The notes under the pieces are model-generated. The model was not told the origin of the DNA. It made no database searches and saw nothing but the letters and a program-made list of their open reading frames with translations. From positions 23,624,001 to 23,688,000 of the forward strand of contig NC_087250.1 of NCBI RefSeq assembly GCF_037042905.1: a stretch of DNA of 64,000 bases, in the 5' to 3' direction. Source of the DNA: Lytechinus pictus (taxonomy: Eukaryota). This document shows positions 1 to 64,000 of this stretch, piece after piece. Within the stretch, counting starts at the first letter, position 1. Every line of letters begins with the position of its first letter. The position numbers and the translations under genes were made by a program.

Positions 1-71
1 CCTTTTTCTCCACCTTTTTTCTTGGTAATTATAATTTTTGGGGTCCTAGGCCCCAACCACCCCCGACTCTA

Positions 72-205
72 AAAACGACTGGTGATCCTTTCTTGTGGTA
101 AATGATATAATAAATTGGCGATGGTTTAGCGCGTAAGAAATGATCACCATGCAGTCGTTCTTAAAGTCGCTCTTATCTTACGAACAGCTTTATGAAACGA
201 CCCCC
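72..205. mobile_element. Palindromic MITE, partial (family also at 35660-35841, 41212-41395, 42616-42799)
   Basis: Shared AAGAGCGACTTTAAGAACGACTGGTG inverted arms; CWG flanks in the complete copies. Confidence 0.8.
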
Positions 206-848
206 AGGATTGATAATGTTTCTCTCAAAATGACGATATATTAATTGCGTACCACAAAAAAAATGTAGTTTATAAAAAGAAGACCACCATGAAAAATTTG
301 GATAAAAAATAGTTGTGTTTAGTCATTTTTGTAGGTGCCAGTGTATTTTGGTAAAAGGGTGGGGCTAAAGTTCATGAAGGGAGCTAAATATCATATAAAT
401 ATCGTTACAAAGTCGTGATCAATTCATGTACTTCATATGCCCACTTTTTTCCCTTTCTCTTTCAATTTATTATCTTTATAAGCTGCCAAATAGATTCACA
501 TTCGGGAAATTCAGGTGAGTGAAATATCATAACCTAATTCCTATATACAATAATGATTACAGGTCGTTTTACCGTTTAGAAATATTCTTTTATCATTTTT
601 CAGTCTATGAATATTTTGAAGAGGATGATTTACCTCGCTCGCTGCTCTCGCTCGTCACATCACCCTGGAAGAGTCGTGGTGAAGTTGTTCTGATTCTCGC
701 CTTCTTATCTTCCATTTCTACCTCTTTTTCTTCTTACTATTTTTTTTTCTCTCCCTAAAAAACCCCACACTATTAAAGGGTTGGTCGATAGTCCACTGCA
801 AGCCTCTGTTCCTTTTTATTGAAGGTACGGACTTCAGAAGTAAAGACT

Positions 849-1100
849 ATGATGATGATGATGACGACGACGATGAATAAGAGGATGATGATAATGAGGA
901 TGAGGATGATGGTCATGATGATAATAATAATAATGATGATGATGATAGTGATGATGGTGAGGATGATGATGACGATAATGATGGTGATGATGATAATGAT
1001 GACGACGATGATGGTGATGATGATGATGATAATGATGGTGCTGAAGATGCTGCTGTTATCGCTGCTGATGATGATGTTGGTGATGATGATGATGATGACG
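849..1100. repeat. Degenerate (GAT)n microsatellite
   Basis: Seen directly; explains the poly-Met and poly-Ile ORFs. Confidence 0.95.
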
Positions 1101-1568
1101 AACCGCATTCGTTTAATCATAATCAAGATCGATTTTGTTCAAGCCGTATACCTTTCGCATAGATTATTTTCAAATTACGTATTCTATATTATGTGTTCAA
1201 TTGTTTTTTGTGTTGCTTTTTAAAGGGGGCTATTTGTCGCTCAATCTTTTGAAAAGTCTAATATTGTAGATCTACCTCGACTGATTTGACTGTATGTACT
1301 AGGAGCAGTGGCAACTACAACATACATTGCCATGTCCTACAACGTATCCTTACCTAAATCTTTATTTCTCTGTGGGTTTTCGTCATTATTTTGTGTTTAA
1401 ACATTTTTTAAATATTTGTATGATAAACTTCAAACTGTGTACTCTATAATGTCCAAATGTTTGAAAATAATTTGGAAATAAAGTCTTTCTAAATAGTAAA
1501 AATACAGTTAATAGAAAAAATAAATGAATTTAACAATGATGTCAAATATATATATATATATATATATA

Positions 1569-1724
1569 TCGCTATTTGCAAAGTATCAAATTCGATTCGT
1601 AAAAAATGGCTTGATTGTATCTCATTTTAAATTGGTTCTGCATAGGGAAAAACAAACAGCGCTATTTGCAAAGTATCAAAGTCAATTGGTAAAAAATGGC
1701 TTGATTGTATCTCATTTTAAATTG
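1569..1724. repeat. Direct duplication of ~65 bp
   Basis: CGCTATTTGCAAAGTATCAAA...TCTCATTTTAAATTG at ~1569 and ~1660. Confidence 0.9.
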
Positions 1725-2094
1725 AAATACAAGCACACACAAGATTAAGAAACATTGATTTACTTTATGTGATATACACCTGTTAATTACTGCCTCCCAA
1801 TGATATCATATCAACCCTTCTTTGAAATTCCCTTCTAGTAAACCAGCGAAGCCTGACAGACTTGGCTTGCTGTAACCATTGTTAGAGAAGTCATACACTG
1901 TTAGAACAGCAAAGGGCTCACCGCCCCCCTAAACAAACAATTAGTAAGAAAGCTCTTTTGAAAGATTTCCGAATGAGTATAAAAAGCAAGAAACGATAAT
2001 GAAAGCAGTGTCGAAATTCCATTGACTACATTCAATGAAATAAAGTTTAGCAAGCCTTACGCCAAATTCTCTCTAGATAATTAGGTCTTTTAAG

Positions 2095-2961
2095 TTAATT
2101 GGCCAATCATATCGCACGGTTCGTTTCACGTGACCCTTGCTCGACCTCGCCGAAGAAACGTCGATTGTCATTGAAGTGACATCAGTATGGTCTGCGTCCA
2201 ATTGAGGGACTAAGTTAAGTATTAAGTTTTTCTCAGAATATGATTATTCGAAAGTGAAATTTTAAGTGTGTGATATTATCATAAAGGTTCAATTGTTGAT
2301 GTGATTTATTTTGTAAAATAAAATCGGGGTAATATACAAATATCAATGAAATATTATCCGCATACATGGATCGCTTACCCCCTATTTGCTTTACAATAGA
2401 TTGTTCCAAACCTAAACCTAGAGGGGGAAAATGGCGCCCACCAATGCAAGGATTAAAGCCAGTTTCAAACAGTGATTTCAACACCTTCTGGTCGTATATA
2501 CTTTAAGTTCAAGGTTCGTATGCATTTTCCATTCATCCTCTGAATACAGTGTATTTTCATTTCAAGATTCTTTGAAATTTACGGTAATTACATACTTCCG
2601 ACGATTCGCATGTCCGTTCGAGATTGAATTGTGTATGGGGGTCGATTTGCAGTTTGTTTATGCATAAGCTATGTGGCTGGCGTATAAACTGCATTGTGAC
2701 GGGATTATAGCATAGCGAACCCCCTATTATACACACCGCTGCGGCTCAGCGTACGCTCATTGCTTTGTAGCGCTATAAATTCGCGATTGTGTCGGGATAA
2801 GTGTTCGATCAGACTAGATTTCATCTTATAATTTTTGTTTCCTGACGCAAGATTCTTGTTGGATATTTACTGACCTTTCCTGTAATTGAATGGATGTATA
2901 TTAGGAGGATATCACTGATCTTAGATTGGAATAATCTCAGGAGTAAAAGGGTAAATTAAAG
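2095..2961 (+). promoter_or_regulatory. Putative BCL9 promoter and first non-coding exon
   Basis: CpG-retaining unique sequence with GGCCAATCA (~2101), CACGTGAC (~2127), YY1-like AAAATGGCG (~2427) and TATAAA (~2683, ~2775). Two tandem donor-like sites, AAGG|GTAAAT (2951) and AAAG|GTAAAT (2962). The link to BCL9 is inferred. Confidence 0.4.
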
Positions 2962-4046
2962 GTAAATAACTGGACATGTTAAAATGTTTCTGTGTGTGAA
3001 TTCCTGGCAGTGCTACTGCTAGACTCTGTTGCTGGAAAAAAAAAGCATATTGATGGGACTGAAGTAAAGAGTGAAGAAGGCTGTAACTGTTTTCTGTAAT
3101 GTTACGTGGTTGTGTCTTTGTTACTAATGGGTGTGATTCATAAAGTGTGAATTTCTCATGTTTGTAAGTAAGATTTGATTTCCTAGGGCTAGGCTAAAGT
3201 ATTGAGCATCTAGACAGGAATAACCGTCGTTTCTGGGGATTTATTCAACAATTTCTGACATTTTACTATAATCCCCATTAACCGACGGTAGGGTATACGT
3301 GTGGGCTCGCATGTGTTCTCATTCCCACCCTTTTGTCACTTCACAGTCCAAAGTTTGATGTAATTTTACACATCGAATTTACAATCTAAGGATGTATAAC
3401 CAACAAACTTTTAAAACTGGATATTTTGTTAACAAAATACTTTAAACGATATAGATGAAAAGGCATGAAAAATTATACTTTACCGATGTTTAATTGGGTT
3501 GAACACGATAAAAAAGGTCAATATGGCAGCCAAACTATGAAATATTTACAAACGAACGGAGAGGGCGTCAACAATCACGAATGTGATATCGATATTGCTT
3601 TCGATATTATACGATCTGCTCCTTATTTGAATTCATGAAAAGGATACGTACACTCTACCTCGGTAATCATATAACGCGAGCGCGTAGCGCTTGCTGGTTT
3701 TTAAAGATAAAATTATCATCACTATTATTTACTATTATTATATAATTATCATTATCGCTAAAATCATTGTGGTTTTTAAATATTATCGTTGTAAGTATTA
3801 ATATTTGTAGTAGTAATATTTCATTATCATCGTTATTATGATTATTATTATTTCATTATTATCATCATCATCATCATTGTCATTATTTTCATTATATATA
3901 TTATCACTATGGTTAAGAGATAAAAGAATAATATTTTTCAGATAAATGTTATAGTAAACTGGTCGGGTTGATAAAATTTCTTGTTTGAAATTGAATTCCC
4001 AATTGGTCATGACCAGTTCCAGTCATTCTCTGATGATGTCGAGTAC

Positions 4047-4708
4047 CAGTGGCGTACCGTGGGTCACGGCATTGGGGGGGGGGGCACCAGCAAAAATTTT
4101 GAGTCATTTACTGGGCTGGCGAAGCGCGCTCAATTGCCAGGTACTGACGTAATAGAAGCATTTTAAGGACTGTTTCATTAAACAGATATGTATCTCACTG
4201 ATTAAATAATGCGAGCGCGAAGCGCGAGCTGAGATTTTTGAAATTCAGACCTGAAGAGGGGCATTCTTAGGCTTGTTTGTAAAAATTCACTAAGGCCATA
4301 CGTATTTCACTTACTAAATTATGCGAGCGCGAAGCGCGAGCTGAAAATTTCTGATAGAGTTTTCAGACCAGTAAAGGGACAATTTTAAGGACTGTTTCAG
4401 GAATTCATGAAGAGCAGACATATCTCACCAGTCCATTGATGCGAACGTAAGCACTAACTGGGAATATTTTATATTCAGACTTTAAAAAAGGGGCAGTTTC
4501 TTTTAAGTAGTCATGAGTGCAAGTGCAAGGAAATACATGTATATGGTTGACTTGAAAACGGAATTTTTTAGTACAACATGATTATATATTTCATCAAACA
4601 GAAATTACGAGCACCAGGAATGATGAACACAATGTCATAGGCCCTTAGCAAAATATGTTTCATAATTAGAGTTATGAAAAAAATATTTATGTAATATAAT
4701 ATATTATA

Positions 4709-4740
<32 letters not shown>

Positions 4741-4895
4741 ACTTAATATAATAGAATATGCACTAGTTTCTTCTTCCTCTACTACGTCTCTCCTTTTTTT
4801 CTCCTTCTTTTTCTACTTTTCCCCCTTCTTTTTTTTGGCCAGCCGATGGGGGGGGGGGCACGTGCCCCCCATGCCCCCCCGTAGTTACGCCACTG
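4047..4895. mobile_element. hAT-like MITE
   Basis: TIR CAGTGGCGTA...TACGCCACTG. Degenerate 8-bp TSD TCGAGTAC/TTGAGCAC. Internal GCGAGCGCGAAGCGCGAG repeats. Confidence 0.7.
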
Positions 4896-5237
4896 TTGAG
4901 CACGTGTTTTACCTCACTTTCATACACTTTCTTTCCCTTCGTTTTTTTCAATCCGCGGCAGCTTTGTCGTGTTATTGACTTTTTCTTGTTCCTTTTCTTC
5001 ATATTCTGATTTTCAAATTCAACCTTTGTCTCTATATACCTTCATTTCGTATCTCTTTTTGTCGATTTCTCTCATTGTCCACCATTCTTGTCCATACCAC
5101 TGAGTCTCCTGCTAAAGACATGTTAAGGCCTATACTTTCTCGCATGTTGCATGTTCTAATTCTTTCTTTCTTTATTGTTGTCATTTTCCTTTGCTTTTTC
5201 ACCTTTCCCATTCCTCCCACCCCGGCCTCTTTCCTCG

Positions 5238-6345
5238 TTTTTGTCTCACCTGCATAGCAGAGTGAGACTATAGGCGCCGCTTTTCCGACGGCGGCGGCGG
5301 CGGCGGCGGCGGCGGCGTCAACACCAAATCTTAACCTGAGGTTAAGTTTTTGAAATGACAGCATAACTTAGAAAGTATATGGTCCTAGTTCATGAAACTT
5401 GGCCATAAGGTTAATCAAGTATTACTGAACATCCTGCCTGAGTTTCATGTCACATGACCATGGTCAATGGTCATTTAGGGTCAATGAACTTAGACCATGT
5501 TGGGGGAATCAACATCAAAATCTTAACCTAAGGTTAAGTTTTTGAAATGTCAACATAACTTAGAAAATATATGGACCTAGTTCATAAAACTTATACATAA
5601 GGTTAATCAAGTATCACTGAACATCCTGCATGAGTTTCACGTCACATGACCAAGGTCAAAGGTCATTTAGGGTCAATGAACTTTGGCCGAATTGGGTGTA
5701 TCTGTTGAATTACCATCATAACTTTAAAAGTTTATGGATCTGATTCATGAAACTTGGACATAATAGTAATCAAGTATTACTGAACATCCTGTGCAAGTTT
5801 CAGGTCACATGATTAAGGTCAAAGGTCATTTAGGGTCAATGAACTTTGGTCAAATTGGGGTATTTGTTGAATTACCGCCATAACTTTGAAAGTGTGTTGG
5901 TCTAGTAAATGAAACTTGGACATAAGAGTAATCAAGTATTACTGAACATTCTGTGCGCATTTTAGGTCACATGACCAAGGTCAAAGGTCAATGAACTTTG
6001 GCCATAATGGGGGTATCTGTTTAATTACCATTATAACTTGGAAAGTTGTTGGATCTTACTCTTGAAACTTGGACATAAGAGTAATCAAGTATCACTGAAC
6101 ATCCTGTGTGAGTTTCAGGTCACATGATCAAGGTCAAAGGTCATGTAAGGTCAATGAACTTTGGCCACGTTGGGGCTATTTGTTGAATTACCATCATATC
6201 TCTATAAGTGTATTGGTCTAGTTTATAAAACGTGGAAATAAGAGTAACCAAGTATCACTGAACATCTTGTGCGAGTTATAGTACTGCTATATGCTGCTAT
6301 ATTGAATCGCGTGATGCAGGTGAGACGGCCAGAGGCATTCATCTT
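5238..6345 (+). mobile_element. Tsp/DINE-1/HINE-like (Helentron-associated) element with ~160-bp internal tandem repeats
   Basis: Subterminal IR GTCTCACCTGCAT (5243) / ATGCAGGTGAGAC (6314). (GGC)n microsatellite. About 6 units carrying AATCAAGTATYACTGAACAT, most also with AGGTCAAAGGTCA. Confidence 0.75.
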
Positions 6346-6862
6346 GTCTTTTCTTCATTTTACCTTTTTCTCTTTTCGCCCTTTTCTCGGTGAAATCCGC
6401 CAGGGCCGGGGCAGCTCCCCCCCCCCCCCCCCCCCCCGGCGCCTGTTACGCCAGGAAGACCAAATGAACAGCCGATAAGACCAATAGGGACTACCAGTAA
6501 GACCAATTGAGTTCACTCAGTCGGATACCAACCACTAAGCCAAAACATCAGTAACAGACTCCAGTATAATTAAGACCAGTTTAAAATCCCAGTTACTATA
6601 GGCCTATTCAATACCAATGACTGGAGCAGTATTATTTGTAACTAGAACAGTATTACCAGACCGATAAACCAATACTCCAATTTCCAGAGTTACTGGTCCA
6701 ACTGGTCAAGTTGATTTTTTTTTCTTGTGGTTAATTTGATTTTCTATTTTTATCATTTGACAGATTATTGTCTTATCTCTTCATTTTGGGCTCGGTAAAA
6801 TGTAGTTTAATGTGTCTATGGACAATCAAGTCTCGAAATGTGTGATTTAAAGAGAAACTTAC

Positions 6863-7193
6863 CCGCCGTTTTTCTGGCTGTGTTTGTGTCGTCACATCTT
6901 TTTTTTGAAGGGGTGTCTGTGCTTGTGGGCTTGTCAGTCGTCTTCGTTTCTTTCGAAGAAATGGCGAAGCATAGCTGGTCACCTTCACCTTCCTCCCCAA
7001 GTAAACATTGATTCTACTAATTTTCTTTAATTTGGATTTATTATTTTTGATCGGGTGTCACTTTAATTCCTAATGATTCGACAGCGTCAGCAGTGGTGTA
7101 ATCACGGTGATCCATTTTTGCATTCAAAGTTCTTCTTTTATTAGGATGATTAGTCAAATTACGGTCACAATTACAACACCAGTAGTCAGACAT
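6863..7193 (-). pseudogene. Frameshifted exon encoding a CxxC- and NLS-containing peptide inside transposon copy 1
   Basis: On the minus strand: ttcattttAG acceptor (7200-7199), ATG 7193, MSDYWCCNCDRNLTNHPNKRRTLNAKMDHRDYTTADAVESLGIKVTP, a frameshift near 7050, then KSKLKKISRINVYLGRKVKVTSYASPFLRKKRRRLTSPQAQTPLQKK...EKRR, then donor CGG|GTAAGT at 6862. Confidence 0.6.
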
Positions 7194-7264
7194 AATTACT
7201 AAAATGAATTAATGAATCAAATAAAATTACCACCAGCAATCAGCACACCTACATGGCAATATAC

Positions 7265-9061
7265 TTTTTTTTAAAGATGTTTTGTTTTTCTCTCAAATCA
7301 AATTTCATACAATGCAGTTAACAAAGTAACAATTGTAAATAATAATTCAAATAAATTTCTTAAACTAGTATACATTATGCACATCATGAAATAATATTCT
7401 CAGACTGCATCGTACCACTACCAGATGAGTTTAACAAACAAATATCAGAGAAAAAACTTATAAAAGTATATGCGTTGCACCTGCCCCCTCCTTGCCCCCC
7501 CCCCTTCCCTCCACAAACCCCCACACTTCACACCCTCAAACATTTTTCGTACACCCTTGCATATGATGCCGCGTTCCGTCTGAAATAAGAAAACACCATA
7601 ATGAACGAACATAATCTCGTGAGCTCTGTCGCCTCTATACTCTTGTAAGGAAATGTTCCCATTTCCTTATATGGTTTGATAATTTACCCCTTGTTACTGC
7701 TAAAATTTTCTCTTCACGTTCATTTTCTAATATCTTCTCTCTAATTTCGTTGGGACTTGGTGGTCTTTTTAGTCCTGCTGTAAACAAAGATCAGATATTT
7801 TATTAAAAGAATAATGTGATTAATTATTTGTTCCTTCCCTATATTAGCATGCTTAACACCAATGTGTATATCCACCCACCTGGCATTTTTTATTTCATAC
7901 ATATTGAATAAGTTACCACAATCTATCCATAAGTCTCTCGTCTTTTCACATGAGAAAAACAGATGCTCGTAAGTTTCTTCAGTATTCCCACAAAATGAAC
8001 ATTCACTATCTGAGAAAATTTTGAATAAATGTAAATATTTCTTCGTGTATATTTACTCATAAAGCATTTTAAATTGAAACTCTCTAAGCCTACTGCTTAG
8101 AGTACATTTTCTGGGTCTTGAAAATATAGCACATATATCTTTTTCGGAGAAATTATATGTCTTATATTATCAAACGCATACGATTTTTCCAATTTAATAC
8201 TTAAAAGTGCCTTGTATATTTTATTAGATGTCACGTTTGGTAAACTGTTAATCTTACCATTAAATATAAATTCTAGATTTAGACCAGTGTCTTCACAATT
8301 GTCTTTTTTCTTCAATAGGTGTTTCCATGTTGCTGGAATATTTTCAAAAACTTTATAAACTTTATCTATTTCATTTCCATCTAAACCCATTTTCAGAAAG
8401 TCTCTTTGCTTCCACCATATAAATAATTTTTTTTATTTTACTTAGAATCTATTTGTAAATTAACATTTACCTGAATTTCTACATCTAATGATAAAGTTAT
8501 TCCTAATATTTTGATAGTTTCAACTAATTTACCAAATGGAACTTTAATATCTTTTGTAGAAAGAGGACCCAACGCTAATATAAATGTGTTTTCTTTATTC
8601 ATTTTTAAGCCTGAAATCTTAGCAAAATCTCCAAATATTTTTCCGATTCTATCAATAGATTGGGAGTCCCTCACAAAAAGTGTCATATCATCCGCATAGA
8701 GCGCTTGTTTGACTTCTACATTACCAAAGCTGATTCCGTGGATGGATTTATCTTTACGAATGGTATTAGAAAGGACCTCGATACAAAGTATAAACAAATA
8801 AGGAGAGAGGGGATCCCCATGTCTCACACCTCTTTCAACACTAAAGTATCCTGTCGATATACCCCCATTAAATACGCAACTCAGGGCATTTTTGTATAAT
8901 GTTTTGATCCAGCTGCAAAATGAGGACCCGAAGCCAAAAGAACGTAAAACGTTTTGCAAAAAGATGTGCGAGACCGAATCAAACGCTTTTTCAAAATCTA
9001 TTGCCATTAAGAAACCAGGTGCATTATTTTGTTGTGTGTAGTAAATCATATCGTCAATCAA

Positions 9062-9063
<2 letters not shown>
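7265..9063 (-). mobile_element. 5'-truncated, internally deleted L1/Tx1-clade LINE
   Basis: RT motifs IDFEKAFDSV, GVRHGDPLSPYLF and YADD in ORF 8438-9061. C-terminal CSFC...EHLFFSC zinc knuckle near 7950-8005. Stops and frameshifts present. Confidence 0.92.
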
Positions 9064-9097
<34 letters not shown>

Positions 9098-9274
9098 AAG
9101 TGCACACCTAGTTACAATAATGCATATAGCATTTACATTTATTTGAAAGCAGGATAAAAGAGCATTGAAGATTAAATGCTTTGCTGACGGGCATAGGTGC
9201 CGCGGCCGGGGATCGTACCCCGGACTTTTTCATGTATAGCCAGGCGCCTTAGACCACTCGGCCACGGCACCTCC
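9064..9274 (-). mobile_element. tRNA-derived SINE with poly(A) tail
   Basis: Head GGAGGTGCCGTGGCCGAGTGGTCTAAGGCG with A and B boxes; 30-nt poly(T) on the + strand. Related copy at ~33635-33772. Confidence 0.85.
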
Positions 9275-9727
9275 TAAATCTAATTGATCTAATACGATAC
9301 GATACACTACACGAAGATAAACGATACTAGTTATAATCGCGATAAATCGAGACATGAAAAAGTTAATAACGATAATGACGTCATTCAAGATGGCAACTTG
9401 CAAGAAAAACCGTCAGGTCAGGTGAAAATGTCTTAGATGACAGATTTCTCAATCATCCAGAGGATTTTTTTCAATAACTCCGGCCCAAGGTATGCAATTA
9501 CTTAAGTTATTTATATTACCCTGATAATGGAAACCATGAAAATGTCAATTTTGCCTAAAAAACAGTTTTAAATCGCGATCTATAAAACGCTAGTTCACTA
9601 TACGTTGGCTGTAGGTAGGGGCCCCCCTCCTCTTCAGTCTATGTATGGTGAGTGGAGCCAACGTAGTTCAGCGGAACAACCAAAATACAGAGACTGAAGC
9701 TTTTGGTCTATTGAGCATCATGCTATA

Positions 9728-10354
9728 TAGACAGGAATAACCGTCGTTTCTGGGGATTTATTCAACAATTTCTGACATTTTTACTGTAATCCCCATTCAC
9801 CGACGGTATTTCTACTAGTGTGTTACTTTAGTGCAAGCCTGCATGTGTAATCACGTCACCCATTCGGAGGACGGGTTTTGTCCAGATTTCAATTTTTTTA
9901 GATTCTAAATGGCATATTATCTTGAACGAAGGCCCACTGTGCACTATTTTCGTTAGGTAAATACATGTACGTCTGTAAGGATGATGACGTCATCCAAGAT
10001 GGCAACTTACGTTGACCAACGAAAGGATCGAAGATGACGATGTTTCGATCATCATTTGAAAGGAGTTAGCGGTAACCATGGTATCTGCTGTCTAAGGTAC
10101 GATATTTCAGAATTTTAAACATTTTTTCGTAAATATGGATGTGATTTCTTTTTCATAATGTGAAATTTTATGTAAAAAAAAAACGATTGGAAAATCGGGT
10201 TTCCGCCGAATGTTAGAGCAAGTTAGATCTAACGTTACTGCTAATACGTTGTCTGTACGTACGGGCCTCCAAGCTCTTCAGTCTATGTATTGGTGAGTGA
10301 GCCAACGCAGTTCAGCGGAACAACCAAAATACAGAGACTGAAGCTTTTGGTCTA
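9728..10354 (+). mobile_element. TAGAC...GTCTA transposon copy 2 (different interior)
   Basis: Same ~80-bp left and ~100-bp right ends as copy 1. TSD CATGCTATA (9719-9727) / CATGCTTTA (10355-10363), one mismatch. Confidence 0.85.
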
Positions 10355-10491
10355 CATGCTTTATTGTTTTTCAGCAAGTTTTCTACTGTCTACAGTGCAA
10401 CCGATGCCGATGGTGCATGTTTGCGTACTAATTTGAACCCAGTCCCAGTCAGTTGAACATGATTATGATAACCCCATTTCACAAAATTGCA

Positions 10492-11311
10492 TAGACCAAA
10501 AGCTTCAGTCTCTGTATTTTGGTTGTTCCGCTGAACTACGTTGGCTCCACTCACCATACATAGACTGAAGGGGATGGGGCCCCGTACCTACAGCCAACGT
10601 ATAGTGAACTAGCGTTTTATAGATCGCGATTTAAAACTGTTTTTTAAGCAAAATTGAAAGTTTCATGGTTTCCATTATCAGGGAAATATAAATAACTTAA
10701 GTAATTGCATACCTTGGGCCGGAGTTATTGAAAAAAATCCTCTGGATGATTGAGAAATCTGTCATCTAAGACATTTTCACCTGACCTGACGGTTTTTCTT
10801 GCAAGTTGCCATCTTGAATGACGTCATTATCGTTCTTAACTTAATGTCTCGAATCGATATATCGCGATTATAACTAGTACTAGTACTAGTATAACTAGTA
10901 TCGTTTATCTTCGGTTTCGTTCGCATATGGAGCAGATCGTATAATATCGAAAGCAATATCGATATCACATTCGTGATTGTTGACGTTCGTTTGTAAATAT
11001 TTTATAGTTTGGCTGCCATTTTGACCATTTAAACATCGGTAAAGTATATTTTTCATGCCTTTTTCATCTATATCGTTTAAAGTATGTAAACATTGGAATA
11101 TCAAGTTTTAAAAGTTTGTTGTTTATACATCCTTAGATTGTAAATGCGATGTGTAAAATTACATCAAACTTTGGACTGTGAATTGACAAAAGGGAGGGAA
11201 TGAGAACACATGCGAGCCCACACGTACACCCTACCGTCGGTAAATGGGGATTACAGTAAAATGTCAGAAATTGTTGAATAAATCCCCAGAAACGACGGTT
11301 ATTCCTGTCTA
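10492..11311 (-). mobile_element. TAGAC...GTCTA transposon copy 3 (820 bp, inverted)
   Basis: Reverse complement of the copy 1 arms joined together. Perfect TSD AAAATTGCA at 10483-10491 and 11312-11320. Confidence 0.9.
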
Positions 11312-11695
11312 AAAATTGCATAACAATTAACATAGCATGTCCAAACTTTGTGCATATTTCAGAAATAGTAATACCCTTCAGTCTCTGTTCAGTGTCCTGT
11401 ACTAAGAATTCTACATGTACTAACCAAATTGAAAATTATTGATGGCAGATAGTTATTAGTAGACTAAAATCTATTATGAAAATGTGAAGTTGATCTTATG
11501 ATTTTTTTTATTTTTGGTTGCATGATAAGTTCTCATTTTTCTTGGAGTTGGTGCCAAAGGTAACAAATTTGCTGTTTTGTCATAATTTTCATAAATACTT
11601 ATCTTTTCTTTGAAGAAATTTATTTTACAGTGTAATTTTAGGTTGTTTTTCATGTTGTTGATGAGAGATTTTCAAGATATTGAATTGTTTTTTAG

Positions 11696-11896
11696 ATATC
11701 TGTGTGAAATGTGGAAACCTGCAAGATTTGGACACGCTGCCATTACCTGTTCATTGCAATGATGGTACTGTTACTAAAAATGTATGGCTTTGTTTTCTTT
11801 TAATATGTATAATGGCTTCATATGTAGAAGAGTCAATCAGAATGTACTGAAATATCTCTAAAAATTGCTTTGGAAAAGAAGAAACCCAACACCAAG
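11696..11896 (+). other. Weak candidate 5'-UTR exon
   Basis: ttgttttttAG acceptor and CAAG|GTGATT donor around unique sequence; no other support. Confidence 0.2.
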
Positions 11897-12337
11897 GTGA
11901 TTTCCCTCAACTAAATTTGTCTTGCCTGGTACGGTACCCTACATGATTAATATAGACTCATACCCCCATGTAGTTTTGTAAACTTTTGTTTGTGAACAGT
12001 GGATGACAAGAATTGTCATGGTGAATTTTTAAAGTAGACAGTGGAACTTTCTTTGTGAGAAATCTGCATGATTTTTAAATTTTCTCCCATGAAAATCCCT
12101 TTATCACAGCAAATGTAAACAAGGAAACATGATCTCCCAAGTAAAGACTGCACTGTTTGCTACATGTAGATATATTGGATACATGTACCAAAATCATCGT
12201 TAAAAAATGTCTTTGGAGACCTTCATACCTTTATACCGCATCTACTGGAAAAATCCAGTTGTGTCTGCAGTCAAGTCTCCAGGTGTATCTTGTACTGTAC
12301 GTTGTCTTCCTAGCTTGGATAAATTGCTATAAATTGT

Positions 12338-12793
12338 TATATGACACCTAGATAGATCCTTGCGATTTGATTGGTTGTTTGATATCGTTCATTCAGCCCA
12401 TTTTGCAATGACGTCATCAACCGTGCAATTTTGTATCCATTCATCGTGCAATTTTGGATCCATACGATTTTGTCCATTGCACGCGCGCACCGAGACAAAT
12501 AAATACGCATGTTGTAATGACGTAACAATCAACAGACCGAACTCGCACTGCATTAGCATGTTTTGCATCGAAATTCATAAATTTCACATGAAAAAAAAAA
12601 TCTATTTTTATGTGTCATATAAACCAAATAATGAATGTTTTTTTCATTCGTGCAATGGACAGAATACTTCATTCGGTGAAAGATGAAATAATGATCCATT
12701 CAACTCGGCTGCGCCTCGTTGAATGGATTATTTCATCTTTCACCTCATGAAGTATTCTGTCCATTGCACTCATAAACATTCATTATTTGTATA
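12338..12793 (+). mobile_element. ~455-bp non-autonomous element with TATA ends, unclassified
   Basis: Closely similar inverted copy at 28237-28692; internal hairpins. Confidence 0.8.
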
Positions 12794-13710
12794 CTATCTG
12801 TGCTATCCCAAGGACGAGGGAGTCTAATATTTATTATACTGAAGTAAGTGATGCAACCAGAATATTTTTTTTAGAATTTCATGCATGTTGCTTCCTATGT
12901 AGTATGTTTTTTAAAGTAAACCGTCTGACAGCTTTAAATTATAAAAAGATATCCCAATTGAAAAGTGCTTGACCCACTCCCACTAATGCGAGGCTACGTA
13001 CATGTGATATGCCTTGGGATTTAGCTCCTGTGCAATTCCAATTACTCTATCACAGAGTTGTGCTGCACCCATGGCCATGACATTGGAATTGTGTGCCTTC
13101 ATACAGAGTTGGCACTTGGCAGTATCACATTGATTTAAACCATGGCCTGCTGTTTTTGCTTTATGTAGCATTAACATAAAAACTTATATGTTGGACCAGT
13201 CATCAGAAAAGGGATACCTGCCAAGGTACAGAGCATATGAATACCAAGGAGGTTTCAAATGAGATAGAGTAACAGCAAATAAAATCCCTTTGAACAAGGT
13301 TAAAAACCGCCACAGTCAGTCTGCAAGCCCCTGTGTTAATGAGCAAATGAGCAAGATTTATCCAAGTCCTCTCGTGGCTGAATTCTTGTCTCTGCAAAAT
13401 CTCGTGAATTGTGAGACTTTGTTTCTCAAAGAATTTAACCACTTTCTCCTTGAGTAAAATTGATTATTCTTGTACCGTATGAAAGAGTAAACGTTACTCT
13501 TTTATACTGATTATTTCTTTTGAATAAAATATTTTGATAAATAAGTTAACTTTAGGCATGAAAAGATGCCTCAAACGGAATTTTCTTCCTCTTTTCTCTT
13601 GCAAATTGTGCAAAATTTTGTGCTTCAGGCACAAACATTATTTATATCATCAGGAAGCACAAAAACTATACTTTCTTACAATGTAACTCTTGATATGTGG
13701 CACCTTTTAG

Positions 13711-13995
13711 ATGGGTCAGCAGCCAGCTTTTTCCAGCAAAATACAAGACGAGATTTCTGAAATTTCTGAGTAGCATAAAATCCAGAGTTCTGATTGGTTG
13801 AATAGTGTTTTCAAAACCACAGGCACGGGTAATTTGAAGAGATTACCACATGGTGAGTGTGACCTTGCAGAAGCCCAGTGTGGGAACATTGGAATTTGCG
13901 TGGGTGTGTGGTCTCAATGACCAATCAGAGCGCAGTATTCTTGTTTTTAAACTGCTAAATGTACTTTGCCGATAAAAAGCTGGCTGCTGACCCAT
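13711..13995. repeat. Perfect 22-bp inverted repeat within an old DNA-transposon fossil (~13.2-14.4 kb)
   Basis: ATGGGTCAGCAGCCAGCTTTTT / AAAAAGCTGGCTGCTGACCCAT, enclosing two oppositely oriented CCAAT boxes. Confidence 0.7.
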
Positions 13996-16323
13996 ACCTC
14001 TTCTTATAAAAATTATATCATATTAAAGCTTAGATTTTCAGCTTTATCATAATCTAAAAATTATTTGGACCCAACCAGAAATTAAGTGTAAAAACAACAA
14101 GTTTTGTTCCATGAAAATAATTATTTTGTTTCATGTTTTAGATCAAAAGTTTCACCTATGTTACAAAATCTTTTTAAAAATCCAGACACATGACCTGAAA
14201 GGATGATATTTCTTCTTTATAAAGATACCAAAAACATGAAATTTTTTCAATATTTAGAGCAGCAATGGCCGAATAAAAAGAGGTGTTTTCGTCCGCACCA
14301 AGCTCATTAACAATGCAAAACCCCTCTAGTCATGAATATCACTTTGATAAAAGAAGCTACTTTGTGAGGGCTTGCCGACTGACTGGCCAGCAGAAAGTAT
14401 GTCAGGCATGCACTTTGCTCAACATCTCTTGCAATTGTGTAGACAAATGATTCCCGCATGACTCCGCAGCTATAGTTCATGGAAAAAGGGAAATATGCTA
14501 TTGTGATGATAATTACTTTTTTGCGGCATCTTGGTAATGTTGGAAGCCAGGCCGGGCTAGAACTCTGAACCCGGCAAGTTGGGGGGATATTCGCCGGGTC
14601 AAGCCGGTCCTGGTTTAGAGCTAAAGCAGCAGAGATCAGAAGCTGTAATTATGTCTGCAAAATACCAATATACAGCAAGATAATGTAACTAATTTACTCC
14701 CATGCGTGAACTGAGCTCATACTCCCAAAATAAACTTAATCAATCTTTAACTTAACATGAATTTCAGCCCCATCTAGCATCGGAAATGACCTAATTTTGT
14801 GTTTGATCGTGATGTCTTCATTCGAATTCGTAGTCAATTTTTGCCAAACAAACGTAGAGGGCAGCAACACTGTTTGCTGACTTCATGTTTGCCGGTTGTA
14901 ATCGCTAACTTCAGCACATATCCAAATAAATATAAGGCAGAGTGAGACCCTAAATCTGATAATTCGAATGATGAAATCATGATCGAAGCCGGAATAAAGC
15001 TGTTCCTAATGCTCAGTAAGGTTGAAACTCGGGTTAAGATCGTTAATTGGGAATTGATTTGGACAAATATTTAGGTTAAATTAGTTTGCTGACATTGCGG
15101 GGTACGAAAGTGCATTCGGGCCTAGCCTTTGATCATTTCATGCTTGTACATGTAGATGTTCTTGGATGTTCATGTATCCCAGACAATACCAAATGACTGG
15201 CTAGTTAACATGTACATGTATGTTGTAGCTTGATTATTATACAGTGCATCCCAGAAAAAACAAAACCGTAATTCACTGTATGGTTTTCCTTGATCATTAA
15301 TTTGTTTCATGAGATTTACATGAATGGAAAGATATTCTTAGAACTTTTCTTTCATTTGAGGCCGATTTTAACGTTCATAATGCACGTATAGTAGCTGTCT
15401 TAGAACAATGGAAAGTGGTTCTACCAAATTTTCATTTGCACGAGCAAATAACGATGTAGAGTGAGTTTTTCTTGCTTTTTCTGCAAAATATGCGGAAAAC
15501 ATAGTTCATAACGTAAATATCCATGTTTTCTTCTTTCACATGAATATGTGATAAATATGAATGATGCATGGTCGAGAAAATAGTTCACGAAAACATGCTC
15601 AATTTCTACCTATACGATTGATCGTGGAAAACAATTTGTTTTCCCACCAAAGCAGAATACTGTAGACAATAGGCTATTAAACGGTGAATGCACAGTAAGT
15701 GCGATCTTGCCGTTGGCTTGTTACATGTGGATTCTTTCTAACTATTTTATGTCTTGAGTGAAATGATTGGATGAGACAGGAGCTGCGGAACGTTGCATGT
15801 GTGGTTGCCCACCAAAAAAAACCCAACCTTTCGATCCAAACAGGCCCCCCCCCCCCCCCCCACTTGTAAAAAGACTTTATGGCCAGAAGTCTCTATTGTC
15901 AGTTTGTAATTGTTTCATTTCTAGGGAAATTTAACTCATTTTGGGACGTTTCATAAATTTAGTCGAAACTTTCACTTCACTGTTAAGTTTGATCTTAGCC
16001 AATCAGGTGCAAGAATTTTCAGTGGCTTATAACAGTACATGTAGTCCGTGAAAATCAATGGCTTTTTGTTTCATAAAATTCTCCAGTGGTCTCTATCTCA
16101 GTTACATGTAATACAGGTGGTCACTAGACCGGTCACTGAAGAGTCCTGAGTTAACTGTTCGCACTGCTATTCTATTTTATCGGTCAATAGTTCTTTGAAT
16201 TTCATGCGATAATATGTACATACAATCAAGCCTGTGTATTACGGCCATCCAAGGGAAGGAGAAAATGTGGCCATTGGAGATAGAGAGGCTCTTTATCTCT
16301 CACACAAATATTCCTTTCATATG

Positions 16324-16759
16324 CAGTGCATGACGCTGGCACTGGTCCGATGGTCCCAGACAAGTAAGAATTGGTGTCGGGCCAGTAACATTTCAGAACA
16401 GAAATAGCCAGATTGACTGGTCCGACATGACCAGTAAAATAACTGATACAAATTATATTTTCTCCTGTTTTGTATACTAGTATTATAAAACTGGCTGTGG
16501 TATCTAATGGCTCTCATGAATAATGTTGTGTGTGGGTGTGTACTGCTTGTTTATGTTTTTTTTTTTTTTTTGGGGGGGGGGAGGAGGGAATAAAACTAAT
16601 AAAAGACAGCAAAATAAACTTGAGTCTTTTTTTGTTTTTTATTTTATGGGACCAGTAAATTTGAGGTTCGGACCAGCAAAAAAAATGGAAAACTGGGTAT
16701 ACTGGTCCAACATAAACAGGTTGGACCATTTAAAAGAAAAGGGTTAGCGTGGAGCCCTG
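16324..16759 (-). mobile_element. CAG-ended MITE with 7-bp TSD (P-element-like)
   Basis: Flanks TCATATG/TCACATG. Inverted sister copy at 47271-47694 has a perfect TTATAAT TSD. Confidence 0.65.
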
Positions 16760-17107
16760 TCACATGGGACAAATGGGAGGCAATTTTGGTGGCCACTAAA
16801 CTCTAAAGACAGGTTTAACGATAGACAAGTAGTGCTGGTCGATTGAATTCAATGTTAGTCGATCATCGCCAGCAAACTCATCAGAGCTACAGGACTACAG
16901 ATAACACGATATATCGCCGAGTTTGAAAATTCATATTCATTATGAGCTGCACTGTGAGAGCAAGGAAGGGAAAAATGAAAGTAAAACTTATAAAAGGCTT
17001 TCATGTGTGCTTTTTATGAATAGCGAGCATTTGGTACCAACTACACAAATTTGGTCAATAGATAGTGATTAACTTTTTATTATTGACAGTATTTTTGTCA
17101 TATCGTT

Positions 17108-17316
17108 CACTGGCGGATCCAGGGGGGGGCACAGCTGGCCTGTGCCCCCCTCCCCCTTTTGAGAAGCAAAATTAAAATTTGTAATGTAAAAATGCCATTA
17201 AAACAGAAGTGTGCCCCCCCTTTTTTTGAAAGTGAAGACCCTTTTTTTTTTGCTAGTCAAATTTTTCCTCTGAAAAATGTTCCCCCCCCTTTTAGAAAAT
17301 CCTGGATCTGCCCCTG
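17108..17316. mobile_element. hAT-type MITE
   Basis: TIR CACTGGCGGATCCAGG...CCTGGATCTGCCCCTG; perfect 8-bp TSD ATATCGTT. Confidence 0.9.
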
Positions 17317-17992
17317 ATATCGTTAATGTAATTATTTAAAAGAAACCACCTTAAATATCACATTATTTTGATACAATACAAAAATATCACCCAGCACTGT
17401 AGACAAGTGACCATTAGACAGTTTTGAGTGCAAAATATACATGTATATCCCAGCTGACGTACGCTTTTACCTTTCCATATTCCATAGTACTATTCACTGA
17501 GATTTACTCATGGTGATGAATAACAATGCAATTATCTTTGCCACATAATTACCAATAGAATGCATGATGATTAATTGATGATGTGTCGCCGATCTATAGG
17601 CTTTGGTGGTAAAAGTGGCACTGGTGTGAAAGTGGTGTGTGTGTGAGTTAGGTACGTGCTGTGATTGAAAGTGCTCTTCTCAGTCCTTGATTGATTTACC
17701 TCATACTAGTATTGTAGTGCTTCATTCAATAAACATTGTACATTGTAGGCCTTTATACACAATTTATGTAAATTGCTTTGCCGGAGCATGGTAGGAGAGA
17801 GAAAATGTCTGCATGGATATATAATTTTCGTGGAAAATAATGTTCTTGAAATGTCTTAATAATTGGAGATAGAGAAACAACCAGAAATACCGGTACATGT
17901 GAAATGCATTGATTGCCACTGTTGTGTACTTGTATGTTACATGTAGTTTGCTTTTTAGTCAGTTTTTCTCCTCATCTTCCGGAGTTATTTTT

Positions 17993-18391
17993 GAGGCTGT
18001 TCTCATTACGCTTTCTAAAACTAGTTTACTGGAAACCGATTCAGGAAACCAGTTTGGAAGATCGCTTTGCTAGAGTTCCCACTGGTGCACACGAAAGTGG
18101 TTTTCAAAATCACTTCACGTAAAGCTATTTTTTTTCTATGGAAACGCTCTCAGTGAGGTGACACATTTTGCGCGAAATTAGAAACCGCAGCGTAGGCATT
18201 CTACACCTGTCATATGGAGTAGCAAGCTCAAAATGTGCGAAGAACGGTTGTCCTCAATTACGCTAAAACCAGTTTAACAAGGTAAAGCGATCTTGAAAAC
18301 TACATCGCGAGGTGGTTTTCTGAACCGGTTCGGAAGATCGCTCAGACTTTTCTCACTACTAGTTTTCGGAAGGTACAGTGAGAACGGTGTC
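17993..18391 (+). mobile_element. PIF/Harbinger-like MITE
   Basis: GAGGCTGTTCTCA...TGAGAACGGTGTC ends; inverted sister copy at 23368-23803. Confidence 0.75.
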
Positions 18392-20177
18392 ATTGAGACC
18401 TTCAAATCTACACGCATATCATGACAGATCCCGTGGGGCGCTAGGAGGACGATCCCTATACATCAACTTCATAAATTTTTGTCAAAGATATTGAACTGTG
18501 GAAGGAACAAATTTTCTCAAAGTTTTAACACAGGGAAATGATGATTATAGAAATATGCTGGTTTAAGATTTGCTTGAAATTAATCAAAAGTCTAAAAAAT
18601 ACTTGTTTCCATCTATTTGTGTACAGTATGTTTCAATATTTTTCTTGTAATTCCTTTCTCCTTAATAATACACCTACCTCAACTGGTATGTAGTTCCCTA
18701 GATATATATAGTTGACCCATAAAATAGGTTGTATTAGTTATTATTTTAGTGTATACTGTAAGATATTGGAATTACATGTAATCTCCTCAGAAATTACATA
18801 GATGTGTAGATACTAGATACCAATGTATTCTCCTCAGAAATTACATACCGGTTTACAAAGATGTACTTTTGTAATGAGTCACATGCAGTGCACACAGTCA
18901 ATGCATTCATGGGACAACATGCGAATATTCAGACCAAACATTTCAACTCCGTATGAAACACTATTCTGGGGTTATTCACACTTTTTGCGTACAGCGTGTA
19001 CATTGTACATGTAATTATACAGCCTCCTGTCTGATAAAATCATACATGTACATGTAAAACTCACAAATGAAATGTCTTGGATGTCATATCACTTTCCCTA
19101 GAAACGTGGACCCACTACTCTGTAGGTCTATGTTAGAATCAAGCCCCTGCTCAAGCATTGTTGTTGTTTTAGCTTTTATATCGTTATATCTTGTTTATAT
19201 TAAAGAAAATCAGTCAGGGTTTTTATGCCTGCAGACTAGTAGCGTACAGTGTATTATTCATTTGTGTAGAACCATTCTACTCCAGTGACTGTATTCCTCA
19301 AGTCTATTCCCCTGAGAGTTCTTACTAGAGAAATGACTCAGGCCTACTGCCAGGGGTGAGCTTGGTGCCAGGGTGCACTGACCCACTTTCTTTGACCTCA
19401 GGTGTCACCTTATGTCAAAGGTCACAGAGAGGTCAATGTGGTGACAGGATGATTGGATGTTATTTGCTGAGTGGGGCTCAGGCATGGTTTCTATGCAGGA
19501 TTTGTTTGCCTCTGATGTAGCTATGGTAGTGATCACTATGAAATGAGAAAAGAAAAAAAAAACATATGATGTTGGATCATGTGGTTGTGATTGTTTGCAG
19601 ACGTTGTTTCTCAGAAGCCCACAAAAGAAAGAATAAAATGGAATGTCCTGACTTTGAATTTGAGAAGATTTCTAGTTGTTATCTCTCTCTGACATTTAAA
19701 TATGAAGATGTTTTTTTTTTTTTTTTTTTTTTTTCATGCTGTATACTTTAGGAAGAATATAATAGTCCACTGAAAATATTCACTCACTTCAATATCCTCT
19801 TATTGTTTTGTATGACAAGAAAGCTGAACGTATTTGGGAGGACATCTAATACATGTGGTTAGCAGGCTAAAAGTTTTAATATTTTTCGGGCAAGGCCACT
19901 TTCCAGAAGGGCGCATACATGTAGATCTACATCACAAAGAAGGAAAATTTTAAAATGATATTCAAGGCCAGTGAAAAGGGGCAGTGAGGTCAATTCATAG
20001 TGCATCTAATCATTTATAGTGCCTTTTCATGAATATATCACATTCCTTTTATCAACATGAGATTAAAAACAAATATTTATTTTCACTGATGGTTGTTAAA
20101 ATCTACTGCAAATTCTTGCATCTTATTGGCTAAGAGCAAATTTGTCAGTGAAAAACACTTTTCATTTTATACCTTGT

Positions 20178-20682
20178 CAGACATGCCAACTGTTACATTT
20201 TTAGAGTATTTGTTCCTCTTTTTTGCTATGAATACGCCAATACTTTTTTATATGCCTGTCCTGGACAGGACGTACCTGTATGGTATCACGCTCGGTGTCC
20301 GTCCGCCTGTCTGTCGGTAAACCGTTAAACGCAATAACTGTAGTTTAACTTAACCTCTAGGCTCATATGATTTTGTGTGTACATATATGATATACATGTA
20401 GCATGGAGCCCAGGAAGCCTATTGATTTTGAGGTCAAAAGGTCAAGGTCACAGTGACATTTTTCATCTTACCCTTCTGAAGTTCTTGTACATGTAAACGC
20501 GATATTTTTAAACTTAACCTAGTCTCATATAATTTTGTGTGTATGATACATGTACTAGCATGGATCCCAGGAATCCTTTTGATTGTTACGTTGAGATATT
20601 TTTTAAAATACTCCTTTTTTGTCAGAAAATACTCTTTTTCCTTCTAAGAATACTTTTTTAGTGTAGAAGGTTGGCAGGTCTG
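20178..20682. mobile_element. MITE with 6-bp TSD carrying a nested Tsp/HINE fragment
   Basis: TIR CAGACATGCCAAC...GTTGGCAGGTCTG; CCTTGT on both flanks. Inner ~20245-20585 has (GTCY)n and AGGTCA repeats. Confidence 0.7.
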
Positions 20683-21287
20683 CCTTGTGCCTGCTTTCTT
20701 GGTGCCTGTGATTTTTCTCGTAGTACATGTAAGCCCTGCTCTGTTCATAAATCATGAATGCAAATCACGTGCGAACGCACCCAGCATGTTCCCACCGTTG
20801 GCTTCATAACTTGACAGTGAAACTGACTGGGATTGCTTGTAATAAAAATGTAATTTGTATTGCAAGGAAGTCGACCTACATTCGGCTAAGTGGTATCGGA
20901 ATAATATGGACGAGAAATAATCACTGAAATTGACTTTGTTAGTGTTCTTCCTACTGATACAAAGACTGTATGTAGAACGTGGAAAGGAATTCAGATTCTT
21001 TGCATCACTGGTTAGGACTTTTTCTTGAGTGAGGTCTAGGTTCAAGTCCTACATGTATAGTATCATTTTCTCAATGAATAGGCTATACATTGAGAAAATG
21101 ATTTAAAATTTACATTGCTGAGCACTATGTGTGAGCCAGCATCCCCTTTCCTTTGATTGTGAGGAAGACTTGTTGGTAAATGCACATACACGTACAGGAA
21201 TACAAACAGTACACTTGACAACATTATAATATATACGTTACATTACCACATACATGTATATGTATGTGTTGTAATACACTATAAATT

Positions 21288-21580
21288 TACTATCTATTGT
21301 CCACAGCGGACGGCATTTGAATATTAATGAATCAGAAAGAAGAGGATCGAGGGTATTTGAATTCCAGTCCATCGTGGCTTAGCCGTGAACCAGAATAGCC
21401 TGGTGGTTGAGTCGCTGCCTGGAAAGCAGTAGATGGCAGGTTCGAATCCCACTGGTTCTAATTTTTTCTGACTTATGATCTTATGACAGATCAAGCATAC
21501 TGATCTTATGATTTTCATTACAGATCGAGCATACTAATCTTAAACAAATAGGAGTAATGCCAAAAATTTGTTAACAAATT
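21288..21580 (+). mobile_element. Insertion with an internal tRNA-like sequence
   Basis: ACTATAAATT at 21278-21287 and 21581-21590. tRNA-like segment 21387-21458 with a GGTTCGAATCC B box and a T6 run. Confidence 0.6.
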
Positions 21581-22357
21581 ACTATAAATTCTGTTTTTGA
21601 AAAAAAAAACTTAACTCATAAATACTGTACATGTATGGTACATTTCATGAAAGTTTGAAAGAATTGAGATGATTAATTTGTAACTGAAACAGATCTAATA
21701 AAATTTGATAAATTTCATACAATTTTTAGAGTTTTGAGTTAATAATTCCTTTGTAACTGAATTAACAGATCTCGTAAAATTTGACAGTCTATAGCAGTTT
21801 GGAAGAGTTTTGAGTTGATTCTTGTGTAACTACATTGATGAGTATGTAGAAAGACATTCGTGTATTCACGTTCCTGTGGGTTTGTTTCTTCTCATTGTGT
21901 TTGGTATATTTGCACATGCCTGTGGTGTGGCTATATGCTCATCTCTTGCTAGTCTAGATCTAGACGTTAGCATTTATTTGTTCGGAAAACCCTACACTCA
22001 CTCTAGTATACATGTACAAACCAAGATACTAGTCTTTAGTTGGAGGAGATGAAAAGTGGGAGGACTTACATTGGTGCGTTTCCTTGCAATGAGTATAGGG
22101 TTTCCCGAACAAATAACTACTATGTCTAGATCAAGACTAATCTCTTGCTTGAAAGAAACTCCCATTGGATGCTTTTACACCTGCTCAATAAGGAATTACA
22201 CTAGGGGGTATCATGAAACAAATATTCAGTTATTTTCTCACTGAGTATTGTTACAAGCTACTGAAATCCTTGCATCTGATTGACTCAGAGCAAATTTTGC
22301 CAGTGAAAATCACTGACGAGATGGTTCATGAAACCATCCCTGGGTCCGAGTGTTTAA

Positions 22358-22932
22358 AGGACAAGTCCACCCCAACAAAAAGTTGATTTGAATAAAAAGA
22401 GAAAAATCCAACAAGCATAACACTGAAAATTCATCAAAATCGGATGTAAAATAAGAAAGTTATGACATTTTAAAGTTCCGCTAAATTTCACAAAACAGTT
22501 ATATGCACATCCTGGTCAGTATGCAAATGAGGAGACTGATGACGTGTCGTCATCCACTCACTATTTCTTTTGTATTTTATTATATGAAATATGAAATATT
22601 CTAAATTTTCTCCTCATTGTCAAGTGAAACAACGATTAATTTCTCCTGAACTTGTGGAATTAGCATTGCTTAATACTCTATGGTTCAGTCAAGTTGGTCC
22701 TTATTGTCAAATCTGTAAAAAATGAAATATTGTATAATTCAAACAATAAAAAACAAAAGAAATAGTGAGTGAGTGACATCATCGACTCTCTCATTTGCAT
22801 GTCACTGAGTTGTGCATATCACTGTTCTGTTTTTTTATTTTACATCCGATTTTGATGAAATTTTCAGTGTTCTGCTAGATTGATCTTTCTCTATTTATTC
22901 AAATAAACATTTTTCTGGGGTGGACTTGACCT
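22358..22932. mobile_element. Kolobok-like MITE
   Basis: TTAA|AGGACAAGTCCACCCC...GGGGTGGACTTGACCT|TTAA. Confidence 0.85.
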
Positions 22933-23367
22933 TTAATGAAAAAAATTACATTCAGTCATGTTCTCATTGACTATTGTTATAAGCTACTGATATCCTTGCA
23001 TCCGATTGGCTGAGAGCAAATTTTGCCTGTGAAAAATCACTGACGAGGTGCTTCATAAAAGAGTGAACTGAGGAGCTTTTCTTAAAACAAATTTTCAGTG
23101 ATGAAAGTATTTACAACTGTATGTGATGTAGTGAACTCCGTTAACGTGCCTGTTACTTTTTGCTTGAACAGGGACAATAATATATGAATGTGAACTCAAA
23201 TTCAATTTCCATGCTTTTCTGTGTGTCTCAATAGAACAACCCCTTGTTTTTTCTGTGAACACTAATTTACAGAAGAGTGGATGTTGCCAGTTCATTGTAT
23301 GCATTACTAATGTTTGTTTAATTCTTTATTGGAGGACATGTTAAGACAGCTCTAGTCTTTATTTTTA

Positions 23368-23803
23368 GACACCATTCTCACTACCGTCCTAAAACTAGTT
23401 TACTGGAAACTAGTTTAACCTGTAGTGAGAACGGTCAAAGCGATCTTCCAAACTGGTTCAGAAAACCACCTTGCGATGTAGTTTTCAAGTTCGCTTTGCC
23501 TCGTTAAACTGGTTTTAGCGTAAGTGAGGACACCACCGTTCTTCGGGAAGCGATCTTTGCACATTTTGAGCGCGCAACTCCACACGACAGGTGTAGAATG
23601 CCTACGCTGCGGTTTCAAATTTCGCGTGAAACGTGTCACCCCACTGAGAGCATTTCCATATCAACAAGATCGCTTTAGGTGAAGTGATTTTGAAAACCAC
23701 TTTCGTGTGATCAAATGGGAACGCTAGCAAAGCGATCTTCCATACTGGATCCTGAATCGGTTTCCAGTAAACTAGTTTTAGAAAGCGTAATGAGAACGGC
23801 CTC
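23368..23803 (-). mobile_element. PIF/Harbinger-like MITE (inverted copy of 17993-18391)
   Basis: Reverse-complement homology; TTA/ATA flanks. Confidence 0.75.
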
Positions 23804-24650
23804 ATAGACCCTTCCCAAGATTTTACATTACATGCTGTACAGGGGACATGACAATTGACAATTGCTCATGTGCCTATTGCTCCAGGCTTAATTTAGGGTT
23901 GGAATAGGGTTTTATGTTAGGTTTAGGGTAGGGTATACTGTTAACCCCAGGTTGAAGATGGTCATTCGATTAGTGTGTGGAATTTAGAGCGGAGCAAATG
24001 TCACGGAACCAAAATACCAACCCACCAGATGCTCTTCCAGAAATTGGAAAACAAAAATCAGAAGAAACTCTCCAGTCTACACTCTACACACATACCGGTT
24101 TAACCTGTCAAGAACACAAAATACAGTGTAACAATGAGGAATAGGCCTCCATACTTGAGCAACCACCACACATATGGATTTGGAATCCAATGCTCTTATA
24201 ATGTATCTCTATGTGAGCACTTTGTGTGTACTCCCCAGGGAGTGAAGTAAATGCATATATGTGAATACACTGTTCTCTGCATTTTCATGCTCCCCAGGGA
24301 GTGGGAAATAAATGTGGGCATGTGTAATTTATAGCTTGAAAGTTTAAAATGATTTAGTTTGTGTTCAATTATCATCATTCTCTAGCATCATATTACTCCC
24401 CAGGGAACGAAGCATGCGCATGGCATTTACAGTGTTTGTAGGCGGATAAATATTCTATACTATGAGAAACCATGTAGTACCGGCGGGTATTACAGAAGTT
24501 TTTGATTAGAAGCCATCATCATTCTCTGTACACAATGTAGCATCAGTTTTTGTTTATATTCCCCAGGGAGTGCAGCATGCACATTGGCATATCTGTGGTG
24601 GAAATGCATTCATGTCTTGAAGAGATTGTGTAGAATAATAGGCTCTTGCT

Positions 24651-24829
24651 AAACTTTTCTCCTTGGTTGCCACTTGCCAGCCAGGCAAACTAGTGTATTA
24701 TAGGTTGCCTGGCCGGCAGCAACAAAAAAAAAATTCTCTCTTTGGTTGCAAGCTGGGTAATGTATACTATACTAGTAGTAATATAGGTTGCCCGGCTGGC
24801 AACCACAGAAAAAAGTTAAGTGAGAGCCT
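24651..24829. mobile_element. Short palindromic MITE
   Basis: GGCTCTTGCTAAACTTTT...AAAAGTTAAGTGAGAGCC imperfect arms. Confidence 0.55.
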
Positions 24830-26801
24830 GATGAAGCAAAAAAGGAAACAGGCCATTTGTCTTCCACATACATGTAGGACTTTTTAAATTGTGTTGAATC
24901 CCCTATATACCTAACACATATCCATAGATTCACTGGACATTCTCATTACCCAATATCTTTGCTAAATAAAGTCTGAGAGGAAGACTATGTGCATGTCTTA
25001 GCAAGTGAGTCATTATAAATTTGCAAATGAGTGTGGCGGAGAAATATTTCTTGGTCCACAACTCACAGTGAATTAGGTCACCTTAGGCCCTTTGTCGAGA
25101 AATTCATGACAAATTTCTCAAATCAATAATTGTGGCTGAAGTGCACACAAATTCATTTAGGAGAATTCCATGAGCGTGCTTAAAGGTGATAGTCAAAGGA
25201 TGTGGAATAATGACAGAGTTTGATGCAAGAAATTAAAATAAAGGACTTGTTGAATAAGATTTGGGCAATTTGCCAGATAGTGTATGGTCTAGAGTAATTT
25301 CAAAGTCTCGGGTGATAGGTAGGGACAGTGATTTTCCGCGATCGCGGAAAATGGACGGAATTAACGGAAAGGGCCTTTTGAAACGGAAAGTGGCATTTCA
25401 AATGGAAAATCACGGAAAACATATTACATACACTGGCAATATCAAACTTTGATTTGCACTGCATCATTATTTATTTATTTATCCATTTATTTATTCATTC
25501 ATTTATATTTATTTATTTGTTTTTATTTATTTATTTATTTAGTCAGTCAGTTATTTATTTTGTTTAGTTATTCATTAATTTATTTAATATTCATTAATTA
25601 TTCATTATATCGACTATTATTGTTATTGCTGTTAATAATATTTTGATATTCATTCATTGGTTTTTTTTTTTTTTTTTTTGGGGGGGGTATGGGTCCTTCA
25701 TGATAGCTGGAGTTTTATCACCTTACCACTGTAATGTGACTGCAAACGGACTTGTGATTTGAACCAATTGCAACTATTTGTAAAGGTTGTCCTGGGTCCC
25801 GTATCATAAAGAGTTTAATACAACTTTAGTACTTGTTGCTTTCCCATTATGGCAACTACATACATGTATTCCAGTAACAATAATGGCAGAGTTGTACAAT
25901 GTACATGTACATGTAAGTCTTTATGAAACGAGCCCCTGATCTTGAGACCAACTGGAACTGCAACTTCACCCTACAGTGTATGTTTGCAGTGACATGATTT
26001 TCATTGAGATTAGACATTTGGACATGCGCCTTTCTGCATGCAAGCATGACGATGGTGTGTAGCATGCAGTGTATGTATACCGGTATATGGCGTGTGCGGC
26101 GACTGTAGGGCGTAAAGGTCATTCTGGTGAAATGAGGGGGGAAAGCAGGTTGGTCCCAAGTGTGCCGATGACTCGATGGAGGAAATTCAAGCGGGAAACG
26201 CAAAGATTTGGACCCAACTTTCTCCATGGAAGGGGTCGTGGAGTGCAACTCTCTCTCTCTTTTTCGACTGCTTTCTGACATTTAAAGTGGATCTATGATA
26301 TGTAGCCTACTAACTACATTTAGCAAAACATTTAAAGTTTTCCCCCATTTGAAGTGGATACAGTGTAGGCAGTTTCAGATGAACTCTGTCTTGTTCATAG
26401 TTGTACACAATCCCACTGCATCTCCTCTAGTCTACTGTTCAGACTGCAGGGCTTTGTGAATGCAAACTACACCTACTGTACATGTACATGTATGTAACAG
26501 TCAGTAGTACTGTACATGTGAATGTATCTTCTATCCTTTTTTCTTTTGACTTCAGTACACAATGCCAATGAGTCTCTTGTAGTCTACTACTCAGACTTTT
26601 TAAGCATCCATGGCCGTGATACTTTTTTTTCTTCTGTTGCCTAAAGAACACATGATCAAGCTCCTTGCTACTACATGTAGTCTACTTTCCAGACTGCTTT
26701 ATCATTAAAAATACCCCAGGGGTATGTGAGAGCACACAACATCCTACAGTGCATTGCAAGGAGCACCTTCTCATTTTTTTTACAAGAATGTTTTCTAACA
26801 G

Positions 26802-27484
26802 GGGTCCCGTAACACAAAGGTTAGTGATTAATCGTACGCTTGATTTTCATGATTGATTGTACATTGCAGTCAGTGCAATCAATCGTAGAAAAGTGTTCTA
26901 CTATCATTGCTAAGCTTTGTGTTAAGGGCCCCAGGGCCCTCTTAACACAGCTATAAAGTAATTGATCGTAGAGATGATTTTCGCGATTGATCATACACAA
27001 TAATAAATGCAATCAATCGTAGAAATGTGTTCTACTATCGTTGCTAAGCTTTGTGTTACAGGCCCCAGGGCCCTTTTAACACAGAGCTACATGTATAAAG
27101 TAATTGATCGTAGAGATGGTTTTTGCGATTGATCATACACAATAATAAATGCAAGCAATCATAGAAATGTGTTCTACTATCATTGCTATTAGCTTTGTGT
27201 TACGGGCCCCAGGGCCCTTTTAACACAGAGCTATAGAGCAATTGATCTTAGAGATGATTATTGCGATTGATCATACACAATAATAAATGCAATCAATCGT
27301 AGAAATGTTTTCTACTATCGTTGCTAAGCTTTGTGTTACAGGCCCCAGGGCCCTTTTAACACAGAGCTATAGAGCAATTGATCTTTAGAGATGATTATTG
27401 CGATTGATCATACACAATATTCTATGCAATCAATCGTAGAAATCAGTCCCTATGATGAGTCGCAAAGCTTTGTGCTGAAGGGCC
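26802..27484. mobile_element. Tandem train of five ~135-bp palindromic MITEs
   Basis: Each unit is GGG(C/T)CC..TAACACA...TGTG(T/C)T...GGCCC, joined by CAG. Single copies at ~33855, 41080, 57284, 57436 and 62059. Confidence 0.85.
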
Positions 27485-27792
27485 CAGGCATCTATCCAAT
27501 CCAGCCTCTTTCGAATTGATCGCATACTGGCGCACTCTTGGTGACAATTGAGTAAAAATTGTTTAAATTCCTTGCATGGCTCCTGTGACTCGTTGAACCT
27601 GTAGCTCACACAGCCAGCTTTTCAAAAGCCCAGGCTGAGAGGAGTATGATTAATCAATGTCCGTTCTGTGTGGGAGCAAACAGAGACGCATGGCCTCGTT
27701 CACATTGAGTAGATAATCTTGAGTTTAGGATGATCTTTGTAGTTTCAGGTGATCTGTGTTGATGAAAGTCTATAGTGACAAGAAGCTCCGAT

Positions 27793-28110
27793 GGCCCATA
27801 TTCTGAAGTCAGGTTCAACTTTATAGACCATGGTCTAACTCTGTGCTAAAATTATGGCAAGCCAAAAGTGTCAAAATTTGTATTAAGTTGTGTGTTTCTT
27901 TTATTTACTGTGCTCTTTCCTGGTTCTTCAATGGTGAAGACAATTATCTATTAATACTTCCTAGACAATTATGAATGATTTGGGAGCCAAATGGGCTGAA
28001 ATATGATATCTCTACTGTTTTATAGTGATTTATGTAGCGATTGGCTATCCATACTTTAACCACAACTTTAAACCCTAGTTTAAGTTAAACCCGACTTCAG
28101 AATACGGGCC
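27793..28110. mobile_element. Harbinger-like MITE
   Basis: GGCCCATATTCTGAAGTC...GACTTCAGAATACGGGCC TIRs. Confidence 0.8.
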
Positions 28111-28236
28111 AATGCCTCTTTTTTAAAACCTGTAGCTCACTCTGCCAGCTTTTTCATTTCAAGCCTGTACTATTGGAGAGTATGATGTACCATTATATTT
28201 CCATTATTTCATGTCCCTCCATTATAAACTCAAGAA

Positions 28237-28692
28237 TATACAAATAATGAATGTTTATATGAGTGCAATGGACAGAATACTTCATGAGGTGAAAGATGAA
28301 ATGATCCATTCAAAGAGGCATAGCTGAGTTGAATGGATCATTATTTCATCTTTCACCAAATGAAGTATTCTGTCCATTGCACGAATGAGAAAACATTCCT
28401 TATTTGGTTTATATGACACCTTAATTTTTTTTTTTTTCATATGAAATTTATGAATTTCGATGCAAAACATGCTCATGCAGTGCGAGTTCGGTCTGTTGAT
28501 TGTTGCGTCATTACAACATGCGCGCTGCTGGTGCATGAGCTGCAGCATGAACTGCAGTCTCGGTTCTCGCGTGCAATGGACAAAATCGTATGGATCCAAA
28601 ATTGCACAGTTGATGACGTCATTGAAAAATGGGCTGAATGAACGATATCAAACAACCAATCAAATCACAAGGCTCTATCTAGGTGTCATATA
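28237..28692 (-). mobile_element. Second, inverted copy of the 12338-12793 element
   Basis: Reverse-complement similarity across the full length. Confidence 0.8.
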
Positions 28693-30464
28693 AAAGATGT
28701 TTATTGAAACAGATGTTCATTTCCCCCTTCCAATTCCTCCCTCCACCCTCTCTCAATTGTATTACCCCTTCTCTTCATACACCGTAATCATATACTTTAA
28801 CTCTTTGCACGAATGCACGCTGAATTAATTTTTGGGGAATAATACGATAATGGCAATTGTTTCCATGTTATTTTCTTTGAATCAAGATTTCATTTTTTTA
28901 ACCATTGATACTGATAAGAACTTATGCAATTTATTAGCTTCTCTAATAAGAAGTTAGGGGAGAAAACTAATTAAATTTGCAATTGTTGCATTTAATTGTA
29001 CGAATGTGCAAAATTGCAACATCAGCATGCAAAGGGTTAACAAGACATTGGTCAATCTTCCTTTTCTCTTGTCTCTCCTTCTCCATCCTTCTCTCTCTTT
29101 TTTCTGCCCTCCCCAAAGTTTGCTTGAGTCTCTATACAAAGTCCAAGATGTGTTTGATAACAAATCTTATTTTTTCTCCCCAGTCCTTCCCTTTTTCATT
29201 ATTCTTTCCATTTACTACACTTCTTTCCATCCTTCCTTCCATCCACTCAATATCTTTAGAAATAAACCTTATCAAGGCATTGGTCCTCTATACCTGCCCT
29301 TCTTTCCTCCGCCTCCATCCCCTCCTCCCCCTCCATCCCTCTTTATTTTCTCTCCATTCTTTCCAACCAATAATGATAAATTATAACAAGACATTGACAA
29401 ATCTTGTCCCCTCCTGTCCTCATTCCCCTTCCATTCTCCCCTTCCTTTCTCCTTTACCTTTTTAACAAACCTCTATAATGATAAACTCTAACAAGCCATC
29501 AGCAAATCTTCCACTCACCCTCCCACTCAGTTATACAACACCTAAAAATTGATTATTTTTTTTTCACAAAAGCAATCAAAATATACAAAACATTTGTTGC
29601 ACCTCAATTAAACAGAACATTGATAAAAAACTGTAATTACATAAAAAATATTGTAAATAAATTGTTTTGTACTCGGAATAATTTAACCTGTACACCAGAC
29701 ATCGGACATTTACAAATATATCACTCTCCTTCCCTGTCTTCCCCCTATCTTCCTCCCCTCTCCATCCCCCCTCCCCATTCCTCCTTTACCTTTTAACCTC
29801 TATAATGATAAACTCTAACAAGACATCGGCAAATCTTCCACTCGCCCTCCCATTCAGTAATATTCCTCCATTTCCACCCCTTCCCCTCTTCTCTCCATCT
29901 CACCCTAAACCCGCAACATTGATCCACAAATCTATAGATTGCTTGGGATGCCTTAACTGTCGCTGCCATCTTCCTCTTACTTACTCCGGACGACAACGGC
30001 ATATCAATACACCTCATTTTTTCCCCTCTCTCTCACTCTCTCCCTCCGCACGTGTGAGCCACGACACATTCCCATGCATGCACTTGCATTAGTCGTCCAC
30101 GGACGCCATGCTAGGCAGGCGTCCCATGGTCATCGCCGAGTGTATGAATGTGTGATGTTTTTTTTTCTCTCTCTTTCTCGGTGGCAGTCGCGCATATTTT
30201 GTATGCGGTGCATGGTAGATTGGTGTGTACATACTGCTATGTCCCAGGAGCGGAGAATTCAATACTGGTTGAGATGGTTCAGGGTTGGGAGGAAGAGGGA
30301 TGGAGAGAGAGAGAGAGAGGGGAAGAGAAGGGGATAAAGAGAGAAAGCGGAAGGAGAGAAAGAATGGAGAGGGGAGAGAAGAAGGGGAGAGAAAAAGAGG
30401 GGAGTGAGAGAAAGAGAAAAAAGACAGGTAAGAGAAATAGAGACATGCATGTCGACGTGTAGAA

Positions 30465-30790
30465 AAGATGGATGGATGAATAGATGTATGGATGGAAAGT
30501 TTACTTACTGTGCAATTTATGCATATGTACATGGATGGATGAATGGATGGATACATACATGTACATGTAGGTAGACATGTATACAGACAGACAGACAGAT
30601 AGATAGATAGATATATAGATAGATAATGAGATAGATATATAGATAGATAAATAGATGGATAGATAGATACATGTACTAGTAGATAGATAGGGAGATAGAT
30701 GGATGGATGCTTGGTTGGTTGGTTGGATGGATGGATGGATAGATGGATAGATATATAGATAGATAGATAGGTGGATGGATAGATATTATA
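30465..30790. repeat. (GGAT)n/(GATA)n microsatellite complex after a purine-rich tract
   Basis: Seen directly; source of the spurious 278-aa ORF. Confidence 0.9.
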
Positions 30791-32311
30791 TATTGAAAAA
30801 GAAGAAGAGAGAGAGAAAAGGGAGACATATGAAGGGGGGGGGGTATAAGAGACAGAAAAATAAGATGAAAAGAAACAAACACACAAATGAATAAAGAGGC
30901 AAAATAAAGACCTGTCCATGGCCAACCAATGATTGAATAATGAATATTAAACATTGAAAAAATACAACATGTATGAATCTAACACATTTATAAGGAAAAA
31001 TGTAGAGGAAAAAAGAGGATGATCATAAAAGAGGATGATGAAATTATACTCCTTTAAATTCTAATGCTACATCTATAAATAAAATGACTTCAGATTTATC
31101 AAAGCTCTTACATTGTTTTGAAAAGCGATCATTGGTTAGTTCGGGATTGCTTTTGTTCGTGTGACTGTACATGCAAATAGCATTATGATGGAGCTGGGAT
31201 GTACAATTATCTCATATATGTAGGCTTACATGTACAATTAAATCCTTTTTCTTGCACATTGAGTTGTAGAATTATCTATTCAATGCTCAAACACTGCAGA
31301 AACTACGAGCTTGCATGGTTGTACTGTATTCTATACAAATTTGATTATCATGAGATTTAACTTTCCAGCAAATGTAGAAATCAATTCTTGGCATGGCTGG
31401 ATGAGGTATGACACCGTGAGCAGCTATCTGACTTGACCTTATCCAATATGCAAGCACTCATGAATAATTCATGAGATAGGGATTGATTCCCCTCGCCACC
31501 CTATGAATAATGCATGAGCTGTGAGCTCCCCCATGGGTTTGGAATATATGACACTGTAAAGATTAGGAGAAGAGCGAATTTCATATAAAGGGACACTTGC
31601 ACCGCAGAATACCTGTGGAATATATTGTATTTAAGAAGATGCTTGTATTGTGTTTGAGAATATAAAGGAATAAGGGCATATTTATGCTGAATTTTAGGGG
31701 CCGAAAGAAGGTGTTGAATTTATGCATCAGTTACAAATATTGCATTCATGCTTGCTTTTGTATTGCCTATTGGTTCTCTAAATGAATATGGGTGGAAAAG
31801 CCGTGTGAGTTCACTCAACATACAATGTACTATAGGGACAGTGATTTCTGTTTTAAAGAATGGTCTTTTCTGTTTCTGAAACATTAAATTCTGTCTCAAA
31901 CTTAATCTGTTATGGAAATTCTGTTTTGTCATAGAAAATGCACTCAGCAAAAGCGTGGATTCTGTTTCGCGAAGGAAAATTCAATGAAACTTAATTTAAA
32001 ATGGAAATTCTGTTTTGTCATAGCAAATATACATGTACACAGTGAAAGTGTGAATTCCGTATTGCAAATTAAAATTCAATGAACTTTCTCATGAAAACTA
32101 TTAAAAGAAACAAAACAGATTTTGTGTTTTTTATTTACTGGTATTATTATGGAAAGTATACAAGTGTGAATATGTGTACTACATGTATATACAGTACCTG
32201 CTATTTTTAGCCAAATAAAGGAAAGAAATTATTTAATTAATTGAACATACACTTTTTGTGGCTTTATTTCTAAGAATCTTGGCATCCATTTCTTGGAACC
32301 AGATTCTATCA

Positions 32312-32575
32312 ACCGGTGTGTTGACTCAGTTGGTAGAGCGTCTTTCTCACAACTGGGAGTCGGGGGTTCAAACCCCGGCCGCGTCAGATCAAAAGATGTT
32401 AGAACTTAAAAGATGGGAGTTGCTGCTACCCTGTTTGACGTTCAACTATTAAAGGGATAGAGCTTTGTCGATCTGGCTCTGCACAGCGGCTGCCGGGCCC
32501 ACGATCAATTTGGCAAAGCAAATTTTCGGAGTATTTCATTTCATGTCTATTTCGACCAATAAAAAAATATGGATA
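32312..32575 (+). mobile_element. tRNA-derived SINE
   Basis: GACTCAGTTGGTAGAGCG A box, GGTTCAAACCCC B box, A-rich end. Confidence 0.8.
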
Positions 32576-33236
32576 GATCTTTAAAAAAGTCAAATGATTT
32601 CGCGTCGGAAAGGTTGATTGGTTGTGTAAAGCGGAACTAACTGTGCAAGCTATGTGACAAAATGTATTACTTGACCCCTGGAGGTCAACGAGTACTTCCT
32701 GAAGACATCCTCTTTTCAATACACAAAATTGAAATCTTCTTTGATAAGAAATCAATCAGTCATGCTTCAAGAGAAATTGTATTGATAGTTACTCTGCATT
32801 CATACGTGTACATTTTACACAGGGAGGATAGCATTTTTTGTGAATGAGGAGAGATTAAAGATAACAATCATGTATTATCATGATTAAATAATGAAAATAA
32901 TAGTAACAATAAGCTCAGTTTCTTACTATACACACTGTAGTGTATGTATGATATTTTTATACTGATTTTTTTTTTGTATGTTTTTTAAATCCATTTACTT
33001 AACCTGGGTGGAGAGTGATGAATGTAGATAAATGCCTTTCTAAAGGTGGGATTTGAACCTTGTAGTGCTTCGAAGTCTGTTCACTTTTCAACTGAGCCAC
33101 AACATGTCTTCAAATATGTTCTCTTTTACTCCCCCATTGTCATTTACTCTCTCATTGTCATTTTAACCCCTCATTGTTTTAATCCCTTATTGTTATTTTA
33201 ATCCCCCATTGTTTTTTTACCGTTGTTTTTCTACAG

Positions 33237-33401
33237 GTTTCACAATGATATTCATGCATGGGCACTTCCCTGTATAGAGTAGGCTGACATGGCCTTCATA
33301 TTGTCTTCACTCAAATAGTACCCTACACCAAAAGCTACATGTTGGGACCGAGTGACACTAATGTTTAATCGAACCTGTAGAACTGGGCAGGCATCAAAAT
33401 G
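33237..33401 (+). other. Candidate BCL9 5'-UTR exon (165 nt)
   Basis: Long pyrimidine tract ending ttttctacAG; donor ATG|GTAAGA. Non-repetitive sequence containing several short uORFs. Confidence 0.6.
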
Positions 33402-35011
33402 GTAAGAATCATATTTTTTGTATCATTTGTTTATTTTTTTCCAAGTTTCATCCTTTACTGCTCTGACTGTTGCTATTGTGACAATTTTCAAACCACAACT
33501 TTTTGGAGTTTGATTGTTTTGTTGTCTTTGTGTTGATCAAAGACCCCAGTTAAACATGATTATTTCAAACGTAGAAGAAAAAACTTTTTAAAAAAAAGTG
33601 CACACCTAATAAAAAATACCAAGAACGCATCCATCATTTCCATTTATTTGAATGCATGATTAAAGAGCAATGTCTATGCCTTGCTCACAGACAGAGGTAT
33701 TGTGGCTGGGTATCGAACCCTGGACTTTCCATGTATAGCCAGGTGCCTTAGACCACTCGACCACGACACCTCGAGTACAAGTGTAAAGATAGTTTAGATT
33801 TTGGAATCTAAGTACCAGCATCATGGTTGCACTATTGTTAATGTTACAGAGATCAGGGCCTCGTAACACAAGGGTTGGTGATCAATCGTACGCTTGATTT
33901 TTACGATTGATTGTACATTGTAGTCAATAGGATCAATCGTAGAAAAATGTTCTATGATCATTGCTAAGTTTTGTGTCACGGTCCCCAGGGTGGGTCTAAC
34001 CTTTGGAAAAGGAGGGGCAAAATATTTCTCACTAGCCAAGAAAAAGGAAGAGAAAAAAAATGGAGGGGGGGGGGGGGGTGAGGTCAAAGCTCCGGACCAT
34101 TGGAGGCAATCCCTGTTAGAAAATATTGCCTAAAAAGGGGGGGGGGGAAGGGAGGGGGGGAATAAAAAGTCATAAAGGGAGGAGGGGGGGGGGGGGGGGC
34201 TCTCTACATGATGCCTTTGATCTCAATGTTTATATCATTGGTCCTACATGTAATGTGGGTGGGGTTTTTCCACCAAAACTTCTTCGTCCTTATTTAAGGC
34301 CCACCCACTGCGCCTATGGACCAATGAAGTATAATTTAGATTGTGCATGTACACGATTAATCAGAACTTTTAAGAATTTTGAGATTCAACCCCCATCATA
34401 GTTAGTTTTTTCTTTTTATTCTTAGTGTGTTTTGGTATATTGATATACGGTACTGTTCATTTCTAAAGCACCGTCAGCACAAACATGCATGTACTTCTCT
34501 CGTATATTTATTTGAAAATTGCGTTCAAAGATCACTCCTTGGATTTTATTAATTCTGTTTTGATGTGTTTATGTTTGTTTAAGGACAGACAACATTTGGG
34601 TCCAACGTTCAAATTTGAGTTTATGTCTGAATACCGATTATATTTTGGAGGTTCTTTCAAAGAAACTTTAGAGGTCACTATAAAAAGTGAACCCGTAACG
34701 TAATCTTTCCGCAATAATCAGTAATGAAATATTTGTATTATTAGTGTTTGTTCGTGATTCTTGCAATGTGGGCATGATACATGATTTGTGTGTAAGATAG
34801 ATGGAGAGAGAGAGAGGTGGGGAGTGGAGTGGAGGGGGGGGGGGGGAAGGGGAGCATGAGCATTTTACCTAGTCCCAGGCACAGGCTAATTTCAAACCCC
34901 ATCAATAGACTGTTGATTCCATTTTGGGGCAGTGTCCGAACAGGTTTTACAATTATGAAGGGAAACACAAAATATTTACATACAATCTGCCTATAGATGT
35001 GGAAATAAAGT

Positions 35012-35293
35012 AAGGTGGCTGCTAGTGGATTAGTCTTCAGACTTTGAAACAGAGGGTCATGGGTTCGAATCCTAGCCATGGCGTAATTTCCTTCGGCAAG
35101 AAATTTATCCACATTGTGCTGCATGCGACCCAGGTGAGGTAAATGGGTACCTGGCAGGAATTTATTCCTTGAAATGCCACCGCGCTGTAAAAGGCTGCGG
35201 GGCTAAAGCCAGGGTGATAATATCCAATTAAGCGTATAGGGACGCAATTTGCAGTGATATTCGCTATATAAGCATGTTGGTATTATTATTATT
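35012..35293 (+). mobile_element. tRNA-derived SINE with Deu/Nin-like core and (TAT)n tail
   Basis: GGTTCGAATCC; ACCCAGGTG...TAAATGGGTACC core; TATTATT tail. Confidence 0.8.
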
Positions 35294-35405
35294 AGAGAGG
35301 TGTCTGCTAACACAGGTTTGACTGTACACGACTATCAAAAGTGTCGACTGCACAGTGGTTTGTTTATGATCACATTTTTGTTTAATAGTATCTACACAGA
35401 CATAA

Positions 35406-36006
35406 GGGCCAGAATTCACAAGGGTGGTTTTTAAAACCATCGGTTGAACCCATGCTTTATGCCAATTTTCTGTATAAATTACGCTCATATATCAGAAAAT
35501 GTCCATTGCTAACGTGCGCTTTTGTCACAGTGTGCCAAATTGACACCTGTTGCCATGGTTAAGACCTAAGTATGCTAATTCATTCATAAGTCCACTATTT
35601 TGAATTAATACAAAACGGTGGACTCATGAATTAAATAGCATACTTCACCATGGTAACGGGGGGCCGTTTCATAAAGTTGTTTGTAAGTTAAGAGCGACTT
35701 TAAGAACGACTGGTGAACCTTTCTTACGCGCTAAATAATCACCAATGAACATTAATGGTGAATATCATTTACCATAAGAAAGGATCACCAGTCGTTCTTA
35801 AAGTCGCTCTTAACTTACAAACAGCTTTATGAAACACCCGCCAGGTGACAATTTGGCGCATTTTGACAAAAGCGTGCATCAGCGTTGGACATGTTTTTCA
35901 TGTATATGTACATGTATGTGGTAAATAAGAGTAATTTATACAGGAAATCTGCATAAACCATGGGTTCAACCGATGGTTTTCAAAACCACCTTTGTGAATT
36001 CGGGCC
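35406..36006. mobile_element. Harbinger-like MITE with a nested palindromic MITE (35660-35841)
   Basis: GGCCAGAATTCACAAGGGTGG...CCACCTTTGTGAATTCGGGCC; long inverted arms. Confidence 0.8.
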
Positions 36007-37422
36007 AATGAGTCTGTATACTAGACCTCTAGAAATCAAAGGCACCAGTCTACTTGACCTCTATCAACCTCTGTGGAGTCAAAAGCAAATTGACATTGGT
36101 GTCCTAGTTCACTCAGTCATTGGTTCATTCTAATTGTGAATTGCCATTTGGTCTACACGCACTTTGTCAACTTTCTGTACAGTCTCATCCAGCATAGGAA
36201 ATACATGTACATGAGGGAGGCCGACGATTTTGCCCACATGATGGGCCCAAATTTCCTATAAAATTCCCCAAAATGCATGCTTCAGGGTGACTTTTCTTTG
36301 TAGAATCACCCTAAGATCTGTCACAAGTAATATTGAAGATTATTTAGAAAATCAATTGATATTCCAACTATGTGGCACAATAATGTTTGCTTTTACTGCA
36401 TTTATAAGTGCTTGTTGCCCCCCAAAAGTAGCCCTTAAAAATGAGAGAAATAGCCCCCAGAATTTGGCAATTGCCCCAATGTGGAAAAGAGATAGCACCC
36501 CCCCCCCCAGAAAAAAAATATCTCGACATGGTTTAATATGTGCATGTATGTAGTTTTACCAAGGAAGGATAGATGTTATGAATACTTTTCAGTACCTTTA
36601 TATTTGTAATTTCAACACTGTCTAGGGAAAGATTACATCTTGGGGGCTGATGGCGATATTGCCCGGCCCCGAAATGCTCAGAGGAGCCCTAGAAAATAGC
36701 AGCAACAAGCCCCAGATAAATCCCAATTTACTGCAATGTCATAGCTTATTCAATATATAGCAGATTAGGCTGTATGTTGTGAAAAGTACCCCCGAGGGTC
36801 CACCCCCCCCCCCAACAAAAAAAAGACAAGTAGATGAAATAGAATAAATAAAGAAATAAAAGACTAAATAAACGAATGAATGAATGAATATCAAACTAAA
36901 TAAATAAATAAATAAGTGAATAAATAAATTCATAAATCAATAAGTTAATTAATGAATAAATAAGTAAATAAATATATAAACAAATAAATAGATAAATACG
37001 GTTAAATAAAAGAATGAAAAATAGATACAGTATGACAAATAAATGAATGAATCAATCAGCAAATCAATCAATCAAGAATCCAATGGACAAATAAATAAAT
37101 AGATAAATAAATGAATTAATTATTTAATGAAGAATGAATAAATTGATTGCAACTATTGTTGTTGTCCTCAATTGACTCTCCCACTTTAAAAATGTAGTTG
37201 TCTACTTGTCTAGAAACATCAATGAAAAAAAGAATATTTGATTTGTCACATCATTGGCTTGCCAAGAAACAAACAAAATCAGAATATGTTGCTACAGTAC
37301 ATGAAGAATCATATATTTGACATTAAAGCTATTTCAGTACATAGCAATCTCCATTGTGTTTTTCAAGAGGAATATTAAGAAAGACTCATTTGAAATGGAT
37401 GCCCTTTCATGAAATGATCAAT

Positions 37423-37882
37423 AGGTGGTTTCAGACCGCCTCGAAGTTCGTCAGTTCCAGGTATTCTCTGATCGGGAAATTTACCCCGATCAGAAAATAC
37501 CAGGTATTTTGGTAATGTGAAAGCAAACTAAGCGTAATTTCCCCGAAAGAAAATACCCGCTAAATAGTAGGTACTTGGCGAAATTACGAGAACTTTCGCG
37601 GGGATTTTTCCAAGGTCGCAGGTATTTTGGCAATGTGAAGCAATTTACGGGAACTTTTAGCCCAGCGTGTCGTTGGGCGCGGGCGCCATGGGTGGCTGCT
37701 GGGCTAGTGGTTTTGAATCTCGCGCCTTGCCTGCTTATTAGACCATACTGCGCATGCTCCTAACATCAGGAATTTATCCCGAAGGGTTTGTTTCGGGGCG
37801 GTGTGAATGCAAGAATAATTAATGGGTATTTTTAGCGTAATTTAACGGGGATTCTTGTGATCGAGGCGGTTTGACACCGCCT
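37423..37882. mobile_element. Harbinger-like MITE
   Basis: AGGTGGTTTCAGACCGCCTCGA...TCGAGGCGGTTTGACACCGCCT. Confidence 0.75.
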
Positions 37883-38046
37883 ATTGAAATGTTCTGATCA
37901 GTCTTAAGAAACCATATGAAATTTTTTTTCCTGTGGCTTTTTACAATTACTTATAGGCCTAGCCTACTGTACATATGTGGAAGCAATCTTGATACAGTGG
38001 TAAAAAAGGACATATTTCTCAGAATCATCATCAAAGAAAACCACAA

Positions 38047-38398
38047 ATAATAATGATAATAGCCAATTTTTATAAAGCGCTTTTCCCAGAATGGCTCAAA
38101 GCGCGTTACAGCATATAATTACCCCGGTCATTGGATTCATTTCAATCCCGCACAAAAGTGCACAATTTCCACTCCCTGGGGAGCATTCCTTGCATTCATC
38201 GCAGCCTCATTATGGCGCTGGCAAAATCAAACATACAATATCTTTTGCATCCTACCGGGTACCCATTTAGCACCTGGGTCGAGAGTGGCTAAGTGTGGAT
38301 TAATGCCTTGCCAAAGGACGCTAGACCGCGGTGGGATTCGAACACACGACCCTCTGTTTACAAGGCAAGAGTCAGAACCACTACACCACGGCTCTTCC
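38047..38398 (-). mobile_element. tRNA-derived SINE (same family as 49965 and 50414)
   Basis: Head GGAAGAGCCGTGGTGTAGTGG...GTTCGAATCC; Deu/Nin-like core; (TTA)n tail. Confidence 0.85.
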
Positions 38399-39862
38399 AC
38401 AAAGGACGTCATTTATTGTGACTTACACCAGGAAAAAAAATTGGAAGAAAAAATGGGGCTAAAGTTTTAGCCAACCATCCCAAATACACTATTCATAATT
38501 TACATGTATTTTTAGCCCTCGCTCTATCTTTAAATTTTCATTTTTCCAAGGCATTTGTGGGCGTTTGAGGGGGCAAATTCACCAAAGCCCCCAGTGCAGT
38601 TCTTTCCCTGATCAATACACAAGTTCCTTGATGATACTTTATTCTGATTGTCTTGGGAAAAGGACGCACAAGAGGAAAAGAGTCAAAATACATTTTATTA
38701 TAAGTTTTGTGAAACAGGTCCTGTAGGCTCATAAAAACATGTCATAAAATAGGTTTGTTTGTGATGAAATCATCATAGCTTTTCGTATCAGTCTGTAGAA
38801 AAATGAAAAGTATTCATCCATTTCTTGAGGATCTCGTTCTGGAGTTCATCTTAAATCGGTGTGGCTGCGAGAGATGTAATAGAGATGCACGGGTTGGAGT
38901 GGGTGACAACTAATTTGAATTATGAATATTCATAAGGCTACCCGATACCACCCAAGTTCTTCTGCTGCATCGAATGATGTAGCCTTAATACAGAAATGTA
39001 TAATTAGCACTTCTTTGTTTTTTCAAGGAAACTTCTGTGCATTTGTTAGATTCACTGACACAAGTTGTATTTCATGAAAAATAGTTTGATTATTTTGTCT
39101 CGTTTTGAAAAGTGGTTTTGATATTTTGAGAATTTTTTTAGATTTCTTTGCAGACTATCGTTTAATAAAATGATTCTCTGCTATATTTGTACTTGTATTT
39201 GGATTTAGTTGGAGCAGTTACATGTATGTATAACTCTTTGTTATTGTTGGTTGAATATCTTTTGTTTTACCTGACTGTTATTAAGAAAGGATGAATGCCT
39301 GTTAATAGCAAGCATCCAGAAGACCTATGGCTGAAGGTTCTTTCTGAGAGACCTGGTAATAAGGATAAGGATTTACACTACGTTATAATGAGAAGATACA
39401 TGATAATGAATTCAGTGTTCATGTTGGTCCATTGGCGCTAAGACCTGACTTAAGACACATTCAACCAGCCCTGTACAACCTTAGCGATTGATCATCCTGG
39501 AGCTCATTTCTACAATGGAGTGCTTCGAGTTTGATCATTGTGTATGATCAATCTTAAAGATCTGCCCCTTGTTCAACTGCTACACTCTAAATTACAGGAA
39601 TTTAAAAGAAATCCAGGTGGACTGCACTGTAGATAGGGATTAAAGTTGAATTTGGGAGTTATTTTTAATCCTAAAAATGTATATTTTAATGTCAAGAGAT
39701 TTGAATTTGAATCCTTTGAGATGTAGAAATGAATCATTTGGATTAATATTACTAAATCCCAAAGGACAGTCCACCTGGATTTTTTAAAATCCCTGCAAAT
39801 TAGAGTCTATGCTTTACATTACAGGGTCTGCTTTATAATAATTTCTTGTCTAACACTGAAAC

Positions 39863-40355
39863 GCCTCAATAAAACGTTCACATCTTCCGGTGAAACGGAA
39901 TGCACACACTGCTCGAATTGCAGATATGACATAATAAAGATTTATCCAAAGTCCAAGCACCAGAATGCATTTCTTAAAACGTTCTTCCCCTGATGAAAGA
40001 TAATGCACCCATTGTTCGAAATGAAGCCTTTCCTAAAACGTTCTTTCCCTGATGAAAGGGAACGCACCCACCGTTCGAAATGAAGATATGATTATATTAT
40101 AATAAGATTTATCCAGACACCAGAACGCCTTTCCTAAATCGTTCTTTCCCTGATGAAAGGGAACGCAACCACTGCTTGAAATGAAGATATGATCATAATA
40201 AGATTAATCCAGACACCACAACGCCTTTCTTAAAACGTTCTTTCCCTGATGAAAGGGAATGCACCCATCGTTGGAAATGAAGTAATAAACGCCTTTCCTA
40301 AAACGTTCTTTCCCTGATGAAAGGGAACGCACCCACCGCTCGAAATGAAGATATG
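39863..40355. repeat. Minisatellite: about six copies of a ~58-bp core with variable-length related linkers
   Basis: Core GCCTTTCCTAAAACGTTCTTTCCCTGATGAAAGGGAACGCACCCACCGTTCGAAATGAAG. Confidence 0.9.
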
Positions 40356-41470
40356 AAATTGTCATATTGGCGAAGACTTAGCGATACCTAAGACTTGCAT
40401 TGGCCTAAGGGATCTCAGAGCAAGGAGTGTTTACTGAGTATTGTAATTAGCATTTTTCTTGATGGAATCGGTAATTCCACTTCGAGCAAATTTTGGGGAG
40501 AAAATGAAGAGGTTTTTTTTTTTTAGAGGAGGATGTATAAAGAAGAAAATATTGGATGGTGATTATGTCAGAGAGAGAGAGTATTGCAGATATGTAGCAG
40601 AGTCAGTGTGAAATGCATTGTTGATTATTATCATATGAATTAAATGCTTCATGTGCCTGTCATAAATTTGTGTAAATTCACTTACTAAAAAAAATAGTTT
40701 TGGGGCATCATATTGCGTTCATAATGACACCAAATTCACTAGACATCACACAGTCAGTAGAATATCACCCAATCTCATGCATGTATAATGATTTAACCCA
40801 ATGAAATTTTTCTGTTCTTCAAAAACTCAAGTCCTAAATACACATGTACTTGAGTCACTCTTCGATCACCCATTAAATATGATACCTGTTCTTCATTTTA
40901 TGAAAGCCAGAGGAGAGCCTTGTTTTCCAAATTATAAGTTTGTTTTCATTTTTTTCATAAAAATTCAGAGTACTGTGGGATAATTATTGAATTCATTAAA
41001 GAGCTGAGTTCTTGTCTTTTTATGAAACTGGAGTTAAGATCTACTAGACAATTGAATGGATACTCTGTTTTAAGATCAGGGGCCTGTAACACAAAGCTTA
41101 GCAATGATCGTAGAACATTGTTCTACGATTGATTCCATTGACTACAATGTACAATCAATTGTAAAAATCAAGTGTACGATTGATCGCTAATCTTTGTCTT
41201 ACCGGCCCCAGGTGTATGTTTCATAAAGCTGTTTGTATGTTAACAACTTTATGAATGACTGGTGATCCTTTCTTGTAAAAAATATACTCAAAGTTTTAAT
41301 TGATGCTGATTTAGTGCTTATTAAGAAAGGATCACCAGTCGTTCATAAAGTCATTCGTAAGTTTATACGAATGTCCAGCTTTATGAAACACCCACCAGGT
41401 GCCCATGATACGAAGCTTAGCCATCGGCAGTTGAGTTAATTCTCAAAAGTGATCGTACATTGTTATCTAA

Positions 41471-41868
41471 AGGGCCGTCTGCACCATCCCAAGTTTTCAA
41501 ATTAGCGCGCTATTTCTGATCCGGCAAATTATCCCGATCTGAACAATCTCGAGATTATTTGTAATGGAGACGCAATTATCGGGCTAGTTCATAGGATTAA
41601 TCTTGAGATTGCAATCCCAAGTCAACTTGGGATTATTTGCAAAATAGCGCGTTATTGTACGAATTAGCGCGCTAATTCGCAGGTGCAGACGCACTCGGGA
41701 TTATTTATTTACGGCGTCAGACCAAAATGCATCGATGCCTCGCTCGAGCAGGAAACGCTCTTGCGATGGTGGAGACGGGGTTTCTTGAATCTCGAGATTA
41801 ATCCCGAAGAGGGCCGATCGGGCTAAAATCTCGAGATTGAGCAAACTCGGGATGGTGCAGCACCGCCT
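41471..41868. mobile_element. Harbinger-like MITE nested in an older MITE
   Basis: GTCTGCACCATCCCAAGTT...AACTCGGGATGGTGCAGC inverted ends. Confidence 0.75.
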
Positions 41869-43644
41869 TATGAAATTAATTAAGAGAAATTTAAAAAGGG
41901 CACTGTGATCTAGGGCTAAACTTTATGTTGTTGGAGGGAAATGTCAACGGATAAACTGATTTTTTAATATTTTTTTTAATAATAACATTTTAAAAGATTT
42001 AAGATTCAGATTAGAAGTTTAGCTGGCCTATAGGGAATCAGTCTTCAGGCACAGACCCTGATTGAAACTTTGATCAACAAGTGGGTCTCCATGCAAAGAC
42101 TAGCACATAAAAAAAACTTGCTGTTAAAGGGTCTTCATTGCACAAGGCATAAGTAGGCTGTACATTCAGACCCTTAAATCGAGTGAAGGGTTTGCACAGC
42201 AGACTAACAGCGAATGGTCAATCTCTTCCTCGTCACTTGAGCTATTAACGAATAATTGTAATTTTATCATTAGAATTCTGGCAGATCTAATTTCCACTTC
42301 ATCTACTACTGGTTAGAACTTTGCAATACAGCTATGAATATTTGGTTCAGTTTTTCTGACCAAAAAGTAGTGTTAGATGAAATGGGCATTTCCTGAAAAT
42401 TGAACAAAATGGTAAATGGTTTAAATTTCAATCAGGTCAAATCAGAGAAAAAATTACATGGGGACTGGGAGCAAATAGCTAAAAAAAGAGCCCTGAGAAC
42501 TAAAACAAAGGGAATGCTGGAAAGCCCCATTTATCATAATGTTAAAGTTTACCCAATCTTGCAGTAAGTTGTGAAAAGTAGCCCCCAAAAATGAAAACAA
42601 AATATTTTTTTCCTGGTGGGTGTTTCATAAAGCTTGTCGTAAGTTAAGAGCGACTTTAAGAACGACTGGTGAATCCTTTTTTACACGCTAAACCATCGCC
42701 AATGAACATTTAAAGGTGAATATCATTTACCATGAGAAAGGATCACCAATCATTCTTAAAGTCGCTCTTAACTTACGAACAGCTTTATGAAACAGCCCCC
42801 TGGACTCAATAGTAATACTAGTACTTGTAGACAAATTCAAACCAGAATTAGTCAATGTTGGATGAGACCAAGAGGATAAAGGGGATGTATACCAAGTGGC
42901 AGTGTTAATACCTTTAAATGAAACCTGAGGGGTGTTTCATGAAAGTTGTCAGCACTGACTAAATTGTCAAAGCTGACAATTTCAGTGAAATCCTTGGTTT
43001 TGATTGGCTGAGAGGCACTAACCTCTGACTATTACCATGGTAACTGTCGGAGAAAGACAAGTTGTCAGTGCACACAGCTTCATGAAATGGCCCCCTAAAT
43101 AGCAACATATATAGGCCCACATGTACAGTAGCTCTGTCTATCCAGGAGGATGAATTGTGAATTTTGTGAGGTGCACACAACTTTGCATTGTACAAGCGAG
43201 TAGCAAAGTGGTGTTTCGTGCTATAGCCAGGGGATGAGTTTCCATTGGCTCATGGTCATACCATCTCCTGCACTTCATGACCCAATTCTAGATCTAGAGT
43301 TTGAGCTTGACCCGAGGGTGCGCTAAGGTCACTGAACTGGATAGACAGTGGCTGAAGGAGGGGTCTGCATTGAGGAAGGGTCAGTTTGTATTCTATGGTT
43401 CTGTTACGTTCAATTTCCATTGGTCAGCCTGATTATTGCAGTACAGGTCATGCTCCATCAGTTATGTTTGAGAAAAAAGTCTTAGTCTTTTCCCTTGGCC
43501 CATGTTTCATTAGGGACTTTCGCTGAACTACACAGACCTAATATTTGACCTATCCTAATCGATCAAGATGAGATTGCAAAAGCTGTACAACATGGACAGT
43601 ACTGTCCTTGGGTTTATATTTGTTTCAAGTTCAACACTCCAAAA

Positions 43645-44080
43645 TACTGGTAGTCTTCGGAGGCTTGCAGACTTCACTTCTGTGTTGCATTGTCTGTCCT
43701 AATTGTTCAAGACAGTAGAAATTGTGAAAACTGCATAACCTACTGGAGTTGAGTGATTTGGGTCTACAGATTTATTTTCAACACCACTTAATTCTGGTAG
43801 TCTTTTGCAATCATCACTTGTGTGTTGCATTGCCTGTCCTATTGGTTCAAGGTAGTAGAAGTTATAAAAATTGTATCACACTAGATTTGAAATCGGTGGT
43901 CTTTGGAAGCCTGCAGACATCCCTTCTGCGTTGCATTGTCTGTCCTCATGGTTCAAGAAAGGAGCAGTTGTGAAAACAGTATCACACTATATTTGCTTTC
44001 AACACATAGAATCAGGTGGGCTTTGGAAGCCTGCAGACATCGCTTTTGTGTAGCACAAGTCTGTCCTAATTGATCTAGAC
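43645..44080. repeat. Degenerate tandem repeat, about four units of ~120 bp
   Basis: Recurrent GGT(A/G)GTCTTTGGAAGCCTGCAGAC...GCATTGTCTGTCCT. Confidence 0.8.
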
Positions 44081-47000
44081 GGAGTGAAATTGGTCTGTGT
44101 ACAATCGCATGGTGTAATAGCTGTGTTAGAGAAATGAGTGTAATTAATGAATCATTTAAGCTCGTTAGTGTATTCACCTCCTTCCCAGTAAGAACCTGAC
44201 AGAGCGCCATTCATCGGATAATGAATGGACGAGACTTGATGATTGCCAATGATGGCTGAGGCCCTATTCACATGTGGAATGTAATGCGAAGGTTTGGAGG
44301 ATATGGTTTTGTAAGAGTCATCCAGGGTGATATGAGTTGGGAAGAGTTGTGATTGCTAATGATGATCAAGGTGTCACTTTCACCAGTAATGTATAAAAGC
44401 TTTGCAATAGGGGCAATTTTCATTGGAGAAACTTGATGATTGCCAATTTACAAGTAAGACCTCAAATGGAAATAAACCCTGTGATTGATTTATTGTCCTG
44501 TCTTTCCAAGTGTTTATCACTATATATACTATACAAGTGTTTATAACATTCTCTGCTCTTTAATTATTGGGAGAACAGACATAATCATACATGTAGTAGG
44601 TATACAATATAGAATTTGTGCCTTTCTCTTCTTGAGTTGAGAACACTTGCTAGTTGATTCACACTTCCCCCACACGTTGGACACAGGAAGCTCTACAAAT
44701 TACTCCTTAGCCTCGTTCACACTGAGATCAATGAGCATTTTTTTTTTCTTTTTAATTTTATATTGAATGTGAAGAAATGTGTATATGTCTTGTAGAGTAT
44801 TCCATTTCAGTTTTATGGTAAATTACTGACTACAAAAATTACTTACATGTACAGTCGGATTTTACCAATATGCCTAATACTCTTCCGATACATGTGCATG
44901 TAAATTAGCCCCAATGTCAAAAAGATAAAAGCATTCATGATTTTTTTTCAACTTTCCAGCTGATATTACCATCATGATTCACTATTAAATAGGCCTAAAT
45001 ATAATTACTCTACTGATGCATGTTTCCCCAGTTTTAGAAAGATATAGCATTCATTTTTTTTCTTCAACTTTTCAGCTGATGTTAGGGGTGCATCTCACCA
45101 TGTTCCCCCAAACTTCTGAAAGACAGGGCAAAGAAATGAAGCAATCAAGAAATGCGAAATGACCCAAACCTCGGTGTTTGTGAAGTCACAACTCAAAAAC
45201 TAATTTCTCTTCCTGGTTTATTGCTCTCCAAAACATGAGCAGATATAGCAACCCTGTAATTGCTATTGACATTTTTTTTGTAGAAGATGTTATGAAATTT
45301 GTTAAAACTTCCGAGAAGGGGTCGATCATCGGTCATTTCCTCGTACATACAGGACATACTCTATTGTTTCATGATCATTTTGAAGAGGCTTGCTATTTTT
45401 GTACTGATACTAGAGAAATATTTTGTATTGACAAAATCCAAATATTGAGACATAAATTCGTTTATTTTCATATCACTATTGATAAGATTGTAGGATTGGG
45501 TCAGACAGAGAGAGAGGGTTGGAGACAAGAGAGTAGGATTTTTGGCAAAAGGGCCTGCGGCAAGTTTCAAAATTCTTACCTTTTTATGCTATACAATTTT
45601 TATAGAGTCAGTCTTATTCCTGATGAACTTTTTTACTTGCTAATGCTATTAAACCTTTTTTTTCTTTCTTTTTTTTTTACTAAAATTAGATTTACAGTTA
45701 CATGTACATTTAAAAGATTGAGACATTTTTTGTCTTCAGTAGAATACTCTTCTAAATGTTTGTTATGAAAGAAAAATAATTAAGGATGTACATGCACATT
45801 CCATGTCACTGATTCATTTAAACGTGTTTCATAGATTTTAGAGAAAAAAAATTGAGGAAAATATTAAGATGATTTCTTCTTTAAATCAAAATATTTGTTC
45901 ACATTTTTACACCCCTTGTACTTCTAAAAATTCCTGCCCTGATATGAGGAGAAAAAAAAGCTCCTCAATATTGAGGACTTCCACTTAATTTAATAGTAGA
46001 ATACAGAACCAATACACTTTAGCCATAACTGCACGTATATAACTCTAAATCCATACTGTGTGTGGTGGTGACGAATGGGCATGGGATACCAAATTTAGAA
46101 TCATTTGGGCTTTAGTGAGTGCGATCCTGACGCTATTGCACCGGTATTGATTTTTGGTAGCTGTCGAATCCTTGGTCGTATCTTCATTTTACTCCATCTT
46201 TCTCTCTCGCTCGCAGGTCGGTGGCTCACGGCCTCTTTCTATTGTGTCATCTGTTCCATCTAATTTATTCCTTCTTTCTCTCTCTCTCTCCTCTCTTTCT
46301 CTCCTTTTCTTACTATCTTTCTAGATCTCTCCCTGTCCTTTGAATGGTCCTTTTGTAGAAAAGTTGCTATTTATACAGACACATGTACATAATGTAGTAA
46401 TTTCTTCATTTTATTCATCCCTCTCTCTCTCTCTCTTCTTTCACCTAGCTTGCTCTTACTGTTTCTTTCTCTATTAATTATAGGGTCTTGCTACATGTAG
46501 TTGTATCCTCATTTGACATTTTACATAGAAATATTCTCCTAAGAACCCGGGGAAGGGGGACTGCCGAAACAATGTGGATACAATGCCTATGTTCAAATAA
46601 GCTCATAAAAAAGTGTATGTTACATGGGGGGGGGGGGGTTCATGGCTGGGTGAGTGCATACACTGAAAAGGGTATTAAAATTGCCCATACCATATTGTAT
46701 CAGCGTAGGAAAAACATAAGGGCGACGGATGATGTCGCCCTCATGACCGCCCAAATCGCCCCTAAAATTACCCCGCCATGCATGCTTTGGGGCGACCATT
46801 CTTTCTAGAGTCGCCCCTACATCTGTCATTATTAACAATATTCAAGATTATGTAGAAAATAAATATTCTATAACTATGGAAGAATACTGACATTTGCTTT
46901 TACAGTTTAATTGCTTGTTACCCCTATAAAGTAGCCCTTAAAATGAAAGATATAGCCCCCAAAATTCTGCCATTGCCCCAATGTGGAAAAAAGCCCCTGA

Positions 47001-47270
47001 AAAATGAAAAATTATTTCCTATCCTTAATGTACACACTCACACACAATGAAGTTGAAATGAATAAAAGAAACACAAAAGATCTGATGTACTGTATGAGGA
47101 AGTTTTCAAATATACAGTCTTTTACCATGTATGTCTACTTTCAATTTGCAACAAAAAAATCACATACCATGTCTAGACTTAACCAAACAAAACCTTGATT
47201 TGTAAAGCTGGCTCACCATTTTAAGACGATTAAAAAAAGTCGTTTGAATTATTTAGAAGATTCTTATAAT

Positions 47271-47694
47271 CAGGGCTCCACACTTGCCCTTTTTTTCAAC
47301 TGGTCCGCCCTTTTCATGACGGACCAGTAGATACCCAGTTGTTCCATTTTTGCTGGTCCATACCTAGACTGTACTGGTCCCACCCCTCCCCCCCCCCAAA
47401 AAAAAAAAAGCACATAAAAAAAGAAGTGTTTATTTTGCTGTCTTGCATTGCTTATTGTTACCCCCCCAAAAAAAAAAAATAGTACACACTACATCATTCA
47501 TGAGAGCCACTTTTTGTGATGCCAGAGTCATTTTTATAATTTACGAAAGAAAAGAAAGTATCCTTTGTTTCATTTTGATATATTTTTTACTGATGTCAGA
47601 CCAGTAAATCTGGCTATTTCTGAAAAGTAATACTGGCCCGACATCAATTTTTAGCGGTCTGCGACAGTCAGACCGGTGCCAGTGTCGTGTGCTG
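47271..47694 (+). mobile_element. CAG-ended MITE with 7-bp TSD TTATAAT
   Basis: CAGGGCTCCACACT...AGTGTCGTGTGCTG; homologous to 16324-16759. Confidence 0.7.
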
Positions 47695-47791
47695 TTATAA
47701 TGTGTTGCAATATTTCAATGTGAAACTTTCCAGATAAAACAATGTACATGTGGATGTTTCTTTGTTTCAGAAAAGGGAACCATTGTATTAA

Positions 47792-48339
47792 AGGAGAATG
47801 AAACCTTTGGAACAAGATAGCATGTGTAAAAACAGAAAAATCAAAGAAACAGATCAACGATATTTTGAGAAAAATCGGACAAATAATAAGAAAGTTATGA
47901 GCATTTGAATATTGCGATCAATAATGCTATGGAGATCCTCATATTGGCAATGCAACAAAGATGTGTGATGGCACTTGTGAACAACTCTCCCCATTACTTT
48001 AGTATATATTTCACTTAAACTGCCTCTTTTATCACATCTATCAGTAGATCATGTGTTCTTTCCATAGGAGAGCATGTAATACAGATTTTTAAAGAATCCA
48101 TCATGGATAAAGAGTTTGTATCACTATAAGAAAAAGCATAAGACATATTGGGGGTATTTTATAGTCCATCAAAGGGAAAGTTGTTCACATGTGACATCAT
48201 ACATCCTTGTCGCATTGCCAATGGGAGGATCTCCATGGCATTAGTGATTGCAATATTCAAATGCTCACAACTTTCTCATTATTTGTCAGATTTTTCTGTT
48301 TCGACACAAGCCTACTTGTTACAAAGGTTTCATTCCCCT
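47792..48339. mobile_element. Kolobok-like MITE
   Basis: TTAA|AGGAGAATGAAACCTTTG...CAAAGGTTTCATTCCCCT|TTAA, with long inverted arms. Confidence 0.85.
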
Positions 48340-49964
48340 TTAAATGATCTTGAGCACCTTGCCCCTCGATCATTGTTTTTTCGCTAAAAAAACATACCGG
48401 TACTTTGGCAAAGGTGGGGTTATTATCTTATGAAGACTTAATCTAGACATCGTTTGACAATGTTGACATCCTTGTTTCTTGTAATTAGTCTGTTTTGTGT
48501 TCATTTCAGGTTTTTTGGCACACAATCATTAAAATTTGTCTTCTCAAAATGTATGAGATAACGAGAGTAGAATCAACTACATGTATCATCTTTACTTGAG
48601 CAAAGACTAGCATCTAACTTGCCTTTACAAGTACTCCCTTTGACAGTTGTGTTTACTTTTAAGTCTGGATCAAAGACTACCCATGTCCTTAGGTTACTTA
48701 TTATGCAGTTCTTCTAAGCAGGCAATTAGATCTTGATTTCAGTACGTCTGACATTTTTGACAAATTCCCTGCATTTTCCTGAATTCTATTACAAATTATT
48801 TTCCAATCATTGCACTGCCACTTCAGATGTGTTTGCTTTCACTGCAAGTACAACATGTGCTGTATGAACATCACTGAAATAATTAGTTTGAAAAAAGTGA
48901 CTTGTATAAAACAACACTTTGTGATCGTCAAGAGGTGATTTTTAGGTATGGAATTATGAAATCAAAGCCTACAACTGTACACTCTAAATTCCAAGGATTT
49001 TAATAAATCCAGATCAGCTGTGAATGGTGACAAGCCAAATTTCGTATTTATTTTTAATCTTTAGGATTAACTTTTAAATCTCAAATGATTTAATTCAAAT
49101 CTTTTAGCTTCGTTTAAATCCTAATGGTTTGAATTCTAATCTAATATTCAGCTGGTCACTATTCACAGCCGATCTGGATTTATTTTAAATCCTTTGAATT
49201 TAGAGTATCTTTAAATTTTGATACCCTCCCCTCCCCCTTAAAAGATAGTGTATGTCACTATACCATTTCATATTGTGTGCCCTAAAATAGTTGTGTTGTG
49301 AAAAATGAAGAGGATATATATTTTAGGATAAAATAATTTTCCATCAAATATTATTAAATTTGATCTGGTGCCCAATCAAAATGAAATATATACATGCATA
49401 TTTTTTGTCTTGTTAGTAAATTCTAGATTGTGAGACTTAAAATTGTGTATGAACGCACCTGTATCAATACGACAGTGTACAACCAGTGCATTTACTTGTA
49501 ATAGAATTGTTGGGAGAGAAACTGATGGTTGTTTGATGGTTAAAATTGTGTCTGAATGCACCCTGAATACTCTGGCCACTGAGACATGTTTGTATTTGAA
49601 GACTAAAATTGTGTATGAACGCATCCTTACTACCTGGACCAAGGTTAGCCGAACACAACCAATACTGTGTGTATAGTACCGTAGTTTGCCTGTTATGAGA
49701 TTGTTGGGGTAGAATCACTTGAAGAGGAAATTGGTCTGAGTTGAGCCCTCAATAGTTATACCCTGTATTGCCCAACACATAGACTAATTAGGACATCCTT
49801 GATTGGTTCTGTGAGAAGACATTGTTTATTCACACCCAAGGAGCTCAAATTGGCAACAATCGTTAATTTTGTGAAAATTTGTTTTCATACTTTGAAAAAA
49901 TTTGTAACCCATAGAGGTACTTGGCTTCCATAATAAGGTCAAAATTAATCTTATTTCACTCCCT

Positions 49965-50301
49965 TTAATAATCTGCTTTTATATAGCGCTTAATACTTTG
50001 GAACATGTCTGAACGCTTTACAGATATATTATTACCCTGGTCATCGTATTCAATCAGTCATTCCCGCACACAATGTATGCACATCCTCCACTCCCTGGGG
50101 AGTATTCCAGTGAGGTGCACACAGTACTGGACAAGCTACAATGACTTTCGCATCCTTCCGGGTACCCATTTAGCACCTGGGTCGAGAGTGGCAAAGTGTG
50201 GATTAATGCCTTGCCAAAGGACGCCAGACTGCGGTGAGATTCAAACACACGACCCTCTGTTTACAAGGTGAGAGTCAGAACCACTACACCACAGCTGCTC
50301 C
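49965..50301 (-). mobile_element. tRNA-derived SINE
   Basis: Homologous to 38047-38398. Confidence 0.85.
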
Positions 50302-50413
50302 ACACCCTTTATTGGCAACAATCATTATTTTTTAAATTCATTAAAAAAAAAAACAACCACATACAGAATATTAACAAATTACAGATAAATCTGGTGGTTT
50401 TGATTAAATATAT

Positions 50414-50780
50414 GGAAGCATCGTGGTGTGTGGAAGCGTCATGGTGTAGCAGTTCTGACTCTCGCCTTGTAATCAGAGGGTCGTGTGTTCGAATCCCACC
50501 ATGGCCTTGCATCCTTTGGCAAGGCGTTAATCCACACTTTGCCACTCTCCACCCAGGTGTTAAATGGGTACCCGGTAGGATGCGAAAGCCTATATGTAGT
50601 ATGCCTAGCAATTGAGTCTTGGAACTATTGTTGGAATGCTCCCCGGGGAGTGGAGAAGGTGCATACATTGTATGCGGGCATGCAAGGATCCGATTATCAG
50701 GTTGATAATATCTGTAAAGCGCTTAGAGACGTCATTCTGATGTATTAAGCACTCTATAAATGCGGAATATTATTATTATT
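50414..50780 (+). mobile_element. tRNA-derived SINE with duplicated 18-nt 5' head
   Basis: GGAAGCATCGTGGTGTGT followed by GGAAGCGTCATGGTGTAG; B box; (TAT)n tail. Confidence 0.85.
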
Positions 50781-50932
50781 AAATTATATAAAGTACAAGA
50801 ATTACAATATATTCTCAACAGGTGACCATTTCCTATTGTGTATAATTTCTTTTTGCCATTTTTTAGCAATAACCAATTCAATACATCTGATAATGGAAAT
50901 AAATGCTACTAGCCCAAATACTACTAGACCAG

Positions 50933-51207
50933 AGGCCTGTATCTTTATAAAGAGTTACGATTGATCCAATCAATCGTAACTCTATGGAAATCCATCAGTG
51001 TCATAATTTTTTCTGCAGGAAATTTCCAAAATGTCCTTTGTAAACAAGGGAGAACACAACAAATTGTCAAGAATCAATGAATTTATGGATATATATTAAT
51101 ATCTAAACAAAATTTTGAACAAACATGTATTTCATATGTTGACTTTGCTGGCTTTCCATAGTTACGATTGATCGGATCAATCGCAACTCTTTATAAGATG
51201 GGGCCCC
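50933..51207. mobile_element. Palindromic MITE
   Basis: TATAAAGAGTTACGATTGATCC...GGATCAATCGCAACTCTTTATA. Confidence 0.75.
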
Positions 51208-52968
51208 TGGGATACATTTATGTGCTTGAAATTATCGGCCTGTAACTTTATATGATATTGCTGCATTCGCTCTGCGAAATAGTAAAGCATAATGAAAATA
51301 CAAATAACGTCTGAATCTTAACATTTTACTGCCCACAGTTTGTGAATGCTTGTTTAAAAGATATTGGTGGTTAGTATAATTATAATCCAAGTGTGAATGC
51401 ATATTATATATTATATACCATGTTATTTCCTTCTTATTTCAACTTGGGCCCCGGGCAAGCTCATTTTACATGCATACTATTCCCTCTCCGGAGTTTTTGG
51501 CTAAAATGTCAAAGTTTAGAGGAGATTTGGGGAAAGAAGGATCGCTCGGCCAATCCGCATTAGAGTTTCGCTTACTGCTGCGTTAATTACCTATTAATTT
51601 CAGTCAGTTGTTCTCTGAATTATAACTCAGAATGACAGAGCAGATGACATGGAGAGTTGGATTATTCCACTTTTCTTTCGGGGGTGTATGCTATGCTATG
51701 TTCTTTTGGGATCTGAGGGGTAAGACTGAATGCATTTTCAGGTAGAAATGATCAAATGCATTTTAATTGTTGTTGAAAATATTCAGTAAGTTGTTATTGA
51801 AATTTTAAAAAAAGTAACAAATTCTAAAAGGGCGTTATTGGTCCGTAAAATTATCTTATATTCCTTGGTGTCCATTTCATAAAACTTGTTATGATAACAA
51901 ATTTACAAAAAACAGTTAAAAGCTACTGAAATAATTCAATCTGATTGGCTGATAGTAAATTGGTTATTTTTTATGCATTTGTTATTTGAAGTCTTTGCAA
52001 AATGGGACTCTGGCCTAAACTGAACTGAAGATGGCGCTATTCAATATGACAGTGATTTTCCATTAAAAAAAAGAAAGAGAAAGAGATTAAGCCGGGGAGG
52101 GGGAGATTTCAAACACAAGTAAGATCTGAATAAAAATTCCCCTTTTATTTGATGCATAATCATAATCACTCCAACATTATCGCAAGAATAACTCAATTGT
52201 AGCATTACTAGGACAGTTCTTGAACTGAATGATGATCCTAAGCGCTGTTTGAAGACATTGAAATTTGTGAGATATTTCCTATATTTGAGCAAGTTTGAGT
52301 ATATTTCTTAGCAAATCTAAGAATAACTTTGAGTTGATTTAAGAAGATATAAGAACTAAACAAACCGCACCACAAACCGATGGCTGCATCTTTACATGTA
52401 GATAACCCAGTAGATTATAGATGAAAATAAGAAATTCAAATCTAAAATCTTCCTGATTTGGAATAACAGACATGTGCACGAAGAAATGGATTTTATTTTA
52501 ATATTCTTGCAAATAATGCATGATCTTTTTAGTGCTAGAGATCATGATTATCAGATTCCATCTGTCATGCTCGTAGCTAAAACCCTCACTTTTGGTAGTT
52601 TTTGTTAGAAATTTCAGATTGTTCGTGACTGAATATTAATATGGTCGAATGGGATAATAATGATAATAATAACAGTATATTTACCCAGGGTAGCCACTTC
52701 AGTTCCGAAAACTGTTCTCCCAGCGGTCCCTGCTAGTATAATCACCTCGGCTTGAGCTCAGCTACCTATAGATGTTCAAGCATTTGAGGAATTTTTTCCT
52801 ACCGGGTATCCATTCACCTCGCCTGGGTTGAGTGCAGTACAATGTGGGTATTTCTTGCTGACATAAAACAGATTGATGTTTTCCAAGATCTTTTAATAGT
52901 GTAGTAGGTTTCACGGTACACCATGTATCTTTCTTGGGCAGATGTTGGTCCTGAAAAGGACCACCCAA

Positions 52969-53010
52969 TCTCGACGTTTCGACAAGTGTGTTCTTGTCGT
53001 CCTCGGGAGA
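52969..53010 (-). ncRNA. Degenerate minimal type I hammerhead ribozyme (Penelope-like element remnant)
   Basis: Minus strand reads TCTC-CCGAGGA-C-GACAAG aacaca CTTGTC-GAAAC-GTC-GAGA. Stems I and II pair; the core is CCGAGGA instead of CUGANGA. Confidence 0.65.
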
Positions 53011-54489
53011 ATGAGCAAAGTTTGAGCAAAGTTTCCCCCTCTTTTGAAATTGAAGACCTTTTTTTTTTGGCTTGTTCCTCTGAAAAATGTGTCCCCCCCC
53101 TTTAAGAAAATCCTGATTACAATGAAAGATGGTTTTGGAGGCTCTTTTTGTCATTTTCCAAGGCTCTTTTACATGTAATCATTTTGGGGGGAAATTCGCC
53201 CGCAGCCCCCCTTGTAATTTTCCCCCTGGTGGAGAGATAAGGTGCTTTTTAGTCTTTGCTTTGTATATATTTGAAATGTGTTTTGCTGGGAGATTTTGGT
53301 GTTCTTGATTTCAATATTTGAGGGTGTGAGGGTGTTGTGATTGGTCCAATCACCTATGGTCAGTTATTCACTGATATCATAATTTTTAATATAGGAAATT
53401 TGCACAATGTCCCTTGACAACCAAACTGGAGCCCAATGATGCATGCATGAATTCAACATATTTAGAAAACATCTTGAACATACATGCACTTTTTATGTTG
53501 CAGTTGTTGGCTTTCCATAGTGATCTGACCATTGGAGCTTATATTACAAACTGACCTACATATAGACATTTATGCATTGTCTATAACATTCAATCCCTGT
53601 ATCCTGGCCTATTTTCTGTCCCTTATCCCCATACATGCATTTCTGTGTATGGCCAATACCTATGTTAGCAATTATCCCTAATTGGTGGGAAGGAAACCAA
53701 AGAGAAACCACATCGGACGGTCATAGTTTTATTTTGGGAAGTGTCGCGCGCTTGGCTTTAGATGTGTGTGAGATGGCATGGGTAGAGTTGTTGAGGCTAC
53801 TGTAACTTCTATTTCTTCTTTTTCTTCTTCTTCTCCTGCTTTTTCTTCTTCATCATCTCTCCTCTTCCACTTCTTTATTTTGTTCATGGCTCTTTTCTCT
53901 TGTGCTGCTGTATATATGTTTGTGTCTATCTTGTTTTATTCCCTCATTCTTCTTTATTTTGTATTCTTTTCAACATCTCCTGCTTCTGTGTCATTTTCTA
54001 ATGAATTGCTTCCTTGTGGACTTCTTCTTTTCTATCTTCTTTACTTCTTCTCCTTTTCCTCCCTTCCTCCTCCTCCTTCTTCTTCCTATTCTCATTCACT
54101 TTCTTGAAGCAAAAAGTATAAGAAAGTGAAGAAAGAAAGATAGAGTAAGAGAGAAAAAAAGTAAGGAGTAAGAGCTACTTAGGCAGAGTGAGAAATAAAG
54201 AGAGAGAGAGGAAACTGGACACAAGATTTGACAAGAAACTGCACAGAGACCAAGAGAGGATAGTGAACCAATAAAACGAGAATCAAGTGTTAAAAAATGC
54301 CACTACTTGTTCCAACGAGGCACACCGTAATTTTAAATGCGTTAATCCACGTTGCAGAGATGAACCAATGCACACGTTCACGGTTGGATCGGGCTGAATC
54401 GGTAGAGCATCTATGCCCTGCGGAGGACACAAAAAAAAGAGAGAGAGGTCTGAATTACCTTTCAGTACTGAGTCATATTTGGTTTCTTA

Positions 54490-55110
54490 TCCCAGTCTTT
54501 CTCTCTTTTTCCCCTCTCTCTCTTTCTGTCTCTCCATCTCTCTTTCTGTGTCTCCATCTCTCTTTCCGTGTCTCCATCTTTCTTTCTGTCTCTCCACCTC
54601 CCTTCCTTTCTATTTCCCTACCTTTGTCTCTATCTTTCTTTCTATATGTCTCTCCCTCTTTCCGTCACTCTGTCTCTATCTATCTGCCTCCCTCTTTCTG
54701 TCTCTTTCTATTTGTCTCTCTCTATTTATCTCTCTCCCTCTCTCTTCCCCTCTTTATGTCAAGCTAAGTATGCCGTTTTCTATCTTTCTCTCTCCCTCTC
54801 TTTTTCCCTCTTTCTGTCTTCTAAAGCAAGTCTGTGTCTATACTACCGGTTTCTATCTTTCTCACTCTCTGTTTCCCTCTTCATCTTTCTTTCTCTCTCA
54901 GTCTTTTCTTTGAATCTTTCCCTCTGTCTGTCTCTGTCTTTCTATCTGTCTATATATTTCTCTCTCTTTTCTTTCTTTTCCCCTCTATCTTTTCTTTCCA
55001 TCTTTCTGTCTGTCTTTCTATCTGTATATATATTTCTCTCCCTCCATCATTCTCTCTTCCCCTCTTTCTTGCTCTCCTCTTCCTTCTACTCATCACTCTC
55101 CCTCTCTATC
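54490..55110. repeat. ~600-bp CT-rich polypyrimidine low-complexity tract
   Basis: Seen directly. Confidence 0.9.
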
Positions 55111-56399
55111 CCAGCCTACTTTGCATATAATTGGAAGTGTCGCTGTTCCCCTTAACACGACTAACTCTGTGTCGGATTGCATACAATGCTCTTCCCCCCC
55201 CCCCCCCCCTCTCAAAATATGAATGCATAATTGGATGGGGATCGACTTGTATACATACATGCACTCCTTCAAGCATCTTTATTCTCAAGTTATTTTCCCC
55301 TATTACATTGTATGTATGTTAATTGTGTTTAACCATCCTCATCAGACAAATTCCACCTCTTTATTAGTGTGTAAGGAGTTTGATGGGTATTGCGTACTGT
55401 GGTACATGGAAATCCATTTGCTTCAAGTCCTTTCTATTTCTGTTTAGCAACAATCCTTTAGGAAAAATATGACATTTCTTTGAATACTACATCTGGGAGG
55501 AGAGGAATTTATATATTGCCATGATTATACTGTTGTGATACATGATGTGGAAAATTGAGATAAATTCTTCGCATTTAAATAGCGGGAATTGTTCTACGAA
55601 ATTGCAGTTTTCATTATAAGGGACAAACTACATTTATAAACAGATATTCGTTGTTTTTATACTGAGATTATATGTACATAGATATATGTACATATTAAAG
55701 CTGTGTGCACCTGAATCGGTAGCCCATCTTAGCCGGGGTAATAATAATAGCACAGCTTGCTGGGAGAACAGTTTTCGGAACTGAAGTGGCTACCCTGGGT
55801 AAATATACTGTTGTTATTATAGATTTTGATGTTAGTAGGTATAATCAAAGATACTGCAAGGGGAAGATTGGACACTTTGGCGATTTTTTTAAATGCTCCC
55901 AAACGCCCGAAAAATGCTCCTGGGGAAGCGCGCCCAACATTGTTGAGTACATATACAATGTAAGTAAACCATGGCACATCAGCACGCAGCTGTGTATAAA
56001 ACATATGGGGGAAATGAGAGAGGGGACTTTGGAGAGGGCTCAAGGGTGGTGCATATGGGAATAATTCCACCTTTTATTACCCAGAAACCTCTGAAATATA
56101 TTCATCTTTAATTTAAGAAAAAAAGTAAATGAAAAAAATTTTAAGATGTAAAAGTCGTCTATTCCTTCAACCATTCACCATTTCTCTCATATGTTTTTTA
56201 CACCACCATCTCGCGATACGCAAAGGTAAAAAAAGGTTGTTACTTACTCAACGCTGTGGGGCGCTCTTCCCTAGTGTTTCATTACGTGGTCTACAGTATG
56301 TACTGTCCGATCTTCCCCTTGTAGTATCTTTGGTATAATGCTTTTATGATGATTAGTTGGCATAAAATTGTATTTTATTCTCTTTTATTTGTATCACAG

Positions 56400-56496
56400 A
56401 TTCGTTTGGTTGATTGGAAGTCATGGAGTAATGTAGTTCAATTGATTTGATTTCATCAGAGTAGCTCATAAAAATAACCATGCATTCATATATGAA
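56400..56496 (+). other. Candidate BCL9 5'-UTR exon (97 nt)
   Basis: Acceptor ttctcttttatttgtatcacAG; donor GAA|GTAAGT. Confidence 0.45.
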
Positions 56497-58131
56497 GTAA
56501 GTATTCATTGAATTCCTCTATTCAAGTAATTATTTCACAACTCTTTTGAAATCATACATGTACAAACAAAGAGATATAAACAGATCAACAATTCCTTTAA
56601 ATAAATACTTTGTCTTTCCACAAGAAGGGACTTCATTTGATTGATTTTTTTTATTTCAAACATTGAAAAGGTGCATTGTAGGCTATCCGATGGTGCAAAA
56701 ATTTTTTTTTAATTCTAGTGAAACTCAAAATATCTGCAAAAAAGGGTATAATAATGAAGTAATCATAAAAATTTCCCTAAGTTTTTATTTGTGGAACTTA
56801 GAAATTACTATGATATTGCCGTGTGGCGGATATGAAAAACAGACAAGAATTTTTGCATGAATGTTTCACACAAAATGTATGTAAGCTTAATGAAATCCAA
56901 CAATTTATTTTCTCAAGAATAGTTGAACTTATTCCAAATGGTAAAAGAAAAGAATGGAGTGCTTCAAGTAGCAAGTATGGATAATATATAGAGTACATGG
57001 TGCATTAAGGAAGGCAAAATTCTTCAAAATTTTAGAAGAACAAGTGTCATTATTGCCCTCTTGTAATTAATACAATGAACAACAAGATAACGGTATTGAG
57101 AATCCGATCTATGTATTGTTTTAATGATTGTTCTTACTATGCAGGCACTTAAATCTAGATTGCGATTGGCAAGAGTAGTGACATAACATCTTACAATGTA
57201 TTTGTCATTACTTATTCTTAATTGAAGGACATGCTTGTATTGTATTCCATTATCTTTTATTGTGGGATTAGATACTTATCTCCTGGGTCCCGTAACACAG
57301 AGGTTAGCGATTGATCGTACGCTTGATTTCACGATTGATTGTACACTAGTCAATGGAATCAGTCGTAGAAAAATGTTCTACGATCATTGCTAAGCTTTGT
57401 GTTACGAGCCCCTTATCGTTTCCTAAACATTATCAGGGCCTCATGACGTAATGCTTCGCGATTGATCTTGGGGCTGATTTTTGTAATTGATCATTCACAA
57501 AAATCACTGCAATCAATCGTAGAAATAAGCTCTATTATCAATCGCTAAGGTTTGTGCTATAGGGCAGGGCACTGATATCTCAATATGAAATGTGTTTTCC
57601 CTGTGGTATATCAATGTGAAATAATAGGGGTTTTTCAAATCAAATGTACATACAACACTTTTGTTTCAAATTGTTTCCCCTAAATCTCAACCAAAATAAA
57701 TAATGAAATTGCCTGGCATTCCTGTTTGTTGTTGAAACCAAAGACCTACTACCCTATCTGTTGAAAATATTTTGCTTTTATAGTACTTGTCAGAAATTTT
57801 TCTCCATATTCCAATGCATTTTTTACCCATTGGAAAAAATTTTGATCGAAGGATGTCCGAAATTTGAAACTAATGAAAAAACATTTTCATCTCCCCAACA
57901 ATTATATAGTTTATTAACACCATGAGTACATAAACAGAATTGATTTCTAAATTATAATCAAAGATATCAGCCACTTTGAATGATTGCCAATAAATTGATC
58001 AAATATTTCTCTATTTCTGCAGATATTTCTTTCGTATTTTCCCTGTGGATCTTTATGAACGTAAATCTAGATGACGACAACGACATTGTAGAAAGAGTGA
58101 ACTATTAAACCATTTACAGTGATTGATAAAC

Positions 58132-58540
58132 ATGTCAGAAGAACTGACCAAACTCGCCAAATTGGCAAACAGCGCTGCGGGGGACAGTGACCTTGAGCTG
58201 AAGCTTAACACTTCGTTAGCTTCACCCAAGATGAGAGCGCTACACCTCAAGGATGAGATTGGACCGCTTGGGCCACCTGGACCTCCTGGACCACCTCCAG
58301 GAGGGATGAAAATGGAGGAGAAACCTATGAAGATGGAATTGGGAAGTAAGAACACTCAAGGGATGATGAGATTGGACCATATGAAAGGAGGAGGGGGAAT
58401 GGATATGAAGGTGGATGGGATTGCCGCGGTGATGAAGAAGGAGGAGGACGATGCGGTGTTTCTCCGGGATGGGCAGATGAACCAGGTTAATAGTCAGATG
58501 AATAATCAGATGATGAGCAACGGACCACAGGATGATAAAG
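58132..58540 (+). CDS. BCL9: BCL9/legless, first coding exon (MSEELTKLAK...PQDDK)
   Basis: Acceptor ttctctatttctgcAG ends at 58022. ATG 58132 is preceded by an in-frame TGA at 58120-58122. Donor AAAG|GTAGGA after 58540 is phase 1 and joins in frame to the HD1 exon. Confidence 0.85.
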
Positions 58541-58544
58541 GTAG

Positions 58545-58689
58545 GATGGTGATGGTAGTGATGATGGTGGTGATGATGATGATGATAATGATGATGAAGA
58601 TGATGATGATGATGGTGATGTTGATAATGGTGATGATGATGGTAGTGATGATGGTGATGATGATAGTGATGTTGATGTTGATGATGATA

Positions 58690-58775
<86 letters not shown>

Positions 58776-58820
58776 ATGGCAATTGTGATCATGGTGGTGG
58801 TGATGATGATGATGATGATA
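58545..58820. repeat. (ATG)n microsatellite at the start of a BCL9 intron
   Basis: Begins 4 nt into the intron that starts at 58541; includes a long perfect run. Confidence 0.95.
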
Positions 58821-58929
58821 TTGGGATATTATCAATGAAATTTTTTTATTCCTATTAAAGGAATCTTTCAAAAGCGAACTGCACCTTTTAGTCTAGCCAA
58901 TTTCACAAGGAGTGTCTCTTCTCTTTCAG

Positions 58930-59129
58930 GTATGAATATGCTACATCGGCAGGTGGGAGGCTACCCACATCCCCCAAACTTCACAATGCAAGACTCGCAG
59001 CACATCTACACGTTCTCAACGCTGCTAGCCAACAGGGCCGCCCAGGCAGTCTACACCGGTCAGACTGATTCCATTCTGGCCTACCATAGAGTCCAGTCCT
59101 GCAAGAGGAAGTTCTTAGATCCAGAAGAG
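58930..59129 (+). CDS. BCL9: BCL9/legless exon encoding HD1 (Pygopus-binding)
   Basis: Acceptor ctctttcAG|GT; donor GAG|GTCTGT, phase 0. Encodes HIYTFSTLLANRAAQAVYTGQTDSILAYH (59001-59087), matching the BCL9 HD1 pattern VYVFSTEMANKAAEAVLKGQVETIVSFH. Confidence 0.95.
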
Positions 59130-60058
59130 GTCTGTTCAACCAGCATTTTTTTTTTTAAATCATATGATGTAATCCTTTTAAAAAGGTGACTCAACATTTG
59201 CTCCGGGCTTTTTTTTGTTTAAGATGTAGGGTTAGGGTTGCTATAGGGTTTTATGTTGGGTTAAGGGTTAGGGTATAGTGATAAACCCAGGGTTGAAGAT
59301 GGTCATTCCATTACTGTGTGGAATTTACAGCGGAGCAATTGTTGCCGGAGCAAATGTCATGAAACCCTTAAAAAGGCCAGGGGGGAGGGGGCCACCCCTA
59401 AACATTCCCTTTACAAAGCCTAAAGGGAAACACAGAATTCAGTAGTCAACAAGTTCCCATTGCCTGCTGGACACTGGTGATCCTGTCCAAATCCTTGAGG
59501 AATCACATAATTCATAACTAGTCAACATGTTTTTTGTTGCTTACTGGATCCCAACAGGTACAAATACTTTAGGGGGGAATTTCATAATTTATATTTGATG
59601 TTTCAGTGATTTCTATTTTTTTCAAATGTTATGTACCTATGTGTTGCTCTGTACATTGATTGCACAATACTGTTTGACCTGCACATATTTGTAGTTGATT
59701 TGCCAGATTAGCTCAATGAAACATTAAGATCTCATGTGACAAATTCTGTGAATTTAGTTTATTTTGAAAGGAGTACCATAATGTTATGCAACATAATAGT
59801 CCTTTGGGAATTATCATCCCATCCTATCCAGAGCACCTTTCAGAAGACTTGCCATTATGGCAACTTTGTCACGAAGGTAGCTACCATGGTAACATGTCTC
59901 AGCAGCTAGTCGAAATCATGGTTTCCATGGTATGTCATAATGGCAAAGTTGCCATAATTGTAAGTTTACGTGAAATGCCACCTGGATTTGATTGTGCATT
60001 CCACTGGTAAATGTTTATTCTTTGAGAATGAAAACTTGTGTTTATCTTTTCTTCACAG

Positions 60059-61049
60059 GATACTGGAGCAGCTCCTAACCATTCAGGAAACACTGGTCCC
60101 GGCACACCTCAACAGAACAATACACAACAAGGGGTAGATGGGACTACAGTACAAAGTGCCAATGGCCAAAATGGCAAACCAGGAGCCATTGATAGTAGTA
60201 TGGATGGTGCTAGAAAAAGCATTGATAGTTTGAAAGGAAAGAACCCAGGAACACCTCAAAGTGTCCAAGAAGGAGTGGAAGGGAGCGAAAACTCAAGAAA
60301 GACGCCGCTTGAGAGCGGCACGGGGGGCGGGGGAACAACTACGACCAAAGGTAACAAGAAACGCAAGAGACCAAATTCGTCGTCGCAACCGCTTCAGGCG
60401 AACCTTCAAGGTGGCGGCCCTGGAGGACCAATGCAACAGGGCATGCCACCAAGTGGGCCAAGCTTTGGACCGTATGGACCGGGGGCATATCGACCAGGGT
60501 TCCCGCATCAGAACATGCCAATGCGCCCCGCGATGTCGTCGCAGTCGTTCCACAATCAGCCCTCCACAACTGAAACCGAGAACCTTGATCCCAGCGCGTT
60601 GTGGGAGAATCCGCCCAACGTCAAAAAGACAATGACCACCACCATGGCACCGTCCTTCCCACCCGACATGTCACCTATGCGGATGGCATCACCTAACCCC
60701 GCCATGAGGTCGCCGAGTGCAGGACTCGTCCTCGGAAACGAGAACATGGTGCCGCCCTCCGGCCCGCAAGGTCCACGTCCCTTCATGAGTCCTTCCCATC
60801 CATCCCAGTCTCTCCCAGCATCGCCCGTCAACCCTTATGATATGCCGAACTACAAACCACCGCAGCAGATAGACAACCCAACGCCGGAGCAGTTGCGGCA
60901 TCGGCAAGAAAGGTTGAGGACTCTCAAAGAGATGCAGAAGCTCCTGTTTCCTGAAGAACATGGCAGTATGTCTCCATCACCTGGAAGAATGATGTCACCT
61001 ATCGGGATGCCTCCTCCTCCTCAAGATCCTATGGCACAGCAACCTCAAG
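60059..61049 (+). CDS. BCL9: BCL9/legless exon encoding HD2 (beta-catenin-binding)
   Basis: Acceptor ttttcttcacAG; donor CAAG|GTAATC, phase 1. Encodes DNPTPEQLRHRQERLRTLKEMQKLLFPEE (60872-60958), matching the HD2 pattern LSQEQLEHRERSLQTLRDIQRMLFPDE. Confidence 0.95.
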
Positions 61050-61616
61050 GTAATCTATTTTCAAAAGCTATTTTGGAGACAGTGATTTTTCTCTCGCAAA
61101 TATGATCTTTTCCTTTTCTGATTACCTATCATTCTGTTTCAAACTTGATCTAAAATGGACTTTCTGATTTTTATAGAAAATGTACCCAGCAACATTATGA
61201 ATTTTGGTTTGAAAAGGTAAATTCATTGAATTTTTACATGAAATCCAAGGAACCAAAATGAAATTTTCTTTTTGATTTCCAGGTGAACAAAAGATCACCG
61301 TCCCTTCTAATTACTGGGGGTGGTTTCATCAGAACAAAGATGATACAATTAGCCTAATCAGAGAATAATGGACTAATTTTTTTTGCTATCCTGATATTTT
61401 GCTCATAAAGTCAGCCAATGTCATCTTGGACTTATTTCCAGAATATCATGCTAATGCTATTTTGCTGGACATCTTTCCCTGAAGGAAGTCAAGTCCACCC
61501 CTGTAATGCTTAGTGGAGCATGCCACACATTATGTGACCACGCAGCACAATCATTATTATGCCAATTTATTTGTGTGCATTTTCAGTTCTGGTGAAGATG
61601 TAATTCCAATTCAATC

Positions 61617-61891
61617 AGCGTGTTTCTACAGAGAATTGTTAAAAACGGTTTATCTTTTTCAGAATCAAAAAGCTGCAACCTGTTTCTACAGTGCGAATAA
61701 TCCGATTAACTCCGCATTCCAAACGGATTAACACGACAATAACCACCTCCCAGAGGTGGTTGTGAGAAACTGTATTTTGCACGATGCTTTATCAATAAAC
61801 CGCATCGCATCTGTTTCTACAGGGAAGTTTTCCGGAATTTTTGATACTTAGGCGGGTAATACCGTTTAACCATTCTCTGTAGAAACACGCC
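61617..61891. mobile_element. Harbinger-like MITE in a BCL9 intron
   Basis: GCGTGTTTCTACAGAGAAT...ATTCTCTGTAGAAACACGC. Confidence 0.8.
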
Positions 61892-62171
61892 GAATGTCCC
61901 TGATTTCAAATTACCCAGGATCTTTGTAACACTAGAATCTCTTCTGTAGTTTCTTATTGTAAATCTTGCAGCTTGATACTGTACCCTTTCTAATTTGACT
62001 TGATTCTAGATTTCCATGACATTTCTTTTGATGTGCACTGTTCAAACCTGTGAAACCTGGGCCTGGTAACATAGAGCTTGGCGATTGATGGTGGGGCTGA
62101 GTTCTACAATCGATTCCATTGGGTATTTGGTATGATCAGTCGTGAAAACCAGCCCCAAGATTGATCGCTAA

Positions 62172-62321
62172 TACCTTGGTCACATTTGTACTACGGCGGC
62201 TGTAAGGCGAGTCGTAAAAACAGTCGTTTTAACATTTTTTTTGTACCAGCTACATATAGGTGGTTTGAATAAAAATGAAGACTCGCCGTACGGCCGCCGT
62301 AGAACAAATGTGACCAAGGTA
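62172..62321. mobile_element. Harbinger-like MITE with TAA TSD nested in a CWG-type MITE (62059-62343)
   Basis: TAA|TACCTTGGTCACATTTGT...ACAAATGTGACCAAGGTA|TAA. Confidence 0.88.
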
Positions 62322-62422
62322 TAAGCTTCATGTTACAGTACCCAGCTCGCATTTCAGTGAGCTACCCTTCGGAGATGTAACTAACCCAGATTACATTGTT
62401 TGCCCTCCCCCCCCCCCCTCAG

Positions 62423-62617
62423 CGATGATGTCACCGGGTGGAGGTCCCATGATGCGCCCCATGGGCCCCAGCGGTCCTATGATGGGGCCAGGTGGACCCG
62501 GAGGACCACACTCTATGATGCACCAAGGTATGGGACCAGGAATGCATCCCCGGATGCCTGCCCAGGATGGTATGAGGGGTATGAGCCCTGACCAACGCAT
62601 GATGATGGCCAATTCTG
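62423..62617 (+). CDS. BCL9: BCL9/legless Gly/Pro/Met-rich exon
   Basis: Poly-C tract plus ctcAG acceptor; donor TCTG|GTAAGT. Phase 1 at both ends, consistent with the neighbouring exons. G/P/M-rich composition typical of BCL9. Confidence 0.9.
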
Positions 62618-62987
62618 GTAAGTAGAAATAGAATGTAAAATAGGCATTAATTGTTTATATTTACTGGTATTCACTTGGACCATTTCATGAAACTGGTTTT
62701 AATAACAAATTTGCAAAAGCAGTGAAAAGCTACTGAAATCCTTCAATATGATTGGTTATAGTTATTGTTTATGTCATTTTCTGTGTCACTATTTCATAAA
62801 ACAAATAATGCACTTGATCTGTCGTGTGTAGTAAAGGCTTGGTTTGTTTAGATTGTGCACACTGGACATTCACATAAAGGCTTGTTCATGGTGCAGCACA
62901 TTTACACATAAACCTCGCTTACACTGCATTTCCACTGATGCTCTCGGTTCTGTTTTGTAATAGCTATTTCTTTGGCTGTCTTTTCAG

Positions 62988-64000
62988 GGATGATGATGCC
63001 CCCTCTCCCTCCAGACTGGGAAAACATGTCTCCTGCCCAGCGGGAATGGTACAAACTACAACAAGAATTCTACCTCGATAAACGACGCAAAATCATGGAA
63101 GACCAAGCCAAGATGCAAGGACGCATGTCAGATTTTCCTCCTGGGGCCATTGGTCCTGGGCACGGCCCTGGACCAATGAGAGGAGAGCCGATGATGAGTC
63201 CACATCATCCAGGCAGTGGAGGATTCCCAGGGGATGTGATGGGCATGAATATGGGTCCACCACCGCCTTACCCTGCGGGACCTGGTCCAGGGCCGATGAG
63301 CGGAGGACCTCCGGGGCCTGGTCCCGTTCCTGGACCACCGTCGCACGGGATGCAGAGGAGAGCTAGTATGTCAGGGCCGATGCCGCCTATGGGACCTGGA
63401 GGACCAGGTCCAGGGATGGCAGGTGGACCGGGCGGGCCTGGTGGGCCAGGAGGGCCATCAGGTCCAGGAGGTATGGGAGGTCAGATTGGTCCATTTCCAG
63501 AGACACCGCATATGCCATCACCACGCACTAATCGCTCCAGTTCAGTACCGGGTATGCAGAGTGGGTCATCGCAGCCTCCGATGAGTGCAGGACCTGGACC
63601 AATGAACTCAGGCAACATGCCTCCAGGGCCACAAGCTGGTCCAGGTCCCGTTAGTTCTGCCAGCTCCATGTCCATGGCCATGTCTCCTCATGCACCTGTT
63701 GGCAGTCCAATGAAATCAGTTTACAGGGCCCCTACTCCTACAAGCGCAAACACATCGGCCAATCAACCACCCCAACAGAACACTGATCCAATTATGAGTT
63801 CCATGGTGAGAACGCCAGGAAGCGTTGGTCCGGTGGAACAGTCACCAAGGCCAAATCAACCAGGTACCCCTGCTGCCATGGACAACCCTGTAGTCCTACC
63901 AAATGTCTCATCTGTCAATACCCCAAATACCTCCCAGCCTGGTACGCCAAACTCTGTTGTGAACAACACCATGTCAACATCATCTGTACTGCCACCTACC
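62988..64000 (+). CDS. BCL9: BCL9/legless exon encoding HD3; runs off the window end
   Basis: Acceptor gtcttttcAG|GG. Encodes PDWENMSPAQREWYKLQQEFYLDKRRK (63011-63091), matching the HD3 pattern EQIAWLKLQQEFYEEKRRK. The G/P/M/S-rich frame appears open to 64000, which would explain its absence from the ORF track. Confidence 0.93.

Follow-up and report, generated by a model that had tools for sequence, protein, structure and literature searches.

The window analysed here is a 64,000-nucleotide stretch of Lytechinus pictus DNA in which three members of one transposon family have inserted upstream of the coding exons of BCL9, within a target region that measured 145 bp before their arrival. Its principal features are:

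2050..2860, + strand: CpG-rich promoter-like stretch (CpG observed/expected 1.26), a candidate first exon of BCL9
3211-9710, + strand: copy 1, a family member of ~2.5 kb without its nested elements
9711..9727: target duplications on the right of copy 1 and on the left of copy 2, with base 9719 in common
9728-10354, + strand: copy 2, 627 bp, of a sister subfamily whose ends are almost identical and whose interior is a distant homolog
10355..10491: host spacer, with the duplications that border copy 2 on its right and copy 3 on its left
10492-11311, - strand: copy 3, 820 bp, a young deletion derivative
21950..22139: 190-bp TAG...CTA element that belongs to a different family and has a perfect 9-bp duplication; it serves below as a fourth target site
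58132..64000, + strand: BCL9 coding exons (Pfam BCL9, E 5.3e-10), first ATG at 58132

The identity of the gene is supported by tblastn with the Diadema protein P0001, which aligned from residue 1. The CpG ratio of the stretch at 2050..2860 lies at the 99.8th percentile of the window without the three elements, and the stretch contains motifs that we take to be CCAAT boxes, an E-box (2127), a YY1-like site (2428) and, near 2513, a donor-like site. Judged by its sequence, this stretch, 55 kb from the ATG, is a candidate BCL9 promoter, and the targets, ~340 bp beyond it, are likely to lie in the first intron of BCL9, with copies 1 and 2 oriented in the direction of the gene. RNA at the promoter-like stretch amounted to ~3 reads in organism B, with no splice joint there among the best 15 of 2,400 joints. 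On either side of the targets the CpG ratio falls to 0.10 (2860-3210) and 0.19 (11321-12320), and with so little CpG their surroundings resemble a methylated gene body rather than an open promoter. The first-pass annotation had invoked promoter-proximal open chromatin, which is plausible: BCL9 is indeed present and a CpG-rich stretch is close by, but the coding exons begin far downstream, the targets are CpG-poor and RNA is sparse. Alignment of the flank stops at 3090 in both organism-B runs, and the contig from sequencing run X7 continues for 487 letters. A host element bracketing the targets was considered and rejected, no convincing ends being found, as was a promoter at 41.2-42.0 kb, where another CpG-rich stretch looks by eye like a small inverted-repeat element. 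A literature search returned no paper dealing with both Lytechinus and BCL9.

The three elements have termini of the form TAGAC...GTCTA, with TAGAC opening all six ends. These ends are asymmetric: opposite ends agree at 11 of 25 terminal letters, and they have in common only the 5 bp of the perfect terminal inverted repeat and a TT(A/G)TTC motif at 31-32 nt. Each element is flanked by its own 9-bp duplication, TTGAGCATC at 3202-3210 and 9711-9719 for copy 1, CATGCTATA at 9719-9727 and CATGCTTTA at 10355-10363 for copy 2, and AAAATTGCA at 10483-10491 and 11312-11320 for copy 3; the single mismatch in the copy 2 pair makes it the only imperfect one of the three. The three elements, both end motifs and the duplications had been described from the letters alone and were recovered at the same positions, as were the overlap of targets 1 and 2 by one base and the inverted orientation of copy 3 at a distance of 137 bp from copy 2, a figure that counts both duplications. 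The ~160 bp first proposed for the target region exceeds the span that we measured. BLASTN of the three elements across the 64 kb returned no further match to their ends, in agreement with the earlier remark that the window holds no further copy, and an Rfam search of the window gave no matches. Inverted pairs within the ends have only a modest folding advantage over shuffled sequence (eight stretches, z from -1.2 to -3.3), and we read them as subterminal repeats.

Copy 1 consists mostly of nested insertions, four nested elements having swollen it to its present size. The components of its interior are:

4047..4895: small element with terminal inverted repeats and CAGTGGCGTA ends, its 8-bp flanks differing at 2 places
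5238..6347: very abundant repeat of tandem 150-190-bp units, with loose read ends at 5238 and 6347
6851..7193, - strand: disrupted 5' remnant left by a transposase gene of the DUF6589 (Academ-like) type, in two frames (7193-7044 and 7051-6851)
7263..9290, - strand: 5'-truncated LINE nested in family sequence (Pfam RVT_1 and zf-RVT)
9063..9274, - strand: SINE with poly(A) within the RT frame of the LINE, judged tRNA-like by eye
9376..9495, + strand: putative promoter-like module (TGACGTCA, CAAGATGGC, then a donor-like AAG/GTA), facing the right end

We take the element at 4047..4895 to be hAT-like and the abundant repeat to be Tsp/Helentron-like; the latter is missing from the corresponding contigs of sequencing runs X1, X2 and X7. 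Loose read ends also occur at the SINE edge (9273/9274) in three runs. A cargo-free form, joined from 3602 to 9310, is present in run X7 among the best 15 of 2,400 joints, and the letters between this joint match the two flanks of the LINE. We rejected the idea that copy 1 is a Pack-type carrier of captured host DNA, its interior being family sequence and the transposase remnant.

This remnant lacks ~20-25 codons between its two frames and is truncated after ~150 residues of its relatives. It was matched by phmmer to P0003 (E 8.8e-5) and P0004 (E 5.5e-4), and it is the sole strong tblastn match in the window (E 5.7e-14) of P0005, a longer, full-length relative that holds DUF6589 (E 2.7e-23) and is only 42-48% identical to it. 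By its motifs, P0005 looks catalytically degenerate. Residues 728-785 of P0005 match the PHD chain of ING2 (E 0.0025), and of the three residues that we take to form the H3K4me3 cage, this finger keeps one (the W, with Y and M replaced). A PHD is present in 14% of the nearest Atlas cluster of P0005, for which the AlphaFold model (four near-identical rows) has a pLDDT of 30. A word-index search with 50 residues of the remnant gave no match, and no DUF6589 loci were found in viral contigs.

Academ elements have TAG...CTA termini, autonomous AcademH elements encode an Academ-type DDE transposase and a RecQ-like superfamily 2 helicase, and we take DUF6589 to be the AcademH transposase, or Academ core. 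With that link, the DUF6589-type remnant in copy 1 points to the AcademH group, to which the family likely belongs. The AcademH lineage of Academ DNA transposons was reportedly defined by Kojima in 2020. MULEs also make 9-bp duplications, as does maize Mutator and as is seen here; they have long terminal inverted repeats, and non-TIR MULEs exist. The AcademH duplication is given as 9 or 10 bp in one source (PMC10045372), and another also cites Kojima 2020 for the lineage (PMC10799480). That the family should be called a MULE, a question of label only, seems to us highly improbable: the duplication length would suit a MULE, and so would the favouring of gene 5' ends described in a recent preprint (bioRxiv 10.64898/2026.05.18.725947), but the 18 translated frames of the three copies contain no MULE domain and the coding remnant comes from the DUF6589 protein family. 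The original preference for AcademH over MULE is thus strengthened by the remnant, except in its helicase, for which these 18 frames gave no match, as would be expected of deletion derivatives.

The claim of three independent insertions is borne out by the separate duplications and by the existence of three lineages among the copies, which differ in length, in interior and at 3-7% of aligned letters. Copies 1 and 3 differ at 14 of 380 aligned letters on the left and at 11 of 394 on the right. Copy 2 had been described as having a different interior, which is true insofar as it carries another one, although this proves to be a distant homolog of the interior of copy 3. The 216 letters at 10527-10742 in copy 3 equal an X1 contig with 0 differences and a depth of 653, the flank contig having a depth of 2.3. 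At eight element positions, depth exceeds that of single-copy contigs by factors of 128-1682 (X2 and X7), ratios that belong to organism B and are not true copy numbers. Sequencing depth suggests a family of about a thousand copies. No family copies emerged when the end motif was searched for in viral contigs (1 and 79 loci), metagenome contigs (2) and prokaryote genomes (2), and BLAST of the elements against loci L001-L082 yielded only chance matches of 18-35 letters.

How often three copies would fall together was calculated for triples within 145 bp, on the assumption that the genome measures 850 Mb. A family of 3,000 copies should give 0.0004 such triples, one of 10,000 copies 0.015 and one of 30,000 copies 0.39; were insertions confined to 2% of the genome, 3,000 copies would give ~1 triple. 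About a thousand copies are therefore too few for a chance triple, and chance, which the first-pass annotation had named as the outcome that would undo its reading, has little room at 3,000-10,000 copies. A much larger, evenly spread family, with the triple arising by chance or by selective retention, is an improbable explanation. The expectation at 30,000 copies is appreciable, and the depth ratios are those of organism B; however, 30,000 copies would place ~1.9 more in the other 55 kb, where none was seen, and the ratios peak near 1,700 per position. Local hopping from an adjacent donor, established for several DNA transposons and also proposed at the outset, fails in its simple form with copies of three lineages: no copy duplicates its neighbour or fits as the donor of another, and the 216 letters of copy 3 recur without a difference in sequence that is abundant elsewhere. 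Later excision of the donor is conceivable, and we consider local hopping very unlikely.

The target sequences, initially called unrelated, are so only in part, as target 1 mirrors target 2 about the palindrome AGCAT-C-ATGCT, centred on base 9719. Taken post hoc over four sites, the targets share a weak motif, CAN-(9 bp)-NTG. CA stands at -3/-2 in five of the eight half-sites (post hoc P 0.007-0.011) and in four of the six that belong to the three cluster sites (P 0.023). In this arrangement CAT-C-ATG supplies the right half-site for target 1 and the left half-site for target 2, which would explain the 1-bp overlap. The fourth site scores 3/4, a score equalled by 5.4% of positions, and the half-site density of the target region is at the 90th percentile. 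A hotspot made by this motif alone is quite unlikely. The mirror-image targets and the shared motif speak for it, as does the P element, whose spacing and hotspots are predicted from palindromic target motifs (PMC2577343); yet the motif is common and without local enrichment (scores of at least 3 at 10 positions in the 145 bp, versus 7.9 expected), and two of the three cluster targets score only 2/4.

The explanation that we favour, and to which we give about even weight, is that three non-autonomous copies arrived separately, drawn to chromatin a short way into a gene from its 5' end, with the motif picking the base. The copies would have come from elsewhere in the genome at different times, copy 1 early and copy 3 last, with a DUF6589 transposase and its helicase partner mobilising them in trans. 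Chromatin in this part of a transcribed gene, here probably the BCL9 first intron, would attract the transposase, perhaps via a PHD finger like that of the remnant's relative, and the weak palindromic motif would set the exact insertion base. The 190-bp element, which has the same type of ends, sits further into the intron by ~11 kb, and the group thus also occupies sites away from 5' ends. This bias is read from one locus, and a genome-wide bias is beyond its reach.

The main rival, which we regard as possible rather than probable, is that resident copy 1 attracted the later copies, through transposase bound at its ends or through its outward promoter-like module, so that the host promoter would be relevant to the first insertion at most. 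Copy 2 lies 8 bp past the right end of copy 1 and copy 3 lies 137 bp past the right end of copy 2, both on the side faced by the conserved TGACGTCA/CAAGATGGC module. The module has position matches in copy 2 (9985-10101) and copy 3 (10808-10826, - strand), forms a 33-bp island in which copies 1 and 2 are 91% identical although their interiors are otherwise only distantly related, and precedes the target that follows by 333 and 488 bp. Against this, copy 1 need not have preceded copy 2, and copy 2 holds the sole imperfect duplication; neither the 6.5-kb length of copy 1 nor its left end received a family copy; and the activity of the module is putative, with the depth of repeat-derived RNA unstranded. 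A further proposal, by analogy, joins both ideas: the Academ lineage would read chromatin, a PHD within the DUF6589 core recognising promoter-proximal nucleosomes, and the module of each copy would seed the next, building one-way stacks. RAG offers the model, in that the PHD of RAG2 docks RAG on chromatin; our literature search found no other PHD-guided DNA transposase, and we think this proposal rather unlikely.

Should the favoured regional bias be true, a family of about a thousand copies seeds promoter-like modules and splice donors in the 5' ends of urchin developmental genes, of which BCL9, a Wnt co-activator, is an example; should it be false, the locus is an ordinary nest of non-autonomous transposons. 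Academ transposons are little studied. The literature searched describes no target-site rule for them, with no account of target choice, bias or clustering, and contains no paper linking DUF6589 to Academ, although subscription papers and Repbase Reports may hold such data. To this group the locus offers a motif, a regional hypothesis and a candidate reader domain.

Among known systems, AcademH resembles the family in its 9-bp duplications, its TAG...CTA ends and the DUF6589-family gene remnant; it differs in that the copies here are non-autonomous, show no helicase remnant in the 18 frames, and have ends with little more than the terminal 5 bp and TT(A/G)TTC in common. The P element likewise has a symmetric motif extending 3 bases past the duplication with the outer positions most informative, although its 8-bp spacing arises from the two strands of one site, whereas here two sites overlap by 1 base and the motif is based on four sites (PMC2577343). 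In maize, gene 5' ends that make up ~1.8% of the genome receive 85% of Mu insertions (bioRxiv 10.64898/2026.05.18.725947). The present family differs from Mutator in transposase family, in end structure and in its CpG-poor sites past a promoter-like stretch at one locus, and resembles it in repeated independent insertion into a small region near the 5' end of a gene.

Three transposon copies with shared ends stand where the first-pass annotation had placed them, each with its separate 9-bp duplication:

3211-9710, plus strand, copy 1, own 9-bp duplication
9728-10354, plus strand, copy 2, own 9-bp duplication with one mismatch
10492-11311, minus strand, copy 3, own 9-bp duplication

Read in element sense, all three begin TAGACAGGAATAACCG and finish GAAGCTTTTGGTCTA, and these ends do not recur within the 64-kb window, in agreement with the earlier statement that it holds no further copy. 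The tight packing likewise stands, with the three targets (the 9-bp insertion sites) covering 145 bp of pre-insertion DNA rather than ~160 bp, and base 9719 common to targets 1 and 2. A single composite element was rejected, since in no pair of copies do the outer flanking sequences match when read from the sequence. The motif TT(A/G)TTC lies 31-32 nt into both element ends, and its position reveals no ten-base long/short difference between left and right ends; it also lies 28-29 nt into a separate 190-bp TAG-ended element at 21950-22139, and is carried by 14 of the 1,553 TAG starts in the window, counting these ends. That TAG...CTA element, whose inverted ends are imperfect over ~50 bp and whose 9-bp duplication is perfect, likely belongs to another Academ-type family. 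In X7 and X2, the DNA runs of organism B, a mini-derivative retains ~58 and ~55 terminal letters alone (joint in X7, 3268 to 10300 with 9 letters between); it is thus the ends that are required, and the interior can be dispensed with.

The first 413 and last 400 letters of copy 1 align to copy 3 (14/380 mismatches on the left, 11/394 on the right), and between them lie four nested elements, without which copy 1 would measure about 2,500 bp:

4047-4895, small TIR element
5238-6347, abundant tandem-unit repeat, missing from matching contigs of sequencing runs X1, X2 and X7
about 7263-9290, 5′-truncated LINE with RVT_1 and zf-RVT
9063-9274, SINE within this LINE

A joined form in X7 (3602 to 9310) has 33 intervening letters matching the DNA that flanks the LINE on both sides, indicating that the LINE inserted into family sequence. 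A second copy of the SINE (76%) occurs at 33585-33772. The interior segments 4927-5223 and 6347-6795 have a single-copy-depth counterpart in organism B, ~6% divergent and without the 5238-6347 insert, whose locus may differ.

On the minus strand of copy 1, 7193-7044 and 7051-6851 encode two successive pieces of one protein start, with ~20-25 codons lost between them, the second cysteine pair among these; nothing past residue 150 is present in the remnant. A phmmer search of 1.84 billion proteins with this remnant returned two matches, P0003 (L. pictus XP_054748412.1, E 8.8e-5) and P0004 (E 5.5e-4), and the second frame aligns to both farther along. P0005 (L. variegatus, 1031 aa), a longer relative of P0003 (86%), contains DUF6589 (E 2.7e-23), and in tblastn against the window its only strong match is the remnant (E 5.7e-14). 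Four such Lytechinus DUF6589 proteins (P0005-P0008), 93-99% alike between two species, have a PHD-like finger within the domain and catalytic motifs that, in our estimation, look degenerate; they are possibly a domesticated Academ transposase. We take DUF6589 to be the AcademH transposase. The family is very probably Academ/DUF6589, and the cluster elements are likely non-autonomous AcademH. The earlier choice of AcademH over MULE is favored by the remnant and by the lack of a MULE domain in the 18 translated frames of the three copies; the 9-bp duplications agree with the 9-10 bp given for AcademH (PMC10045372). The same frames are also without a helicase domain, as deletion derivatives would be expected to be.

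Against copy 3, copy 2 has 1 mismatch in 80 letters on the left and 8 in 110 on the right. Its interior had been called different, and is so only in being a distant homolog rather than unrelated (local score 72, as against 30 ± 4.5 and at most 54 for 300 shuffles). The score is carried by a 33-bp island (TGACGTCA, CAAGATGGC), whose motifs we presume to be CRE and YY1, and by the stretch to its right, equaled by 2/300 shuffles; leftward of the island there is no significant similarity (158/300). A donor-like AAG/GTA lies ~100 bp past the island in both homologs. We infer that the island region is the parent's promoter, set between the transposase gene, which reads leftward, and a gene reading rightward that has been deleted. 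That the ends are near-identical while the interiors are distant points to end exchange or to strong constraint. A conserved promoter-like module with splice donor is found at three positions:

9376-9495, inside copy 1
9985-10101, inside copy 2
10808-10826, inside copy 3

The modules of copies 1 and 2 aim along BCL9's direction and could act as alternative first exons.

The window is from a sea urchin, its BCL9 sharing 75% identity with a Diadema protein. The first coding exon of BCL9 begins at 58132, after which a long GAT/ATG microsatellite (58500-58790), open in frame as poly-Met, is most likely intronic. The putative promoter has the highest CpG in the window outside elements (CpG o/e 1.26, 99.8th percentile, versus a mean of 0.51 over 11321-58000):

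2050-2860, CpG-rich stretch with CCAAT, E-box, YY1-like and donor-like motifs

This pattern is consistent with a first exon leading into a long methylated intron. An RNA run of organism B gives depth of about 1 at 2448-2796 (~3 reads by estimate), with the first mate nearly always on the minus strand and no splice joint among those listed. The promoter-proximal placement proposed earlier is plausible: the targets lie 340 bp downstream of the CpG-rich edge, but they occupy CpG-poor DNA (o/e 0.10-0.19), the RNA reads are few and the coding start is at 58132. In both organism-B DNA runs, flank contigs cease aligning at 3090; X7 record 15 continues for a further 487 letters, X2 depth is nil for 3091-3145, and organism B may carry a deletion or replacement of the target region. 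Another CpG-rich segment, 41471-41880, whose inverted ends are imperfect and whose interior contains palindromes, is probably a small TIR element.

Over eight element positions, summed contig depth exceeds that of single-copy contigs 128- to 1,682-fold in the two DNA runs of organism B; the ratio is not a copy number, and these runs diverge ~5% from the window. Assuming an 850-Mb genome and evenly spread copies, 3,000-10,000 copies would yield 0.0004-0.015 triples by chance. The cluster is real and non-random, and a regional attractor is needed. By sequence identity copy 3 is young, since a depth-653 contig of X1 is identical to 216 of its letters, as against a flank contig of depth 2.3 (550 letters, 0 mismatches); copy 1 is older. 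Simple local hopping, suggested at first pass, fails because none of the three copies can be the donor of another.

Targets 1 and 2 mirror each other, since base 9719 stands at the center of the palindrome AGCAT-C-ATGCT; the description of the three targets as unrelated does not hold for this pair. CA occupies -3/-2 in 5/8 half-sites when the duplication of the 190-bp element is included as a fourth site (post hoc P 0.007; 0.011 with geometry kept), and in 4/6 for the cluster alone (P 0.023); the fourth site scores 3/4, as do 5.4% of positions. Such a half-site motif would account for the 1-bp overlap of targets 1 and 2. As the cause of clustering it was rejected: the 145 bp contain 10 good sites versus 7.9 expected, and two targets score just 2/4.

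By analogy with Mu, there is roughly an even chance that the attractor is chromatin just inside the gene's 5′ end; were insertions limited to 2% of the genome, about one triple would be expected for 3,000 copies. The PHD-like finger within DUF6589 might serve as a chromatin reader in this lineage: that of P0005 matches an ING2 chain (E 0.0025), and 14% of the members of the closest Atlas cluster have a PHD. The idea is weakened in that P0005 is only distantly related and probably domesticated, retains 1/3 of the cage residues, and belongs to a group in which Pfam PHD reaches E 0.79 at best, in 1/4 members. The main rival, which we consider unlikely, is that resident copies attracted later ones; in its favor, each of the two later sites is found on the right-end side of a copy, at 333 and 488 bp past the element's own promoter-like module. 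Among the papers that the searches listed, none treated Academ target choice. Returning to 5′-end chromatin, the proposed preference is what likens these elements to maize Mu, in which 85% of insertions fall in 1.8% of the genome (bioRxiv 10.64898/2026.05.18.725947). Hotspots near gene starts are already known for Mu and P, and the P-element palindromic target model (PMC2577343) is in the same spirit as our motif reading of the 1-bp overlap.

Follow-up and report, generated by a model that had tools for sequence, protein, structure and literature searches.

A frameshifted remnant in a TAGAC-ended transposon copy of Lytechinus pictus is very probably the first coding exon of an AcademH-type transposase gene

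The AcademH lineage of Academ DNA transposons is reportedly defined in a 2020 paper by Kojima. We take DUF6589 to be the Academ transposase, and a PHD finger within a DUF6589 transposase presumably marks the architecture of the PHD-bearing animal AcademH sublineage. An autonomous AcademH element is expected to combine an Academ-type DDE transposase with a RecQ-like helicase gene. Another described system that resembles part of the present locus is zf-AD, or ZAD (PF07776), a C4 domain through which insect transcription factors dimerise. The ZAD pattern comprises two CxxC pairs, the second of which follows an LGI-x-V motif and precedes a helix. The available part of one source gives target-site duplications (TSDs) of 9-10 bp for AcademH and of 3-4 bp for AcademX (PMC10045372). 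In the available part of Table S3 of a second source, all six Marasmius Academ families start with TAG and have a 9-bp TSD (uncertain in one family), one of them starting with TAGACC, and their inverted repeats are listed as 167, 160, 159, blank, blank and 5 bp (PMC8290104). The Marasmius MULE families with a 9-bp TSD are given in the same part without a TAG start (PMC8290104). In the accessible part of a paper that names DUF6589, it is not equated with the Academ transposase.

We analyzed a 64,000-nt stretch of the L. pictus genome, referred to here as the window. It contains E1, a 6500-bp non-autonomous copy of an AcademH-type DNA transposon (3211..9710) with TAGAC...GTCTA ends, flanked by the perfect 9-bp target-site duplication TTGAGCATC on the left (3202..3210, plus strand) and right (9711..9719, plus strand). 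The left arm of E1 (3211..3626, plus strand) shares 88% identity with the corresponding arm of E3, an 820-bp inverted copy (10492..11311, minus strand) with the perfect 9-bp duplication AAAATTGCA. The right arm (9290..9710, minus strand), in which 9325-9711 is 96% identical to E3, is presumed to be the promoter side of the transposase gene. Between them lies E2 (9728..10354, plus strand), a 627-bp copy with the same two ends and a 9-bp duplication with one mismatch (8/9). Each of the three copies pairs one left end with one right end. The perfect inverted repeat between left and right ends is 5 bp (TAGAC) and the arms are otherwise unrelated; the long inverted repeats are those of the E1 and E3 left ends with each other and of the E1 and E3 right ends with each other. 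A terminus search of the window found no other exact ends of TAGAC elements, and four weak matches only.

E1 and its neighbors share with AcademH the 9-bp duplications (on all three copies, two perfect and one at 8/9) and the TAG...CTA termini (TAGAC...GTCTA in 3/3); to these the full-length homologue P0008 would add a transposase-like DUF6589 body with an inserted PHD finger. They differ in that E1 retains one broken exon only and in that the perfect inverted repeat is just 5 bp. Judged from its sequence, E1 works like an AcademH element and belongs there by its ends and duplication. A MULE was considered for the 9-bp duplication and was set aside on the TAG ends and the DUF6589 homologue.

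The three copies lie within 8.1 kb (3211-11311), and the left duplication of E2 overlaps the right one of E1 by a base; local hopping or target preference is a possible cause of this clustering. The word TGACGTCA adjoining CAAGATGGC (9360-9400, 9976-10008) is kept in E1, E2 and E3, though the E2 interior otherwise differs; we take these to be CRE-like and YY1-like words.

The 5.7-kb middle of E1 is a mosaic of element remains and several nested insertions rather than one unit. These insertions include a LINE remnant with RVT_1 and zf-RVT pieces by Pfam (7741..9091, minus strand) and a repeat with a poly(A) run (9062..9273, minus strand), which is labeled SINE-like from a reading of its sequence and has a 76% identical copy at 33585-33772; neither ARAGORN nor an Rfam search over 3200-11400 supported the label with a tRNA or Rfam match. 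Two others are an element with (CGG)n, about five internal 152-192-bp units and GTGAGAC repeats at its bounds (5262..6326), which we take to resemble non-autonomous Helentron/DINE-like repeats, and an element with CAGTGG...CCACTG ends (4047..4895), presumably hAT-like, whose flanking 8-mers agree at 6/8 positions. The 152-192-bp units contain GGTCAAAGGTCA. Between these two elements, 4896-5260 is a stretch that is purine-rich on the minus strand and holds open frames 92 and 111 codons long; it does not match P0008 and is perhaps a LINE 3' remnant. The initial annotation had argued from the lack of a TSD around the cargo as a whole. With a middle that is a mosaic, a missing overall TSD says nothing about capture, and that argument falls away.

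The remnant itself lies on the minus strand. An ATG at 7193-7191 opens MSDYWCCNC...ESLGIKVTPDQK, which runs for 50 codons and ends in TAA TAA. This first half of the coding exon (7043..7193, minus strand), delimited by sequence and by alignment to homologues, holds the ATG, the first CxxC (WCCNC), an RRTL motif and LGI-x-V-T-P. The second half (6863..7042, minus strand) is read one base on from the first as KSKLKKISRI...SPFLRKKRRRLTSPQAQTP, then LQKKDVTTQTQPEKRR, up to GTAAGT at 6862-6857. Its peptide, also written KSKLKKISRI...RKKRRRLTSPQAQTP...PEKRR, reaches this donor in phase 0 and comprises the end of a predicted long helix, a conserved YLG and a basic linker rich in SP/TP. Within the linker, RKKRRR (6938..6955, minus strand) is a basic run resembling a nuclear localization signal (NLS) by pattern. 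Both halves of the frame and the GTAAGT had been proposed in the initial annotation and are present as proposed; the break it had placed near 7050 is at 7043/7042, and its quotation of the second half, although of a peptide that is there, stops 16 residues short of the donor.

The putative splice signals are an acceptor-like TTTTAG five bases ahead of the ATG (7199..7204, minus strand) and the phase-0 GTAAGT donor (6857..6862, minus strand), at which point P0005, a homologue described below, diverges from P0008. TTTTAG occurs 0.59 times and GTAAGT 0.22 times per kb of strand in the window, and a pyrimidine run with an AG no more than 8 nt from an ATG 0.71 times per kb, so that these signals carry little weight on their own. 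None of the four sequencing runs compared contains a spliced joint at 6862 or near 7200, and several contigs run unspliced across the donor; with no joint at either site in those runs, splicing of the exon is something we infer. The frame stays open for 29 codons beyond the donor, and a protein of ~164 aa would result if the intron were read through.

Homologues were sought with phmmer, using the first half alone as the query against 1.84 billion representative proteins. Four sequences were listed. The true homologues among them are P0004, with 390 aa (E 1.2e-5), and P0005, with 149 aa (E 6e-5). P0006 and P0007, tandem-repeat sequences without the CxxC pattern, were rejected and excluded from all counts. 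The second half, which was absent from the query, matches further down in P0005 (E 4e-6) and in P0008 (E 7e-6). P0008 is the Lytechinus variegatus uncharacterized protein LOC121407551 (1031 aa), the single match among 3564 longer candidates for P0004, which is 86% identical to it across all 390 residues (the first 390 of P0008). P0008 contains DUF6589 (Pfam PF20231) at 462-906 (E 2.7e-23), with a PHD finger inserted at 728-785 that matched the ING2 PHD in a PDB sequence search (E 0.0025). Against the read-through protein it scores E 4e-19, with 31% identity over 137 columns. P0008 has the same N-terminal order and spacing as the remnant (YWCCNC...RR-L...LGI...CxxC...YLG...basic linker); unlike the remnant, it is intact and carries a gene annotation, and the identity over the exon is 31%. 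When the first 160 aa of P0008 were compared with the window by tblastn, both halves were recovered in order at E 5e-15, against E 0.16 for the best of 40 block-shuffled windows. The whole of P0008 recovered the two halves only (E 5.7e-14) and no further exon in E1.

Several other searches were negative or noisy. Word-index searches with the read-through protein gave 0/38 candidates among longer proteins and none at near length. A search of the Atlas with the first half returned only viral 'hypothetical' clusters with scores below 0.9, which were rejected as noise. No locus was found in viral contigs with P0008 or with the left terminus, or in metagenome contigs with alignment A3 or with a 26-nt exon motif. 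A structure model of P0008 was too poor for fold comparison (pLDDT 34.8). P0008 is on record on 1 contig and two of its likely catalytic acidic positions look replaced, going by Academ motifs; it is possibly a domesticated sea-urchin Academ gene.

In P0004 and P0005 the break in the window copy corresponds to a gap of 25-27 residues that contains a second CxxC. All three true homologues carry this second pair in the gap, the two pairs standing 48-50 residues apart. To compare other copies of the exon, four of the 24 listed sequencing runs (X1, X4, X5 and X23) were aligned to window positions 6440-7720. X23 is a raw RNA run, of which ~6 in 100 was read and 28 reads aligned. In three of the four runs (X1, X4 and X5, one contig each), 74 extra letters stand exactly between 7042 and 7043; the 28 reads from the portion of X23 that was read contain no 74-letter joint. 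These letters and simple arithmetic place a 74-nt deletion at 7042..7043 (minus strand), by which the second CxxC was lost and the frame shifted. As 74 leaves 2 on division by 3, its return joins the halves into a single 405-nt frame of 135 codons. The distance from LGI to YLG with the 74 letters is 48 codons (counted by hand), compared with 49 in P0008, 50 in P0004 and 48 in P0005. The idea that a C4 domain had lost its second CxxC in a frameshifting deletion is thus borne out by the homologues, and the gene remnant is real on the strength of the collinear homology of both halves and the 74 letters that restore the frame.

These results also bear on whether the open frames and splice signals arose by chance. 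In favor of chance, none of the splice-like signals is rare in the window, and neither word-index search with the read-through protein gave a homologue. Against it, the two halves are collinear with homologues and the 74 letters restore the frame. The initial annotation would have read an absence of homologues with collinear halves as a chance open reading frame; P0005 and P0008 are such homologues. Chance is refuted by them, and we give it practically no weight.

Differences between the copies are mixed in character. Among the 12 of 37 indels listed, the frame survives all three events within the exon (+3, +2+1, -3), compared with two of eight outside it. Among the 40 of 120 substitutions listed, four of five in the second half are at third positions of the frame given in the initial annotation. 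All four of those in the first half are non-synonymous in the coding frame, so this half displays no sign of purifying selection in that set; one of them makes the other copies begin MADY, like P0005. Two loose ends of X5 contigs were translated by hand. The one at 7046 reads K-L-A-stop-S-N-S-S-V, in register with K-L-S-K-S-Y-T-S-V of P0005. The other, at 7058, gives K-D-K-Q-K-F-I with the frame shifted by one base, where P0005 has K-T-A-D-Q-H-I ahead of its second CxxC. These translations indicate that the missing piece is homologous, and the stop and the one-base shift that those copies are broken too.

We conclude that the remnant very probably represents the opening coding exon of the gene from which an AcademH-type cut-and-paste transposon makes its transposase; the copy in the window is dead and internally deleted. 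This is the simplest reading, because P0008 continues from this exon into the DUF6589 body; the link between exon and DUF6589 comes from one named gene model, P0008, at 31% identity over 137 columns. The remnant had been thought to be either an accessory gene of the autonomous element or a captured host exon, and the run of P0008 from the exon into a transposase-like body speaks against both. Its placement in the TAGAC element was correct: the exon lies in E1 and other copies of it adjoin the right arm.

Capture would mean that the exon originated in a host gene, itself a descendant of a domesticated P0008-like Academ transposase, and then travelled with a non-autonomous element. P0008 has 4 member sequences, a single contig and, in another record, a relative at 86% identity, a pattern that a conserved host gene might show. 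Going by Academ motifs, it also seems to have replacements at two of the three positions where catalytic acidic residues are likely (~410-415, 898-906). The window exon is, however, just 31% identical to P0008, is present in several diverged copies (the similarity of the contigs ranging from 99+% to under 90%), and sits near one end of, and faces into, an element of the superfamily to which such proteins belong. We therefore regard capture as improbable. A separate accessory gene, with only the zinc module in common with the transposase, is suggested by P0005, which has 149 aa without a transposase body. P0005 ends 14 residues past the point aligned to the donor, where P0008 continues into its body, and looks as if an exon had been read into an intron, which lends indirect support to a shared intron; P0004 and P0008 both continue from the same exon into a transposase-like body. 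An accessory gene is accordingly rated as quite improbable, a shade below capture.

If the remnant is the first coding exon of a transposase gene, the other copies suggest how the parent element was laid out. In X1, X4 and X5 a loose end behind 7264 finishes in 22 letters identical to window positions 9290-9311, so that in other copies this segment of the right arm follows 7264 almost directly. As the 22 letters adjoin the arm shared with E3, they point to compact copies in which the ATG would be ~500 nt from the right end and point inward. Some contigs pass from the 5' side of the exon into 7265-7427 and not into the right arm; two forms therefore exist, and the compact form is not necessarily ancestral. 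In the parent element, going by the compact copies, the gene would start ~500 nt inside the right end and read inward, with transcription presumably starting in the right arm. The exon would have encoded 135 residues, consisting of a CxxC, about 46-47 residues, a second CxxC, a long helix and then the basic linker. The four cysteines would bind one zinc, and the module most likely aids dimerisation or the holding of transposon ends, to judge from its ZAD likeness. The basic, SP/TP-rich linker behind the zinc module agrees with the earlier proposal of an NLS with SP/TP sites; going by pattern, it probably carries such a signal and would import the enzyme into the nucleus. Splicing at GTAAGT would join the exon to others that encode a helical region and the catalytic DUF6589 body, on the model of P0008. 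E1 lost 74 nt of this exon and gained several nested insertions, and internal deletion would have removed all downstream exons; it makes no working protein and would be mobile only with enzyme from another copy.

Truncated P-element proteins act as repressors, and by analogy, copies with an internal deletion that spares the exon and the promoter side could make a ~164-aa protein with a zinc finger and an NLS that dampens the transposase. The frame that stays open for 29 codons past the donor, the same outline in P0005 and the compact exon-bearing copies in 3/4 runs are compatible with such a product. Against it, the window copy is frameshifted, and other copies have a stop codon (one) or a one-base shift (another). 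Neither X1 nor X5 is recorded as an RNA run, and of the 28 reads from the RNA run X23 (~6 in 100 of it read), 25 are under 95% alike, with both strands represented. A short repressor thus seems very improbable, and the first coding exon of a full transposase remains our reading.

The N-terminal module of this exon resembles a ZAD in its CxxC pairs about 48-50 residues apart, its LGI-x-V and its trailing helix. Two CxxC pairs flanking an insert of 40-60 residues, as in ZAD, are present in 3/3 homologues, the second pair being deleted in the window copy. The exon family differs in having no Pfam zf-AD match and no following C2H2 array. Pfam zf-AD (PF07776) did not match P0002, P0003, P0004, P0005 or P0008, nor did it match any of the four aligned members at E 10. 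A model of the zinc module from the four-sequence alignment had a pLDDT of 35, at which a long dimerising helix or a treble-clef is unreadable, and a PDB sequence search at E up to 10 gave 11 matches, none of them a ZAD. Among the Atlas neighbors of P0004, the second-ranked cluster (score 0.90, mostly Mollusca) has zf-AD on 22% of its members, and a DUF6589 cluster is 14th (score 0.76). Given the lack of a Pfam zf-AD match and the unusable models, the module is not classed as a ZAD. It is conceivable, although we think it unlikely, that animal AcademH transposases open with a true but unrecognised relative of ZAD that lies outside the arthropods and outside the Pfam model. In that case the ZAD relative would be the dimerisation domain of AcademH, and Academ transposons would be a reservoir, and possibly the source, of insect ZAD. 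A link to transposons would then be of interest for the evolution of insect zinc-finger proteins. Searches for AcademHP, and for Academ with transposase and zf-AD, found nothing in print, in a scope that lay outside Kojima 2020, its supplements and Repbase.

The N-terminal module is not described in the available parts of PMC10799480, PMC5751038, PMC5199201, PMC7805219, PMC10294476, PMC12210899, PMC9004415, PMC9587614 and bioRxiv 2025.10.24.684071. The copy itself is ordinary transposon debris and adds modest new detail on a little-studied enzyme. Through it, a CxxC-x46-CxxC module with a basic linker can be assigned to the N-terminal part of a DUF6589/PHD transposase and connected with TAGAC ends and 9-bp duplications. 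The enzyme of this superfamily lacks a named Pfam family and, by PDB sequence search, has no solved relative beyond the PHD finger. The exon can serve as a probe for autonomous AcademH elements in echinoderm genomes and helps to re-label 'uncharacterized' gene models such as LOC121407551. Elsewhere in the window, ~50 kb away, exons of a BCL9-like gene lie at 58123-62625 (plus strand), with a Pfam BCL9 match (E 5.3e-10) in the frame 60035-61102.
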